DNA from: a virus
DNA: 64,000 bases
Virus record (IMG/VR): IMGVR_UViG_3300013126_000010
Span: 96,001 to 160,000 of that record
Strand: one strand, 5' to 3'
Shown here: positions 1 through 64,000 of the stretch, piece after piece
How positions within the stretch are numbered: position 1 is the stretch's first letter
Layout: the number at the start of each line of letters is the position of its first letter
Translations under genes and position numbers: made by a program
The notes under the pieces: generated by a model
Database searches by the model: none
The model's input: only the letters and a program-made list of their open reading frames with translations
What the model was told of the DNA's origin: nothing

Positions 1-654
1 AGGCTGCGGATAATACTCGGAATAACCATATCCTAAAAAATCGAAACCATATGAATCAAAACCATATGAATTTATTGTTCCTTTATCATATCCAGCACTA
101 TCATATGGATTCGTATCATAAAATCCAGATGATTGTTGGTTTAATGTTTGTGATAGTAATGGTTTTATAAATCCATATATTCTACCGGTAGGTGATAATG
201 TAAGTCCAGGAGGTAATATTCCATCTTTTTGGTTAATCCAGAATGTCAACTGCTGACCAGCAACAATATCATTATCAATTGCTAACAACTGGAAATCGAC
301 ATATGATTCATCAAGTATATAATAAGAATCACTTGGCCCAATCGGTAATTCACCTTCATTTGTGACCCATGATGTAATATCAGCGCCATCAACATTTATG
401 GTAAAAGTTCTATCTGATATCAAGCTGTTAAGAACTGCTCGTATAACAAATTTTGATTTTTTTAATGATACTACTTCGTGTGGTGTACCAATGATTTCAT
501 TATTTTTTAAATAAAGTCCCCCAGGCAATGATCCAGATATCAATGTTGTAGTCGTATTAATAGAATCTACTAATGGCAATGTATATTGATATGCAGATGC
601 TTCAGGTATAGTATCTAATGATATAGGGTTAGGAATACTCCAAATATTTGCCAT
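1..654 (-). CDS. Virion structural protein (baseplate/Ig-like repeat type), runs off the left window edge
   Basis: Not in ORF track; ATG at 654 reads MANIWSIPNPISLDTIPEAS...GSLPGGLYL...LPPGLTLSPTGRIYG, open to position 1; LPPGLTLS motif typical of putative-Ig repeats; adjacent to tail genes. Confidence 0.65.
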   Translation of the reverse strand, partial: MANIWSIPNPISLDTIPEASAYQYTLPLVDSINTTTTLISGSLPGGLYLKNNEIIGTPHEVVSLKKSKFVIRAVLNSLISDRTFTINVDGADITSWVTNEGELPIGPSDSYYILDESYVDFQLLAIDNDIVAGQQLTFWINQKDGILPPGLTLSPTGRIYGFIKPLLSQTLNQQSSGFYDTNPYDSAGYDKGTINSYGFDSYGFDFLGYGYSEYYPQP

Positions 655-663
655 GTAGAATCC

Positions 664-1566
664 TTAGCTCAAATTCACCCACACACCATTCTGATAGCCC
701 TGGAACGCATTGTCAGTCGTGTTGTAAATCATATCACCAGCGACAGCGGTAATGGCATCTCGTTCAATGGTGGTCATCTGAGCGAGTCTCAGTGGTGCTT
801 TAACAGTTAATTCCTCTAACGTGGTTGGAATATAATGAATCCCATCCCACACTAATAACTGATTTATAGCAGGGACATTGGTTGAAACATTATACAATCC
901 TTCAATACTATGATTACTTATATTGTCTACCGTGCCAGATACATCACCAATGACTGATCCGGTATGAACTCCAGTAGTATTACCGAATACGTTGCCATAT
1001 ACATCACCCGTAAGTACACCATCAATAGATGTTGTTACAGTAATGATATCAGTTACAATATTACCACATGTTATATTTTTACCACTGGCATTTACATCAG
1101 ATGAAAATATTATAGAATTGTTAGTTTTTAATACTAATGATTTATCAGAAAATAATTCTACCGCATTATTTACAGTAGATATTGCTATTTCATTCAGTTT
1201 TAGGTTAGAGTATTCACCATCAACTTTATTGAATATTGAATACCCATTAGTGTCTAAATCACTAGAAAGAGTAGGTGATAAATCATCAATTAACCCATTA
1301 ATAGATTCTGGTACACTAATTATAATATGTTCAGGGGTATCTGTTATAATAACTTGCTGAGAATATGATATTAATGGTTTGAATTTTATATTTACACCAT
1401 CAACTACTAACACTGAAGAACCGGTGGTTGTGGTGTTGTCAAATGTGTTTAATCTTTCTTTTAGATATTTTAAATTATTATCTGTTTTGTGGAAAGCAGT
1501 ATTAAGGTCATCTGCTGTTCCAGAATTAGCCAATGCTCCAAAATTGTAATTAGTCCATTCAGTCAT
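664..1566 (-). CDS. Tail/virion structural protein
   Basis: N-terminal ANSGTADDLNTAFHKTDNN resembles the N-terminus of the neighbouring ORF; C-terminal MTTIERDAI..GDMIYNTTDNAFQGY typical of phage tail-fibre ends. Confidence 0.6.
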   Translation of the reverse strand: MTEWTNYNFGALANSGTADDLNTAFHKTDNNLKYLKERLNTFDNTTTTGSSVLVVDGVNIKFKPLISYSQQVIITDTPEHIIISVPESINGLIDDLSPTLSSDLDTNGYSIFNKVDGEYSNLKLNEIAISTVNNAVELFSDKSLVLKTNNSIIFSSDVNASGKNITCGNIVTDIITVTTSIDGVLTGDVYGNVFGNTTGVHTGSVIGDVSGTVDNISNHSIEGLYNVSTNVPAINQLLVWDGIHYIPTTLEELTVKAPLRLAQMTTIERDAITAVAGDMIYNTTDNAFQGYQNGVWVNLS

Positions 1567-1575
1567 TTTTATTCC

Positions 1576-2727
1576 TTATAATTGGTATACACTAAACCAT
1601 GTTGTTCCATCACATGCAATAATAGCTGATGTCATTACAGTGTTGAGTATATCTATTCCACTATACTTCAAGTTAATATTATCACTGCTAGTACTATGAA
1701 TAATTACTGATCTACCAGCGATAAGTGGTAAATTATATACCCGTGCTGAACCGTGGGTGTCATTAATTGATAACACAGTTGGTAAATTTGCATTGGTAAA
1801 TGTAATTGGTCCAGTTGTAGAATCGACTAAAGCAGATGGTGATGGCTCTAATGCAGTTATTCTAGATGCCAATGAAGATTCAGCTGATTGTGCGCGTGTT
1901 ATCTCATTATTAATACTAGTTGTTCTTGATGATGCTTCATTGCTTATAGCAGTAGTTAATGATGCTTCGGCTGCTTGGGCACGTGTTATCTCACTATTAA
2001 TACTGGATGTTCTTGATGATGCTTCATTACTGATAGCAGTAGCTAATGATGATTCAGCTGATTGTGCGCGTGTTATCTCATTATTAATACTAGTTGTTCT
2101 TAATGATGCTTCATTACTGATAGCAGTAGCTAATGATGATTCAGCTGATTGTGCACGTGTTGTTTCGGATGAAATAGCATCAGAAATGGTTGTAATACTA
2201 TTGGTAATAGCCAGTTCAGCCGCAGTTGCTCGTGATATTTCAGAATCCAACGAAGAAATTGATGCTACTACGTTGCTATCAACGGCAATAGTTCCAACAG
2301 TAAGTTCAATAGGTAAAATACCATACCCAGCCGTAAATGCATTCCATGCTAATTCATTACTGAAATAATACTTACCACCGCTTTCTGTAATTTGATCAGT
2401 ATATAGATTGGCTAATGAATTTGCTGATATTAGTATATTATTATCTGATGATACATCAATGGTAACACCTGCTCCAGCGATAATATTTCTGCATGAAATA
2501 CTATTACCAGAATTGTTGCTCATTAAAAGTTGATTGGAACTATATGGATTGGTAGTTTTATTTCCAAAATCGGATAGATTTGCAAATTTTAACGTATCTC
2601 CACCAAGTATTGCACTGGATAGTAACGAAAAATTAGAATTAACTTTTTTGAATGCTTCTCTGATGGTGTCACCAGAACCGTCATTTCCACGTGTCCCTAC
2701 ATCGATGGATTGAATTGTTGTTGCCAT
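1576..2727 (-). CDS. Tail fibre-like protein with 29-aa coiled-coil repeats
   Basis: IDVGTRGNDGSGDTIREAFKKVNSNF N-terminus; repeated AISNEASxRTxSINxEITRAQxAExSL. Confidence 0.65.
   Translation of the reverse strand: MATTIQSIDVGTRGNDGSGDTIREAFKKVNSNFSLLSSAILGGDTLKFANLSDFGNKTTNPYSSNQLLMSNNSGNSISCRNIIAGAGVTIDVSSDNNILISANSLANLYTDQITESGGKYYFSNELAWNAFTAGYGILPIELTVGTIAVDSNVVASISSLDSEISRATAAELAITNSITTISDAISSETTRAQSAESSLATAISNEASLRTTSINNEITRAQSAESSLATAISNEASSRTSSINSEITRAQAAEASLTTAISNEASSRTTSINNEITRAQSAESSLASRITALEPSPSALVDSTTGPITFTNANLPTVLSINDTHGSARVYNLPLIAGRSVIIHSTSSDNINLKYSGIDILNTVMTSAIIACDGTTWFSVYQL
1866..2190 (-). repeat. 87-bp (29-aa) tandem coding repeat, about 3.5 units
   Basis: gattcagctgattgtgcgcgtgttatctcattattaatactagttgttctt recurs 174 bp apart (1878 and 2052) with an intervening variant unit. 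Confidence 0.85.
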
Positions 2728-2775
2728 TAGGATAAAATCTCCGCATATTTCTATTATTTATCCATAATAGAAAAC

Positions 2776-3477
2776 TCAGATCCAATGGTTTATAATAATA
2801 TCATCGATGACATCTGATGGCTTTGGATCGCCATGAAAAACTAAAATTTTAGTGTCCGGGTGAATAATAGGTGCTGATTTTTGTTGGAATGTTATCTTAT
2901 TTTCGATTTTTATTAATTCATTTCTATTTCTCACTTCCCATTTATAACTTCGTATCCAGTTATCAGGAAAATATTCAAAATTATCGGTTAAGTATTTATT
3001 TAAAAAATCTTGGTCACCATGAAATGAATGTATTTGATTAAAATCATTTTTCAGAATGTCCCAAAGATGGTGGTAATTGGCTGATTTAAATTTGAATACC
3101 GAACTATTGAATTTCGTCCATGTTGGTATCGATGCTCTAGTAAAATCCCTGATGATACTAAATTTGGTTGGTTCATACTGAAATATATCGTCAATGTTGT
3201 TAATTATGACGACATCGAGGTCAATAAATAAAATTTCACCATGGATAGGCATTTCATCACTGAATACCCACGGTTTGAACCACCATCCAGATAAATTGTA
3301 ATCTGGTAATGGTATATGATGTATATTTGGGTGCAACCCAAGTGGATCTTCTGTTATACAAGCAAAACGAAAAGGAATTGTTAAGTTCCTTTTCGTCATG
3401 TTGTACAATTTATTCACATAATCATATGAATATTTGGTGCCATGCTTTAGACATAACACCCATTTTTCATTTAGCAT
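2776..3477 (-). CDS. Glycosyltransferase-like protein (GT-A fold)
   Basis: LKHGTKY, WWFK, FIDLDVVI (DxD), FNSS, HGDQDF, VFHGDPKP motifs. Confidence 0.7.
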   Translation of the reverse strand: MLNEKWVLCLKHGTKYSYDYVNKLYNMTKRNLTIPFRFACITEDPLGLHPNIHHIPLPDYNLSGWWFKPWVFSDEMPIHGEILFIDLDVVIINNIDDIFQYEPTKFSIIRDFTRASIPTWTKFNSSVFKFKSANYHHLWDILKNDFNQIHSFHGDQDFLNKYLTDNFEYFPDNWIRSYKWEVRNRNELIKIENKITFQQKSAPIIHPDTKILVFHGDPKPSDVIDDIIINHWI

Positions 3478-3701
3478 GCACCTGGGCCACTGATAGGCTG
3501 TGCATTACCATTTTCATCAATCAGTATTTTAACGTGGTCAATACATCTCGTTTCAATACGTCCATTTAAACCATACGAATAGTCTGATTGTGTTGATATC
3601 GTATCCCCGTTAAGAGCAGGTATTGCGATAGATGCAATAATACCAATAATAGCAATTACTATCATCAGTTCAATTAAAGTGAATCCGTTAACAGCTTTCA
3701 T
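3471..3701 (-). CDS. Short type IV pilin-like protein (class III signal peptide)
   Basis: NGFTLIELMIVIAIIGIIASIAIP = prepilin G/F cleavage site, E5 and hydrophobic helix. Confidence 0.8.
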   Translation of the reverse strand: MKAVNGFTLIELMIVIAIIGIIASIAIPALNGDTISTQSDYSYGLNGRIETRCIDHVKILIDENGNAQPISGPGAC

Positions 3702-3713
3702 ATGTTTCCTGTA

Positions 3714-4175
3714 TTATGCAATTGTGCGATTAATTGAACCATATCTGATAGCAATTCTTGTCAGAATTGTTGGATGGCTCAGGTCTTTGTTATACTTACC
3801 AAGAACGATTTCTTCGGCAATATCATCAGGTTTTGATGATGAATAATCAAAACTACCCAGTTTGATATCACCAAGTAAGCAACCACCAAAGGTGATGGTT
3901 TCAATTACATTACCGTTATTCAGTACTTCTAAATTCATATTGAACTTAGTATGCTGTGTACCAGTGTTTAATGATTGGATACTTTTAGCCAGATCGTTAT
4001 TTACATCATCTTCACAATACAAATATACAGTGGCATAGTCACGAGTAGAATTGAGTGAAAATGGGGAGATTTTGACCAATTGTTCTGAAATCACAGTTGT
4101 TACTTCATCCTCGACTGTGCGGCATTTGATTGATAGACGAAAATTATCACGCAGTTTTGGTGTACGAATTGTCAT
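3714..4175 (-). CDS. Tail-tube-like protein paralogue
   Basis: PKLRDNFR...CEDD...VIETITFGGCLLGDIKLGSFDYSSS..IRY resembles myovirus tube proteins (recalled pattern). Confidence 0.45.
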   Translation of the reverse strand: MTIRTPKLRDNFRLSIKCRTVEDEVTTVISEQLVKISPFSLNSTRDYATVYLYCEDDVNNDLAKSIQSLNTGTQHTKFNMNLEVLNNGNVIETITFGGCLLGDIKLGSFDYSSSKPDDIAEEIVLGKYNKDLSHPTILTRIAIRYGSINRTIA

Positions 4176-4209
4176 ATTGTTACCTTGAGTTGTTGTTAAA
4201 AAATTGTAG

Positions 4210-4452
4210 TCATTTCCATTTAAGAATATAAAATATTAGCTTTTCTTCTGTAAATAATACTCTGACATTTATCATCATATCACCATCTGGTGTATATGTC
4301 AATAGTTTTTCGATAGAAACAGCATTATTTTTCACCCATCGTCCTTTTGATGTTTTCATAAATTGTTCAATACTACTATCATGATACATCATTTTAGTAG
4401 TATACACTATGATTGATTTTAATGTGCGAGTTTTTCCTGCTACCAGGGTCAT
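4210..4452 (-). CDS. Hypothetical protein
   Basis: ORF tiling with neighbours on the same strand. Confidence 0.5.
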   Translation of the reverse strand: MTLVAGKTRTLKSIIVYTTKMMYHDSSIEQFMKTSKGRWVKNNAVSIEKLLTYTPDGDMMINVRVLFTEEKLIFYILKWK

Positions 4453-5627
4453 AATGCTTTTAATAATACTTGATTTTCAGTTAATTTTCCAGATGCTTTG
4501 ATATCTAATGTATCAATATCATCAATAAAAGTCTTTAAAGCTAGTTTACCACTATTTTTAAACTTTGTCAACTGTTCAACTGGTTTTAATAACGTTTTTC
4601 CTATGGATTTTATACTATCATAATTATCAATAGAGGTTCCATTGACCGATAACCCCCCATCTTTACCAACAAATCGATAAAGTTTCCTAGTTTTTGTATC
4701 ATAAAGGAACAATTCGGTTGCACCAATGATGGTAATGGGATCAATACTACTCAAACCCAATTTTTCATCCGTTGATTTGAACTTTAGTTTTGCCACCATC
4801 TTTTCTTTACTGATAGGTTTGGCTGCACGAGGTTTCTTGATATTGGTATTTTCTACCAGTTTATCACATTCCTCAAATAATTTCAAGTATATTTCATATA
4901 ATGATCTTATTAACTTTATTGGGTATGAGCTATATGCTTCTTTTATTTGTTCATCACATGTTTTTTCTACTACTGACTGTAATTCAGTTGATATTGATGC
5001 AAATGCAGATTTAATGGTCGCAACATGCTGATGTTTAATGTTATATTCTCGTAATAGTTCATCAACTTTTATGATAATAGATTGATTTTTGTAAAATTTT
5101 TCAACAATATCATCAAATTCTGAAATAAACCGGTGAACAATCTCTTCATTTTTATCCACTTTTGGTTTTTCTTCAATTTGATCATCGTCATCAAACTCTG
5201 AAATATCCTGTTTACTGTCCTCTAGTATGCTTACAATGCGATTGCTTATCCAACCCTTTATGTCATGGTTACCCAATGCTAAGGAACGTTCTACAGGCAT
5301 TCCATTAAGCACACAGCTTATTAATCCACTAATGGTTGAATTGCATCTCCAATCTTTTACTTTTTTGAATTGTCGTATGGTATCTACATCATATCCTTCT
5401 ATAGTCATCCATTTTATAACTAATCGCTTTGATTCCTTTTTGTCTAACATGAGGTTGTAATACTGCATTGCCTCGTGGAATTTACTTCTGAATTCAGTAT
5501 CAATCCATTCTTCTGCACCGTTCCAGCTGGGACTGTTATCTTGTTTTAATGATTGTCGTATGGTATGAATATTGGTTGTTGATTTTTTCTTACGTGATTT
5601 TGCCGCCATTGTTCGCTCCGAATGCAA
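4449..5627 (-). CDS. Hypothetical phage protein (likely start MAAK near 5609)
   Basis: Long ORF in gene-dense strand. Confidence 0.7.
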   Translation of the reverse strand: MHSERTMAAKSRKKKSTTNIHTIRQSLKQDNSPSWNGAEEWIDTEFRSKFHEAMQYYNLMLDKKESKRLVIKWMTIEGYDVDTIRQFKKVKDWRCNSTISGLISCVLNGMPVERSLALGNHDIKGWISNRIVSILEDSKQDISEFDDDDQIEEKPKVDKNEEIVHRFISEFDDIVEKFYKNQSIIIKVDELLREYNIKHQHVATIKSAFASISTELQSVVEKTCDEQIKEAYSSYPIKLIRSLYEIYLKLFEECDKLVENTNIKKPRAAKPISKEKMVAKLKFKSTDEKLGLSSIDPITIIGATELFLYDTKTRKLYRFVGKDGGLSVNGTSIDNYDSIKSIGKTLLKPVEQLTKFKNSGKLALKTFIDDIDTLDIKASGKLTENQVLLKAL

Positions 5628-5709
5628 TTATTTATTAATGATAGCAAATTTTTTAGATCTTACAAGATGGTGAGTTATGATCAGTTGTCCAATCATAACT
5701 CAAATGATA

Positions 5710-5940
5710 TTATTTTTTAGATTGACACGCATCTACTATGGCGTTGACTTGGTGTGACATATTGACATAATTTTTTAACAATATGTTACCTCCATCATCA
5801 GCCATAATGTTGTCTGCAATTTCAATATTTGCAGATTTTGGGATTTTTGCAGCTGGTTGTAAATTATCAATAGCTAATTCACATTGTGAACGAGCACAAC
5901 CAGATAGTAATACTATGATGAATAATGATAATTTTCTCAT
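5710..5940 (-). CDS. Small lipoprotein
   Basis: Signal peptide with lipobox LSGC. Confidence 0.65.
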   Translation of the reverse strand: MRKLSLFIIVLLSGCARSQCELAIDNLQPAAKIPKSANIEIADNIMADDGGNILLKNYVNMSHQVNAIVDACQSKK

Positions 5941-6332
5941 TGTAATTTCTCTATATCGTCATTTAACGAAGAAGATACAAGTCGTTTTTTGGACGGAGTT
6001 GGTGCAGGTTCAGGTTCAGATACTTCTTCTACGTTAACTTCTTCGGGTGCTGATATATTCTTAGGTTTAAAACCTACTTTTGTAGACGTTGCCATAGTTG
6101 ATCCAATATTGAATAAACCAGCAACAGTAGTTATACCAGTTGCTAATCCAATAAGTTGTTCCGGGGTTAATTGCATATTACAAATACCACAGTCAAACAT
6201 ATTTAATACAGCAACCAATCCAGATAGTAAAACCATTATTGTATTAGCATTAATGGTTTTTTGTTTCCAGAATTCAGGATTTGCAACAGATTTTCCTGCT
6301 TGGAAAATCTCCATCATTTGTGAAATTTTCAT
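5937..6332 (-). CDS. Two-TM membrane protein (holin-like)
   Basis: Two hydrophobic segments and a charged C-tail; next to lipoprotein gene. Confidence 0.4.
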   Translation of the reverse strand: MKISQMMEIFQAGKSVANPEFWKQKTINANTIMVLLSGLVAVLNMFDCGICNMQLTPEQLIGLATGITTVAGLFNIGSTMATSTKVGFKPKNISAPEEVNVEEVSEPEPAPTPSKKRLVSSSLNDDIEKLQ

Positions 6333-6598
6333 TATTCTATACCTTTTAGCTCAACTACTGCAATTTCTATTGCCAAGTTAACTAAACGATTTGCATAAGA
6401 AATTTCTTTTACTGCAAGTTCAGCTAAAATAATACCGATAGCTGCGGTGCGTTTTGCGTCAGATGTCAACAGTGATGGATCTGATTCAATCTGTCTGATT
6501 GCATCTCTGGCAACTGGTATAATAATATCCAATTGTTCTTGTACTGCTTTTTTAAAAAACTTTGAAAAAAAGTTTTTTAGTGCGTCGAATAGTTTCAT
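6332..6598 (-). CDS. Hypothetical protein
   Basis: ORF with overlapping start/stop coupling. Confidence 0.55.
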   Translation of the reverse strand: MKLFDALKNFFSKFFKKAVQEQLDIIIPVARDAIRQIESDPSLLTSDAKRTAAIGIILAELAVKEISYANRLVNLAIEIAVVELKGIE

Positions 6599-6785
6599 GA
6601 TTTTCTCCTAATTAGTATGACTATTTATCATTCTAATGGATGTTCTGGCCTATTTGAGCAGTACTCACAATTTTCATCGTCACATTTATGTTCTAACCAA
6701 ATATTACATAGCGCACAAAAATATGCATCATATTTTTGATCATACATTTGTGGTTGTTTGCAATGTGGACAAATATCGATTTGTA

Positions 6786-7607
6786 TCATGTCCACATTGA
6801 TTGACGAACTTTTATCAATCTTATCATCATTTTTTCATCTTCATCATCATATTCCTTTTCTATATGATGTAAAACATCTAATAATTTTGATGTCTTCTTT
6901 TGCTCTTCTGGTGTTTTATCGTTAAAATATGAAAATAAATTATCTTCATTGGATCGTCGTGAATCACAATAAGCAGACCATCCACTAATATCATATGGGT
7001 CTGGTCTATTTGGTCTAATATTTTTCCACCATTCATACAATTCTAATTGTTCTTTTGCTGCAATAGCTTGTAATGTTGGTGTTCCATAATCCTGATCTAA
7101 CCAATGGGTGTATTCTTCATTGGTTAATGTCATTTCCCATTTTAAATAATCGACTCCAGCTTCAGGGCATCTCCACTCTCTAAACCATCTTAACAACCAA
7201 TATTTGCGGAATGTGGGTACAGCATATTTTTTCTGTGCATCTTTACTCCACATACAGTAATGCCATGCTTTTTCCACTTCAACGAAGTTTACCAATTCAT
7301 CAAACAAACAGTTTAAGATTCTAGTATCAAAATCGTACCATTGTCCTTTTTTTAAATTAGACGTTAACGCATGGGTTTTTGTAGTGAATCTATTATTCAA
7401 ATAATATCTGACATCATTAATTTTACCAGGGATATAATTAACAAACTTTTGCACATCATCAAAAAATTCTTCAACTAACCAATATCGAAACGGGAAATCA
7501 TCTTTTGCTGTTTTATGCCAATCATCCCATCCTTCCCATGTTTCACTATATGGTTTTGTTGTTCCGCGAATTTTGTCTGCAAGTTTGCTACAACTCCAGT
7601 AGTTCAT
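6786..7607 (-). CDS. Trp-rich hypothetical phage protein
   Basis: Long ORF, coding-like composition. Confidence 0.7.
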   Translation of the reverse strand: MNYWSCSKLADKIRGTTKPYSETWEGWDDWHKTAKDDFPFRYWLVEEFFDDVQKFVNYIPGKINDVRYYLNNRFTTKTHALTSNLKKGQWYDFDTRILNCLFDELVNFVEVEKAWHYCMWSKDAQKKYAVPTFRKYWLLRWFREWRCPEAGVDYLKWEMTLTNEEYTHWLDQDYGTPTLQAIAAKEQLELYEWWKNIRPNRPDPYDISGWSAYCDSRRSNEDNLFSYFNDKTPEEQKKTSKLLDVLHHIEKEYDDEDEKMMIRLIKVRQSMWT

Positions 7608-7608
7608 G

Positions 7609-7809
7609 TTACCTCTGATATTTAATTAATGGTTGTTGATCTTCTTTTAGTGGCCAACTGTATGTTCTATAACAATCAACACACCCTTTCATAAACTGTG
7701 TTCTAAATAGGAGCATTGATGTTTTGCAAAATGGGCATTTATCATTATTAAACAATATCAATTGTTCGATTGTTAATGATGAATTATTTGTCATGCCTAA
7801 ATCCAGCAA
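7609..7809 (-). CDS. Small zinc-ribbon protein
   Basis: CPFC...CVDC. Confidence 0.45.
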   Translation of the reverse strand: MLDLGMTNNSSLTIEQLILFNNDKCPFCKTSMLLFRTQFMKGCVDCYRTYSWPLKEDQQPLIKYQR

Positions 7810-9082
7810 ATCTTGGAAAACGCAATGAGTAAGTTAAATCTTGATTCTGTGTAATAGCATCTGCCATAATTTCTACTGTTTTTCCAATAATATCACGTTT
7901 ATTTATCCAATATTCACCTCGTTGTTCATCTGAAAATCCAGAACCACAACTAACATCAATTAATCGTCCATCATCTATTCCATTACACGAGAATGCCCCC
8001 ATCATCCCTTCATATTTACCAGTACCCTCTACTACATCAAATACAACAAGATCAACTGATATAACAGGTTTTTTCTTTAGCCATGCCACTGAACGTTTTA
8101 ATTCATACGGAGCATCGGGATCTTTTAACATTATTCCTTCAAATCCACCAGCAATTGCAGTTTCATTAAGTTGTTTGAATCGTATGTTACCTTCTGCAGT
8201 GTCTAAATCAACCAACTCTTGATTAACAACTTGTATATAATTAGCAAGAGCCAAAAATATGTTTCTGCCATACCAATTATGCAATTTTTCAAGACGTTCG
8301 TATTGTGGTATTTCACATTTACCACGTTGAAAATCAACAAGTGGGATCATGTCAAACAAATACAATACTGAATCATTTGTAACAACATTATCTTTTCGAT
8401 AAAGTTGTTTCATTAATGCTTGAAAATTAGAACCCATTATCTCACCATCAAAAACATACGGTTGATCTAAATGAATGGACATTTGACCAAGCTGGTTTCG
8501 AATTTGTGGGAAGTTTATAAATTCTTTTCCATTTCTACTATATTGACACACATGGCCATTTGGATACACTATCGAAACAATACGAACACCATCATATTTT
8601 ATATCTATTAGTTTTTTACCCTTTACTTTTGATTCATGTTTTGCAGAATCATGTGCCAATTGTACAGAAAATACTGGTACGTGATATTGATTAAACTGTT
8701 TATCAACAACGTTATTGACTGTTTTTTCATTTACGCCACATTTTAGATTTTTATCTAATATTCGACGATACCAGAAATTCCATTCATCTGCAATAGACAA
8801 TTCCATCATTGTTTGGATTGCATCCCTTGCTGCATGACCAGTAAGGTCTCGATCACGTAATTGTATAAGCAATCCTTCGAAATCATCCCAGGTGATACCA
8901 GGACCATCAATTTTGGCAACTGGTAATTGTTTCACTCCAAAAGTAGTTAATGCATCAAGACAGTATTTTAATCCATTAAAAAACTCATCATTTTGTGACT
9001 GTGCTGCATCCAAGATAACACTTTCTTTGAATAATCTACTGTTATCGGTTTCTAATTGTTGGATGATTTCGAATGGTTTCAT
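7784..9082 (-). CDS. lig: ATP-dependent DNA ligase
   Basis: KYDGVR (motif I), FDGEI, YLFD, FEGIMLK, WLKKK, C-terminal OB fold with SLRFPRF. Confidence 0.95.
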   Translation of the reverse strand: MKPFEIIQQLETDNSRLFKESVILDAAQSQNDEFFNGLKYCLDALTTFGVKQLPVAKIDGPGITWDDFEGLLIQLRDRDLTGHAARDAIQTMMELSIADEWNFWYRRILDKNLKCGVNEKTVNNVVDKQFNQYHVPVFSVQLAHDSAKHESKVKGKKLIDIKYDGVRIVSIVYPNGHVCQYSRNGKEFINFPQIRNQLGQMSIHLDQPYVFDGEIMGSNFQALMKQLYRKDNVVTNDSVLYLFDMIPLVDFQRGKCEIPQYERLEKLHNWYGRNIFLALANYIQVVNQELVDLDTAEGNIRFKQLNETAIAGGFEGIMLKDPDAPYELKRSVAWLKKKPVISVDLVVFDVVEGTGKYEGMMGAFSCNGIDDGRLIDVSCGSGFSDEQRGEYWINKRDIIGKTVEIMADAITQNQDLTYSLRFPRFAGFRHDK

Positions 9083-9083
9083 G

Positions 9084-10154
9084 TTATTTACAGTTTAAGA
9101 GTTGGTGGTAAACAATTGTAGCTCCTATTTGTACTTTTGCCAAACATGATTGATATGGGTCGAACATAAATGGTGCCATTTTCCAGTTCATATCAGTATC
9201 AATTACCAAATCATGACTATCATCCCACACAGAGGCCACATTGTAGTTATTGATAAAATATGTTTCATCGGTACTTTCATCTAATACCAATTTACCACCA
9301 ATAATCACCATATTGTTTTTTACAATGGCTGGATTAAAAACCACTTTATTAATAGGATCTGTTGTGTCATACACGTAAATATTAAGAACAATTGGTTTTT
9401 TAGATACTAATTTTTTTGAAGTATCTGGTTCTTTTGCTTTTAATGTCACAGTGTGCCACAAATTTGCTTGTTCAACGGTTGGGGTCCAAATTATATCAAT
9501 AGTTGGAATTCCAGTGTGTTCAGATGTGTAAATATCAGATAATGTCGCACCAATTGGTAAAATACCATCTAGCGTAATCACATCTTCTTGCTTATCATAA
9601 ACTTGGATTGATATTTTAGATTCAACTCCAGCTTTAATATTCCAAACACTTTCTGTTGAAAAGATAACTGGGGCACTGTTTGGTAGTTTTGCATTGGTTT
9701 TATGCACAACTGGCTTAGGTGTCGCAGTAGGTTTAGGAGTAGAAGTTGGTGTAGGTGTTGGTGGTGTGGTTGGTAATGGTGTACTTGTTGGTAATGGTGT
9801 ACTGGTTGGAACCGGGGTACTTGTTGATGGCGTAGTTGGTTTGGGTGTAGATGTAGGTTGGGCAGTTGGTGTTGCAGTAACGGTCGGTTTTGTCGTGGCA
9901 GTTGGGTTGGGAGTTGCTGTTGCGACTGGTGCTGTACAAACAAATGAACCATTGTATGCTCCTCCCATTGTTGGGTATTTTGCTAAACAAAATGCAGCAA
10001 TACCGTTTTTACCAGTAGTCTTTAAACTACCAGATGGGTAACCAGCGTGGCATGCAGCACAGTTGGATGTACCATTTGCAGTGGCTATAGCCGGAGTCGC
10101 ATAGGCATCTACTCATACAATAGATGCCATTAACAATACAATATATTTAATCAT
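9084..10154 (-). pseudogene. Exported c-type cytochrome-like protein with Pro/Thr linker; in-frame TGA at 10113-10115
   Basis: Manual translation from ATG 10154: MIKYIVLLMASIV*VDAYATPAIATANGTSNCAACHAGYPSG..., in frame with the tracked ORF from 9968; CxxCH motif and PT-rich linker. Confidence 0.75.
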
Positions 10155-10269
10155 GATAGTACCTTTAAGTTATTAGAAATACACGGTGTTTATCACCGGC
10201 TATGTTTATTATATCAGATGTTGGTGCGGAAATAATTGATTAAGTTAACAATTTTAATCAATTATCAAG

Positions 10270-10878
10270 TTATGGACGTTTTTCTATCACTTTATCCGCT
10301 AACCCGAATGAGACAGCATCGTCTGCACTCATGAAAAAATCTCGTTGCATTGCATTTTTAAAATCATCATATGATTTTCCAGCAGAATTATGTTTAACAT
10401 ACAACTCTGTCAACCGTTCATTCAACCGCTCAGATTCTTCGAACTGTATTTTCATATCGTGGATAGTACCACGGGTGCCAGCAGATACACTGTGAATCAT
10501 TGTTCTGGTATCTGGAAGAATAAATCGTTTACTGGGTGCACCAGCTTGTGCAAGGAATGAACCCATTGAGCACACTTGACCCATTGCATAAGTTGCAACA
10601 TCTGGTTTGATAAACTCCATTGTATTATAGATGGACAATCCTGCAGTAACTGATCCACCAGGAGAATTAATAAAAATGCTTATGTCAGAGGTTGGATCTT
10701 CTGATTCTAAGAATAATAGTTGTGCAACAATGACATGTGACATTTCATCATGGATTTCGCCATTGATAAAAATCACTCTATCACGCAACATTCTGCTAAA
10801 AATATCGAAGCTACGTTCACCACGCGATGATTGTTCAACAACAACCGGGATTAAATTACTCATTATTATATTCACCAT
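10270..10878 (-). CDS. clpP: ATP-dependent Clp protease proteolytic subunit
   Basis: [34 protein letters not shown] (catalytic Ser), MIHS (His), RDFFMSA. Confidence 0.97.
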
Positions 10879-11000
10879 TTACTAAGGGGGTTTCAGAAAA
10901 ATCTTTAATTGTGTTAGTCATTATAACATGATCTATAATGTTTGGCAATATAAAAACACTTAATAAAATGACAACAGTCCAAAATAAATAATTATTCATG

Positions 11001-11852
11001 TTAAATCTCAATAGTCAAAAATTCATCCCATCCAGTATATTCTGTATATCTTTCAGAAATATAACCACGAGGATTACAGATTATATTAGTTTGTCCTATC
11101 ATATAATTTTTATAATTATGCATGTGCCCATGCGTCCACACCTTTATTTGTGGATTATCCAATATCATCTCTTCTAAATTAGTGGCATATGCACCATTCA
11201 TTTCTTTTTCATGCGCGAAACGTTCATCTACACTTTGAAAACTAGGAGCATGATGAGTACAAATAATAACATTATCATTTGTAGAATATGCTAATTCTTT
11301 CTTTAAGTAATCTAATGATTTTTGATGACGCTTGATTGTGTCAATCGGTAATACTTTTCTATACCCAGCATGATCATTTTTAATAACTTTATAATCTGAC
11401 ATACAATCTTTGACGATGTATTCTGTCAATTGATTGTAATTATTTAAATCAGTCCATAATGTACAACCAATGAATTTAATATCATCGATGGTTATCGTTT
11501 CATTTTCTAAGTAATGAATATTTCCATAGTTTGCACATTCATTTCTTAAATCATCAATTGATTCATGAAATTTAGAATGATAGAATTCATGATTTCCGGC
11601 AACATAAACCACATGTTTAAATAATTTACTGGCTGTTTCCAAGAATCTTCTAAAACGTATTGCTAGTTGTTGTGTGGGACCATATTCATTCTCGTCGTCC
11701 CAAACAGGCAATGAACCATATGGATAATCATGAAATGCATGCGCCAACATGATATCACCAGATAATATTAATATATCTGCATCAGATGGATTAGTAATAG
11801 TATAATCATACCATTCAGTATGTAAATCCGATAAAATTCTAATTCGATTCAT
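11001..11852 (-). CDS. Calcineurin-like metallophosphoesterase
   Basis: SDLH, GD, GNHE, THH, HGHMH, NPRGY. Confidence 0.9.
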   Translation of the reverse strand: MNRIRILSDLHTEWYDYTITNPSDADILILSGDIMLAHAFHDYPYGSLPVWDDENEYGPTQQLAIRFRRFLETASKLFKHVVYVAGNHEFYHSKFHESIDDLRNECANYGNIHYLENETITIDDIKFIGCTLWTDLNNYNQLTEYIVKDCMSDYKVIKNDHAGYRKVLPIDTIKRHQKSLDYLKKELAYSTNDNVIICTHHAPSFQSVDERFAHEKEMNGAYATNLEEMILDNPQIKVWTHGHMHNYKNYMIGQTNIICNPRGYISERYTEYTGWDEFLTIEI

Positions 11853-12510
11853 CGTTAATCTTATATCCTTTAATTGCAGTCAGCCTAGTGGCATTTTTAT
11901 CTGCATAATAACAATAGTCTGTATTTTTTATAATAGCAGTAGTTATGCTATACATTCCCAATGATAACTCATATGGACTGTACCAAGAAACCAATTTGTA
12001 ATCAATTATACCAGTAACATTATACCCATTATAATGTTTTGTTTTGATTGTATGGATAATTTCACATAGTACATTTGATATCATTTCACCTGGATTACCC
12101 AGAATACTATCTTCTACGAATTTTGCCTTACGCTTTATAATTTTAGATGACTTATATTTTACATAAAAATCCGGTAATTTTGCTAATTTTCGGAGATTGG
12201 TTAATGATACTCGCTCAGTATCCAATAATCTAAAAATTGACAGCAAATAACTTTGGGAATAACTTAATTCATCCTTATTGAATTCAAGTGATTCTAGATT
12301 TCTATATTTACGAATGAAATCAATCATTTCATCAGCCAACGTAATATCTTGATCAGTTACTGTGCAGATTGGTGCATCAGCGTGAACTCTATACAATGTA
12401 TTTTCAGCTAACCTGAATACAACATCTGGATCATCTTTATGTGAACTATATCCACCTGATTCACGAAATGCAGCACAGCACACTCGAAGTTCATTTGTCA
12501 ACTTATTCAT
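11839..12510 (-). CDS. Hypothetical phage protein (start MNKLTNE)
   Basis: ORF track 11839..12567; the upstream extension overlaps the HEG leader hairpin, so the start was trimmed. Confidence 0.6.
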   Translation of the reverse strand: MNKLTNELRVCCAAFRESGGYSSHKDDPDVVFRLAENTLYRVHADAPICTVTDQDITLADEMIDFIRKYRNLESLEFNKDELSYSQSYLLSIFRLLDTERVSLTNLRKLAKLPDFYVKYKSSKIIKRKAKFVEDSILGNPGEMISNVLCEIIHTIKTKHYNGYNVTGIIDYKLVSWYSPYELSLGMYSITTAIIKNTDYCYYADKNATRLTAIKGYKINDESN

Positions 12511-12608
12511 AATATCGGTATTTGTGTAATGATAAATATAGGTAGATCGCGGAATAGCCGTTCCCATCTACTCTTAACATACTTTTATTATATCATAAGG
12601 ATACAACT

Positions 12609-13502
12609 ATGTCAAGCATTAATATTTATACATCATCACAATTTGATAACTTTAAGCCAACATGGCTTTACATAAAACAACATAACAAAACTGGTTTGAA
12701 ATATTTTGGTAAAACAATATTAGATCCTATTAATTACAACGGTTCTGGTAAACACTGGAAGCGTCATTTAAAAAAGCATGGAGCTGATATAGTAACATCA
12801 TGGTGTAAATTATTTACTGATATCGATGAATTAGTTAACTATGCCATAAATTTTTCAATAGAAAATCGTATCGTGGAATCACCTGATTGGGCAAATTTAA
12901 TAATAGAAAATGGTTTGGATGGTGGTGGGTCTCCATCTATTGAAACTAGAAAAAAGATTTCAAATTCTCTTATTGGGTATGGCAAGGGTATGGCAAAAGG
13001 GCCATTTACAGTGTCACATTTAAATAATATGTCATTATGTAGAAAAGGGATATCAACCGGTCCATGCTCACCAGAAACTAAGAAAAAAATTGCAGCAGCA
13101 AATAAAATGCCAACCGCAGAATTTATAACAAAATCAATGGGCATCCATGGTAATAAGTATAATTATGATAAAGTTGCACACATCAATCACCATACCCCTG
13201 TTATTCTTATATGTCCAAAACACGGAGAATGGTACCAAACCCCAATGGATCATTTGGCTGGATGTGGCTGCCCAGCGTGTGGTAATATTAAAAAAGGTAT
13301 TTCAAAATCAAAAACTGCATTTTTAAAGTTTTCTACACAAGCTAGTCACAAATTTAATAATAAATTTATATACGACATTAAAAATTATAATGGAGCCAGA
13401 CATCCAATGATTATTATTTGTCCAATTCATGGTGCGTTTGAACAAATCCCATATGTACATCTGAGATCAAGATGTGGATGTAATTACTGTTTAACATTAT
13501 AA
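12609..13502 (+). CDS. Free-standing GIY-YIG-like homing endonuclease with NUMOD3 and Cys/His-rich repeats
   Basis: LYIKQHNKTGLKYFGKT, YNGSG, WANLIIENG, SPETKKKIA, ICPKHGEW...CPAC. Confidence 0.8.
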   Translation: MSSINIYTSSQFDNFKPTWLYIKQHNKTGLKYFGKTILDPINYNGSGKHWKRHLKKHGADIVTSWCKLFTDIDELVNYAINFSIENRIVESPDWANLIIENGLDGGGSPSIETRKKISNSLIGYGKGMAKGPFTVSHLNNMSLCRKGISTGPCSPETKKKIAAANKMPTAEFITKSMGIHGNKYNYDKVAHINHHTPVILICPKHGEWYQTPMDHLAGCGCPACGNIKKGISKSKTAFLKFSTQASHKFNNKFIYDIKNYNGARHPMIIICPIHGAFEQIPYVHLRSRCGCNYCLTL

Positions 13503-13715
13503 ACGGAATGATATCCTCCCACGTGCTAAATCATAAGGTGACATTTCTATTCTCACTGTATCACCCAGTACGATCTTAATCTTATGTTGTTTAAGTCGTC
13601 CACTTAGATAACATAGAACCATGTGGTCATTTGTTTCTAATTTTACTTTGAATGTTGAATTTGGTAATACATCAATCACCGAACCAACTACCTCAATCAC
13701 ATCACTCTTTGCCAT
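13497..13715 (-). CDS. infA: Translation initiation factor IF-1
   Basis: MAKSDVIEVVGSVIDVLPNSTFKVKLE...SGRLKQHKIKIVLGDTVRIEMSPYDLARGRISFR. Confidence 0.95.
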   Translation of the reverse strand: MAKSDVIEVVGSVIDVLPNSTFKVKLETNDHMVLCYLSGRLKQHKIKIVLGDTVRIEMSPYDLARGRISFRL

Positions 13716-13890
13716 TTTGTTTTTTAATATAAAGTTTATCATTATCGACAGTCAAAATCACAGTATCACCTGGATTCAAACCAATTTTACCACACACATC
13801 TTCTGGAATCGTCATTAATGCCGAACCATCTGGAAGATCAGTGAATATTTCATCATATGTATAAGTCGTTATCATCATATGGAACCACAA
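13702..13890 (-). CDS. AbrB/MazE-like small protein
   Basis: MTIPEDVCGKIGLNPGDTVILTVDNDKLYI. Confidence 0.55.
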   Translation of the reverse strand: MWFHMMITTYTYDEIFTDLPDGSALMTIPEDVCGKIGLNPGDTVILTVDNDKLYIKKQNGKE

Positions 13891-14251
13891 TCCATCCTAA
13901 TTTACGCAGATCTTCTCTTACTTCATCTGATACTGCACTTTCTGGAAGATGCATTCGTATTATACCATCATCTTCTATAGGTGTCAACTCTGCTGTACCA
14001 ATTCCTGAACAATAATAGTCCATGTAATCACCTTCACCACGTATATTTGCCATTATACCACCAGCATATCGCCATGAACATGACCACATTTCATCAGAAA
14101 GTATGCACCAATTATCAATTTTTTGAAATTGATTGTTACATAGTGCTGCATATAAGTTTTGAGCATACATTTCAGAGCTTTGTATCTTTTTTTTCATCCA
14201 CTCAACCTCTGATAAATCAACTTCTAAATCATATTTTCTATTAATAGCCAT
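13853..14251 (-). CDS. Hypothetical phage protein
   Basis: ORF; YAQNLYAALCNN, WSCSWR, DYMDYYCSG. Confidence 0.7.
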   Translation of the reverse strand: MAINRKYDLEVDLSEVEWMKKKIQSSEMYAQNLYAALCNNQFQKIDNWCILSDEMWSCSWRYAGGIMANIRGEGDYMDYYCSGIGTAELTPIEDDGIIRMHLPESAVSDEVREDLRKLGWIVVPYDDNDLYI

Positions 14252-14291
14252 TAAAAAATCCTAAATACATTTTTACTTATTTATTTACACC

Positions 14292-14903
14292 ATGTCTAAA
14301 CTATTTTTACCAAATGTTACATTACTAATCGTCGATTGTTTAGAATATGATAGAGCAAAATTAGCATTTGACCATTGTTGCGCCAATATTAAGTTTGGTG
14401 ATGCCAAAATTTTAACAAGTTTGGACATTGATTCACCAGAAATAATCAAAATCGATCCAATAACCACTATAGAACAGTATTCTGACTTCATGATATATGA
14501 ATTATACAAATATTGCAACACTGAGAAGATGTTAATAGCACAATGGGATGGATTCGTTAGAAATATGGCAATGTGGGATGATAACTTCCTATTATATGAC
14601 TATATAGGAGCACCATGGCCATCTAATCTTCTATATAATGGAGTTCCATCAACATTTACGGTTGGAAATGGTGGTTTTTCATTAAGAAGTAGAAAATTAA
14701 TGGAGTTCATGGCGACTGATAACAGATTAACCTATCATTACTTGGAAGATGTCATGATATGCCAATTAAATCGGGCATATTTAGAAATGAATGGTTTTGT
14801 ATTTGCTCCATTTGAGTTAGCATACAATTTTAGTTGGGAATGTGGGGAAGAACATGATTCATTTGGTGTTCACCAGCGTATGAGATTATATCGCCCTAGT
14901 TAG
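14292..14903 (+). CDS. DUF5672-like (glycosyltransferase-related) protein
   Basis: QWDGFV, YDYIGAPW, VGNGGFSLRSRKL, EDVMIC, FGVH. Confidence 0.75.
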   Translation: MSKLFLPNVTLLIVDCLEYDRAKLAFDHCCANIKFGDAKILTSLDIDSPEIIKIDPITTIEQYSDFMIYELYKYCNTEKMLIAQWDGFVRNMAMWDDNFLLYDYIGAPWPSNLLYNGVPSTFTVGNGGFSLRSRKLMEFMATDNRLTYHYLEDVMICQLNRAYLEMNGFVFAPFELAYNFSWECGEEHDSFGVHQRMRLYRPS

Positions 14904-15075
14904 AATTATATTTTAAATGTATTTTTTGCTCGTGCTGATATACATACATACGGGTTCATTCGTAGCACCGCATATTCCTTATGAAATCTGGTGATGGACA
15001 CTTTGACTAACTTATTTTTATAACTTACCAAAACCTCATCACCAACTTCCAATTTAGAACCTAATTTATCAGTAA

Positions 15076-15363
15076 TCATAATTTCAACAAATACATTGTA
15101 ACTAATTTTTGATCAAGAACAACAATATCATAAGGATATCGTAATAATGTTTCAGAACTTCTATATCGTTTATCACCTGTTCTTAACTTTCGAATCTTTA
15201 CCATTTTTGGAGTCATTTTTTCAACAGTCCCCACTTTAATAGTATTACCATCGGCATATCCAACTGGTGATCCTTCAACAATTGGATTACCTAACAAATC
15301 GTTATATTCTATATCATCATTCATAACGTTTAAGAAATATTCGTAGAATCTCAAATTTATCAA
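15076..15363 (-). CDS. Hypothetical SH3-like phage protein
   Basis: DLLGNPIVEGSPVGY...GTVEKMTPKMV. Confidence 0.55.
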   Translation of the reverse strand: MINLRFYEYFLNVMNDDIEYNDLLGNPIVEGSPVGYADGNTIKVGTVEKMTPKMVKIRKLRTGDKRYRSSETLLRYPYDIVVLDQKLVTMYLLKL

Positions 15364-15718
15364 ATCCTTTTAGATTTGATTTTATATGTGGTGCTAATTT
15401 TTTTTGATAATATGAAACTACACCGGACCCTGCAATTGAATACCAACTATCATCCTTTATTTTATCAAAAAACCCACTTTCTAAATATACCCTAAACTTG
15501 TGATTACATATCGCTGCTGTTTCTGTAGCGATTGGGGATTTAAACATCATATATCCAGCTACACTAAATGCAGCATTATATAACATGAATATCCCATTCC
15601 AATATACACACCAATCATCAATTTCATTATTGAAAAATACGATAGGCTTAGGATCTATTAAACTCCATTGATAATATTTTTCAAAATTCATAATCAGATA
15701 CTTCAGTGTTAAAATCAA
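15317..15718 (-). CDS. Hypothetical protein
   Basis: ORF tiling. Confidence 0.5.
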   Translation of the reverse strand: MILTLKYLIMNFEKYYQWSLIDPKPIVFFNNEIDDWCVYWNGIFMLYNAAFSVAGYMMFKSPIATETAAICNHKFRVYLESGFFDKIKDDSWYSIAGSGVVSYYQKKLAPHIKSNLKGFDKFEILRIFLKRYE

Positions 15719-16337
15719 GTAAAAGTTCGTTATTTGTAATATGATTTATTAATTCTTTATCAGGAGTATAACCATATGATATATACTTTATTAATCGTTT
15801 TATAAATCCGGCTCTACTTATCTTATCTGGTTCACATGTAATGGTTTTGTTATTTTCATCTGCGAAAGTAGTTTCACCAACTTTTAATTTATATCCATCA
15901 GTTGCATATTTACAGATACCAAAATCAAAGTCATCTAATAAATCTTCTACCGAATTGTAAAATTTTCGTTTAATAAGTTGGATGTGAACCTCATGTCCAA
16001 CATTAAACGAAAATGTTTCGGCATTATTTGATGAAAATATAATACTACCTTCTCTACATGCTCTTAATTTAGAAGATAGTAATGCAAATTGAGTGTTATC
16101 TTTGAAAAATATATCCCAATCTGAATGACTCATAACTTCACGATTCATCATTTTTCTGACAGAACCACCGGCTAACCATGGACCATCATGTATATCTAAT
16201 TTTAAATACTCAGCTAATTTATTTCCAGTGTTCGTAAGTAACGAACGATTGGTGATAATATCTTTAAATGGTGGTCCTACAAATCGTTCGCGCTTAAAAG
16301 AATCACTTACGAAAGAATCCAAATTAAAAAAACTCAT
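15681..16337 (-). CDS. Nucleotidyltransferase (CCA-adding/poly(A) polymerase head-like)
   Basis: WLAGGSVRKMM...SDWDIFF (GG..DxD), DDFDFGIC, RLIKY. Confidence 0.75.
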   Translation of the reverse strand: MSFFNLDSFVSDSFKRERFVGPPFKDIITNRSLLTNTGNKLAEYLKLDIHDGPWLAGGSVRKMMNREVMSHSDWDIFFKDNTQFALLSSKLRACREGSIIFSSNNAETFSFNVGHEVHIQLIKRKFYNSVEDLLDDFDFGICKYATDGYKLKVGETTFADENNKTITCEPDKISRAGFIKRLIKYISYGYTPDKELINHITNNELLLDFNTEVSDYEF

Positions 16338-17029
16338 GATACTGGTATCTCACCTGTTGTAACTTTACGGATAACTTCGACCTTTTTTTGATCTTCGGAT
16401 ATTGTAGCAGGTTTTACAAAACCATCCAAACCATATTTCTTACCGTTCCAAAAATCAGTTTTTTTATCAAGTATTCGTTCTGGATATTCTTCGACATATG
16501 CAACATCTTTTAAAATAACAGCCACAAAGTCATTCCAAATACCTCTATTCTGCGCACTTGTGTACGATTCTAGGAGCACCGAGTTAAGACCGTTACGTTT
16601 GCCCCAGGTAACTAATGCATCACCGGAATCAGGATAAAATCTCCAGCAATCTACTGGCCATCTATGAACATCACCATTACTGGGTACATTCAAATAGAAC
16701 AATCCATGAGGTTTTAATACTCTCATTATTTCTAAGTATAATACCCAAAATAATTCAGAATGTTCAAATACACTACTACATACGATAACATCGGTGGAAT
16801 TATCGGCAAATGGTAGAACATATGGATCATCTAATTTAACATCAACTCCGTTTCCATCAACAAAGTCAACGCCAATATATTCTAATCCAGGGGGGAATAT
16901 AGGACGTAAACTTCCATTTACGTCCTGGGAACCAATTTCAATGATTTTATAATCATCATTAATATTGATTAAATGATCATGATAGGTGTCTTTAAATTCT
17001 GTGCAATTTTTGTATGCAGTTGGATGCAT
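16334..17029 (-). CDS. Class I SAM-dependent methyltransferase
   Basis: IIEIGSQDVNGS, YIGVD, DVIVCSSVFEH, RVLKPHG, PVDCWRF. Confidence 0.85.
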   Translation of the reverse strand: MHPTAYKNCTEFKDTYHDHLININDDYKIIEIGSQDVNGSLRPIFPPGLEYIGVDFVDGNGVDVKLDDPYVLPFADNSTDVIVCSSVFEHSELFWVLYLEIMRVLKPHGLFYLNVPSNGDVHRWPVDCWRFYPDSGDALVTWGKRNGLNSVLLESYTSAQNRGIWNDFVAVILKDVAYVEEYPERILDKKTDFWNGKKYGLDGFVKPATISEDQKKVEVIRKVTTGEIPVS

Positions 17030-17082
17030 TATATATCTCCATAATAAAAAAGGTGATTACCATAATGATAACCACCTTTGTA

Positions 17083-17661
17083 TTATAGCAATATAATGGT
17101 AATCGCCAAGCAAAACAGTGAAATAAGAACTATAGCCCATGACCGGTCATCTGATAAACCTTCTTTGTAGTATTCTTCAATCACTGGATTATTCAACCAA
17201 TTAAATTTAGTAGTAGAATACTTGATTCTAACATCACGATTGTTTCTAATATACCAGAATAAATATCCCAACCAAATTGTTGTAAACACAAATGATTGAA
17301 TTATGTCATGTATTTGTGTTAATACATCATTACCTAGTACTTTGTATACAATTAGTCCAGTAGTAATCATACCAACCGGTGTAGTTAAAAAGTTGTTGGC
17401 TTCAACGTTTAATTCTTTCATTGCTGCACCGAGTGCTTTAGCAACACTTTGTCCAATATCAGCATACTTACCAATATCTTCTGCTGATGGTGCAATAACT
17501 TGGTTAGGTTTTGAATTTAACGCCGCTGTCTCAGCGATTGTTTTTGCAATCTCTGCTCGTTGTACAGCCGTTAGGTTATCAAACCCTGTTAAATCATTAG
17601 TTGTAATGGCACTTGCATGATACGACAACATAATACCGCATAACATAATAATATATTTCAT
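17083..17661 (-). CDS. Exported/membrane protein
   Basis: Signal peptide and three hydrophobic segments. Confidence 0.6.
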   Translation of the reverse strand: MKYIIMLCGIMLSYHASAITTNDLTGFDNLTAVQRAEIAKTIAETAALNSKPNQVIAPSAEDIGKYADIGQSVAKALGAAMKELNVEANNFLTTPVGMITTGLIVYKVLGNDVLTQIHDIIQSFVFTTIWLGYLFWYIRNNRDVRIKYSTTKFNWLNNPVIEEYYKEGLSDDRSWAIVLISLFCLAITIILL

Positions 17662-17685
17662 TTTATTTTTACCTATATAGTGTGA

Positions 17686-18195
17686 TTAAGAAACTTGACA
17701 TCCAAGATTGCGCAACTCTTTTCTAAATTCAGTTGCAACTTTTGCATCACTGCATTTGATGTGTTGGATATTTATTTTAGAAGCATCCCAATAATCTTTT
17801 GCTTCTTTAAAACCAAATCCCGTGAATGTTGTAATACATTTAATAACTGGCACAGCATTACCTGCACTCTCTGCAGCGGCAGCACGAAATGCTACCGTGT
17901 GGGATGTTCCACCTGACATCATTGCCATAAAAATTTTATGTTTCAATGATTTACCGACTGCTTCTCCCATTGCATCCCAAACTTCCATTCCTTTAGTTGG
18001 ACCATAATATGCAGTCAATGATGTCACGAATTGAATTCCATCGGCAATTACTGATTCCATTTCATGATCTGGTTCAGGATTTTCAACCACATCATGTGAA
18101 ATACAACTTGGGTCATGTTCAATGATGCCATCGATTCTTGGGTGACCGCAGCAAGAACAATAACCAGTAATTTTACCACTCATAATAATCTCCAA
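17686..18195 (-). CDS. Protein with ribosomal L7/L12 C-terminal-like domain
   Basis: GNAVPVIKCITTFTGFGFKEAKDYWD resembles KIxVIKxVRxxTGLGLKEAKDLVE. Confidence 0.65.
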   Translation of the reverse strand: MEIIMSGKITGYCSCCGHPRIDGIIEHDPSCISHDVVENPEPDHEMESVIADGIQFVTSLTAYYGPTKGMEVWDAMGEAVGKSLKHKIFMAMMSGGTSHTVAFRAAAAESAGNAVPVIKCITTFTGFGFKEAKDYWDASKINIQHIKCSDAKVATEFRKELRNLGCQVS

Positions 18196-18265
18196 ATAAA
18201 AAGGCGTATAATTTACTTAACTTATAAGTATATCATACGCCTTTATTATGGTTATGTCAAGTATT

Positions 18266-19327
18266 TTATGCTAAGTCAACATCATATCGACCTGAGTTGA
18301 TAGTATCAAGCATAATCGAAACTGGTGTAAAGTTTTCAGCTGCTAAAATACTACGTAATATACTTGGACTGTATCCACTTACCATTGCAGTTCCTGTTTG
18401 ATCAAATTTTACAGGTACATGGCCTGCATCATTCAGGTTCCAAAATATGATCGACGGCAAAGTAAATCCTGCTTTTTCATATTTTCTTTTTACCATTAGT
18501 AAAGCACAATCATATTTATTACATGCCTGATTAAATTGCATGTCAGAGCATATTAACAAATATTTTGGCATTTCTTCATCGGTCAATTTATTATCCAAAC
18601 CAACTTTCAAAATAGCATCGAATGCTGATGCCAATGATGTACTCATCCCCCATTCCATTCGGTTCAATTGATTCATTTTTTGAATCAAGTTTCCTTTCAG
18701 AACTTCAATACGAGAATTTTCAGAGAATGTCAATACAACATCTTTAAATGGTCCAGTATTTTTATCTGCACAGTATAAACCAAGTGCAATAGAAATATCT
18801 ATACAACGTAGGTTAGGATTGCCACCGACTGAACAAGTCATTGAACCAGAAACGTCTGCCATAACCAAAATATTACCACCAGTCATATAGTTAGGCAATG
18901 CTTCCCATTGTGCCAATGCAACGTCCCTATCACCAGTATTAACTGATTTTACCACATCATGAGGATAAATTGCACTAGCATTAATTTTGGTATCACCTGA
19001 TACCAATCCAGCTTTATATGCGGTATATTGTTCAGGAGCATTTTTATTAAATGCTTTTTGGTATCGTGCTGCAGCTACAGATGGTACATGTGAAAACTCA
19101 ATGGAATCCCATTGTTGGGCGCACATCAAATCCTCCACCGTTTCTGACATATCAGCAACAGTTTTTCTATACATCTTAGGTGATAGTTTGAAGAATTGTC
19201 TCAATTCTATAGCAATGTCTTTTTTAGATGATTTTTCACGAGGAAGCCATTTACAGCATGTTCCTGCAGTGTTTAATTGTTGTTTTAACAGGTTAGTAAG
19301 TTCGATTTTAGAAGTCATATTATTCAC
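18266..19327 (-). CDS. DUF2828-vWA (Ro60/TROVE-like) protein, C-terminal part
   Basis: CKWLPRE, VETLMC-like region, IEFSHVPSVA, MADVSGSM (MIDAS DxSxS), SDMQFN, IIFWNL, VSGYSP. Confidence 0.8.
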   Translation of the reverse strand: MNNMTSKIELTNLLKQQLNTAGTCCKWLPREKSSKKDIAIELRQFFKLSPKMYRKTVADMSETVEDLMCAQQWDSIEFSHVPSVAAARYQKAFNKNAPEQYTAYKAGLVSGDTKINASAIYPHDVVKSVNTGDRDVALAQWEALPNYMTGGNILVMADVSGSMTCSVGGNPNLRCIDISIALGLYCADKNTGPFKDVVLTFSENSRIEVLKGNLIQKMNQLNRMEWGMSTSLASAFDAILKVGLDNKLTDEEMPKYLLICSDMQFNQACNKYDCALLMVKRKYEKAGFTLPSIIFWNLNDAGHVPVKFDQTGTAMVSGYSPSILRSILAAENFTPVSIMLDTINSGRYDVDLA

Positions 19328-19466
19328 TCTGGAAAGTTATTAAAGAAAGTATACTTTATTATATCAGGTATATAGAAAAAATCAAGAAATATTTTGATAA
19401 ATAATAGATGTAGATCGCGATATGGGGATATCCATCTACTTTAACAGTCATTAGGAGACTATCAAC

Positions 19467-20399
19467 ATGAATATTTATTCAAACTTTAAACCAACATATT
19501 TATATATCAAAACACACAACGTTACTGGCCTTCAGTATTTTGGTAAAACAATAAATGATCCATTTAAATATAAAGGTTCTGGTAAACGCTGGTTAAATCA
19601 TTTAAAAATTCATGGAAATAATGTCACTACTTCAGTAATTGGTTATTACACTGATGTTAATTCCTGTATCGATGTTGCTATTAAATTTAGTGCAGAACAT
19701 AATATAGTAGAATCAACTGCATGGGCAAATATTATACCAGAAAATGGAATTAATGGTGGTGGAACTGCATCACAACTGCACACTGTTCCTGTAAGAGAAC
19801 AGGCTGCATTAACATGTTTAGCAAGATATGGTAAAGAACACCCCTCATTAGTTCCATCGATAAAATTAAAAGCCAAGGTCACTCATATACAAAGATATGG
19901 TGACCTTGGGTGTAATTTAAATTCATCCAACTCCATCGCAAAACGGAATAAAACGAATTTAATTAAATACGGTAATGCATGTGCCGCCAACAAAGATGGT
20001 AATAAATCATCAATAATTGCACAGAGAACATTAAGATCTAGACCAGTCATTTTGGAACTAAAATTTCATGCATATAAAAGAAAAATATCACTACCATCTA
20101 ATTGGGTGTATAAGGACGACGACTGGCTGAATAACACATTATCTACCATATTAAAACTACCTGTATATGCTCCTGATATTAGTATGTACAATAATAGTCA
20201 ATTATCTAGATATAACAAGTTAAATAGACCACAAGTAATCAGATTATTAGAAATATCAAATTTATTGGATATAAAATTAGGTAAAAACTGGTTTCAACAA
20301 TCTGATTATTATATTTCTAACCTTCTTGACGAAGTTTTAATAACAATTTCTGACAGTCATCTTCCGACATCTCTTCAATTTTTGAAAGATATAATTTAG
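19467..20399 (+). CDS. GIY-YIG-like homing endonuclease inserted antisense within the DUF2828 gene
   Basis: FKPTYLYIKTHNVTGLQYFGKT, YKGSG, WANIIPENG; paralogue of 12609..13502. Confidence 0.8.
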   Translation: MNIYSNFKPTYLYIKTHNVTGLQYFGKTINDPFKYKGSGKRWLNHLKIHGNNVTTSVIGYYTDVNSCIDVAIKFSAEHNIVESTAWANIIPENGINGGGTASQLHTVPVREQAALTCLARYGKEHPSLVPSIKLKAKVTHIQRYGDLGCNLNSSNSIAKRNKTNLIKYGNACAANKDGNKSSIIAQRTLRSRPVILELKFHAYKRKISLPSNWVYKDDDWLNNTLSTILKLPVYAPDISMYNNSQLSRYNKLNRPQVIRLLEISNLLDIKLGKNWFQQSDYYISNLLDEVLITISDSHLPTSLQFLKDII

Positions 20400-20808
20400 C
20401 TTGTATTCCAGCATCCAATGCTTCTTTGATCAATCCATAAGCTTGATCTTTAAAATGTTTGGTAGTGAAAATTAACAAATCATCAAATCTACCATATTCT
20501 GGAACATATGGAATTACTTTTTCCAGCATTTCTGGATGGTTTGTTTCCATATATTGCAGAATATCACGGAAGATTTTACGTTCACCTGCACCACCACGAA
20601 CATCACGTGCCCATAATGCCACCTTGATGGCTAATTCTTTATCTTCTTGAAATGCTCGTTCGAATTGTGGGGTAATATCTTTTCCACGTGATGCGCCTAT
20701 TGCGAAAAACAAATTTACCAAGTTGTCACAAGAAGTTGTGTAAGCTACCATACCATTTGCGGTAGTGGTTTCGAATTGGGTGTTTTGTACTGCTGTTGAA
20801 AAGCTCAT
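20317..20808 (-). CDS. DUF2828 (TROVE-like) protein, N-terminal part
   Basis: TANGMVAY, LFFAIGASRG, WARDVRGGAGER, VPEYGRFDDL. Confidence 0.8.
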   Translation of the reverse strand: MSFSTAVQNTQFETTTANGMVAYTTSCDNLVNLFFAIGASRGKDITPQFERAFQEDKELAIKVALWARDVRGGAGERKIFRDILQYMETNHPEMLEKVIPYVPEYGRFDDLLIFTTKHFKDQAYGLIKEALDAGIQAKLYLSKIEEMSEDDCQKLLLKLRQEG

Positions 20809-20819
20809 GTTTCACCTAT

Positions 20820-20859
20820 CAGGTTAATGTTAATTTTAAGTTGTTGCTGTATATAACCT
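20820..20859 (-). ncRNA. Y RNA-like scaffold copy 1 (minimal, in DUF2828 leader)
   Basis: AGGTTATATACAGCAA...ATTAACCTG; TTGACA-17-TATAAT directly upstream. Confidence 0.65.
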
Positions 20860-20875
20860 TATTATACCATATAAG

Positions 20876-21157
20876 TTATGGTATGTCAAAATATTTTTTT
20901 AATTTATTAAGTTTAATATTCCATCTATTAGTATGTTCATGAAATGAACCGAATATACTATCTTGATTTTCATTAACCCAGTCTTTCACTATATCAACTT
21001 CATGTGAATATAACCATGATGATGGGATTGTGAATTTATTTGTTAGATTCTCAAGAATATCATAATATTTGTCCAAATAATATACTTTATCATTTTTTAA
21101 GATATCATTAGTGTCATGTTTATTATGAATAGGATCTAATATTTCACAAACCTTCAT
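20876..21157 (-). CDS. Hypothetical protein
   Basis: ORF, MKVCEILD N-terminus. Confidence 0.5.
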   Translation of the reverse strand: MKVCEILDPIHNKHDTNDILKNDKVYYLDKYYDILENLTNKFTIPSSWLYSHEVDIVKDWVNENQDSIFGSFHEHTNRWNIKLNKLKKYFDIP

Positions 21158-21354
21158 AGTTTACCTTCTGCTTTTAACCGAAGATATTCTTCTCGTTTTC
21201 TTAGTACTTCTGGGTTGTTTGCCCATCGAGTAACAATATCACCAAACTCATGAATTGCGTTCAATTGTTTAATCAATATATTATATTCTTCTTTTTTCTC
21301 ATCAGACCAATTTTCATCAGCTGGAGGGTATTCTTTTAATTCATTGATGTTCAT
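21154..21354 (-). CDS. Hypothetical protein
   Basis: ORF with overlapping start/stop. Confidence 0.5.
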   Translation of the reverse strand: MNINELKEYPPADENWSDEKKEEYNILIKQLNAIHEFGDIVTRWANNPEVLRKREEYLRLKAEGKL

Positions 21355-21377
21355 GTTTATTCCAAAAAATAAAATAT

Positions 21378-21543
21378 CAGGGTAAAGATTACGATTATTT
21401 TCCTTGGCTAACGTGGTCCCAAGTTTGTTTGCTCATATGTATTATACCTTCACAGATCTCTATGACTTTCGCCAACATCTCCAGTATTGAATACCCGATT
21501 TCAAACTCCATTAATATAATTATGGTTTTGCTGAATTTACCCT
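21378..21543 (-). ncRNA. Y RNA-like scaffold copy 2 (long insert)
   Basis: AGGGTAAATTCAGCAA...TTTACCCTG. Confidence 0.7.
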
Positions 21544-22061
21544 ACAACTATTATTAAATGTCTGCATTCTTATACTCTGCCACCCAATATGATTCGTAGT
21601 CATACTAGTGATGGTTATTCTCCATCCTATCAATAAAATAATAATTCTTATATTACTATACACGTGCCTTAAATGCCTTCTCATAGTGGATGACTCATTA
21701 CCTTCATCGTTGGAAAATAGTAGCCTGACTACTACAACCTGCATAATTCTCTGCCATATCTATGGTGTATAGTAATACGTAGTGCTTTTAGACTTATTGT
21801 CTAAGGATCATACTCATTGCTTATATCTCAATTATAAACCGATCTTACAACCCAATATGATATTTTATAGTATAATATTGACTAGTTCGTTACGCTAATG
21901 TATTTGATAGATTCATACTAACTGTAGTATGCAATATATATGTTGTTAACATCAATCTATCTGCATTCTCTCTGCCACAAATATGTAGTGTATCATGTAG
22001 TATATAATATTATGTCATATTTGTATTATAACATAATTATTTGTCTATGTCTAGACAAATT

Positions 22062-22173
22062 TGGCGGGCTAGAATAGACATTACTCTATTGTATGTACTG
22101 TTCGTCCACTGTTAGTGTTTACTATGTACGATGGTTGCGATACCATCTGCATATGTTTCTCTGCCACTAACCC
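22062..22173 (-). ncRNA. tRNA-like RNA with enlarged variable region
   Basis: Acceptor GGGTTAG/CTAGCCC-G-CCA, D-arm TGGCAGAG..ATGC, stem GATGG/CCATC with 8-nt loop, about 40-nt variable arm, non-canonical T loop. Confidence 0.65.
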
Positions 22174-22182
22174 ATAATTCAT

Positions 22183-22258
22183 TGGAGATCATAGTTGGAT
22201 TTTAACCAACGTAAACACGGTTTTGCAAACCGGCGCATAAACACTCTGCCATATGACC
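22183..22258 (-). tRNA. tRNA-Cys(GCA)
   Basis: GGTCATA/TATGATC-T-CCA; anticodon loop TTGCAAA; T loop TTAAAAT. Confidence 0.85.
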
Positions 22259-22271
22259 ATAATTGTTTATT

Positions 22272-22511
22272 TTAACTTTTTTCTATCGTAATTTCGATTG
22301 TTTTTGGCACAATTGAAATATGAATTGGTTCCGGGATAATTTGACGAGCCGCTTGGATAATGCTATCAAAATATTCTTGAATTTTATGCATAGGTAACGT
22401 ACCAGTATCTACTGTAAATATTACCCTATCACCTTCTGTCAATTTAGTTACATCTAACAAATCAATTTTTTCTATTTGTTTTATCATTTTTATTCCTATA
22501 TTGGAGCACAA
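22272..22511 (-). CDS. Hypothetical protein
   Basis: ORF (likely start MIKQ). Confidence 0.5.
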   Translation of the reverse strand: MCSNIGIKMIKQIEKIDLLDVTKLTEGDRVIFTVDTGTLPMHKIQEYFDSIIQAARQIIPEPIHISIVPKTIEITIEKS

Positions 22512-22696
22512 ATCAAGAATTGAACTTGAATTTAAAAAATATTAAAAAATTTATTAAATAAACTACCTGATACTGGTACACCAGTAATAGTAACAACATT
22601 GGCTATTACATCAGACAGCTGGTCATTTCCTAAATATTTATTCATGTACCGGACCATTTATGCTATTAATACAACAGTAAATCAAAATCGTATGAC

Positions 22697-23368
22697 TTAC
22701 TTATAACGGCAATTATCAAAATGATATCGAGTCATGTTTGATGTGCCACCACTTTTATTACAATATGGACAAACAACAACTTCCTGCTTACCTGTTGTTA
22801 TACCTTTATTCCATGGTATCTGTTCACCAATTTTTCCTTTATTCCACGGAGTATTTCCAAGCCCTTTTCCAGTTCGATTAATAGAGATTTTTTCCTTTAT
22901 TTCTTCTGTCATTGGGTGTGGAGGGATTCCTCTCCTATGTAATAGTACTCTTCCGGTATACCATCCATCTGGAATTAATTCAGTGTTTAGGATTTTTTTA
23001 TTTATTTCTCCGTTAGTTATCCAAATAGTACCATATTGGCTATTATTCGCACCACGTTGATTATCGGAAATGGTGTTAGTGAATCTTCTTTTCAACCATC
23101 CATACAACGTTCGATTGATTCGTTTGCCTTTATGGCCTTGACACATTTTATTAACAGCATAAATTAGTGTGTGATGTTCTGGATATATTTTTACCAATAA
23201 CACGTGGCATAAAAAATGTTCTTCTGGTGTTAGTTTAACCAAATTATCCTTATTATTTGTTCCACCAATACACTTAGGAATAATATGATGTCTCTCATGG
23301 TATTCATTATCTATGTTTCTAGATTGCGCTCTAATAATTAATTTATTATATATTTTTTTATAATCCAT
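22697..23368 (-). CDS. HNH homing endonuclease with NUMOD3
   Basis: ERHHIIPKCIGGTN..NLVKLTPEEHFLCH; late-promoter-like GATAAATA upstream. Confidence 0.9.
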   Translation of the reverse strand: MDYKKIYNKLIIRAQSRNIDNEYHERHHIIPKCIGGTNNKDNLVKLTPEEHFLCHVLLVKIYPEHHTLIYAVNKMCQGHKGKRINRTLYGWLKRRFTNTISDNQRGANNSQYGTIWITNGEINKKILNTELIPDGWYTGRVLLHRRGIPPHPMTEEIKEKISINRTGKGLGNTPWNKGKIGEQIPWNKGITTGKQEVVVCPYCNKSGGTSNMTRYHFDNCRYK

Positions 23369-23398
23369 TAATTATTTATCAATTTCGAACTTGCGTAA

Positions 23399-23436
23399 CA
23401 GGCGTGGAATGCTAAAATTACTGCTGTAACTATCCT
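23399..23436 (-). ncRNA. Y RNA-like scaffold copy 3 (degenerate 3' strand)
   Basis: AGGATAGTTACAGCAG...CCACGCCTG. Confidence 0.5.
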
Positions 23437-23661
23437 AAATTTTATAATTCGTCTTCTTCAAGAAAATGGAACTGATACCCATCTGGCATATTCATTCCAA
23501 CTTGATTACATTCATCAATGGACATTTCTTCATCTTGAAATGCACCAAAAACAAAATCAAACATCGTTTGGGGTTCAACCATCTCAAAAAATGTCATACT
23601 ATTTCTCTCTAAAATCAATTATAATATATTATAGCATGATTATGGTTTGATGTCAACGCTT

Positions 23662-24384
23662 CTACGCTAACAAGTTAGCCCAATCAGGTTTATTTTTATA
23701 GAACATATGAAGATTATTATTTATTTTTTCATAATTTAAGTTATAATATGTTGCTAACACATGTAAACTAGTGGTTGAAAATAAACTAACATGTCCATTA
23801 CGAGGACATGCATACCACCATTCTAGCGGTATTGATATATTTTTATCATTAATTAATGTCGAAAATAATATAACACCAGTAGGTGATAACCTATGTAACA
23901 GTTCTATCATTGTTGCATGGATGTCAATACAATGCTCAAATACTTCAAATGCAGTAATTAGATTATATTCACTATACAAACTAGTTAATTCTATGCTATC
24001 ATAATACTTGTCATATGATATGGAATTCCAGCCATTGCTTTGTAATGTTTTGGATAATAATCCTTTCCCACCACCATAATCAAAATGAGTTATATTAGGT
24101 AAATATTTTAATAATTTATTATTAATAAAGCATGCATTGGTGAATGGTCTGGTGTATTCATGATCTGGATCTATTATAGCATAATCATCATTATATACAT
24201 AATACCCAAGTTTACTATCACCCCAGTCATACATGGTCGGTGTATACACAAACCCACAATATGGGCATCGTCTATATTCGATAAGAATATCACTCCCCCC
24301 ACCATGTATTCCAATACTAGATTTATTGAAATCTATATTATCAATAAATACAGTGTCATTATTACAAATAGTACAGGTATTCAT
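23662..24384 (-). CDS. Class I SAM-dependent methyltransferase with N-terminal Zn-binding motif
   Basis: CTIC..CPYC, FDYGGGKG, ITAFEVFEH, NGHVSLFS. Confidence 0.85.
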   Translation of the reverse strand: MNTCTICNNDTVFIDNIDFNKSSIGIHGGGSDILIEYRRCPYCGFVYTPTMYDWGDSKLGYYVYNDDYAIIDPDHEYTRPFTNACFINNKLLKYLPNITHFDYGGGKGLLSKTLQSNGWNSISYDKYYDSIELTSLYSEYNLITAFEVFEHCIDIHATMIELLHRLSPTGVILFSTLINDKNISIPLEWWYACPRNGHVSLFSTTSLHVLATYYNLNYEKINNNLHMFYKNKPDWANLLA

Positions 24385-24767
24385 TATAAATATGGTGTAA
24401 TATACAATAATTCAATTTCAGATGTACTCATTGGATTTACATTTGAATATTGTTTGTACAATCCTCCAAATTTCCTAGTTACTCTGTCATAAGTATAAAT
24501 TATATCAACTGTTGTTTGATCAACATAACAAATGATACCTTGACTGGGTATACCATCAAACCATTCTGGTGCAGTATACAATTCCCATTCATCAGTATTT
24601 GCAAATACTTCAGTGTGCGGTTGAGTTACCCCATCCTTATAAACCAATGTCATAATAGTATTGGAATCATATTCCAAATACTTGATTGGATTATCTGGAT
24701 TAGCCCATGCCAATTTCGATACTCTGTCGCCATTTAACATTGCTTGTAAAATTTCTTTACGTGTCAT
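24384..24767 (-). CDS. Hypothetical protein
   Basis: ORF. Confidence 0.55.
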   Translation of the reverse strand: MTRKEILQAMLNGDRVSKLAWANPDNPIKYLEYDSNTIMTLVYKDGVTQPHTEVFANTDEWELYTAPEWFDGIPSQGIICYVDQTTVDIIYTYDRVTRKFGGLYKQYSNVNPMSTSEIELLYITPYL

Positions 24768-24792
24768 ATTTTTTTCCTAAACAATAATATAT

Positions 24793-25065
24793 TTACTGTT
24801 TTTTCTTAATACTAAATTTTAATGTACTAAGGTCGTATCCACGTTCTTCTAATAATTTTACCAATGGTTGTTCTGAAATCATCGACCCTGGTCTGTATCT
24901 TTCATTACAGAAAACTTGAAATAATAATGCACTATCTGCACCATTATGTCCTGCACCATCACCCCAGAATACAATTATATCATCTGGATCTTTACGTTCC
25001 AACTTTCCATATTGTAATCTAAGTTCACCATCTTTTGCTTTAGGTGGCCTGAATTGTTTAGCCAT
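24793..25065 (-). CDS. Hypothetical phage protein
   Basis: ORF; LEERGYDLSTLKFSI. Confidence 0.55.
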   Translation of the reverse strand: MAKQFRPPKAKDGELRLQYGKLERKDPDDIIVFWGDGAGHNGADSALLFQVFCNERYRPGSMISEQPLVKLLEERGYDLSTLKFSIKKKQ

Positions 25066-25253
25066 TATAGCAATGATCCCACAACAATCCCAATGGCAAC
25101 ACCGACACTAAGCATGAAAACAAACCATCCATTCAATCCACGTAAAAATCTAGCATGGTCTGTATGATAATCAAATTTTGCATACAAAAATCCACAAACT
25201 ACAATCAATATTGCAATTAAAACAGCCATCATGTTTCCTATTTTTCAATTATA

Positions 25254-25337
25254 TGGTAGGTCAGGTGAGAGTCGAACTCACAATCCTTCCGGCAATGCGA
25301 TCTAAGCGCATCGTGTATGCCATTCCACCACTGACCC
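25254..25337 (-). tRNA. tRNA-Leu(TAG)
   Basis: GGGTCAG/CTGACCT-A-CCA; ATGCG-CTTAGAT-CGCAT; long variable arm; TTCGACT. Confidence 0.93.
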
Positions 25338-25338
25338 A

Positions 25339-25662
25339 TTATATATTTCGTTCTTTTGAATTATCAAAAATTTGTAAAAACTTATTACCATCAGTATGGG
25401 TATCAACTAATATCATGGTGTATTCTTCTCCACGATATACCCATTTATTTAAAAATCGTTGAGTATATATCTCATTACGATAATAATTTCCATCAGAATC
25501 AAGATCTTCTTCAGTTTCAGAAAAAATCACATTATCATTATTTTGTATTCGCCAGAAATAATCCCTGGCATCATCAAATGGATATATACACCAATCTTCT
25601 TTATATCCAAAATATTGAAATATTTGATTTCTAAGACTTTGTTCTTGATCTAATAGATTCAT
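25339..25662 (-). CDS. Hypothetical phage protein
   Basis: ORF. Confidence 0.6.
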   Translation of the reverse strand: MNLLDQEQSLRNQIFQYFGYKEDWCIYPFDDARDYFWRIQNNDNVIFSETEEDLDSDGNYYRNEIYTQRFLNKWVYRGEEYTMILVDTHTDGNKFLQIFDNSKERNI

Positions 25663-26042
25663 TATTTAATAGTTATTTCACTAGGTAAAGTCCACATGGC
25701 ACCAGTGAATGGATCAATTAATACCATCCCAATTATGCCGCCAACCAACAAATTGCCAAAATACCAATTATTCAAGGAACTATCAATAATTCCTAACCCA
25801 ACATGCTCATTATTTTTATCTAAAACATCAACATGATAGGTTGATTTTTGAAAATATCCATTACCAGTTGATAATGAAACTGTTGCTGGAATATTTCCTT
25901 TATAAATGATGGAATTATCGGAATTGGTGATAACTGCTTTCGCATCACCGGTATGTTTAATTGATACTTCTTGTACAGAACCACTAATTATTGTAGCACA
26001 TCCTGATAAAAATAACAAACTTAATGCAAATATCTTTTTCAT
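25662..26042 (-). CDS. Lipoprotein
   Basis: LSGC lipobox; CATIISGS, NNWYFGNLLVGG..DPFTGAMW. Confidence 0.7.
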   Translation of the reverse strand: MKKIFALSLLFLSGCATIISGSVQEVSIKHTGDAKAVITNSDNSIIYKGNIPATVSLSTGNGYFQKSTYHVDVLDKNNEHVGLGIIDSSLNNWYFGNLLVGGIIGMVLIDPFTGAMWTLPSEITIK

Positions 26043-26079
26043 AAAAATCTCCTAAAATAATATTTATGAAGATTTCAGG

Positions 26080-27209
26080 TTATTTCCATAATATGAGAGT
26101 ATTAAAAAACCAAACAATTATTACAACAATTATACTAACAACCCAAATGGTCCATTCTGTTGATGTAGCACCATATTCTTTGAAAATTTTGTATGCTCTA
26201 CCTAATGTTGCTAAAAAATATATGGCTGCAACTGTTATAACAATACTACCAAATAATTTTGATTGTAAAAAATCTAATATGTTCATAATATTTACTCAGG
26301 TTATTAGTAATTTGGATATATCATTTTTCCCACTCTACCACAGTGTATTACTAGGAGATATAATTATGCTGAAAATAACCTATTATTCATCATATCATGT
26401 TTTTGTCACATGTAATGACGCTACATTATCATGAATTACAACATTTGATGTTACTTGTTGTAATTCCAAATCAATCCCTCTAATAATTTCATCTTCGATA
26501 TTAATGTTGTAATATTCTTTTAAATCTATGCTAGCTTCTTCTGTATAGCGAAAAGTTATACCTTTATAGTTACTTTCATGTACATGGTCGTTGTTCATAC
26601 CTTATCCTTCAATATGTTATCCCCAAACAGTTCCCCATGATTTATCTGAATATAATCTAAACATCATATAATCAGAATGATCACGACTATCCTGTTCTAC
26701 ATACCAACATTCATAAGGTTGGTCTTCATCATCAACATCATCCTTATGGTCATATCTTTCAATCAATTTAATAGTGGCACCTAATTTATTGAAAATATAA
26801 ATTATGGTGTCTTTTACTGATCCATTGACCAATGATGTTCCAATTTGGTCATAATCATCAATCATTTCTGCCATCGTATTCATTATGAATCCTTAATTAA
26901 TAATCTATCAATGTTTTGTTCCATTAATTGACTAATTCGTTTATGATCGGTATATGGGTTATCTAACCAATGTGAATATTTTAATCTGAAAAATGTTTCT
27001 TTTTGTTGATCATAGATTGTAACGGCCCATATTTGTATACCATCAAACCCACTAGCAGCTAATAATATTCCTTGCCATCCTACCCCTTTTCTGAAATGGT
27101 GGGTATGTTTTACTTCTGGACCAACGTTACTAATCAAATATGAAAAGGTTTCAGTAATTCTATTTTCATAGTCATGATCATATTGCACATTACCGTATAT
27201 TACTAACAT
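26080..27209 (-). other. Four small hypothetical ORFs (26080-26286, 26395-26598, 26617-26883, 26883-27209)
   Basis: Tightly tiled minus-strand ORFs. Confidence 0.5.
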
Positions 27210-27333
27210 TATTTCATATATTGATTCAAGTTAAAATTATTATAGCATGGTTTATTTAAATATTATACGTTAATTAATGGTATATTTATCGAAGATACTA
27301 CATATAGTATAGTGTGACCAATAATGCCACTAG

Positions 27334-27413
27334 AGCTAGGGGTGAGATTCGAACTCACGATGTGGTATTCCTCGTTACAAGGGAGGTACAATCGGCCACT
27401 ATGTGACCCTAGC
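27334..27413 (-). tRNA. tRNA-Thr(TGT), no encoded CCA
   Basis: GCTAGGG/CCCTAGC; loop CTTGTAA; GTGAG-TTCGAAT-CTCAC. Confidence 0.85.
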
Positions 27414-27446
27414 TCTAGTAGCACTACGGTATGTTAAAGTATTTTG

Positions 27447-27518
27447 CTCCCCCATCTCGATTCGAACGAGACTCACGATGCTTAACAGGCATGCCGCACA
27501 CCTAGTGCGTTCAGGGGA
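27447..27518 (-). tRNA. tRNA-Asn(GTT), no encoded CCA
   Basis: TCCCCTG/TGGGGGA; CATGC-CTGTTAA-GCATC; TCTCG-TTCGAAT-CGAGA. Confidence 0.85.
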
Positions 27519-27566
27519 GCAAAATACTCTATTCTTTATTATAGCATTTATTTATCAAAAATGCAA

Positions 27567-27655
27567 CAGGATGATATCATTTTGCGGGAACTATGGATTC
27601 AAACCATACAAACGCTTCCACTAGCGGTTCTCGATTAGATTGCAGTAATCATCCT
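27567..27655 (-). ncRNA. Y RNA-like scaffold copy 4 (anticodon-less tRNA-like insert)
   Basis: AGGATGATTACTGCAA...ATCATCCTG; TTGCAT-17-TATAAT 8 nt upstream. Confidence 0.75.
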
Positions 27656-27663
27656 ACAATTTC

Positions 27664-27692
27664 ATTATAGCATATAAAATGATTATATGCAA
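27664..27692 (-). promoter_or_regulatory. Sigma70-like promoter for scaffold copy 4
   Basis: TTGCAT-17 nt-TATAAT. Confidence 0.7.
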
Positions 27693-27699
27693 GTCTTAT

Positions 27700-28260
27700 T
27701 TAATCGAAAAAATTATACCAGACAGTTGGGCCTGATTCATCCAAAAATTTAGTGGAATATCCACTTCCAAATCTTTCAAATAGATAGCATTTATCGATAT
27801 CCATTAATGTTCCTGAATATGGTTCAATCTCTCCAGAAGATTTATTTAAAATAGAAACTTTCATTATATGATGATTAACGATTGATTTAATCAAACTCTC
27901 ACCTTTATTAAAAATTGCACCATCTGCGATAATAGGATAATCAGATTCTTCTTTTACTGAAAATATCAGCCATTTTATAGCAGATGTGTTTCTATATTCT
28001 GGAAATACATAAATCATGTCAACATTATTATACATAATATGATTTATAGAAACGGATGATAATTTTATTAATCCTAATATAGTATTAGATTCTTTAACTA
28101 ACAGATAGGTATTATTATTTTTATATAATGCAATATTATCATTTACTTCTACAATTTTAGATGATCCGACAAAATAATTATCATACACCCATTTATATGA
28201 TATTTTAGAATCATCAAATGATCCAGCTGAAAATGATTCTATTATTTCGTTAAATCTCAT
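27700..28260 (-). CDS. Possible GNAT-like protein with capsid-targeting-like N-terminus
   Basis: MRFNEIIES; VDMIYVFPEYRN; GATAAATA upstream at 28285-28292. Confidence 0.5.
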   Translation of the reverse strand: MRFNEIIESFSAGSFDDSKISYKWVYDNYFVGSSKIVEVNDNIALYKNNNTYLLVKESNTILGLIKLSSVSINHIMYNNVDMIYVFPEYRNTSAIKWLIFSVKEESDYPIIADGAIFNKGESLIKSIVNHHIMKVSILNKSSGEIEPYSGTLMDIDKCYLFERFGSGYSTKFLDESGPTVWYNFFD

Positions 28261-28454
28261 TAAATTATACCATAAATTGTATCATATTTATCACTAAAAC
28301 TATTATCAAGGATACACTGGGTTTTTACCAATAACACTTGGTCAGTATGTGCATAACATCCCGAATAATCTAGTTTAGGGAACCACCCCGTCACGTTGAT
28401 TACCGATAAGCAGGAATCGTTCACCTGCATCGTATCCCGATAATAGTTCTATAT

Positions 28455-28790
28455 AATTTGGTGGATTGTTTTTTCGTTACTGTATAAGTACAATCCACCT
28501 AAAACTTATTTGCTATTACTTATGCAGTAATAGCAAATCCAGCATAAACGTCATCGTTTGCGTTTAATTTTTTGATTTTTACATCTTTCTCGATGATTCT
28601 AAATTATTCTTTCTCAACCACGTCGAAAACCTTTCATCCCCATAATAAGAGCATTGTTGCTATAATTAGGATTGGGTTCAGGTGTTATCGCTAACAAGGG
28701 AGTTCAATGCCCTTATTGTGGAGATGGGCGTATCGAAACGCCGTCCGCAATTTTTACTTAAATAATCTTTCAGCCATTTCTAGCAACGAA
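28455..28790 (-). ncRNA. ssrA: Circularly permuted (two-piece) tmRNA
   Basis: 3' tRNA-like part GACGGCG-TTTCGATA-CGCC-CATCTCC-A (28719-28746) lies upstream of 5' part GGGGATGAAAGGTTTTCGAC (starts 28641); G3-U70; tag GCAAACGATGAC...TAA = ANDDVYAGFAITA* (28561-28520) with the stop in an 11-bp hairpin loop. Confidence 0.92.
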
Positions 28791-28795
28791 TTCTT

Positions 28796-28996
28796 TTAAT
28801 CATCATCTATTTCATCATCTGTGCTTGCACGAATAATCATAGTATCACATGAACATAATAATTCATATGCTTTCTCAAATGTCCCTTCCAGCCAAAATAT
28901 TTTTTTGGAGCAAGTATGACATTCAAATACAACACATCCTGTAGTAATATCACATATATTTTTAAACTGTATTTTAAATGTTTCAAAATCAATCAT
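28796..28996 (-). CDS. Small Cys-containing hypothetical protein
   Basis: ORF. Confidence 0.45.
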   Translation of the reverse strand: MIDFETFKIQFKNICDITTGCVVFECHTCSKKIFWLEGTFEKAYELLCSCDTMIIRASTDDEIDDD

Positions 28997-29135
28997 ATCG
29001 TTATGTTTTTAATAATATTCTATTGTTGCATGATCGAGTCAGATCATCAACGAATTTATATAAGAATACTGTTACATCTGTGAACCAGATAATGACCATC
29101 ATTTTTATAATGATGACCACCAGTATTCTATAATT

Positions 29136-29789
29136 TTAATCTTTACCACTTAATGACAACAGTATTTGAAGAATGTTCAAGAACATATTCAAAATATCCA
29201 AATATAGTTGGACAGTTGCTCTAATGTAATTAGTTTCACCACCATTAATAATTTCACTGGTGTCATACAATATAAATCCAGAGAATATTACAACGGCGGC
29301 AAATGATACCATCAATTGTAATCCAGGAATATGAAATATAATCCCTGCAATACTGACCACGATTAGACCGATCAATGCTACGAATAATGTTCCACCTAAA
29401 AATCCAAAATCTTTCTTAGTGATGGTCACATAAGACGATAATGCGATGAATACAAGAGCAGTAAGACCGAATGCATATGCGATTAGTTCTGGACCATTAA
29501 CAAACTGTTCAGTAACTTGATGCAGTACTGGTCCAAGTGTTAATCCTTCAAATCCAGTGAACAACAGTACACAAACCAACCCAAGTGATGATTCTGCAGT
29601 TGCCATTGTAAGAAATAACAATCCAATTGCTACTATCAATTGCACCCATATATTAATGGGTTCGATATTCATCAGTACTGCCACCCAAGCTGAAATGGCT
29701 GTGTTGAGTAATGTACCGGATAATAACCAGTATGTATTACGTAGTACTTTGTTCGTTTCGAAAGTTGAATCTATTGTTGTAGCTGCCAT
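29136..29789 (-). CDS. yccA: Bax inhibitor-1/YccA family membrane protein
   Basis: KVLRNTYWLL, FTGFEGLTLGP, KKDFGFLG, LYDTSEII.GGETNYIRATVQLYLD. Confidence 0.92.
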   Translation of the reverse strand: MAATTIDSTFETNKVLRNTYWLLSGTLLNTAISAWVAVLMNIEPINIWVQLIVAIGLLFLTMATAESSLGLVCVLLFTGFEGLTLGPVLHQVTEQFVNGPELIAYAFGLTALVFIALSSYVTITKKDFGFLGGTLFVALIGLIVVSIAGIIFHIPGLQLMVSFAAVVIFSGFILYDTSEIINGGETNYIRATVQLYLDILNMFLNILQILLSLSGKD

Positions 29790-29927
29790 TTAAAATTCCT
29801 ATATTGTTAAGATTTATTTATTATAACATGATGTAAAAATATCAGCAGATGATGACTAGTCATCTGTACCCATTGTACTGCACTCCTGGGTGGAAGTCAT
29901 TTAGTCACTGACATTAAATTTAGTATA

Positions 29928-31820
29928 TCATACTCCAAAGTATGTTGTCAACTCGTTTATCATTATAACTGGCTGTTCATTTTCAGTAAATATTTTAGGA
30001 ATTACGTGCTGATACATATATACATCTTCTTGAATATTTGATAATTCGGTTGGATTATATATCCTATAAAGATCATCAGTAAAATTATTGGTGTGTTCAT
30101 GATGATACTCATAGAATTCATAAAAACTATTAATTATAGAATCCCCTTTCAAAATATCCATTAGTTTTTTACGAGAATTTACTGTTATTTCAGCAAGTCT
30201 CATATACCCCATCCCCATTTTTCTGAATGTTCTTTGACTTTTTTATTTGCCAGCATCATTTGATCAATCAATGATTGTAATTCTTCATCTGACATTTTTT
30301 TTAAGTTTGGATTTAATTTATTTCCATATACATCGAACATATCTTCAGTATTAACACTGTCATCATCATTTAATTCATTTATCATGACAAATTTTCCTTA
30401 TTTTCTAAATCGTGGCATGTTACCAATATAACCATCAGGAATAAAGCATTCAAGCATTGGGATAAGAGTACTTAGTTCAATTACTGGTGTTTTTTCTACT
30501 AATTTATATTCACCATCTATTAAAAGATAATATACATCATCAACATGATGATCCAATTGTGGTTGGAATATTGTTTTTAGGTCTGTTAACGTCATTTTTA
30601 TATAAACCTGTTGTTCATATGTTATTTTCTAAATAGTGGCACGATCAATAGATTTTATTCATTATTTCATTAAAGACATCATTGTCTGTATAAGTTTGAT
30701 AATCTACTGTAAAATCAAAAACATCGCTTATGTCGTTACCGAATACATTAATTAATGCAGTTCTCCACTCATTCATACAGGAATCATACTCAGATGGATC
30801 GATTTCATATGAAGTATAACCAATACTATTAATCCCGTCAGCTGGTCTACATGAAAAATCATGAACTCCATATTTAGACTCTAGTTCATCAATAATTTCT
30901 TCACATTCTTCTGATGGTTCAAAGAAGAAATCTTCAAAAAACTCAGATTCGGCATTAAATAAAAAACCTTTCCAGGTGTGTTGTTTGGTTTTTTGATTGT
31001 AAAAGTTAAAATAGAATACTGAATTATGTGTTGGCATGATATTTACCTAATTGATGTAAGTGTTATTTTATTTTACCATGGTTATCATCGTTTGGCAAGT
31101 CTTTTTTATCTTTTTTACCCCAAATTCTATCCCAGTTGTCGTCGAATTTTTTCTTATCTACTGGTCTAGGCTTTGAACCTTTACCACCTTCCCATTGTGA
31201 CATATTATCCCCATTTTAATAAAAATAATGTTTCATGATTTGGATTTTCAAAAGAGAATGTCCTATATGGTGGATTTCGAATGGCAACGGGAGAGATCCA
31301 TTCTGTATAATAACCAATCCCTATATTTTCGTTTAACCATTGGTCCAAATCTTCACCATTTTGGGTTATTTCCCAAATTTTATCATTATTGATGCGTATT
31401 TTATTTATCGACATACTTCTGCATCATATTCTTTTTCAGTCATGCAAATGATTTTAACAGTATGAAAATGATTTGCCAATACATCATCTTTCAGTCTATC
31501 TTTTTCGGCATCTTCAAAATTGAAGTAGAACTTTTCAGTGGTTTTGTGCATATCAGAATAAATGATACCATCTTTTCGTTTTTGCATTATTACATAAACT
31601 TCATATGCCATTATACTAACTCACTTAATTTGTCAACAGCTGATTCAATATTGTCAATGGCTTCATCACAATTATTTAAATGATCTTTAACTTCATATAA
31701 CAATTCACGCAATTTATCACGTTCTTTTGACAATGATTCTTTGTGTTTTGTCAATTCTTTGATAGCTTTATCGATATTGTTTGTTTTTTTCATAATTATA
31801 TACAGGTTGATGTTTTTCAC
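29928..31820 (-). other. Run of small hypothetical ORFs, including untracked 31063-31203 (MSQWEGGKGSKPRPVDKKKFDDNWDRIW)
   Basis: Tiled ORFs 29928-30218, 30200-30385, 30398-30595, 30645-31037, 31205-31414, 31405-31611, 31611-31820. Confidence 0.5.
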
Positions 31821-31864
31821 ATTTCAGGTATGATTGTTTATTTGCGGTAATCAACCTAAATTAG

Positions 31865-31988
31865 CAGGATAGTTTTTATACGTTGCTCTACCAGTCTGAG
31901 CTAACTTCTCCATAGTATTTGGGAGAAGTATGGGATTTGAACCCATGACCAACGGCTTAACAGGCTATTTAATTGCTGTAACTATCCT
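31865..31988 (-). ncRNA. Y RNA-like scaffold copy 5 enclosing circularly permuted tRNA-Asn
   Basis: AGGATAGTTACAGCAA-..CTGTTAA-GCCGTTGGTC-ATGGGTTCAAATCCCAT-ACTTCTCC-loop-GGAGAAGT-TAGCTCAGACTGGTAGAGC-AACG-..AACTATCCTG. Confidence 0.88.
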
Positions 31989-32000
31989 AATTCATAATTT

Positions 32001-32183
32001 TTATTCTACAATTTTACCACTTTTTACAAATCTAGCAGTATTTGCTTGATCTTGAATAGCTTTGATCATCAATTTACGCCAAACTTTATCAGGTGATGAT
32101 GATACTTGTTTAGGAATTTTAACCTTAGCCTGTGGTTTTGATTTTTTAACTACTTCTTTTACTGGTTGTTTTTTTGCTGCCAT
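32001..32183 (-). CDS. Small basic protein
   Basis: Lys-rich ORF. Confidence 0.5.
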   Translation of the reverse strand: MAAKKQPVKEVVKKSKPQAKVKIPKQVSSSPDKVWRKLMIKAIQDQANTARFVKSGKIVE

Positions 32184-32245
32184 TTACTTTTTCCTTTTAT
32201 GTTTACTATTAAAATTATAGCACTCAAATATCATGAATGCAAGTA

Positions 32246-33706
32246 TTATTTACTGATTTCAATATGATTACCAGCTGTTAGTTTAACAATCTGTGGTTTT
32301 GATGCAATAAATCTAGTCTTAGTTGAGAATGAGATGTGTTCATACGGACTATCATCAGTTACATTCATTTCACCACCAATCATTATAGTTCCAATCACAT
32401 CAATAACATGATTTGAAGTAAAATCCCCTCTAAATCTCGTAAACATGTCCCCTAGAAGATGTTTTATTGTATTTGCCTTGTATGTTACTCGTTGATCTGC
32501 GGTAATCCCATACATTGTTGCACCAAATCTTGGTAATCGGAATTTGAATTGGGTATCATCGGGTTGTGGAATCCAGTATGGGTAAACTATTTGCAAGTTT
32601 TTCTTTTCCTGATCATCAAATTCATGAATACCATCACCAAGTAGAGTCGCAGAAACCACAACTATCTTATTTGCCCGTAACAATGCCTTAATGGTGTTTA
32701 CATTCGCCGTAGTGGGAATAATAACCTCACTAACTGGGTTATTTGCAGCATATTTAAGAACTGTTTTAGCACCAACGGCATAATCATTGTCTTGATCACC
32801 AATTATACTAACTGATTTGGTTGGATATTGGTGTGTAACATAATCACCAGCTATCATTCCTTCACCATATAACCCTTCATTCCAATAAAAAGTATAAGTT
32901 GATGGTGTTTTACCCGGTACATTAGTAATCGGCAGTAATGTTGGTACTTTATGTGACTCTGAAAAGTCTTGAATTGGTTGCCAGTTATCAGCAAATCCCC
33001 CAACAATCATAAATGGTGGATTATTTTTGTAATATTCTTCTAATTGCGATGACCATGTATCAGTTGGACCAGTCAATTTCCATGTATTATATGATATTTT
33101 TCTAAAATCTGATATAACTTTGTTACCTTGTGAATTATGAATGGTAAAAAATTCTTTTAATTTATCATCAAATGCTGTTTTATCATAATCATTGGTAGAA
33201 TCTGTGATAATGGATACTATATTAACAGAATCTGATGTCACACCTACCAATGGTTGTGCATCCATAGATTTTAAATATTCAATTAGACTAGCAATTTCAT
33301 TATCATTATATGAAAATGTTGGCATAATAGGATTTAATTTTCTACTTGCTGGATCTATTCCCGTTTTTATAACCTTTTTAATGGTTGATTCAGTATATCC
33401 TGGTCGTGATGGTATTTTATGAAACGTATTTTGTAAATATGTTTGAATAGCTTTATCCATGGAATTTCGGTCAATGATGGTTTCTCTACCAACTACGGGG
33501 ATACCATTATATTGTTCTGATAAACTTTTATAATTGATTGGCAATACGATCACATTACCTTCTGGCATACCTTTACCAGATTTTAAATGGCATTCAACAC
33601 ATGCTCGTTGACCATGTAATCCATTATTATAGATTTGTGACCCAACATTGTCATTAGCCATGACAACACCACTCATTACACTTAATAACATTACGATCTT
33701 TTTCAT
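32246..33706 (-). CDS. Exported c-type cytochrome fused to periplasmic-binding-protein-like domain
   Basis: Signal peptide, CVECH, TGIDPASRKLNPIMP; C-terminal alpha/beta domain. Confidence 0.75.
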   Translation of the reverse strand: MKKIVMLLSVMSGVVMANDNVGSQIYNNGLHGQRACVECHLKSGKGMPEGNVIVLPINYKSLSEQYNGIPVVGRETIIDRNSMDKAIQTYLQNTFHKIPSRPGYTESTIKKVIKTGIDPASRKLNPIMPTFSYNDNEIASLIEYLKSMDAQPLVGVTSDSVNIVSIITDSTNDYDKTAFDDKLKEFFTIHNSQGNKVISDFRKISYNTWKLTGPTDTWSSQLEEYYKNNPPFMIVGGFADNWQPIQDFSESHKVPTLLPITNVPGKTPSTYTFYWNEGLYGEGMIAGDYVTHQYPTKSVSIIGDQDNDYAVGAKTVLKYAANNPVSEVIIPTTANVNTIKALLRANKIVVVSATLLGDGIHEFDDQEKKNLQIVYPYWIPQPDDTQFKFRLPRFGATMYGITADQRVTYKANTIKHLLGDMFTRFRGDFTSNHVIDVIGTIMIGGEMNVTDDSPYEHISFSTKTRFIASKPQIVKLTAGNHIEISK

Positions 33707-33801
33707 ATTTTTTCGTCTGTAGTTAATAAAATTACTTCTTAAATACCCTGCATAAGATATTTAAGAAGTGACCCTCAAGAGAAGGTCACTAATATTACCG
33801 A

Positions 33802-36800
33802 TTATTTCGCAACAGTCGGTGAGGTTGGGCTAGAAGGAACACTCGCACCAACTGCGTTTTTAGATTGAACTCTAAACATGTATGTTACATTGTTAGACAA
33901 TCCTTTAACAGTACCAGTTGACACGTTTGGTCCCAACGCAACAATAGTTGATGCATTGGTCCATCCTTTTCCAGCTGTACAGCTTGCGATCTTTGTTGGA
34001 GTGCTTGCAGTACATTTTTGTATTACAAATGTGGTATTGTTGTTTGATGTATCAGTCCATGTTACATCTACTGTATATGGACTACCAACAGTACCTGATA
34101 CAGCACCATTAATTATAGGAGTTGATGGTTTTGCCTTCATATTAACTACTGCAATATTACTAGCTGGACCAGCAGTATTACTTATCAATGGTGTTACTCT
34201 GAATGAATATGTCACATTTTTAGCTAATGCCATCGTAGACACAAAATTCATGTTATTACCACTACCACTAAAAGTACCAGCTAATGTTGTCCAGTTATTA
34301 GTAGTCGATGGTGAATATTCAACGGTATAACCAGTTTGCCCTGTTGACGTGTTAGTCCACGTTAAGGTAGTACCATTAACAGTCGTTCCAGATGCTGATG
34401 TAATAACACCTGACAAATCGGTTACTGCATTAAGAGTTGACCCAACAATATTTACTGAGTATGATACCGGTGCAGAACTTACACCTTTGCTATCGGTAAC
34501 GGTTACAGTAAAGTTAAATGTCATCCCGTATACTGGAGTTCCACTTAAAACACCATTTGCAAATGTCACACCATATGGAACGGTACCTGTCAGATTCCAT
34601 GTGTATGGACCTGTTCCACCAACAACACCAATGGTTTGGCTATATGCTGTACCAATTGCACCAGCTGGTAATGTAGCTGTAGTAATTGATGGAGTCAAGT
34701 TTTGACCAATTACTACGGTGTACGATTGTGATGCCACAGATGGCGTTGGATTTGCACTATCTGTTGCAACAATACTAAATGTATACGTTCCTGCAGTAGT
34801 AGGTGTGCCACTAATTACTCCATTGGCAACAGATAACCCTGGTGGAACTGTACCAGTAGTTGACCATGTATATGGTGTAATACCACCGCTTACACTAATT
34901 GGTTGACTGTACGCTACATTAATATTACCGTTTGGTAACACTGTTGTCGCAATTACTGATTTAGTAATTACAATGGTAAACGCTCTTGCAGATGATTTAA
35001 CATTTTTACTATCAGTAGCAGTGACTGAGAAGTTAAATGTACCTGCTGCAGTAGGTGTTCCGCTAATAATACCATTAGTCAATGTCAACCCATTTGGCAA
35101 TCCACCAGTCAATGTGAATGTATATGGACCAGTACCACCACCAGCTGTTACCGTTTGGTTGTAAGCATTACCCATATTACCATTTGGTAACGATGATGTC
35201 AATACACTCGGAATCACACTTGATGTTCCAACAGTTAAGGTAGACTGAACTGTTGTTCTTTTCACTGGATTCGAATAATCAGAAACAGTTACACTAAATG
35301 AATATATACCAACAGCAGTAGGTGTACCACTTAACTTACCCGATGCATTCAATGTCATTCCTGGTGGCAATGCCCCTGCAGATACTGTGAATTTATAAGG
35401 AGCAGTAGGTGTTACAGTGTTAGTCAAACCACCATCAGCAGTGTAAGTTACTGGATTATATGCTACACCCAAAACACCATCAGCTAATGCTGGTGCAGTG
35501 ATGTTTAATGGCATAACCATTACCAATGGACGCATCATATCGTGCTCTTCATGTCCCAACAAGTGACAATGCCAGATATATTCCATACCATAATCAGTTA
35601 ATGTATTCAACAATGTCATACCAGCACTATCAGTCATTGTAACCCCCAATGGTGATGCAGGATCTAATGGTCTAATAGAGTTTGGTAATTTCCATGGCAA
35701 ATATGGTTGCACTGGTCTTACAGCAATGAATGTATCCAATGCTGGTGACAATCTAATTGTTTCTTTCATACCTTGTTCTTCTGGGTCAATCGGAAAAACA
35801 GTGCCATCGATTGCAATACGACCAATTAATTGAACATTTACCAAATGGAAGTGCATATAATGTTGGTCAATACCTTGGTGATCAAGTCTCCAAATTTGGG
35901 TACCATCACCCAATGTACCAACAATCGGATAATTACCAGTACCATCAACAAATGTTGGATCAACAATTTCTGTTGGTGGGTTGAAGAAGCTGTATGGATT
36001 AGCTACACCAGCTTGTGGCCCAAGATTTGGCAAAGCACCACCCAACAAAGCGTTCATTCTACCATATTCCATGTCCCAGTTCTCGATAATAGCTTTATCT
36101 TGAATTGGTAATACTACATTAGTTGCACTCAACGTATTTGTATTTGGGTCCCATGGTTTAAATGAAAATGATGGGTCTGCCAAATTTGGTTGTTGTTCTG
36201 GAATTGTTTTACCATAAGCAGCACTATATGATGATGTTGGTACCAATGGTGCTTCTTGTGCCGTTTTGTATATTGATGGCCATGATGTTAACAATTTACC
36301 CATATTAAATGGAGCATCAGGTGTTCCATTAGTCATGCCAACCGTTTTAACAGCATCACAGTAATACAAACTCATCGTGTCAGTAATATTTGGATCGCAT
36401 ACATTGACTTGCATAATAGTTCTAGTGTTAGGACCATATCCTGCCAACGTAGATGGTGCGCCACCTTGGAATGTATTATCTGGGTTACCTGCATAATAAT
36501 CATATCGTTCATCAAAGAATGGGTATGGTGCAGGAGCATCATTATACAATATAACAGTTTTTCCTTTATATTTTGTAAAATCTACCAATGTGTCATGACG
36601 TTCCGCAGGTCCAACAACCAAACCATGTTCTTTTACACTTAGAGTAAAAATAACTCGACGTGATTGTTCATATGTTACTGGTTGAGTTGGTAATGTTTGT
36701 GGTAATGGTAACCATCCACCTTCATTTGCCAATATAGTAAATTGTGGACCAACACTTGCAGGATCAGGAGCACCACCATTGCGACCATCAGCAGGCCATG

Positions 36801-39081
36801 TTGCTGGATATGCTGGATTCAACATTGCTGGTACCATTTTTACTTCTGCATTTGGTGCTGCCAGTGCAATGGCACCAGAACCAATACCACCATTAGAATC
36901 AGTAATAGTAACAGTAGGAATATCATCATACGCGGGTGATGCAGGTTGAGTAACAACCAAATCAACAATAGTCTGATCTAAAACTGCAGTTGCTACTGGA
37001 GTTACTGCACCAACCCCGTCAATAGATACTGTCGGTGCTGATGTATATCCGCGACCACCATTACTAACAGTGATTCCAGCGATATTTCCATTTGCATCCA
37101 ATGTTACAAACGCAGTTGCACCTGAACCACCACCACCTGTTATCGTAACAGTAGGTGTTGCCAAGTATGCAGGTGTATTAGTTAATGGATCTACTGTTAT
37201 TGATGATACTATTCCTGAAACCACTGCAGATACTTGAGCAGGAGTACCAATAACGCCATTTTTCCAACCACCATTAAGGGTAACAATAGGATTTGTATAT
37301 CCTGTTCCACCTTGAATCAATGATAATCCAATAGGGTCTGCAACATACCAGTTTAATGATAATGTGCGATCATCTGCACCATTCAATACTTTAAGTCTAT
37401 GTGTATTAGGAGTTACAGATAGTTTTGGCCATGCTGTTCCATTAACAGTCGCACTATCCATAAATGATTCTGGAGTGCTAGTTGGATTAGTTGTACCCGG
37501 AACTTGTGGTGGCTCATTTGGTGTAGAACCATCTGGATTATACAACAAGTTTGCAATTGGACCAACAATCTGGGTTGTAATTGGAGGATAAATCCATGTA
37601 TTGTAATCCCAGCGACCAACATCATTAACACCACCTATTGACGTTGGGTGTTGGTTAGGCATATAAACATGTGGTAACCACAAATCACCATCCGTTGGGA
37701 CTGCCGGTGTAGTTGCTGTAGCAGGATGTGAACCCCATGCCCATGTTGGATCTTGTTGAGCAATTCTAGTAGGATCTACCCATGTTTTATCTTGAATGAT
37801 CAACGGGATACCAATACCATCAGGCATTTTTGCTAATCCTGGGTTACCACCAGAATTGTTGGTACCATTAATCAAGTCATCTTCAACAGGATCTTTTAAA
37901 ATATAACCAGCTGCCATACCATCATACACATTCAATCTGGTAATACCATATGCATGGTCATGATACCACATGAATTTTGCAGACTGTTGGTTAGTGTAGT
38001 ACATTGTGGTAGAACCTTGACCTGGATCATTGGTTGCACCAGGAACCGAACATACTAATTGTGCAGCACATACATCAATTGATTGACCTTGAGCATCGAA
38101 CCACATATCTGGAACAAATTTCAGACCAGTAGCACGTTTGTTAGGGTTAGTTTCACCAACTGCTGCGGTCCATTGATGCGGAGTACCATCAGAAATATAA
38201 GGTGTTGCACCACCATGTAAATGCACGGTAATTCTATTTTGAGAATACTGTGGACCAGCTCCCATAACAGTGTCATCAACCGGTAATGGTAAATTACCTG
38301 CCACACCAGTAGGCAAATAGTTGGTAAATTTCACCCTAACTGGTTTATTTTTATCAGCAATGATGTTTGGTCCCAAATAGTTTGGAGCATGTACAGCAAA
38401 TACCTGATTACCCGCTAAATCTTTAATTGGGGTGCTATCTGGATATGTTAATGCAACATGATCAGACACTTTACCTTGTGCTGTTAGCGTTGACATTACT
38501 GCAGGAGTTTCAATTTGAACATATCCACGCAACGTTGTTGGTGATAATGCGCTGTGCATTTTTTCAGTATATTGAACTACTGCAATCTCATAATAATCAG
38601 ATGCATATTCAACACCATCTTGTGGAACAGCTGGGGTTGCAGCACCACCATATGTTGTAGTGTCAGGCACAGCTACAACCAATTCCATGCCATTGGCATT
38701 AGCATATCCTACTCGTGGCAAATCATCAATGAATTTTTTCAATCCACCAGAAACAATGGGTGCTCCTGTAAGAGGATCTAGTATATATGCTTTCGTTATA
38801 GGATCGGTTGCCAGTGTTGGTTGTGGTGAGTTTGCATAGTTCGGGGTGGTACTGAATTAATCAGGTTGTACTCCAAAAGTAAACTGATTCCCTGCACCAA
38901 TACCAGAAGAGAATGTAGGAATATAGGCAGTAGGATAACATGGACCAACACCATATGATTTTTGACCCGGACAGGTTTGCCCATAGCCATTACCACTCCC
39001 CGGATTTTGAAGGACTGCAAATGATGATTGCGACATTGCGACCATCATTGCAGTAGTTAATAATTTATATTTTCGCATCAT
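33802..39081 (-). pseudogene. Large exported multicopper oxidase with Ig-like/FN3 repeats; in-frame TAA at 38857-38859
   Basis: HLHG, WYHDH, HYMHFHL, WHCHLLGHEEHDMM copper motifs; ORF 38857-39081 (signal peptide) is in frame with 33802-38742 across one TAA. Confidence 0.85.
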
Positions 39082-39386
39082 TTTTTACCTCTAATTTTTT
39101 TAGCGGTTTTGTGATTATGTCCAAGACCAGTAAGTCTATCCATACTGGTTGGAACGTTGCACCCAGTTGTAGTTTGGCAACTAGCTACTTGTTTAGCAAT
39201 AAATGCTTTTTGTCTATCAGCAGATGTGATCCAATTTCGTTGAAGATTTGGATTTTGATCTAAAAACTGATAGATGTTTTGCCCTCGGCTAAATGTTGGG
39301 GTAGTAGTACCTTTTCCATTTTGCCCTGCATGTGCACTAAATGATGACACAAGCATAACCATTATACATAAATGTATATATTTCAT
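39078..39386 (-). CDS. Small exported protein
   Basis: Signal peptide ending AHA; coupled to the oxidase gene. Confidence 0.65.
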   Translation of the reverse strand: MKYIHLCIMVMLVSSFSAHAGQNGKGTTTPTFSRGQNIYQFLDQNPNLQRNWITSADRQKAFIAKQVASCQTTTGCNVPTSMDRLTGLGHNHKTAKKIRGKK

Positions 39387-39521
39387 TGTATTTTACCTCA
39401 CTTCATTAAAAAGATGTTAAATTTAGATTAAATTTATTGATATTGCTATCCTCTGTATGTTATTGATAAAAGAAAATGTAAGATACATGCATATCTTATA
39501 ACCGATGATTCCATTCTATAT

Positions 39522-39666
39522 CAGGATGTATTAATTTTTTGACAGTCGCGTATACCACTTTCGCCACTTACCAGCCACCCGGAGGCTTATGGTCATTAGA
39601 TGGGACTTGAACCCACACGTCTTTCGACAACTGTTTTTGATAAATTAAATTTGCTGAAAACATCCT
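39522..39666 (-). ncRNA. Y RNA-like scaffold copy 6 enclosing permuted tRNA-Leu-like module
   Basis: AGGATGTTTTCAGCAA..CAAAA-ACAGT-long variable arm-GTGGGTTCAAGTCCCAT..linker..TGGCGAAAGTGGTATACGCG-ACTGT..TACATCCTG. Confidence 0.8.
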
Positions 39667-39775
39667 AAAAATTATCACATTGGTATGATTATTTTCCTAC
39701 CAACATCATTATAATCTATAATATCATGAAAAATTTGAAGTGTCAATCATTTTTGGAAAATTGTAAATATAAAAC

Positions 39776-40328
39776 CTATTTTTTAAAATAATTAGTACAC
39801 GCTGGCTGTATGCAACCAATTATTTTAAACCATCGTCGCTTCATGCTGCTGCCACATATTGGGCAAAAATCAGTGCACCATTCATTTATTAGGCGAGAAG
39901 GTGGTGGAGTTGGTTTTATTGGTGTTTTTATGTAATTTAAAACATTCAGAAGGTGTGAGAATATTTCAGAAGGTGTGAGAATCGAACTCACACAACCATT
40001 TCTGGTTGATGCATTAGCAGTGCATTTCCTTACCATTCGGACAACCTTCTGAAATATTCTCTTATTTTGTTTTATTAATAATATCAGAAATATCTATTCC
40101 GTGTTTTTCTAAATCCCAAATTGCATCGACGGTTTTTTCATTACAGTCTTCACTGAGTAAAGATTTAACACAATCTGATATAATCAGATTTGCAAAATTG
40201 TTATATAACACTGTTTCATAATCAAACGTTATCCGAGATTTTCCATCCCATGATTTATGATATTCTGCTAATTCACTACTACTTTGTGTAATAGCATCTT
40301 TATATAACTTAGAAATTAATTTATTCAT
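39776..40328 (-). other. Two small ORFs (Zn-ribbon 39776 and 40062-40328)
   Basis: CPICG..CTN; the 5' part of the 39776 ORF call overlaps tRNA-Ser and is likely over-extended. Confidence 0.45.
39967..40050 (-). tRNA. tRNA-Ser(GCT), no encoded CCA
   Basis: AGAAGGT/ACCTTCT; ATGCA-CTGCTAA-TGCAT; long variable arm. Confidence 0.9.
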
Positions 40329-40346
40329 AATATTAATTTATTTTGT

Positions 40347-40421
40347 TGGCAGACAGGTCCAGCAACGATCTGGAAACTATGGGTTTGGAGTCCATTGTTT
40401 TGCCAATTAAACTACCTATCT
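40347..40421 (-). tRNA. tRNA-Trp(CCA), atypical T loop
   Basis: AGATAGG/CCTGTCT-G-CCA; loop CTCCAAA; T loop ATCGTTG. Confidence 0.8.
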
Positions 40422-40429
40422 ATGTTTTT

Positions 40430-40507
40430 AATATTAAAACACACTCACTTTAACATCACTACACCATTGATGATGTAGTGATGTTAAAGTGAGTGTGTTT
40501 TAATATT
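40430..40507. repeat. Perfect 34-bp inverted repeat with 10-nt spacer
   Basis: aatattaaaacacactcactttaacatcactaca / tgtagtgatgttaaagtgagtgtgttttaatatt. Confidence 0.95.
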
Positions 40508-40580
40508 GGTAGGGCAGGAGGGTACTTCCCCCTCTTCACCGGTTTAAAGGACCGGTGCATCAATTTAATGCTTCAACCCC
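40507..40580 (-). tRNA. tRNA-Lys(TTT)-like, atypical (C33, T loop GGAAGTA)
   Basis: CCGGT-CCTTTAA-ACCGG; GAGGG/CCCTC; imperfect acceptor plus ACCA. Confidence 0.7.
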
Positions 40581-40687
40581 AATATTATACTGATATTTGA
40601 TTTACCGTGCCATCATTATCCTGTATAATATTGGGATAACGAGACACTATTGTTTGTGACTCTTCATAATTTTTCCTATTTTATAAT

Positions 40688-41218
40688 TTATTTAAACATA
40701 GCTAAAATATCTTTCATAGCTTGAGTATTAGTGTTGCTGGATTGTCCAGCAAATACACCATATCTCATACCTTTATCATACAACCATTTATCATAATAGT
40801 CAATTAATTTTCCATCCAGCCCTAACAGTTCATCACCATATTGAATTATTAAGTTATTGGGATGCATAAAATCCCTAACATTATATACATAATCAAATGA
40901 TTCTTCAATAGTCATTCCATGTTGTATACAAATCAATAATGCAACTGCTGTACTTCTACTAACTCCTGCATGACAATGAATTAATACTTTATCATTATCA
41001 GTGAAATCTTTACTAAAGTTTAAGATATTTTGAATATGTTGAACTGATGGTGCAATAAACCCAGTAAACTCAATTGGTATATCATGAAAACGTTCTATAT
41101 GATACGGGTTATCAGTATCAATATGTTGAGTATTTGGATCTATAACGCCGATTATTTTAGTACATAAATTGGCGCAACAAGATGCCTCATATATTCCAGT
41201 TATTTTCAATTCGAACAT
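40688..41218 (-). CDS. Dual-specificity/tyrosine phosphatase-like protein
   Basis: IHCHAGVSRS (CX5R). Confidence 0.88.
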   Translation of the reverse strand: MFELKITGIYEASCCANLCTKIIGVIDPNTQHIDTDNPYHIERFHDIPIEFTGFIAPSVQHIQNILNFSKDFTDNDKVLIHCHAGVSRSTAVALLICIQHGMTIEESFDYVYNVRDFMHPNNLIIQYGDELLGLDGKLIDYYDKWLYDKGMRYGVFAGQSSNTNTQAMKDILAMFK

Positions 41219-41436
41219 ATATCATCCTAAAATATTAATGCGGTTACTATTCCACCACAAAGTCACCAATGTCTTCGATTCTACCTACTAGTGGAGAAAG
41301 GCGTTAATTCACGTTCGTCCTCTATCATGTTCATTACCATGATTCACATTGCTGGACAGGATCTATTATTTTACAATTATTCTAGCCAGCCTTAGAATAT
41401 TGCCCGGTATGTATCATAGCGATACAGTTTCAATAT

Positions 41437-41515
41437 TGGTGGACTATAATGGAGTTTAACCATTGCCATTCTAGAGTTTCTAGAACCTGCCTCCCAAATG
41501 TGACAGTTATAGCCC
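41437..41515 (-). ncRNA. tRNA-like RNA with non-canonical anticodon arm
   Basis: GGGCTAT/ATAGTCC-A-CCA; AATGG-TTAAACT-CCATT; TTCTAGA-AAC-TCTAGAA. Confidence 0.65.
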
Positions 41516-41533
41516 AATATATTATTTTTGTAG

Positions 41534-42334
41534 TTACCTATTTTTTGAATTATATTTTCCACAACATCCTATACTACAAAATTTTCTATTTTTTCGAATA
41601 TCGCGTGGACAAGCCTTGAATACAATTCCACAATTGGCGCACTCTACGTCTTTCCAATTTTTTCTTCTATCTATTATGACTTTTTCTTTAGGTTGTTTAT
41701 CTTTTTTCCCAATAAACCACCCATTATCTAAATATGATTTCACCTCTTCGATTGGAATTATTTTAATAATTTCTCCCTGATGAATCCATGCCATTTGCTT
41801 ACCATAATTCCATGGTTTAATACCGTCTTGGTTTCTAATTTTATGACTATTACTAATTTTTAATTTTGATTCATCACTGTGATTCTTTCCAGTAAAAGTA
41901 TCATATTTTATTTTACCATCTTCATGCAATTTAACAAATCGCTCTGAATTTCTTTTTTTATGGTTTTCAACACAATAAGGGTCATTCCAAAAAAACTCAG
42001 CTACTTTTTTTCCGTTTTCTTTTCGCTGTTCAACATCATAATTAGAATTTATATAATCAAATCCACCGTACCCGCCTCGTCTAATATTATATGTGTCAGA
42101 TCGTGATAAAAAATCCTCAGTTACTATTTCTTTTTCACGAGAAAACATAGCTGACGCATCATCAAAATACTCCAAAATATCTTTTGTGAAATTTTCAATT
42201 CCGTATTTTTGGATAGCTGCTTTAATTATTTTCCCAGACCCCATATAACCATCATCAAGATGTTTGGTTTTATGAACTCCGATATAAATTTTATTATTAA
42301 TATTATTTGTTATTTTATAGATATAGTAATACAT
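41534..42334 (-). CDS. GIY-YIG homing endonuclease (Seg-like)
   Basis: YYIYKITN...KIYIGVH, YMGSG, TYNIRRGG, NUMOD3. Confidence 0.9.
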   Translation of the reverse strand: MYYYIYKITNNINNKIYIGVHKTKHLDDGYMGSGKIIKAAIQKYGIENFTKDILEYFDDASAMFSREKEIVTEDFLSRSDTYNIRRGGYGGFDYINSNYDVEQRKENGKKVAEFFWNDPYCVENHKKRNSERFVKLHEDGKIKYDTFTGKNHSDESKLKISNSHKIRNQDGIKPWNYGKQMAWIHQGEIIKIIPIEEVKSYLDNGWFIGKKDKQPKEKVIIDRRKNWKDVECANCGIVFKACPRDIRKNRKFCSIGCCGKYNSKNR

Positions 42335-42368
42335 ATTATATTCCTCTATATCTATTTATAATAATTTG

Positions 42369-42440
42369 TATTCCCGACGAATCCTGCCATCGTACTGCCG
42401 CCTTGAAAGGGCGATGTTCTAACTTTTAAACTACGGGAAT
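42369..42440 (-). tRNA. tRNA-Glu(TTC), atypical T loop, no CCA
   Basis: ATTCCCG/CGGGAAT; TCGCC-CTTTCAA-GGCGG; T loop GGCAGGA. Confidence 0.75.
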
Positions 42441-42730
42441 ATTATCTCTATATTTCTATTATATCATATTCAGATATAATGTCAAGTAATTTGGTGCAAG
42501 ATTGTAAACGTTTCAACTCTGCTCCCGGAAGCTTACTGGTGATCAATTCCATTCGCCCCCTCTTTGTTTGCATATTACCTCTATAACGGCCCTCTGGTGT
42601 ACCAGATATTATATCGGGGCTATCAATTATAGTTTCATATGGTCACTTCGAACAGTCAGTATTTTACTGTTGCATACACGATGTCTTGCGGTCACCGTAT
42701 TTTAAGTTAGGATAGCATCAAGCGTCCTAC

Positions 42731-43407
42731 TTAAAATTCTTTAATTTCAATATAATCTTCAATCATACTTTTAGCTTTATCATATGATCTTTCATGCCAT
42801 AAAATGTGATCTAAATCAGATACATGAACATCAGATGGAGTACCAAGATTACTAATCGATTTCAGATATTCTTCAGAACCATCAAAATAATTCAAAAATG
42901 CTTGTCCATATCGATAAGTATCTACTTTAAGTAATGTCCAGTTATAATATGCCTGAAATTTTTCATATTCTTCTTGTGTTATACTAAAATCTATCATTTA
43001 ATGGTTTTTAATAACTGTTTTACAGATGACATTACCATGTTCATCAACATTATAAGAATTAAATCCAAGACCAGTACAGAAACTTTCAGCATTGGTAATT
43101 ACCGAACTGTTTTTTCTAATTTCTACTGTAGATTCAATCCATGTGATAGTTGTTACACCAACACCAAGCATAAATCCAACTACATAAGGCATATATTTCA
43201 TCATTATTTCCTCGGCAATGATTCAAATTGTACTTTCAATCTTCTATTTTCACGTTCCAATAATGAAACTCTATTTTTTAGCCTATTCAATTCACTAATA
43301 ATTATCGAAATATCCCTGGAATAATCTTTTTCAGTAGATTTCTGACCTTCTGAAACTATTATATCACTACTTTTATACTGTGTCAACATGTTTTTAATAA
43401 TACCCAT
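42731..43407 (-). other. Three small hypothetical ORFs (42731-42997, 42998-43204, 43204-43407)
   Basis: Coupled ORFs. Confidence 0.5.
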
Positions 43408-43512
43408 AAATAAAGTATTTATTATAGGTGGTCCAGGTTGATAGAATCAAACTATATACTGTCCACCTAGTTCTAATATATGGTTTAGAAGACCATTACC
43501 GGGTAAGTGTGT

Positions 43513-44022
43513 TTAATTGTTTGTATATCTTGTTCCATTAATAATAGAGAGTATAGTAGTTTTACTAACATTGAATAATTTAGCAAGTTTCCGTGAACTA
43601 AATTGATGATGATTTTCTCTAATGTATTTCACGTCGTCCTTTGTTAATTTTGATTGAATATGATCATGTCCTTTTTTCGGTTGTCTAAGTCCCAACTCAG
43701 CCGCATGTTTAAGTTGTTCTGACATTGTTGCCCATTCTAAATTACTGACGTTATTATTCAGTTTATTACCATCTATATGATTTACAGTAAGTTTATTTTC
43801 TGGATTATCAATAAATGCTTTTGCAACTAATATATGGATCTTAAAACACTTCGCTGGACTATTTCTACCATTAAATCTAGTCACAAACACACAATAACCT
43901 TTCTGTGTCACACTATATTTTAATTCTTTATTAGTTCTTTTAGAATATATTTTACCAGTATTAGATACTTGAAAATAATCTTCATAACCAACTACATCTT
44001 TCCATATTTCAACCATAAACAC
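43513..44022 (-). CDS. NUMOD4-HNH homing endonuclease
   Basis: EIWKDVVGYEDYFQVSNTG, HILVAKAFI, VNHIDGNKLNNNVSNLEW. Confidence 0.92.
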   Translation of the reverse strand: MFMVEIWKDVVGYEDYFQVSNTGKIYSKRTNKELKYSVTQKGYCVFVTRFNGRNSPAKCFKIHILVAKAFIDNPENKLTVNHIDGNKLNNNVSNLEWATMSEQLKHAAELGLRQPKKGHDHIQSKLTKDDVKYIRENHHQFSSRKLAKLFNVSKTTILSIINGTRYTNN

Positions 44023-44052
44023 CTTTAATATTAATACTGAGCTAAACCTGTA

Positions 44053-44472
44053 TTATTGCGCTAATCGTGTTTTTTCCAATAAATCAATAAATGAATTTTC
44101 AATAGTACTTCTTTTCATTGAATTCATAAATGAATTAACTATGGTTCTATCATAATACCGTTCAGGAACAATAATACCAACACATGTCAATGCATCATCC
44201 AATGATGGTTCATGAAAATATGCATATGGTAAATCCATTTTACTGCACAGATCTTTGATTTTCAGCATCATATTCGTTTCACCACCATTTTTAATAACAA
44301 TGGTTTTATGATTATCAGCCCAATCATTTAAAATACTTATTTTGTCTTTGAATCCAATAACATTAATGTTTATTTCGGAATATTTCCTAAACATCTCATG
44401 TATCACGTGACTGCTTTGAATACCATGTTGTATGGAACTTAGGTACATATTTGTAAAAAAGTATGCTCTCAT
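44053..44472 (-). CDS. Pth2-superfamily protein (phage type)
   Basis: QHGIQSSH, W..NHKTIVIKNGG, YFHEPSLDDALTCVGII. Confidence 0.6.
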   Translation of the reverse strand: MRAYFFTNMYLSSIQHGIQSSHVIHEMFRKYSEININVIGFKDKISILNDWADNHKTIVIKNGGETNMMLKIKDLCSKMDLPYAYFHEPSLDDALTCVGIIVPERYYDRTIVNSFMNSMKRSTIENSFIDLLEKTRLAQ

Positions 44473-44501
44473 TTTATCCTCTCTTAATTAATCGTTGGAA
44501 A

Positions 44502-44578
44502 TGGTCGGCTAGGAGGGAGTCAAACCCCCACTGTACGGAGTAGAAATCCGAGGCACTATTCTGTTATGCTACTAGCCG
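44502..44578 (-). tRNA. tRNA-Arg(TCT)
   Basis: CGGCTAG/CTAGCCG-A-CCA; loop TTTCTAC. Confidence 0.88.
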
Positions 44579-44651
44579 GTATGTGTTATACCATGTTATA
44601 TCGTTTTCGTAAACTTTGGGGTAACTAATGGGGTATGATCCCATACAAATT

Positions 44652-44726
44652 TGGTGGACAGAGTTGGTATCGATCCAACCTATGCTGTGCTTCAAACAGC
44701 TGCTAATCCATCTCAGCTACCTGTCC
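44652..44726 (-). tRNA. tRNA-Phe(GAA)
   Basis: GGACAGG/TCTGTCC-A-CCA; GCTGT-TTGAAGC-ACAGC. Confidence 0.88.
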
Positions 44727-45322
44727 ATTAATTGTAATCCATGCACTAGAAACATCAAAATGTATCATTGTTGAATATTCTTCTACACATAATCTATTCA
44801 ATTCTTGTAGAATTTCAGAATTAGAACACATATATACTGGTAAAAAATCATTCAATGGTATTCTGAATACCCCTAATGGAAAATGTTCATTTTTTACATA
44901 ATGGATTTTTGTCCATTTTCTTCTTGATTCTAAATCTGCATTGGTAATGGTGTATTCAATCAATGATTTCAAAAATTCGGTAATCATCGTCTTCTCCTAT
45001 AAAGTATAATATATCATACCATGTTCATATGAGGATGTCAACCGAATTTTAATAAAAATGTAGTATAATTATTTTTTGGCATTGAAACATATTTAAATTC
45101 GTCCTCGTTATTACCTGACACTATTGCTTTAAATTCAAGTTCTAATATTGACTTCCAATAAATTGGGTAATTAGCACTATACCCAGTTATATTATGAATA
45201 TAATCATCATAATTTTTCCATACTGATGATGGATAATCATGTCCAAGTGGGATTGTAATAGTGTCATTCATGATATTAAGTATGTTGGCACCCTTGGAGA
45301 GATTCAAACTCCCGACTCCCAC
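44703..45322 (-). other. Two small hypothetical ORFs between tRNAs (44703-44987, about 45038-45265)
   Basis: ORF track; ends overlap tRNA genes. Confidence 0.4.
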
Positions 45323-45362
45323 GTTCGTAGCATGGTACTCTGTTCAGCTGAGTTACAAGGGC
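45286..45362 (-). tRNA. tRNA-Arg(ACG)
   Basis: GCCCTTG/CAAGGGT-G-CCA; loop CTACGAA. Confidence 0.92.
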
Positions 45363-45401
45363 GTTGCAAAATTCATAAGTTATTGATTTTAATGTATATT
45401 T

Positions 45402-45474
45402 TCAGGATGGCAGAATTCGAATCTGCGTCTGCGGTACCCAAAACCGCTGCTAAACCAACCTCAGCTACACCCTG
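45402..45474 (-). tRNA. tRNA-Pro(TGG), no CCA
   Basis: CAGGGTG/CATCCTG; GCGGT-TTTGGGT-ACCGC; TTCGAAT. Confidence 0.92.
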
Positions 45475-45493
45475 AAAATATACACTATATTAT

Positions 45494-45569
45494 TGGTAGA
45501 GGTAAATGGATTCTAACCATTGATCTTCCGGTTATCAGCCGGATGCATTAAACGCTATGCTATACCTCT
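45494..45569 (-). tRNA. tRNA-Ile(GAT)
   Basis: AGAGGTA/TACCTCT-A-CCA; TCCGG-CTGATAA-CCGGA. Confidence 0.9.
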
Positions 45570-45962
45570 ATTTTATTTTCTTTTACATAATTTTCAAAAT
45601 CATTTCTACTATACGATGTACAATATAACATTTTTGGTGGAGGATTACTACTATACATCCCTGGATACCAATAATACAATATATCACCATCGGTTGGCCA
45701 TTTGTAATTATAATGTTCAACCATTATTTGTAAATTAGATTTTGACATCATCAACTTTGTACAATTTGGTAAATGTTCTTTCACCACTTCTACACATAAC
45801 CGAATTTGTTAGTGCATTAGCTGCAAATTCTGCTTCATCATATGTATCACATTCCAATACTGTGGTAGTATTACTAACAGCAATAGATTCACAATATTTG
45901 TGAATCTTTGACTCTGAAATTAAAATTTTATAAGTTTTCATGATATTACCTTTATAATTAAA

Positions 45963-46016
45963 CAGGATACTTTTTATTTTCGCCAATGAAATTTTTTAAT
46001 TTGCTGAATGTATCCT
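45963..46016 (-). ncRNA. Y RNA-like scaffold copy 7 (short hairpin insert)
   Basis: AGGATACATTCAGCAA..TTTCATTGGCGAAA..AGTATCCTG. Confidence 0.75.
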
Positions 46017-46021
46017 AAAGT

Positions 46022-46114
46022 TGGCGGAAGATGACGGAGTTGAACCCCCAAGGCTGCTCATCACAGCTCGACGCATTTCAAGTGCGCTGCAGTCGCCAAT
46101 CTGCTTGATCTTCC
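46022..46114 (-). tRNA. tRNA-Ser(TGA)
   Basis: GGAAGAT/ATCTTCC-G-CCA; GCGCA-CTTGAAA-TGCGT; long variable arm. Confidence 0.88.
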
Positions 46115-46160
46115 ATTATTCTATATTAACATTATTTTAATACTATGTCAAGTATAATTT

Positions 46161-46236
46161 TGGCAGGACTGACGGGTTTTGATCCCGCTACCTCTACATT
46201 GACAGTGTAGTGCTCTCCCGATTGAGCTACAGTCCT
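46161..46236 (-). tRNA. tRNA-Asp(GTC)
   Basis: AGGACTG/CAGTCCT-G-CCA; CTACA-CTGTCAA-TGTAG. Confidence 0.9.
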
Positions 46237-46242
46237 AAAATT

Positions 46243-46327
46243 TGGTGGATTGTCTAAGAATCGAACTTAGCGAGTCAGTGACAGTGGTTCTACAGGCCAC
46301 TCCGCCTCCATAACGGTTTACCAATCC
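46243..46327 (-). tRNA. tRNA-Tyr(GTA)
   Basis: GGATTG/CAATCC-A-CCA; loop CTGTAGA; long variable arm; TTCGATT. Confidence 0.88.
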
Positions 46328-46854
46328 ATAAATATTTCTTTAACTTTTTCATCATCTATCCATTCTCCAACTGATATGTTAATTTGGTATTTTGATAGAA
46401 TCGATTTTTCTTCTTCTCTCATATCATTAACTAGTTTATAATGTTCAACTTTAAACCGTCTAAATGGATCATATGTTTGATATGTTGCCAACCGTTTATT
46501 TAAATCTTGAGTTATTCCGATTTTGTACATATCTGGATATACTGGATTTGATATTAAATACAATATACCACATTTTAACTTAGGTTTAGATGATGTTTTT
46601 TCTTGCGTTTCTTGTCCAGTGGTTCGTGATAAACTTAATTTTAGTAACGATAACCCGGCTAATTTTTTATAATATCTAGCTTCTTTCTTTTTCTGTTTTG
46701 AAGCTTTTTCTGGGTATTGTTCACAATACGTGTCATAATATACGTCAAGTAAATCTATAGTCACCTCAAATGGTTCAGATATTGGAATTAGTCCTTTATC
46801 TATCATACCATATATTATATTTTTTGTAATACTATTTCCGATTATTTCGTTCAT
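46318..46854 (-). CDS. T5orf172/GIY-YIG-like protein
   Basis: GILYLISNP..DMYKIGITQDLNKRLATYQTYDP, GEW. Confidence 0.75.
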   Translation of the reverse strand: MNEIIGNSITKNIIYGMIDKGLIPISEPFEVTIDLLDVYYDTYCEQYPEKASKQKKKEARYYKKLAGLSLLKLSLSRTTGQETQEKTSSKPKLKCGILYLISNPVYPDMYKIGITQDLNKRLATYQTYDPFRRFKVEHYKLVNDMREEEKSILSKYQINISVGEWIDDEKVKEIFMDW

Positions 46855-46955
46855 AGTTGAATCATATCATAATAATTCAACTATGTCAACAATATTTTTT
46901 ACAATTTTCCAAATTGTTAAAGAGCGTGGCCAATTTTTCTTTGGTCTTAAAACTG

Positions 46956-46987
46956 AAAAACCCAGTTTGATATTATCTCACTGGGTT
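46956..46987 (-). terminator. Intrinsic terminator
   Basis: AACCCAGT-13 nt-ACTGGGTT followed by a U-rich tract. Confidence 0.6.
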
Positions 46988-47325
46988 CTCTGTTATTTTT
47001 TTTTGAATCTTTGAAACTTATTATGTTTCTTTGTGATCCTTAACTGAGAAACCGAATTGTTCTGGGCGATAATCATAAAAACTCGGAACAAACGACACCG
47101 AAGATGATTTATCATCCCATCTGCTAATCTCGATATGTTTAATGTGTGAAGTTTTCATAATATTTCAGTTATATAGTTTATTTATCTTTTTGTTTAAAAA
47201 ATTAGTTTTAACATTTTGTATAGTTGTCAAGATTATCACTAATACATGCTTTGTGTCATTCGCAACACGATATTAGTTAATATTCAAAGTATATTAAGAT
47301 ACTTAACAACTATACAAAATATTAT

Positions 47326-47398
47326 TGTGGAGAATATCGGTACCGCCCCGATCATAGATGCAGTGCAAGTGCTTCCTGAGTGCCTATGCTCATTCCCC
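47326..47398 (-). tRNA. tRNA-Ala(TGC)-like, atypical D arm and T loop
   Basis: GGGGAAT/ATTCTCC-A (G3-U70); loop CTTGCAC; T loop GGCGGTA. Confidence 0.65.
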
Positions 47399-47412
47399 AT
47401 AACAATAATTTT

Positions 47413-47441
47413 ATTATAGCACGTTTTTTAAAGATGTGCAA
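47413..47441 (-). promoter_or_regulatory. Sigma70-like promoter (many similar copies in the window)
   Basis: TTGCAC-17 nt-TATAAT. Confidence 0.75.
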
Positions 47442-47702
47442 CTTTATTTATTATCAAAATCATAGTCTCCATTTCGGAGACTATGTTAATCAGTGTTCGT
47501 ATTTCGTTTAATAACATTTTTTACTACAATTGCTGAATATGATTCCCAATTAGTTAGAATCTCATTCAATTTTTTTAATTTTTCAAATTTATCATCATCA
47601 AACATTTGTTTAATGTTATTATCTGATTTAAGTTCTGTGATTTTTTCCATATTTGTATAATAGCACATTTTCAAAAGATGTGCAACTTATTTATCATTTT
47701 AC

Positions 47703-47763
47703 CAGGATAGCTTTTACGGTTTTGATTAGAAGTCAAATGTATTAAGCTTGCTGAAACTATCCT
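47703..47763 (-). ncRNA. Y RNA-like scaffold copy 8 (Arg-TCT anticodon stem-loop insert)
   Basis: AGGATAGTTTCAGCAA..TTTGA-CTTCTAA-TCAAA..GCTATCCTG. Confidence 0.8.
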
Positions 47764-47803
47764 TATTCTTAACATCAAGGAGGTGATGTAATCTTTTATT
47801 TAA

Positions 47804-47857
47804 CAGGATGTATTTATTTTCGCCAAATGAAATCTTTTAATTTGCTGTAAACATCCT
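47804..47857 (-). ncRNA. Y RNA-like scaffold copy 9
   Basis: AGGATGTTTACAGCAA..TTTCATTTGGCGAAA..TACATCCTG; TTGCAC-17-TATAAT 7 nt upstream (47865-47893). Confidence 0.8.
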
Positions 47858-48320
47858 AAAATTTATTATAGCACGTTTTTATAGATTGTGCAACTATCTT
47901 TTCAAAATATTGAAATATTCTTTACGTTCCATATCGAAACTGTTATATCTATACATTATATCATCATAAATGAATCCAAAAATGATTATTGTGAACACTA
48001 CTGCGCTAATACAAATATAAGTCACTATTACATATAATAACCAAGTTGGATTATACCAATACAATAATCCTAATCCAACAAATATGGCAAATAAACCGAA
48101 TATCGTATGATAGTTATTATGATATAGCCATATGATAAAATTGGTATATTTTTTTAATCTGGATCACGTTTTTCAAATTTACTGTTTGATTGTTTAGATT
48201 GCTGAAATGATCCAATATATAACAACAAGAACTGGCAGAGATATTCTGATTTGAACAGAAACTAGATCAGTCAAAGTGACCTGTGCTAACCGGATTACAC
48301 TATATCTCAATTATTTTTTA

Positions 48321-49491
48321 TTATTTTTTAATAGCATGTTTAAATTTAAACATCCATTCATCATCTATCAATTCTAAGGAGCATTCGGTACATTTTGCAA
48401 TAAAATCATCACCAATGATTAGCGCGTCGAATGTTTCATATTTTTCAAAAAACTGTAAAGTAATTGGCATCACATTCCATTCCATTTTTGAAATGGTGTT
48501 GGTACCATCATCACCTTGCTTTACTTCAATGTTGATAGAAGGTCTATTGGTTAATGTACCAATTACATATTCTTTTTCTAAGTTATATACTTTATACATT
48601 CTACTTTTTTCCTAATGTGGATAATAATTGTGTCTTTTCATTCTGGTATTCTTTATATAATTCTTTTATACATTCTACTAAAAAAATTTTTATCAGTATA
48701 TACAATAAGATATAAATCACCAATCCTATTATAAGAGACAAACCGACAACAAGAACATAATTTCCAAAAATAAAAGACATTGATAGCCAAGTAAAGAATA
48801 CAGTAATTATCAATATTGATTTACTATATTTATTATAGACCCATTTTAAAAAATAAAAATATTTCATTTATTTTTTAAATCGTCAAATGTTTGTTGACAT
48901 TCTTTTTTATATTCTTTATACATAGCTTGCATTGGTTCAATTATTCCATACTGTATAGCCCTGTATAAAAAGTAACAGACGGCGCAACCAAGCACTAACA
49001 TTAGTAATACAAATAAACCAGAAAATCCATATTTAACAAGAATGTATGTTATTGGGATTCCTGACACCCACATTAATGATTCCCGTTTATTTTTCATTAC
49101 AGCCCATTTAAGAAAATATAACAAATGCATAATTACCTCAATATTTCAATGTCGACCAGAAAGCCAATTTCTCAAGATCTTTTTCAAATTCTGGGTATAC
49201 TTCATTTAAGTGGTCATCACTAACTGACAAATAACCTTTTTTAATTTTTTCATCGATTAGTCTTTGCATATCATAATCATCATGAGATACTTTTGATTGG
49301 AATTTTTTACCACGTTTACCCCAGAATGTTACACATTTTGCACCGGTATATCGAACATATGTTGATAATGTCCACCATGGTTTAGAATTATCAACATTAC
49401 TTGGATGTTCAAGAAATATCACACCCCAAACTTTATCAGAACCATCTTTAGTGGACCATCCAATAAATTTATAGTTATATTTTCCGCTCAT
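48321..49491 (-). other. Small ORFs incl. two membrane proteins (48601-48867, 48864-49130) and a WGR-like protein (49138-49491)
   Basis: Hydrophobic segments; DKVWG..TFWGKRG..KIKKGY. Confidence 0.55.
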
Positions 49492-49510
49492 TTTCGCATC
49501 TCATTATTAA

Positions 49511-49626
49511 CAGGGTAGCAAATATGTTTTACCGCTAAACTACCATAGTGACCAACTCTATGGCTGGGATTCGAACCCAGGACTTTTCTTTACGATAGAA
49601 ATTATTAAAATTGCTGAAACTACCCA
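49511..49626 (-). ncRNA. Y RNA-like scaffold copy 10 enclosing permuted tRNA module
   Basis: GGGTAGTTTCAGCAA..TTTCT-ATCGTAA-AGAAA..CTGGGTTCGAATCCCAG-CCATAG-loop-CTATGG-TAGTTTAGCGGTAAAAC..GCTACCCTG. Confidence 0.85.
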
Positions 49627-50173
49627 AGGTCATTTCATTAAATTAATTATAGCACATGTTTTATGATGTTGCAACTACTTTATGATTTTAAAACGGTACA
49701 TTTATAATAGGTACATTAGGAATAGTAGCATCCATTTTTTCTCTATCGGTAGTTGAGCACCCATAAAGAAAAAATATACCTATTATGATTAGGAGTTTCA
49801 CTGATTTGAAACTATGTTATTGATGAAGCGTTGGATCTTATCTTTATCACGTGGTCTATTCGATTTTGTGACCAAATCTTGTAAAGAAGCCAATGATAAT
49901 GATGTTAATTTAACTTTACCATTTTTTGTTTTACCTGGGATACCTTTACGGTTCGCTTTTGATACATTTGCCATTATTTTCACCTTGTTTTAAGAATTCA
50001 TGACGGGTTAGTGAGCATTTTGCACTACAATAATATTCACTGATTACTGAATTCCAATATTGAGTATACACATACTGTTTATTATTTTCATCCATACCAG
50101 TAGGAATGATGTTGTTACAATTTGCACAATTTACTGTCATAAAAATTATAGCAATTTATTTTGATGTTGCAAG

Positions 50174-50560
50174 TTAAAATTTTCTACTAGCACGTTGGTA
50201 TGCACTAATATTCATTTGTTGAACTATTTGTATATGTTTACCACGTCGTCGATCATGCTCATGTGGACCAAATAATTTATTTTCACGCATTTTGAACTCT
50301 CTCATTAACAATCTGCGACCATTAAATAATGTAACTTTTGATCTATTGATTATTTTTCTGGCATGTACAAAAGTTTTCACATAGCACAATGCATGGTATT
50401 CATAAGAATTATGTTTACTATCATATAACGTGTAAAGTTGAACCCTATCAACTTTATGCGATAGAAATGGGATAAAACTTTTTGTCAGTTTATTAAAGTA
50501 TTCTGTTAATTCTTGTGTGGTAGTATCTTTACCAACATTTTTGATAATGAGGATCATCAC
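50174..50560 (-). CDS. RRM-like protein
   Basis: LIIKNVGKDTTTQELTEYF..HALCYV. Confidence 0.5.
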   Translation of the reverse strand: MMILIIKNVGKDTTTQELTEYFNKLTKSFIPFLSHKVDRVQLYTLYDSKHNSYEYHALCYVKTFVHARKIINRSKVTLFNGRRLLMREFKMRENKLFGPHEHDRRRGKHIQIVQQMNISAYQRASRKF

Positions 50561-50621
50561 TCACTTCCTATAAAAAATCTATGATAATTCTATTATACAT
50601 CATTTTTTGTATGATGTCAAC

Positions 50622-51509
50622 TTATTTGTAAGTATTTTTTAACCAGTTAAATAGTGCTGGTTTTTGTTTTGGCCAGACATACATATCAAAATATTGATTG
50701 AACATTGATTGTTTATGTTTATCAGTTTTCACGTGTTGCCACATTCTTCTAAACACATCATCCAAATCCATTCCTTTATTATATTTTGCTAATAATCGTT
50801 GTTTGAACAATTCTGGATTAAAATTTTCATCTGGTGCAAACATTTTATCTTTATGATTAGTTTTATGTTTTTCATCGAATTGGTTTGCATAGTTACTTAG
50901 GAATTCATCCCTTGTCATTTTAACCCAATCGCCATTAGCTACAAAGTTTTCATATTCTTTGACATATACGGTGGATATTCTTTTAGGATTTAAATGTCCA
51001 ATAAATAATGCCTGTGTTTCACCTTTATTAAGCATCATGTCTGCTAAATGAGGATTATCACTTAATGTTACCCATTCTGGATTATATTTGTCAGTTTTTG
51101 CGGCATTCTCTGCATCTTTCCGTGCTTTAGATCTACCTCGTCTACCTTCTGGTCCCCATCCGAAATATTGGCTGTATCCGCCGTATCCTGTCCATGATCC
51201 TCCTGGCCATACCGGGGCTTCTAATTCATCGTACTCGGCATTAAATTCTATGATGATAGCATATTTGTATGATCCTGCGAAACTTGCTGCAGTTTTGAAT
51301 TTACCAGTAACAAATAACCCTTTTGGATTATTATCAGATTCATAGCTATATACTCTTGGTACTTTTTGTGCACCACTTAAACCATACTGAACTGCTAAAA
51401 TAGCCTCATTGTAGTTATTAAAGCCGTGGAATACCCGTATGGTATCACCTTTTTTTAATGGTTGATTTCCATCAACCTCTATATCATGAAATAATTCTCG
51501 TATCAGCAT
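50622..51509 (-). CDS. Possible ADP-ribosyltransferase-like virion protein
   Basis: MLIRELF; RVFHG..GLFVT..ETQALFIG (H/R-S/T-E-like triad by eye). Confidence 0.4.
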   Translation of the reverse strand: MLIRELFHDIEVDGNQPLKKGDTIRVFHGFNNYNEAILAVQYGLSGAQKVPRVYSYESDNNPKGLFVTGKFKTAASFAGSYKYAIIIEFNAEYDELEAPVWPGGSWTGYGGYSQYFGWGPEGRRGRSKARKDAENAAKTDKYNPEWVTLSDNPHLADMMLNKGETQALFIGHLNPKRISTVYVKEYENFVANGDWVKMTRDEFLSNYANQFDEKHKTNHKDKMFAPDENFNPELFKQRLLAKYNKGMDLDDVFRRMWQHVKTDKHKQSMFNQYFDMYVWPKQKPALFNWLKNTYK

Positions 51510-51921
51510 TTTCCATTGCATTCCTTAATTGTTCGAATGGTATCAACTCTTGATATCCATCTAATATCAAATTTACATAATCGATTGATGGTTTAGAATT
51601 TAACATTGAATGTCTAGATTCATCTGTCATCGTGTATACATAACAGTCCATCGATGATTCATCGTTTAATTTAATAGATTCAACTACTCTATCATAATAA
51701 AATGGATAACCTTCTATTCGATCAGTCATTGATAATATATCATCATTAATTTCCCATACTAATCCATATGTAAAAGTATTATTACATTTTATGACATTAG
51801 CATGGGTCAATAATTCAAACTTATAATTGTTCAATACTCCTGGACCAATTAATTTGGCTTGGTATCCAATATGCGATCTATTGGTCAATAATCCATAAGT
51901 GAACAAGAATAAAGTTTTCAT
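51484..51921 (-). CDS. Gamma-glutamylcyclotransferase (AIG2-like) protein
   Basis: LFTYGLL, YGLVWEI, DRIEGYPFYYDR, PSIDYV..ILDGY. Confidence 0.85.
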   Translation of the reverse strand: MKTLFLFTYGLLTNRSHIGYQAKLIGPGVLNNYKFELLTHANVIKCNNTFTYGLVWEINDDILSMTDRIEGYPFYYDRVVESIKLNDESSMDCYVYTMTDESRHSMLNSKPSIDYVNLILDGYQELIPFEQLRNAMENADTRIIS

Positions 51922-52367
51922 AGCAATTTCAAATGTTTAGTAATTGGATCAATATTTTCTGGATAGTCTGGTCCTAATGCGAGACATGTTAACGTTGGAA
52001 CACCATTAAATTCAGTCAAACCAGCGTCCTTGATTAATTTTACATTTACACCATTTCTGATGGCTAGATCATATATACCCAATAATTCTTCTTCACTGTC
52101 AACACTAACGCATATTTTCGTGAATCTTCCCTGTAACCATTCTTTAACTGCTGGTTTTTCAACATTTATTTTAATTTCACCTTCAAACATTGCGCTAGAA
52201 AGATTTAATATTGCACCTAATGATGCGTGGCATGCTTGTGCTACCAGTTTACCAGTTCTAACTTTCTCACCTTTTGTATTTCTTAAATCTTTTCTAATTA
52301 CAATTACTTGTTTTGGTTCGTTATTAGCCATATTAAATAGATTGTTCAAATTTTGGTTGTGGAACAA
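51918..52367 (-). CDS. pth2: Peptidyl-tRNA hydrolase 2
   Basis: KQVIVIRKDL, GKLVAQACHAS, KICVSVDSEEEL, IKDAGLTEF, TCLALGP. Confidence 0.93.
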   Translation of the reverse strand: MFHNQNLNNLFNMANNEPKQVIVIRKDLRNTKGEKVRTGKLVAQACHASLGAILNLSSAMFEGEIKINVEKPAVKEWLQGRFTKICVSVDSEEELLGIYDLAIRNGVNVKLIKDAGLTEFNGVPTLTCLALGPDYPENIDPITKHLKLL

Positions 52368-52489
52368 ATAATGGTTTCACAGGTTCTATTATTTTTAGTT
52401 CTGGTTCATTTTGTTGTTTTTTATACTCATCATCATAATGATTTTTGATTGCTGCCATTATGATTATTAATATTGAGTATAATAATATT

Positions 52490-52993
52490 TTATTTAAAGT
52501 CTCTTTCATATTTATTAATAGAATTTTCTATTATCTCCGCAAAGAGAGTATTTAGTGTTATATCCCGTTTATGAGCCTCAATCATTAATGGATAGAGGAC
52601 ATCATCTGGCAAATCTAATGGCACAGTAACTCTCGGATCATATTTTAATCCTTTTGACACCAATGATACTTTTTCCAATATGTCTTCTACCATTTCGATA
52701 TTAATGATTTTAATTTCTTCAGATTCATTACATTTAGTTGCGATAGCTTCATCGGCATATTTAGTACTATATTCTGGATCTGTCCATCTATACATTACCG
52801 AGGTGGTACCATCATATAATTCAACATTATAAACTTGTAACGTATTTGTATCATAAATTGCTGATGCAGAAATGGTTAAGTCATCTGATGTATAATCAAC
52901 AAATCTAGCATTATTACCGAAACATTGCCATAAAAATTTACTACCTTCACAGATCTGATAGTTGATGGCTTTTAAGAATTCATCTAATTTCAT
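52490..52993 (-). CDS. Hypothetical phage protein
   Basis: ORF. Confidence 0.65.
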   Translation of the reverse strand: MKLDEFLKAINYQICEGSKFLWQCFGNNARFVDYTSDDLTISASAIYDTNTLQVYNVELYDGTTSVMYRWTDPEYSTKYADEAIATKCNESEEIKIINIEMVEDILEKVSLVSKGLKYDPRVTVPLDLPDDVLYPLMIEAHKRDITLNTLFAEIIENSINKYERDFK

Positions 52994-53334
52994 GCGATAC
53001 CACCATGAAGATCATACCAAAATGTTAATTCTGATTGTTCAGAGCATTTCTTCAACTCAGTGAACTTTTCAGGTGATACCGATACATTGACCGAATGTTT
53101 AGTTTGAAATGCTATATCAGTAGTAATGATATAAGTTGAGTCTTCTCGTTTTAGTATTTTACAATTAAGCATATAAACCACACTGGGTTAGAGTTAAGAT
53201 AGCTTAATTATATCATGTGTCTTCGAAAGTGTCAAGGAAATCACATTTAATACCAGTCCAATTGATAGGACTAACAATAACCCAGTAAATAATTGTACAA
53301 CTTTGATAATCATGTGATTTCCTCAGATATTATG

Positions 53335-53715
53335 TTAATCTAAAACTCGGTGCTGACGGTTGCGCATACAGTTTCTAAAGATTCTTTTATAGGTTTCATC
53401 AGCTTGGAATCCACCTTTTGCAGCTCCACCAATGCCTCCAATTGCGCCACCAGCCGCCGCACCCACAGCAGGGTTACCAAAGATAGCTCCCATAGCTGCA
53501 CCGGTTGCACCACCTATTAATGCGCCTGTACCACCTTGTATTAATGTGTCTTTACCAACACTAGCATTTTGTTTTGCAATTATTTCGCATTCTTGTGCAT
53601 CTTGTTGTAAAAATGGTGCGCGATTATCACCATAGGTGTCAATCACTGGACGGTATCCAGATGTTTGAGCACAGCCGGTTAATAGTATAAAAAATAATGT
53701 GTATCTGTATTTCAT
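53335..53715 (-). CDS. Glycine-zipper lipoprotein
   Basis: LTGC lipobox; GALIGGATGAAMGAIFG; CMRNRQHRV. Confidence 0.8.
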   Translation of the reverse strand: MKYRYTLFFILLTGCAQTSGYRPVIDTYGDNRAPFLQQDAQECEIIAKQNASVGKDTLIQGGTGALIGGATGAAMGAIFGNPAVGAAAGGAIGGIGGAAKGGFQADETYKRIFRNCMRNRQHRVLD

Positions 53716-53718
53716 GTT

Positions 53719-55476
53719 TTAAATTTCCTGTAAAATGTATGTAGATTTATTTACTCCACCATAGGTAATACGACCAGATGAATTTTGGTTAATGTACCAT
53801 GACCCCGCTGCACTTATTCCAACTCTCATAGAATAAGTGGTAGATGCAGTAGTAGATGGCGAGTCAACAAATTGCACTGATGTGCTTCTTGGTTGAACTG
53901 TTGAACTAAAATATATGGCATATGCTTGTATGCAAGTAGTTCCTCTGAATAATGCAACTGTTATTGTTCTAGATGATTGTCCAGAATCTAATGTAAACTG
54001 GGTTGATATTGATACTTTAGATGACGTAGTGCTAGGTGTTATATTGGCAGACCATATTTGAGACCCTTCTGTACTTAATGGAGTAGTTGTATCTGCTGGT
54101 ATTATAGTAGTTCCAGTCGATGATGCAAATGATCCTGTAATAATTTGATTAGAACTATCAGAACCACTTATAACCAATCCTTTATCATTGACAGTAACAC
54201 TATGATATGTCCCAGCAGTCACCCCACTATTTGCCAATGTTAATACAATAGATGTTGATCCTGTACCTGATGCATCACCAGATATAGTGATTGATTGATT
54301 ATTTAACAAATAATTATTAACATCTATTGATGCAACACCATTATTTAATTTGATAAATCCAGATGTGGTTGTTTGTAATGAACTTATGCTATTTAAATTA
54401 GAATTTATCGGTTGTGCATCTGTGATTCCATATCCACTAATTGTAGTAGGTTTTCCTGATATATTATTCCATGATGGTGATATACTTACTGGATTACCCA
54501 ACGCTGTTATTCTTCCTTTACTATCAACTGTAAATGGTGTAATAGTATCATAATTATTATACGTTCCAGCAGTAACACCAGTATTAGATAATGTTAAACT
54601 TATATTTGTAGTACCAGTACCAATAGCATCACCGGATATACTAATAGATTGGTTGGATGTTAAATAAGATGCTTGATCTAATGATGCAACCCCGTTATTT
54701 AATTTTATAGTTCCAACAGTATTGGTACTTAATCCACTAATTGATGTTAAAATTGAATTTATAGTTTGTGCATCAGTAATGCCATATCCAGATAATGTAG
54801 TTGGATTCGAACCAGAAATAACTCTACCATAAGAATCAACTGTTATTGCTTGGTACGTACCGGCTGTTATACCAGTTGATACTAAATTTATTGTTGGATT
54901 ACCAGATACACAGTCTCCATTTGTGACAACTATATTACCAGATGTTCCAGTAATAGTCCTTATAACCCAACTACCATTTGATACTCTAGCACTTATACCG
55001 GTAGATGATAATCCAGCAATGGCTGATAAATCAGAATCCAATGACTGTGCGTCTATTATACCATACCCTAATAATGTATTAGGTTTATTGGAAACATTGC
55101 TCCATGGTGTTGGTATGTTTGGAACTTCTGTATTTTTTACATAGCCTTTTTCAGATACCTTTTGTTCTACGTCATCTTCAGAAATGTATCTCTTAGATGA
55201 TAATTTACTGTCAACATCAGAATCTTTTACATATCCTTTTGTTGTTAATTTGGTATCGATTTCTGATTCTTTTACGTATCCTTTTGTTGTTAATTTAGTT
55301 TCAACATCAGTATCCGTTATGTATCCTTTTTCTAACAGTTTTTGTTCTAACGAGGTATGGTTTACAACATCTTTTTGGGTTAAAATAGCATCTATGTCAT
55401 TTTCGTTAATAACAGCGTGACCATTCTGCAGTAATCCAGGCACGGTAATATTTGAATAAAATTTAATATCTGGCAT
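53719..55476 (-). CDS. Tail fibre protein
   Basis: KLTTKGYV 15-aa repeats, GYGITDAQ repeats, TGVTAGTY..TVDSKGR repeats. Confidence 0.8.
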   Translation of the reverse strand: MPDIKFYSNITVPGLLQNGHAVINENDIDAILTQKDVVNHTSLEQKLLEKGYITDTDVETKLTTKGYVKESEIDTKLTTKGYVKDSDVDSKLSSKRYISEDDVEQKVSEKGYVKNTEVPNIPTPWSNVSNKPNTLLGYGIIDAQSLDSDLSAIAGLSSTGISARVSNGSWVIRTITGTSGNIVVTNGDCVSGNPTINLVSTGITAGTYQAITVDSYGRVISGSNPTTLSGYGITDAQTINSILTSISGLSTNTVGTIKLNNGVASLDQASYLTSNQSISISGDAIGTGTTNISLTLSNTGVTAGTYNNYDTITPFTVDSKGRITALGNPVSISPSWNNISGKPTTISGYGITDAQPINSNLNSISSLQTTTSGFIKLNNGVASIDVNNYLLNNQSITISGDASGTGSTSIVLTLANSGVTAGTYHSVTVNDKGLVISGSDSSNQIITGSFASSTGTTIIPADTTTPLSTEGSQIWSANITPSTTSSKVSISTQFTLDSGQSSRTITVALFRGTTCIQAYAIYFSSTVQPRSTSVQFVDSPSTTASTTYSMRVGISAAGSWYINQNSSGRITYGGVNKSTYILQEI

Positions 55477-55523
55477 AGTAGTTATAGTTCCATTATAACT
55501 AGTATTTATCTATTATTTAAAAA

Positions 55524-55553
55524 TAAAAAAGGGCAGTATTACCTGCCCTTTTA
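55524..55553. terminator. Intrinsic terminator hairpin
   Basis: aaaagggcag-tattac-ctgccctttt. Confidence 0.7.
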
Positions 55554-55575
55554 AATAACCTATTTAGTTACTTAA

Positions 55576-56397
55576 TTATTTATTTTTCAATCGTGCCATT
55601 CTTTCAGACAATGACTCAGTTGATGCTGGTGAAGTGTTACTGCTCGTGTATTTACCAATGATAGTATCAGTAGCATCAACCGGTTTTTTCAATGACTCAG
55701 CTTTCACTTTGTAATTAGCGGCTTCGATACATTGCTCTTCTGCTTTATTTTTCAAGGCATTGATTGCAACGTCAAATTTATTTCCATTTTTACGTAGCCC
55801 AGCTACAATTTCAGCTTGCTCTGCACGTTTACGGTTTCGTTCAGTTTCCAATTCAGCTTTTTCGATGTCACGTTTTGCGTCATCAACGGTTTTGCGTAGA
55901 TTCATCAAATCTGCTGAAATTTCATCAACCGCAATTTTAAGTTCATCCATCCAGGCTTTTGCTTCTTTAGCTTCTTCCTGTTCTTTTTCTAAGATGGGTG
56001 CACGTTTTTCAACTGCATCCAACAATTTACCAAGATCAACTGTTAGTTCTGATTCATTAACTGAAGCGATAATAGCCGCTGCAGCTTGATTGTTTGGATC
56101 AGTAGAAATATCAGCTTTAGCTTTTTCCAGGTTTTCCAACAATTGCTGGATTGTTTCAGCTTCTGTCATGAAACGATTGTATGTTTCTTGTTCAGCATCT
56201 GCTTCTGCTTGTTCTTTTTCATAATCACGAACTGCATCATTATACATTTTGATTCGTTCATTGTGTTCTGAAATTTTTTGTCGTATTGCTGTTTCTGCAA
56301 CACCTTCCTTATCAACTGTTGCGGCCAAGTCAATAAGACTTGATTCAATACTTTCTGATTTAACAATAAGAAAGTGTTTAAAAAAATTTAAAGACAT
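55576..56397 (-). CDS. PspA/IM30-like coiled-coil protein
   Basis: All-helical coiled coil; C-terminal SLSERMARLK. Confidence 0.55.
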   Translation of the reverse strand: MSLNFFKHFLIVKSESIESSLIDLAATVDKEGVAETAIRQKISEHNERIKMYNDAVRDYEKEQAEADAEQETYNRFMTEAETIQQLLENLEKAKADISTDPNNQAAAAIIASVNESELTVDLGKLLDAVEKRAPILEKEQEEAKEAKAWMDELKIAVDEISADLMNLRKTVDDAKRDIEKAELETERNRKRAEQAEIVAGLRKNGNKFDVAINALKNKAEEQCIEAANYKVKAESLKKPVDATDTIIGKYTSSNTSPASTESLSERMARLKNK

Positions 56398-56454
56398 TGT
56401 TTTTCCTCTTATAAAATAATAAATACATTGTAATTATATCATCTAGCACAAGAA

Positions 56455-57153
56455 ATGTCAAGACAATATTTAATATATAAATTTACCAGCCCATCTAATA
56501 AATCATATATAGGTAGAACATATGATTTACAGAAGCGAATCAGAGAACACTCTGGTAAATCATCAGGTTGCCCATTATTATGCAATGCTATCCAAAAATA
56601 CGGGATAGATAACTTTAAAATTGAAATCATCGAACAAGGCATGTCGTTAGATGAAGCCAATGCAAAAGAGGTTGAAATAATAAATGAGCATAATACATTA
56701 CACCCAAATGGGTATAATATTCAACTTGGTGGTACATTTCATAATCAAACAGAATTCATGAAATCAAAGATTTCACAAACTATGAAATCAAAACCATCTC
56801 ACCCATCAGGATATAAATTGAGTGAAGAAACAAAATTAAAAATGTCAGCATCGAAGAAAGGGAAGCCACCAAATAACAAGGGGAAGATATGCAAAAATAA
56901 AGGTGTACCTCTATCAGATGAACGAAAATTACACCAATCACAGTGTATGCGATCTAAAATGACAACGGAAAAAAGAAAAAATAATTCTTTTGCACAACTT
57001 GGTAAAACATTATCTAACGACCACAAGCAAAAAATTTCAAATTCAATGACTGGAATTATACGCCCAATAGTAATTTGCCCACATTGCGGTAAGAGTGGTT
57101 CGCACAATAATATGATAAGATACCATTTTAATAATTGTAAATTAATTCAATGA
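56455..57153 (+). CDS. GIY-YIG homing endonuclease with NUMOD3 repeats
   Basis: LIYKFTSPSNKSYIGRT, NGYNI, SEETKLKMS. Confidence 0.9.
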   Translation: MSRQYLIYKFTSPSNKSYIGRTYDLQKRIREHSGKSSGCPLLCNAIQKYGIDNFKIEIIEQGMSLDEANAKEVEIINEHNTLHPNGYNIQLGGTFHNQTEFMKSKISQTMKSKPSHPSGYKLSEETKLKMSASKKGKPPNNKGKICKNKGVPLSDERKLHQSQCMRSKMTTEKRKNNSFAQLGKTLSNDHKQKISNSMTGIIRPIVICPHCGKSGSHNNMIRYHFNNCKLIQ

Positions 57154-57404
57154 CATATTTATTTACCTTTGGTTAGTTTTGTGTTTAAAAATTGTGTTTA
57201 AGTCGTTATATATTTCAATAGAACATTTAGATGTTATCGAAAATGATGTTCCATCTTTAAAGAACCATATTGTTATATTGTTACTGGTATAATCATATCC
57301 AATAGAATACACTTCATAGTTTTTTATATCAAACCAAAAACCATGCGGTTGTGCTGATTTTTTAGGTTTAGAAAAAGGGAGGTCTATGCCTATCATATAC
57401 TTTA

Positions 57405-57929
57405 TTAGTTAATTAATGATAATTCTATTATAACACCTGCCCAACATTTTTGCAACATGTTTTTATCAACTTCTACAAAAAGATATTCAGATGTTGTAGT
57501 TGATAGTTCACGCTCATAAATCTTTAGTAGACTGCGTTTTTCATTTATTTCCATCAATTCAGTAACCGCATTATAAGAATTGTTCCCTAACTGGATTGAA
57601 TCATTTATCACATCTTCACGTTTACTAACATCAATCAATGTCATGAAATACAGTATTTTATTGGTATCATCATATAGGAACTTTGATTTATCATCCGTTA
57701 AAATGATATCTTCAAATGTGTCAATACCATTAAGTCTCCATTCAACGACATCATTAGTTGTGACCACCATAGAAGTTGGAAATTTTACAACCGATCCTTT
57801 AACTAGTATGTTCACAGTATCATCGAATGTTACAGGATTACCTACTTTAAATTTTGATGGTAAGAACTTACTAGACTTGGCGATATCTTTATTACCACCA
57901 AGTTTGTTTTTTAGATAACCAAATATCAT
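57405..57929 (-). CDS. YjfK/DUF2491- or DUF4178-like protein
   Basis: Beta-rich ORF adjacent to PspA-like gene (context plus recalled pattern). Confidence 0.35.
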   Translation of the reverse strand: MIFGYLKNKLGGNKDIAKSSKFLPSKFKVGNPVTFDDTVNILVKGSVVKFPTSMVVTTNDVVEWRLNGIDTFEDIILTDDKSKFLYDDTNKILYFMTLIDVSKREDVINDSIQLGNNSYNAVTELMEINEKRSLLKIYERELSTTTSEYLFVEVDKNMLQKCWAGVIIELSLIN

Positions 57930-59383
57930 TGTAGTTCCTTTTTCAAAAAGTTTTTATTCAGTTCAATAATATCATATAATACTATTGGGTTATTTTGAGA
58001 CCATGATGATGTAGTTACAAGAACTGGTGGCACTGACAATACTGGAGTACCTTTATTCCAAAATGCGGCCCATGATTTATACTTATCTTGAGTAAGATTT
58101 TTATACACATCATTCAATGCATTATCGTCGATGTATGAACGAACATAACCATTAACAACATCAGTATCAAATGCAACGAAATATGCGGATTTAGTTTCTG
58201 CCATTTGTCTCACGAACGGTGCATCAAATGTATCCACAGTGAACAAGCATGAGTTTTTGTTATCTTTTTCAGACACTATATTTGCAGCGGCAATCACTGG
58301 TTTGGTATCATCAACTTTAGTTTTACCGAAACCACCTACTTTTTTGATTACCAGTTCATCATATGTATAATGGCTACCTGATTGATCATTACCAATATAA
58401 ATGGTATGTTTATCTGATAGATCAGCAACTGTTTTAACGTCACTACCATCATTACAAATTAACATTGTTTGTTCTGGTTTGTCAAGACTGAATACCTTTA
58501 CCAGATCATTAGAAGCACTCATTGCATCTTCTTGAGTAAATGCCATATCACATTCACCTCTGGCAAGTTTAGTCAGATTATCTAAACTACCATTTGAATA
58601 CACATTCTTGATTTTTAGTTTAGTGGCAGTAGCTAATTGGGTAGCAAATCTACTGTAATCAGATGTTACCGTACCTGTACAAATTTTTATTTCACCGATG
58701 TCATCATATTTGATATTATCTGATAAGTAAATACCAGGATCAACACCTTCTGTAATATAGGTGCTATCTTGTTTGACACCAGATGCTTTTAATGATGCAA
58801 CTTCTTTATCAAGATCTTTTAACTTATTACAAACTTCTTGATTTCCTTGTGCACACAATTGATTAGCATCAGACCGCCATGATTGAAATGATGGTTCGTT
58901 CATGTGATGATAATACATATTATGATCACTAATTGACGATAGCATCGACCACATCATAACAGCATCCCATGCCCCATAATTGGAATGTTGTACAATAATC
59001 GGTTGCGCATATGATGGTGTTCTATAATTAGAATAGAATGTATTTCTACGTTCTGTTCGATATGATTTATTGAACATTGAATTGATATCACTTGCAACTA
59101 CACGTTTTGATGGTGATGTATTAGCTGCTTTAAATGATTCGAACAATTTGGTTGGTTTTGTCGATGGTGATGAACTTGAGCTACCAAATTTAAATGCTGT
59201 TGAAGTTTTGGCAATGGAGTTAGAAAATGGTTTACTGGTAGAACCTGTACTAAATGATTTAGAACTGGAACTAAAAGATCTAGAACCAAAACTAGAAGCC
59301 CTACCACCACTACTACCTTTAGCAAAAGAATCCAGTGACATCAGTACCAAAAGTACTGATAGTATTACAATAATTTTTTTCAT
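57926..59383 (-). CDS. Exported protein with Ser/Gly-rich N-terminus and TAXI-like solute-binding domain
   Basis: Signal peptide, GGRASSFGSRSFSSSS, SNGSLDNL..L..GECDMAFTQ, GNDQSGS. Confidence 0.6.
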   Translation of the reverse strand: MKKIIVILSVLLVLMSLDSFAKGSSGGRASSFGSRSFSSSSKSFSTGSTSKPFSNSIAKTSTAFKFGSSSSSPSTKPTKLFESFKAANTSPSKRVVASDINSMFNKSYRTERRNTFYSNYRTPSYAQPIIVQHSNYGAWDAVMMWSMLSSISDHNMYYHHMNEPSFQSWRSDANQLCAQGNQEVCNKLKDLDKEVASLKASGVKQDSTYITEGVDPGIYLSDNIKYDDIGEIKICTGTVTSDYSRFATQLATATKLKIKNVYSNGSLDNLTKLARGECDMAFTQEDAMSASNDLVKVFSLDKPEQTMLICNDGSDVKTVADLSDKHTIYIGNDQSGSHYTYDELVIKKVGGFGKTKVDDTKPVIAAANIVSEKDNKNSCLFTVDTFDAPFVRQMAETKSAYFVAFDTDVVNGYVRSYIDDNALNDVYKNLTQDKYKSWAAFWNKGTPVLSVPPVLVTTSSWSQNNPIVLYDIIELNKNFLKKELQ

Positions 59384-59694
59384 ATTACCTCTTATCGAAG
59401 TGTATTAATGTTGAGATGGTTGGTTTTTTGCGGTATAAGACTAAATTCTACCACTTCTATATCATCTTTACAAGCATCCATTGCATCTTTATTGAAATGC
59501 ATCACATATTTCATATATCTAGTCACTTGTAATGATGAGCCAAAAATCCTGCCTTCGGCATCAAATTGAAAATCACCATCACCTGAACAAAATAGTCCAG
59601 TTTTTGAATTCTTAATTTTAATAAACTTCATAAGTTATCCTAAGTTAATAAACATATCACTATTGTAACATGCGTTTAGCTTTTTTGCAACTCT

Positions 59695-61347
59695 TTATTC
59701 CATTTTTACTACATCGAACCAATTGAATGGGGGATTTGATGGGAAATGCATCAGGTTTTTTAACTTATCAACTGCAGTGACTTCATTGGTTCCTAATACT
59801 ACTGCTCCGGTAGGTGTTAATGATAGTTGCTGTTGGTATTCGGGTTTTGCTTTAATTAAGTATCTGTACTCTTTTTTTGATGCCAGTTCTTTTTTCTCGG
59901 CACGTCTTTGTTGATGTGCTCTGACGAATGATGATAACGCTGATCTAGGAAGGTCACCTGCAGAAAATCTAGCAAAATAGTTAATCACATCATCATCGCC
60001 ATATTTTGAGGTTGAAATCATTTTATACAACTTTTTAGCATATTCTTCTTTATAAACATTTGGGTCACATGCAATGGCATATGCCGTTACGAATCGATTA
60101 ATAGTGTTTACTAATCTGTCAATATCATATGATAACCAATCATTACCTGCATATCGGAATTCAAGATAATTATCATGTAAATTTAATCCATCATATTTCG
60201 CGGTGTATCCAGAATGAATAATTTTGGAAGCAGCATTTGATAGATGTTTTTTCATCAATGCAAACATGTTTAATGCTTTCTGTGGTTCAAGACGTATAGC
60301 TGATTGGAATTTTTTAACAACCATCTGACAATAATTATTACCGACCCGCCCAAACTGATCTAGAATATAATTCTCTCCAACAAATAATGCCAATTTTACA
60401 TAATCAAGATTTGATTGATCGATATCAGCAAGACTGACATTCATATGCAATCCACACGTGTGATTTGTATAACAACCATATTCACCAGCCCATTGTTTTA
60501 TTTTTTTCAAATCTTCTATCATTTGTTGAAGTGGCAATGGTGGACTAATGAATTCAATACCGCTGTCATTGGTGTCATCTGCGGAATCTAGTGATGAATC
60601 CGGTTCTATAATGTAATGAGTATTGTCACGTGATGCACCATGATAATTTTGATTATATTTTACAGGAGAATCAACAATCTGAGAAAAATCATCTGCCAGT
60701 GCTTCCAGATCACCCTCACCGGCATTATCATAATGCGGCCACGTTAAGTCATACCCCCTGGCAACATCTGACATTTCTCTATATCCTTTTTCTCTGAACC
60801 ATTCTGCTTGGTCAGTCCAAAAATTGGATTCAAAGTAATCAGTCTCAAAATCATCTCTATTTTCATCTGTATACTGCTCAAATGCATCAACTGTATAGAT
60901 GTTTGATTCGTCTGACTGTGCAGCTTTAATTTCATCTTCCAAATCTTCGTCATCACCAGTGAAGTTATCACGAACATATTGTTCTATATAATCAGATAAA
61001 TTTGATAACGTCAATTCTTCTGATTGGAATTTTTCATTGGCTTGTTCATATAACCATTCACGATAGTCATTTTCCATTTGTTCTTTTACAGAATCTAAAT
61101 CATCATTATAATTTTCACCATCATTATCATAGAATTCAATAACTTCATCGATTGATTCTGGGGTTGGATCATTATCATAATTTTCTGTATTATACTCACC
61201 ATTGTCCAATCCAATATTGGGTACATACATTTCAAACTCTATCCCAGTAATAGCATTCACTGATCCTGCCTTTTTTGCCAACGCTGCAGGTGACATTTTT
61301 AGTTCTAATAACTGGTCTTCTGTTAGTTTAAATTCTTTTAGTCTCAT
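59695..61347 (-). CDS. Putative amidoligase (COOH-NH2 ligase) protein
   Basis: GIEFE, PDSSL, GIEFISPP, TCGLHMNVS, LEFRYAG. Confidence 0.8.
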   Translation of the reverse strand: MRLKEFKLTEDQLLELKMSPAALAKKAGSVNAITGIEFEMYVPNIGLDNGEYNTENYDNDPTPESIDEVIEFYDNDGENYNDDLDSVKEQMENDYREWLYEQANEKFQSEELTLSNLSDYIEQYVRDNFTGDDEDLEDEIKAAQSDESNIYTVDAFEQYTDENRDDFETDYFESNFWTDQAEWFREKGYREMSDVARGYDLTWPHYDNAGEGDLEALADDFSQIVDSPVKYNQNYHGASRDNTHYIIEPDSSLDSADDTNDSGIEFISPPLPLQQMIEDLKKIKQWAGEYGCYTNHTCGLHMNVSLADIDQSNLDYVKLALFVGENYILDQFGRVGNNYCQMVVKKFQSAIRLEPQKALNMFALMKKHLSNAASKIIHSGYTAKYDGLNLHDNYLEFRYAGNDWLSYDIDRLVNTINRFVTAYAIACDPNVYKEEYAKKLYKMISTSKYGDDDVINYFARFSAGDLPRSALSSFVRAHQQRRAEKKELASKKEYRYLIKAKPEYQQQLSLTPTGAVVLGTNEVTAVDKLKNLMHFPSNPPFNWFDVVKME

Positions 61348-62646
61348 TTATAATCCTTTAGTTAGAACTGCAGTCCAACTTCCTTCTTCTGATTTTTTCA
61401 TACTGATACGCTTTTTAATAAAGTAAACCATATCTTCTTTATAATTATCATAATTTGTAAAATATCCTTTACTATTCATATTTTCATCAACACACCCGGC
61501 AATGGCGTATTCCAAGTTCCCCATCATTAACAATTCATCATTATCATTGCTCCATATTTCAGCGCAATCTAAAACTTCATTCAGTGACGGCGACAATACA
61601 TCTTCAAATTTATTTTTTAATTCCCTGGCATAATCGTTGTATGATAACCAATCATCATGATTTTTTTCAACAGCTTCCCAATCAATTTCACCATCATCAT
61701 CCTGGTATCCCTGGTCACGTAAATATTCATAATAACTATCATCATTCATTTCCATATCATTCAATATATCATACACATTTTTCATGGCTTGTTCTTTGAT
61801 GGAATTTACCGCATCCATAATTATTTTAGGCTCCGCGAATATAACAATACCATTGATCGATGGTTCTATATTTCTGAAAACAGTAACTAAATCACCAAAA
61901 CGATTTTTCAGGAAGTTCCTGATATCAGGAATCATTGTATCTTCTTCATCCATGAATTGCCCAGATTGAAAATGTAATTGATATTTTTCACCATCGTATT
62001 CGGGGTGTTTTGGTAATAGTATGTATAAATTACCTTGTCTAGAATACTGATCATATCTATTATAATTCTTTGCAGCAGTGCACCATCTTGTGCCACGACC
62101 ATAGTAACATGCCGCCGTTTTGTCTTCTGGTATTAAAATTTTAACAGCATCATTTTCATATACTATTTTTGCATTACCACGATCTTCTGGTTTTTGTGCT
62201 ATTTCTAACTTGTTAACCAATTCAGGTATATGCACTAAATCACCTAGATCAGAAAATGATAATCTATTGATATCTCTATATTCTAATGGTAATAATTTTC
62301 TATTTTTTAATTGATGGAATATCCCCAACCATTCAGAACCATTACTTTGAATTTCTTCTAACTTCGCTTTACCTGCTGCATATACTTTAGCCAACCATCG
62401 TGCGTATTCTTTGTGGTTAGTGGGATCAGATTCTTCTAGTGCCATTAAAACATGTTCAATAATTATATTTATTGTTTGTTGAGGAACATTTTGCATTCCA
62501 TAATAATGAATATCATGATATCCCTGTGTCAGATATGAATCACTGTGGTAACTATTGTCTTGTTTAAAAGATTGTACAATTTTTAGACCAAAACTTTGGG
62601 CGGTCTTTTGTCTTTTATATTCAATTAAAAATTCTCGTGCTCTCAT
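61348..62646 (-). CDS. Hypothetical phage protein with GRGTRWCTAA motif
   Basis: ORF; AACYYGRGTRWCTAA, KYQLHF..QFMDEED. Confidence 0.7.
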   Translation of the reverse strand: MRAREFLIEYKRQKTAQSFGLKIVQSFKQDNSYHSDSYLTQGYHDIHYYGMQNVPQQTINIIIEHVLMALEESDPTNHKEYARWLAKVYAAGKAKLEEIQSNGSEWLGIFHQLKNRKLLPLEYRDINRLSFSDLGDLVHIPELVNKLEIAQKPEDRGNAKIVYENDAVKILIPEDKTAACYYGRGTRWCTAAKNYNRYDQYSRQGNLYILLPKHPEYDGEKYQLHFQSGQFMDEEDTMIPDIRNFLKNRFGDLVTVFRNIEPSINGIVIFAEPKIIMDAVNSIKEQAMKNVYDILNDMEMNDDSYYEYLRDQGYQDDDGEIDWEAVEKNHDDWLSYNDYARELKNKFEDVLSPSLNEVLDCAEIWSNDNDELLMMGNLEYAIAGCVDENMNSKGYFTNYDNYKEDMVYFIKKRISMKKSEEGSWTAVLTKGL

Positions 62647-62658
62647 TTAACAAAATCT

Positions 62659-62681
62659 CATAAATACATTATATATTTATC
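62659..62681. promoter_or_regulatory. Divergent late-promoter-like boxes
   Basis: CATAAATA (+, 62659-66) and GATAAATA (-, 62674-81); compare T4 late TATAAATA; similar boxes at 12531, 19396, 28285, 42353. Confidence 0.6.
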
Positions 62682-62696
62682 ACTAGAGGTATTATT

Positions 62697-63077
62697 ATGA
62701 AACGAATTATAGCAACATCAGTTATTGTATTTTTAACTGGTTGCAGCAATATTAGATTTGATTCAATGAATTATGATAGAATACTAACATTACATGCAAC
62801 GGCAAAATCAATGTCAGTGCAGTGTGATCATCCTGACTTAATTAGACAGCAGTTACCAGAACTTCAACGAATGTCAAATCACGTGGCATTATACAGTAGA
62901 TTAAGATCTGGTGGACCTGAAGTAGCAAGTTCTACTGCAATAGTAGAGTCTATGGTTAACGAACTTGTTTCGAAATATGTAAATTCTGCGCCTAGTACTG
63001 GTTACTGTTCAGAAAAATTGAAATCAATTTCAGATGCTACCTATACAGTGGCAAGTGCATTAGGAGCGCAACAATGA
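62697..63077 (+). CDS. Lipoprotein
   Basis: LTGC lipobox. Confidence 0.7.
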   Translation: MKRIIATSVIVFLTGCSNIRFDSMNYDRILTLHATAKSMSVQCDHPDLIRQQLPELQRMSNHVALYSRLRSGGPEVASSTAIVESMVNELVSKYVNSAPSTGYCSEKLKSISDATYTVASALGAQQ

Positions 63078-63316
63078 GTATAAATGACTTTTTAATTTCC
63101 CCAGTATCAGAAATCAAAGATTTAGCTGAACGTGCGGTTAAAATAGAAACAATGTTTAATAACAATGAAATTTCTCAAGAAGAATATAAAGAATTAGCTG
63201 ATGATTTACTGGAATTAAAACATATCAATTCAGAAATGGTTGATTTGGAAGTAATGAGAGAATTATGGTTATTGGTTGATACATTAAAAAATATCAAGTT
63301 TTTTGCATCATTATAA
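63074..63316 (+). CDS. Hypothetical protein
   Basis: Coupled ORF. Confidence 0.6.
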   Translation: MSINDFLISPVSEIKDLAERAVKIETMFNNNEISQEEYKELADDLLELKHINSEMVDLEVMRELWLLVDTLKNIKFFASL

Positions 63317-63319
63317 CAT

Positions 63320-63907
63320 ATGATATTACGAGAGTTACTAGAAGATACAATATCACCATCCCCTGAACAAAATGTGATGTCATTCTGGCATGGTGGTGAT
63401 TTATCTGACACATCAATGCGTCCACAAAAAAATGGTAGATTTGAATACGGTGCTGGTTTATATTTAATAACAAAATTTGAAGTTGCACAACGATATGCTA
63501 AAGGGTCTAGAAAGTTATACATGGTGAATGTTCACCAAGGAACTGAAATTCATTCCGTTCAATTAACCCCAAGTGATGCAATAAATTTTGTTAAATTATA
63601 TCTATCACGTAGTGCACAAAAAGAAGTATTAGAATACATTGACAAAAACATTGAAAGGACTGGCCACTTGAGTGCTAGTTCTTTTAATAATATGGTTCTT
63701 AATAGTGGTGGGTTATCATCAAAAAATACAGTAGCATTATCTCAATTTTTGGTACAGCATGGTGCAGATTATGAAATTATAAAACATCCTTTTGGCTGGG
63801 GTGGAGCAGTAATGATGGTATTATACAATATCAATAAGGTTGCTAGTATCCATCGAGTAATGCCAAAAGATACTATAACAGATTTTGATTTACCTGGGAA
63901 ATTTTAA
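63320..63907 (+). CDS. Possible ART-like virion protein
   Basis: MILRELLED; FWHGG..YGAGLYL. Confidence 0.5.
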   Translation: MILRELLEDTISPSPEQNVMSFWHGGDLSDTSMRPQKNGRFEYGAGLYLITKFEVAQRYAKGSRKLYMVNVHQGTEIHSVQLTPSDAINFVKLYLSRSAQKEVLEYIDKNIERTGHLSASSFNNMVLNSGGLSSKNTVALSQFLVQHGADYEIIKHPFGWGGAVMMVLYNINKVASIHRVMPKDTITDFDLPGKF

Positions 63908-64000
63908 ATGAGAGCAGCTGATGTTATATCATATTATCGCGGGACTAACAATATACATGAGCCAGAATTAATAAAAAATAAACAACTTCGTGCATCAAAA
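63908..64000 (+). CDS. Partial ORF at right edge
   Basis: MRAADVISYYRGTN... Confidence 0.5.
   Translation, partial: MRAADVISYYRGTNNIHEPELIKNKQLRASK

What the first reader, a model, noticed from the sequence alone, without database searches (positions are those of the whole stretch)
31865..31988. Complete circularly permuted tRNA-Asn inside the scaffold
Seen: the order is anticodon loop CTGTTAA, variable region, T arm (ATGGG-TTCAAAT-CCCAT), acceptor 3' strand ACTTCTCC, about 10-nt loop, acceptor 5' strand GGAGAAGT, D arm, then ACG. The 3' half precedes the 5' half and the acceptor is closed by a loop. The retained anticodon loop suggests recent capture from a real tRNA gene. An alternative is a permuted tRNA gene matured through a circular intermediate, as known in some red algae and archaea.
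Basis: partly seen in the sequence, partly recalled or inferred. Interest (0 to 1): 0.8.

Follow-up and report, generated by a model that had tools for sequence, protein, structure and literature searches.

The report
Phage Y-like RNA mimicking tRNA-Asn
This 124-base phage RNA gene is a complete but rearranged tRNA-Asn look-alike held in a conserved "handle"; it is most likely a partner RNA of the phage's Ro60-like ring protein, not a working tRNA gene or a recently captured one.

Summary
On the minus strand, 31988-31865 reads: 9-bp closing stem, ACAGCAA, an Asn-type anticodon loop (CUGUUAA), variable loop, T arm, 8-bp acceptor closed by a 10-nt loop, D arm, ACG, A-rich linker, closing stem.

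What I add: the anticodon stem is composite. ACG after the D arm and GC before the loop together pair with GCCGU, so all four tRNA arms are present.

It is not a one-off. A covariance model built from 36 other phage contigs, without this copy, scores it at 93.5 bits (E 1e-20). The Rfam YrlA model gives only 39 bits, below its cut-off.

The family lies on the same strand as a DUF2828/DUF7788 gene, usually within 2 kb. That protein's predicted fold matches Ro60. This window carries the gene, split, 11 kb away, plus about ten RNAs with the same handle.

The Asn-type loop recurs in at least 20 other contigs. All have a perfect, covarying stem, and their acceptor stems differ between lineages.

Recent capture is not supported. 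Maturation through a circular intermediate is unlikely.

It is best read as a new variant of the YrlA-type Y RNA, described in the literature as resembling a circularly permuted tRNA. This scan has noted the same handle family many times on other phage genomes.

The parts
31980..31988 (-). Handle, 5' strand AGGAUAGUU
   Evidence: Pairs 9/9 with 31874-31866. Handle pairs covary across the family: 4 pair positions, all with changes on both sides.
31973..31979 (-). Conserved handle motif ACAGCAA
   Evidence: WC(A)GCAA follows the 5' stem in every same-handle RNA of the window and in RNAs next to the Ro60-like gene in relatives that were found without using the motif.
31964..31972 (-). Linker UUAAAUA, then GC (tRNA positions 30-31, lower part of the anticodon stem's 5' strand)
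   Evidence: GC pairs with G39 C40 of GCCGU. The composite stem scores 5/5, and is 20/20 perfect in Asn-type relatives.
31957..31963 (-). Anticodon-type loop CUGUUAA (C32 U33 G34 U35 U36 A37 A38)
   Evidence: Identical to the loop of all 18 real tRNA-Asn genes in the phage set. The same loop is present in relatives from the loop-agnostic scan (L074, L107; L083).
31947..31956 (-). Anticodon stem 3' strand GCCGU (39-43) and variable loop UGGUC (44-48)
   Evidence: CGU pairs with ACG 31883-31881. Helix 27-29/41-43 is 82% paired with 4-5 pair types, and no filter was applied to it. C48 can pair with G15.
31930..31946 (-). T arm AUGGG / UUCAAAU / CCCAU
   Evidence: The YrlA model aligns it as its T stem-loop.
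31904..31929 (-). Acceptor stem closed by a loop: ACUUCUCC, CAAAUACUAU, GGAGAAGU (7 bp plus a G-1:C73 pair)
   Evidence: All 7 acceptor pairs in the family covary on both sides (note the set was filtered for pairing). No CCA is encoded.
31884..31903 (-). U8 A9, D arm GCUC / AGACUGGUA / GAGC, A26
   Evidence: G18 G19 and A14 are present.
31881..31883 (-). ACG (27-29), upper part of the anticodon stem's 5' strand
   Evidence: Pairs with CGU 31954-31952.
31865..31880 (-). A-rich linker UAUAAA, handle 3' strand AACUAUCCU, terminal G
   Evidence: An A-rich run followed by CYUG recurs in the family.
31803..31857 (-). Neighbouring 55-nt RNA with the same kind of handle (AGGUUGAUU ACCGCAA ... CAUCAACCUG), 7 nt downstream
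   Evidence: Weak match to the Dictyostelium Class I RNA model (20.4 bits). Tandem small-plus-large pairs also occur in L004, L107 and L082.
18266..20808 (-). Presumed protein partner: DUF2828/DUF7788 Ro60-like gene, split in two by an insertion of about 1.1 kb
   Evidence: Pfam hits. The pieces match residues 5-139 and 141-469 of an intact relative. The AlphaFold model of the relative gives Ro60/TROVE structures as its top 12 PDB matches.

Best explanation
The element is a small non-coding RNA of the Y RNA kind, with two modules.

Module 1 is a 'handle': a 9-bp stem joining the 5' and 3' ends, the invariant ACAGCAA on the 5' side, and an A-rich run plus CCUG on the 3' side. It is shared by about ten RNAs in this phage and by hundreds of phage contigs. 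It is most likely the docking site for the phage's Ro60-like ring protein (DUF2828 + DUF7788/vWA).

Module 2 is a complete tRNA-Asn mimic in circularly permuted order. The acceptor ends are joined by a loop. The RNA chain enters and leaves through a nick in the 5' strand of the anticodon stem, between positions 29 and 30. The T arm, acceptor, D arm and a 5-bp anticodon stem with a canonical CUGUUAA loop can therefore still fold into the tRNA L-shape, while the handle hangs off the anticodon stem as the third arm of a three-way junction.

By analogy with Ro60-Y RNA particles, the tRNA-shaped module would bring a tRNA-recognising factor to the ring protein, or compete for that factor. Because the anticodon arm is kept under selection, the factor probably reads the Asn anticodon loop.

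Shown here: the structure, family membership, covariation, genomic linkage to the Ro60-like gene, and the Ro60-like predicted fold.

Inferred: that the handle binds that protein, that the RNA is expressed, and what the tRNA part recruits.
For: Structure. The Rfam YrlA model aligns T arm, acceptor stem-loop, D arm and closing stem at 39 bits, E 1.5e-6.

Family membership: model R1, built from 36 other contigs without this copy, gives 93.5 bits, E 1.2e-20.

Covariation: 96% of cells paired, covariation score 0.863 against 0.20 in shuffles and at most 0.17 when partners are slid.

Anticodon arm: the composite stem is 5/5 in 22 of 37 members against 6% of shuffles, and by my count from that output 14 of 17 local loops have U33 and a purine at 37. 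20 of 20 Asn-type members have a perfect stem with 3-4 pair types at each position.

Linkage: in relatives the handle RNAs sit directly upstream of the DUF2828 gene (L004: RNA ends 9562, gene starts 9581). 25 of 80 loci found by an RNA pattern alone hold the gene within the fetched flank, with 28 of 28 RNAs on the gene's strand and 24 of 28 within 2 kb. All 92 R1 matches in 52 gene-anchored loci are on the gene's strand.

Protein: the AlphaFold model (pLDDT 77) matches Ro60 of Thermus phage phiLo, D. radiodurans Rsr and Xenopus/human Ro60 over about 500 columns, E 1e-8 to 6e-5.

Literature: YrlA RNAs are encoded near Ro60 on the same strand, occur in phages, and resemble permuted tRNAs with closed acceptor stems (PMC4201824; 10.1101/312249; PMC12135203).
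Against: No binding or expression data exist.

The Ro60-like gene here is 11 kb away and interrupted, and Pfam TROVE finds nothing in the record.

The handle lacks the GNCGAA motif of known Ro60-binding modules, and the YrlA score is well below Rfam's cut-off. Sub-threshold YrlA matches also occur in 13 of 14 control genomes.

No sigma-70-type promoter was found directly upstream of this copy.

The proposed cloverleaf is 5 kcal/mol above the nearest-neighbour minimum-energy fold.

Three helices in the covariation set were filtered for pairing, and the invariant motifs were partly fixed by my search pattern.
Confidence: 0.65

Rival explanations
1. It is a real permuted tRNA-Asn gene. The precursor is cut in the acceptor loop (RNase P at the 5' side, trimming and CCA addition at the 3' side). 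It then works in translation, either as a two-piece tRNA held together by the handle, or as a normal tRNA after the handle is removed and the ends are ligated.
For: All four arms and all tertiary-contact nucleotides are present. ARAGORN calls tRNA-Asn(GUU) after un-permuting. The acceptor has the 7 bp (+1) that made M. smegmatis YrlA an RNase P substrate with CCA addition in vivo (PMC4201824). The phage also encodes a permuted two-piece tmRNA that needs comparable processing.
Against: A standard tRNA-Asn(GUU) is already present at 27446-27518. There is no bulge-helix-bulge at the junction. No RtcB, Rnl2-type ligase or CCA-adding enzyme is in the record, which is only 52% complete. No CCA is encoded, and position 73 is a paired C. 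Family members at equivalent places have acceptor hairpins closed by loops of 1-4 nt, non-canonical 'anticodon' loops, or no anticodon arm. The same handle carries non-tRNA cargo.
Confidence: 0.07
2. It is a stand-alone decoy, independent of the Ro60-like protein. The RNA soaks up a host factor that reads the tRNA-Asn anticodon loop, for example a GUN-specific anticodon nuclease of a defence system or a modification enzyme such as Tgt. The handle serves only for stability or processing.
For: The canonical Asn loop and stem are kept under selection in many contigs, while acceptor stems differ between lineages. The mimic's body is closer to the textbook bacterial tRNA consensus than the phage's own unusual tRNA-Asn (my judgement from the sequences). 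This copy lies 11 kb from the Ro60-like gene.
Against: The invariant handle motif and its strict same-strand linkage with the Ro60-like gene argue for a specific protein partner. Many family members lack an anticodon arm. No nuclease target is known for this host.
Confidence: 0.13
3. It is a relic of a recent capture. A tandem tRNA-Asn duplication was trapped between the handle halves, and the anticodon loop is a leftover without function.
For: A window of one repeat unit taken from a tandem tRNA duplication gives exactly this permutation. The loop is identical to real tRNA-Asn loops.
Against: The body is not Asn-like. No cellular donor exists apart from two archaeal MAGs. The Asn-type design is spread over at least 20 diverged contigs with compensatory changes in the anticodon stem.
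Confidence: 0.05
4. It is a DNA-level element: the inverted repeat is a recombination or cassette-boundary site (attC-like) flanking the GC-richer oxidase cassette, and the tRNA likeness is incidental.
For: Same-handle elements lie on both sides of the 32246-38742 gene block (31865-31988 and 39522-39666).
Against: Covariation preserves RNA pairs including G-U, and preserves the tRNA tertiary nucleotides. All copies are on one strand. No integrase was seen near the element in the ORFs I scanned. One sibling has a consensus promoter placed at the start of its handle.
Confidence: 0.03

Closest known systems
YrlA (Y RNA-like A; Rfam RF02553), partner of bacterial and mycobacteriophage Ro60/Rsr (Chen et al. 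2014, PMC4201824; Wang et al. 2018, 10.1101/312249)
   Same: A modular RNA with a 5'/3' closing stem and a tRNA-like domain in the order T arm, loop-closed acceptor stem, D arm. It keeps the tRNA tertiary nucleotides. It is encoded on the same strand as a Ro60-type gene, occurs in phages, and often sits in tandem with a smaller sibling (yrlB-yrlA).
   Different: The handle has ACAGCAA and an A-rich run instead of GNCGAA(N)G. The partner gene is DUF2828/DUF7788, not Pfam TROVE. In YrlA the 'anticodon stem' simply continues into the Ro60-binding stem; here a separate 5-bp anticodon stem with a canonical 7-nt Asn loop branches off. The acceptor is a tRNA-length 7-8 bp. The RF02553 score is 39 bits against a cut-off of 69.
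Permuted tRNA genes of Cyanidioschyzon merolae and some archaea (my own knowledge: Soma et al. 2007; Chan et al. 2011)
   Same: The 3' half precedes the 5' half, the acceptor ends are joined by a short linker, and the cloverleaf is complete including the anticodon loop.
   Different: Those precursors close their termini in a bulge-helix-bulge that the splicing endonuclease cuts, and they yield needed decoding tRNAs. Here the termini form a conserved protein-handle-like stem with no bulge-helix-bulge, the setting is bacterial and phage, a normal tRNA-Asn is also present, and siblings lack tRNA parts.
Two-piece (permuted) tmRNA, Rfam RF04321; one is present in this window at 28520-28777
   Same: The gene order is T arm, acceptor 3' strand, intervening loop, acceptor 5' strand, with a helix replacing or joining at the anticodon side.
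   Different: There is no G3:U70 pair (here G3-C70), no tag reading frame and no pseudoknots. The tmRNA model gives only 15.4 bits. A full D arm and anticodon arm are present.
Class I RNAs of Dictyostelium (Rfam RF01414)
   Same: A short stem joins the 5' and 3' ends and is followed by ...UUACAGCAA..., with an A-rich 3' side and a terminal CUG. The model hits the cargo-less siblings at 45963-46015 (32.1 bits, E 2.8e-5) and 47804-47856 (24.9 bits).
   Different: The family is eukaryotic. All scores are below the 41.5-bit cut-off. Class I RNAs carry no tRNA-like cargo, and no link to a Ro60-like protein was tested here.
D. radiodurans Yrn1 and band-7-associated tRNA-like RNAs of RtcB repair loci (as cited in PMC4201824 and 10.1101/312249)
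   Same: These are tRNA-like non-coding RNAs that keep an anticodon-arm-like hairpin and are tied to RNA surveillance or repair proteins.
   Different: They have a different arm order (D, anticodon, T in Yrn1), a 6-nt loop in Yrn1, and different partner modules.

Membership tests
YrlA (RF02553) | tRNA-like domain in the order T arm, loop-closed acceptor stem, D arm, enclosed by a 5'/3' stem | tested here: met
   (full-length alignment to model positions 1-114).
YrlA (RF02553) | Reaches Rfam's gathering score (69 bits) | tested here: not met
   39 bits. Sub-threshold matches also occur in 13 of 14 control genomes.
YrlA (RF02553) | Ro60-binding module with GNCGAA(N0-1)G on the 5' strand | tested here: not met
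   The 5' strand carries ACAGCAA, and no GNCGAA occurs anywhere in 31865-31988. Some siblings do carry GGCGAAA in their cargo.
YrlA (RF02553) | Encoded within about 4 kb of a Ro60 (TROVE) gene and on the same strand | tested here: inconclusive
   The strand is the same, but the gene is 11 kb away, split, and is DUF2828-type; Pfam TROVE is absent. In relatives, 28 of 28 are on the same strand and 24 of 28 within 2 kb.
YrlA (RF02553) | Bound by Ro60/Rsr; modified by TruB/DusA | not testable with these tools
   Needs co-immunoprecipitation and modification mapping.
Phage 'stem-ACAGCAA handle' RNAs next to DUF2828 genes (no Rfam family; my model R1) | Closing stem, WCAGCAA, A-rich 3' side, CYUG end | tested here: met
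Phage 'stem-ACAGCAA handle' RNAs next to DUF2828 genes (no Rfam family; my model R1) | Significant full-length match to a family model built without this sequence | tested here: met
   93.5 bits, E 1.2e-20, model positions 1-120.
Phage 'stem-ACAGCAA handle' RNAs next to DUF2828 genes (no Rfam family; my model R1) | Same genome and same strand as a DUF2828/DUF7788 gene with a Ro60-like fold | tested here: met
   Gene at 18266-20808 (-). Fold evidence.
Permuted tRNA genes (C. merolae / archaeal type) | 3' half upstream of 5' half, with a complete cloverleaf | tested here: met
Permuted tRNA genes (C. merolae / archaeal type) | Bulge-helix-bulge at the joined termini for the splicing endonuclease | tested here: not met
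   The junction is a perfect 9-bp stem followed by an asymmetric 14-nt / 6-nt internal loop. There is no 3-nt bulge / 4-bp helix / 3-nt bulge.
Permuted tRNA genes (C. merolae / archaeal type) | RNA ligase available for circularisation; the product supplies a needed decoder | tested here: not met
   No RtcB or Rnl2-type ligase in the record, which is only 52% complete. A canonical tRNA-Asn(GUU) is present.
Permuted tRNA genes (C. merolae / archaeal type) | Mature CCA-ended, aminoacylated tRNA | not testable with these tools
   Needs tRNA-seq or an acid gel.
Two-piece tmRNA (RF04321/RF00023) | G3:U70 alanine identity pair, tag reading frame, model score above cut-off | tested here: not met
   Pair 3-70 is G-C. 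The tmRNA model gives 15.4 bits against a cut-off of 47.
Dictyostelium Class I RNA (RF01414) | Short terminal stem plus the CCUUACAGCAA motif; score above 41.5 bits | tested here: inconclusive
   This element has GUUACAGCAA (9 of 11). The model does not report it, which I attribute to the long cargo. Cargo-less siblings reach 32.1 and 24.9 bits, and the neighbour reaches 20.4 bits.

The most novel reading that the evidence does not exclude
Phages use a second, undescribed branch of the Ro60/Y-RNA particle. Its RNAs display complete tRNA mimics with specific, selected anticodon loops (here Asn). These act as bait or decoy for anticodon-reading host factors such as tRNA-cleaving defence nucleases. 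The anticodon shown would then tell which host tRNA, or which defence, the phage is countering.
Probability: 0.2. Interest if true: 0.85.

Novelty: new variant of a known kind. Interest (0 to 1): 0.6.

Why it matters
What the tRNA-like domain of bacterial Y RNAs binds has been open since 2014. This family keeps a full anticodon arm, with a canonical Asn loop conserved across many diverged phages. That points to a partner that reads the anticodon, and it gives a direct handle for experiments with loop mutants, pull-downs and nuclease assays. It also ties a large protein family with no assigned function (DUF2828/DUF7788) to Ro60 biology, and shows that large phages carry whole sets of such RNAs among their tRNA genes. 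For genome annotation, these elements explain 'scrambled tRNAs' that tRNA finders miss.

Tried and rejected
- ARAGORN and Rfam at gathering thresholds do not call the element.
- Megablast of 4 kb around it against 50,697 phage records found nothing.
- Pfam TROVE found nothing in the genome. The partner was only recognised through DUF2828/DUF7788 and a fold search. Sequence search against PDB gave only E about 0.75 to TROVE proteins.
- No sigma-70 promoter lies directly upstream of this copy.
- RtcB, Rnl2-type ligase and CCA-adding enzyme are absent from the record.
- The flanking small proteins have no relatives in the RNA-pattern loci, so no syntenic orthologue was found. Homology rests on the RNA itself.
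- The tRNA-Asn ancestry test was negative, and the search for a cellular donor was essentially negative.
- Paper searches for DUF2828 and for permuted tRNAs in phages found nothing relevant. The 2026 preprint on three new tRNA-mimic families concerns other RNAs. PMC10870794 is not held.
- I considered an attC-like DNA site, a tmRNA relic and tandem-tRNA false positives, and rejected them. The acceptor is a closed hairpin, and no full tRNA lies on either side.

Full report
CONTEXT. The window is bases 96001-160000 of a 184.7-kb IMG/VR virus record, estimated 52% complete. It is AT-rich, and the ORFs listed around the element lie mostly on the minus strand. It holds 14-15 tRNA genes and a permuted tmRNA (Rfam RF04321, 104.7 bits, 28520-28777). 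The finding lies in a roughly 180-nt gap between two small minus-strand ORFs (32001-32183 and 31611-31820).

OBSERVATION. On the minus strand, 31988-31865 reads in this order:
- AGGAUAGUU
- ACAGCAA
- UUAAAUA
- GC
- CUGUUAA
- GCCGU
- UGGUC
- AUGGG-UUCAAAU-CCCAU
- ACUUCUCC
- a 10-nt loop
- GGAGAAGU
- UA
- GCUC-AGACUGGUA-GAGC
- A
- ACG
- UAUAAA
- AACUAUCCU
- G

The nucleotides that make the tRNA elbow and core are all present, read directly from the sequence: U8, A14, G15:C48, G18 G19, G46, U54 U55 C56, A58, G53:C61.

Together with the GC just before the loop, it gives a perfect 5-bp anticodon stem: A27-U43, C28-G42, G29-C41, G30-C40, C31-G39. The 5' strand of this stem is nicked between positions 29 and 30, and the two chains leave there to form the handle. 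Rejoined in that register, ARAGORN calls tRNA-Asn(GUU). The minimum-energy fold recovers the handle, the T arm and the acceptor hairpin (z = -2.8). The full proposed cloverleaf is 5 kcal/mol above the minimum-energy fold. That does not argue against it, because the energy model ignores tertiary contacts.

WHAT IT IS. A permissive Rfam scan gave one notable match: YrlA (Y RNA-like A), 39 bits, E 1.5e-6, full length, but below the 69-bit cut-off. YrlA RNAs are partners of bacterial and phage Ro60. [quoted passage not shown] Sub-threshold YrlA matches are not specific, since they occur in 13 of 14 control genomes. I therefore looked for independent evidence.

(1) A handle family.
- A note from this scan pointed to sibling elements.
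- A regular-expression search confirmed about ten minus-strand RNAs in the window with the same design: a stem of variable sequence, WC(A)GCAA, an A-rich run, then CCUG. Shuffled sequence gives 0-4 such matches.
- Their cargo ranges from almost nothing (53-nt RNAs) to a second T-acceptor-D module at 49511-49626.

(2) A Ro60-like gene.
- Pfam TROVE finds nothing. Two minus-strand ORFs do match DUF2828 and DUF7788.
- Intact relatives of 457-532 aa occur in 52 viral contigs.
- An AlphaFold model of one relative (pLDDT 77) has Ro60/TROVE structures as its 12 best PDB matches. These include Thermus phage phiLo Ro60, D. radiodurans Rsr and Xenopus and human Ro60, over about 500 columns at E 1e-8 to 6e-5.
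- In the window the gene is cleanly split. The pieces match residues 5-139 and 141-469 of the relative. An insertion of about 1.1 kb between them holds an opposite-strand ORF.

(3) Linkage between RNA and gene.
- In the closest relatives, the handle RNAs lie directly upstream of this gene. In L004, a 51-nt RNA and then a 117-nt RNA of the same architecture as mine end at 9562, and the gene starts at 9581.
- A scan of IMG/VR with an RNA-only pattern hit more than 120 contigs. Of the 80 loci fetched, 25 hold the gene within the fetched flank. All 28 RNAs in those loci are on the gene's strand, and 24 are within 2 kb.

(4) Membership.
- A covariance model built from 36 of these RNAs, without mine, scores the element at 93.5 bits, E 1.2e-20, end to end.
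- All 92 matches of that model in the 52 gene-anchored loci are on the gene's strand.

(5) Covariation.
- On 37 sequences, 96% of cells pair, and the covariation score is 0.86 against 0.20 for shuffles.
- Three helices in that set had been filtered for pairing. The upper anticodon stem had not, and it is 82% paired with 4-5 pair types.

THE ANTICODON ARM. This is where the element departs from described YrlA RNAs, in which the 'anticodon stem' merely leads into the Ro60-binding stem.
- In the family sample, which was not chosen by loop sequence, a perfect composite 5-bp stem is found in 22 of 37 members against 6% of shuffles. By my count from that output, 14 of 17 local 7-nt loops have U33 and a purine at position 37. 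The 'anticodons' are diverse and include GUU, UGU, UUU, UCU, UAU, GAU and UCC. Further loops seen by eye in the raw matches include GCC, GUC, GAA and CAU.
- The nick position varies from 26/27 to 29/30.
- Other members have no anticodon loop and look like classical YrlA.
- A second scan for the Asn-type loop hit more than 115 contigs. In the 19 that passed strict parsing, plus mine, all 20 have a perfect stem with 3-4 pair types at every position, including across the nick. Their acceptor stems differ between lineages.
- The loop equals that of all 18 real tRNA-Asn genes in the phage set.
- The arm is therefore under selection and is not a leftover.

- Recent capture. The body is no more Asn-like than it is like other isotypes. 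The exact stem-loop exists only in two archaeal MAGs among 185,579 species genomes.
- A permuted tRNA gene matured through a circle. There is no bulge-helix-bulge. No RtcB, Rnl2-type ligase or CCA-adding enzyme is in the (incomplete) record. A normal tRNA-Asn(GUU) sits at 27446-27518. No CCA is encoded. Siblings carry the same handle with other cargo or none.
- One part cannot be excluded. [quoted passage not shown] Cleavage in the acceptor loop, giving a two-piece RNA, remains possible.

MECHANISM. The most likely mechanism (about 0.65) is this. The handle docks the Ro60-like ring protein. The tRNA-Asn-shaped module then recruits a tRNA-recognising factor, or competes for it, and that factor reads the anticodon loop. 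Structure, family membership, covariation, linkage and the protein fold are shown here. Binding, expression and the identity of the recruited factor are inferred. A decoy role against anticodon-specific host nucleases is the most interesting reading and is untested.

COMPARISON AND NOVELTY.
- The kind of RNA is known: Y RNA-like tRNA mimics, including in phages.
- Three features have no Rfam family and no description in the papers I could search: the ACAGCAA handle instead of GNCGAA, the DUF2828-type partner, and the complete, selected anticodon arm.
- The handle resembles Dictyostelium Class I RNAs. That model hits two cargo-less siblings at 32.1 and 24.9 bits, below its cut-off.
- This scan has already noted the same handle family on many other phage genomes. 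My tests agree with those notes, and I add the composite anticodon stem and the conserved Asn-type subfamily.

LIMITS.
- There are no expression or binding data.
- The invariant motifs are partly imposed by my search patterns.
- E-values from my model are rough.
- The record is about half a genome.

Noticed in passing
window 18266-20808 (-), insertion about 19265-20405: The Ro60-like DUF2828/DUF7788 gene is cleanly split between residues matching 139 and 141 of an intact relative. The insertion is about 1.1 kb and holds an opposite-strand 310-aa ORF (19467-20399, weak DUF7487 match). No group I or II intron model matched at Rfam thresholds. It could be an intron, a mobile insertion or a two-piece gene.
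   Followed up: partly
window 20820-20859 (-) and upstream to about 20895: A mini handle RNA (AGGUUAUAU ACAGCAA ... UAACCUG) lies directly before the start codon of the Ro60-like gene. A consensus TTGACA-17-TATAAT promoter precedes it, placed so that transcription would start at the handle.
   Followed up: partly
window 49511-49626 (-): A second RNA with T arm, loop-closed acceptor and D arm, and the same handle (R1 64.3 bits; YrlA model 25.9 bits). It has no clear anticodon loop.
   Followed up: partly
window 45963-46016, 47804-47857, 47703-47763, 48159-48214 (-): Short (about 53-61 nt) cargo-poor handle RNAs. The first two carry GGCGAAAA, which resembles the classical Ro60-binding motif GNCGAA, and they match the Dictyostelium Class I RNA model at 32.1 and 24.9 bits.
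   Followed up: partly
window 39522-39666 and 21378-21543 (-): Longer handle RNAs (145 and 166 nt) with other cargo. The first has a T arm. Both contain GGCGAAAG, an exact GNCGAANG motif.
   Followed up: no
window 28520-28777 (-): A phage-encoded circularly permuted (two-piece) tmRNA, Rfam RF04321, 104.7 bits.
   Followed up: no
window 27446-27518 (-) and other tRNAs: The phage's own tRNAs are unusual. For example, tRNA-Asn has an atypical D arm and no encoded CCA. The mimic at 31865-31988 has a near-consensus bacterial tRNA body.
   Followed up: no
window 32246-38742 (-): Just upstream of the element lie a 486-aa protein with weak cytochrome c and periplasmic-binding-protein matches and a 1646-aa ORF. 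Same-handle RNAs lie on both sides of this block.
   Followed up: no
window 17686-18195 (-) and 29136-29789 (-): A 169-aa protein with a ribosomal L7/L12 C-terminal domain (26.3 bits, just over the cut-off) lies next to the Ro60-like gene. Separately, a Bax1-I/BI-1 family membrane protein scores 181 bits.
   Followed up: no
L019 11260-11814 and L028 10148-10700: In more distant relatives, four tandem RNAs matching model R1 lie directly downstream of the DUF2828 gene.
   Followed up: no
L005 9031-9129, L025 9109-9208: These handle RNAs have cargo in the normal tRNA order (D arm, anticodon-like arm, T arm), with the handle replacing the acceptor stem. This is the converse design, reminiscent of D. 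radiodurans Yrn1.
   Followed up: no
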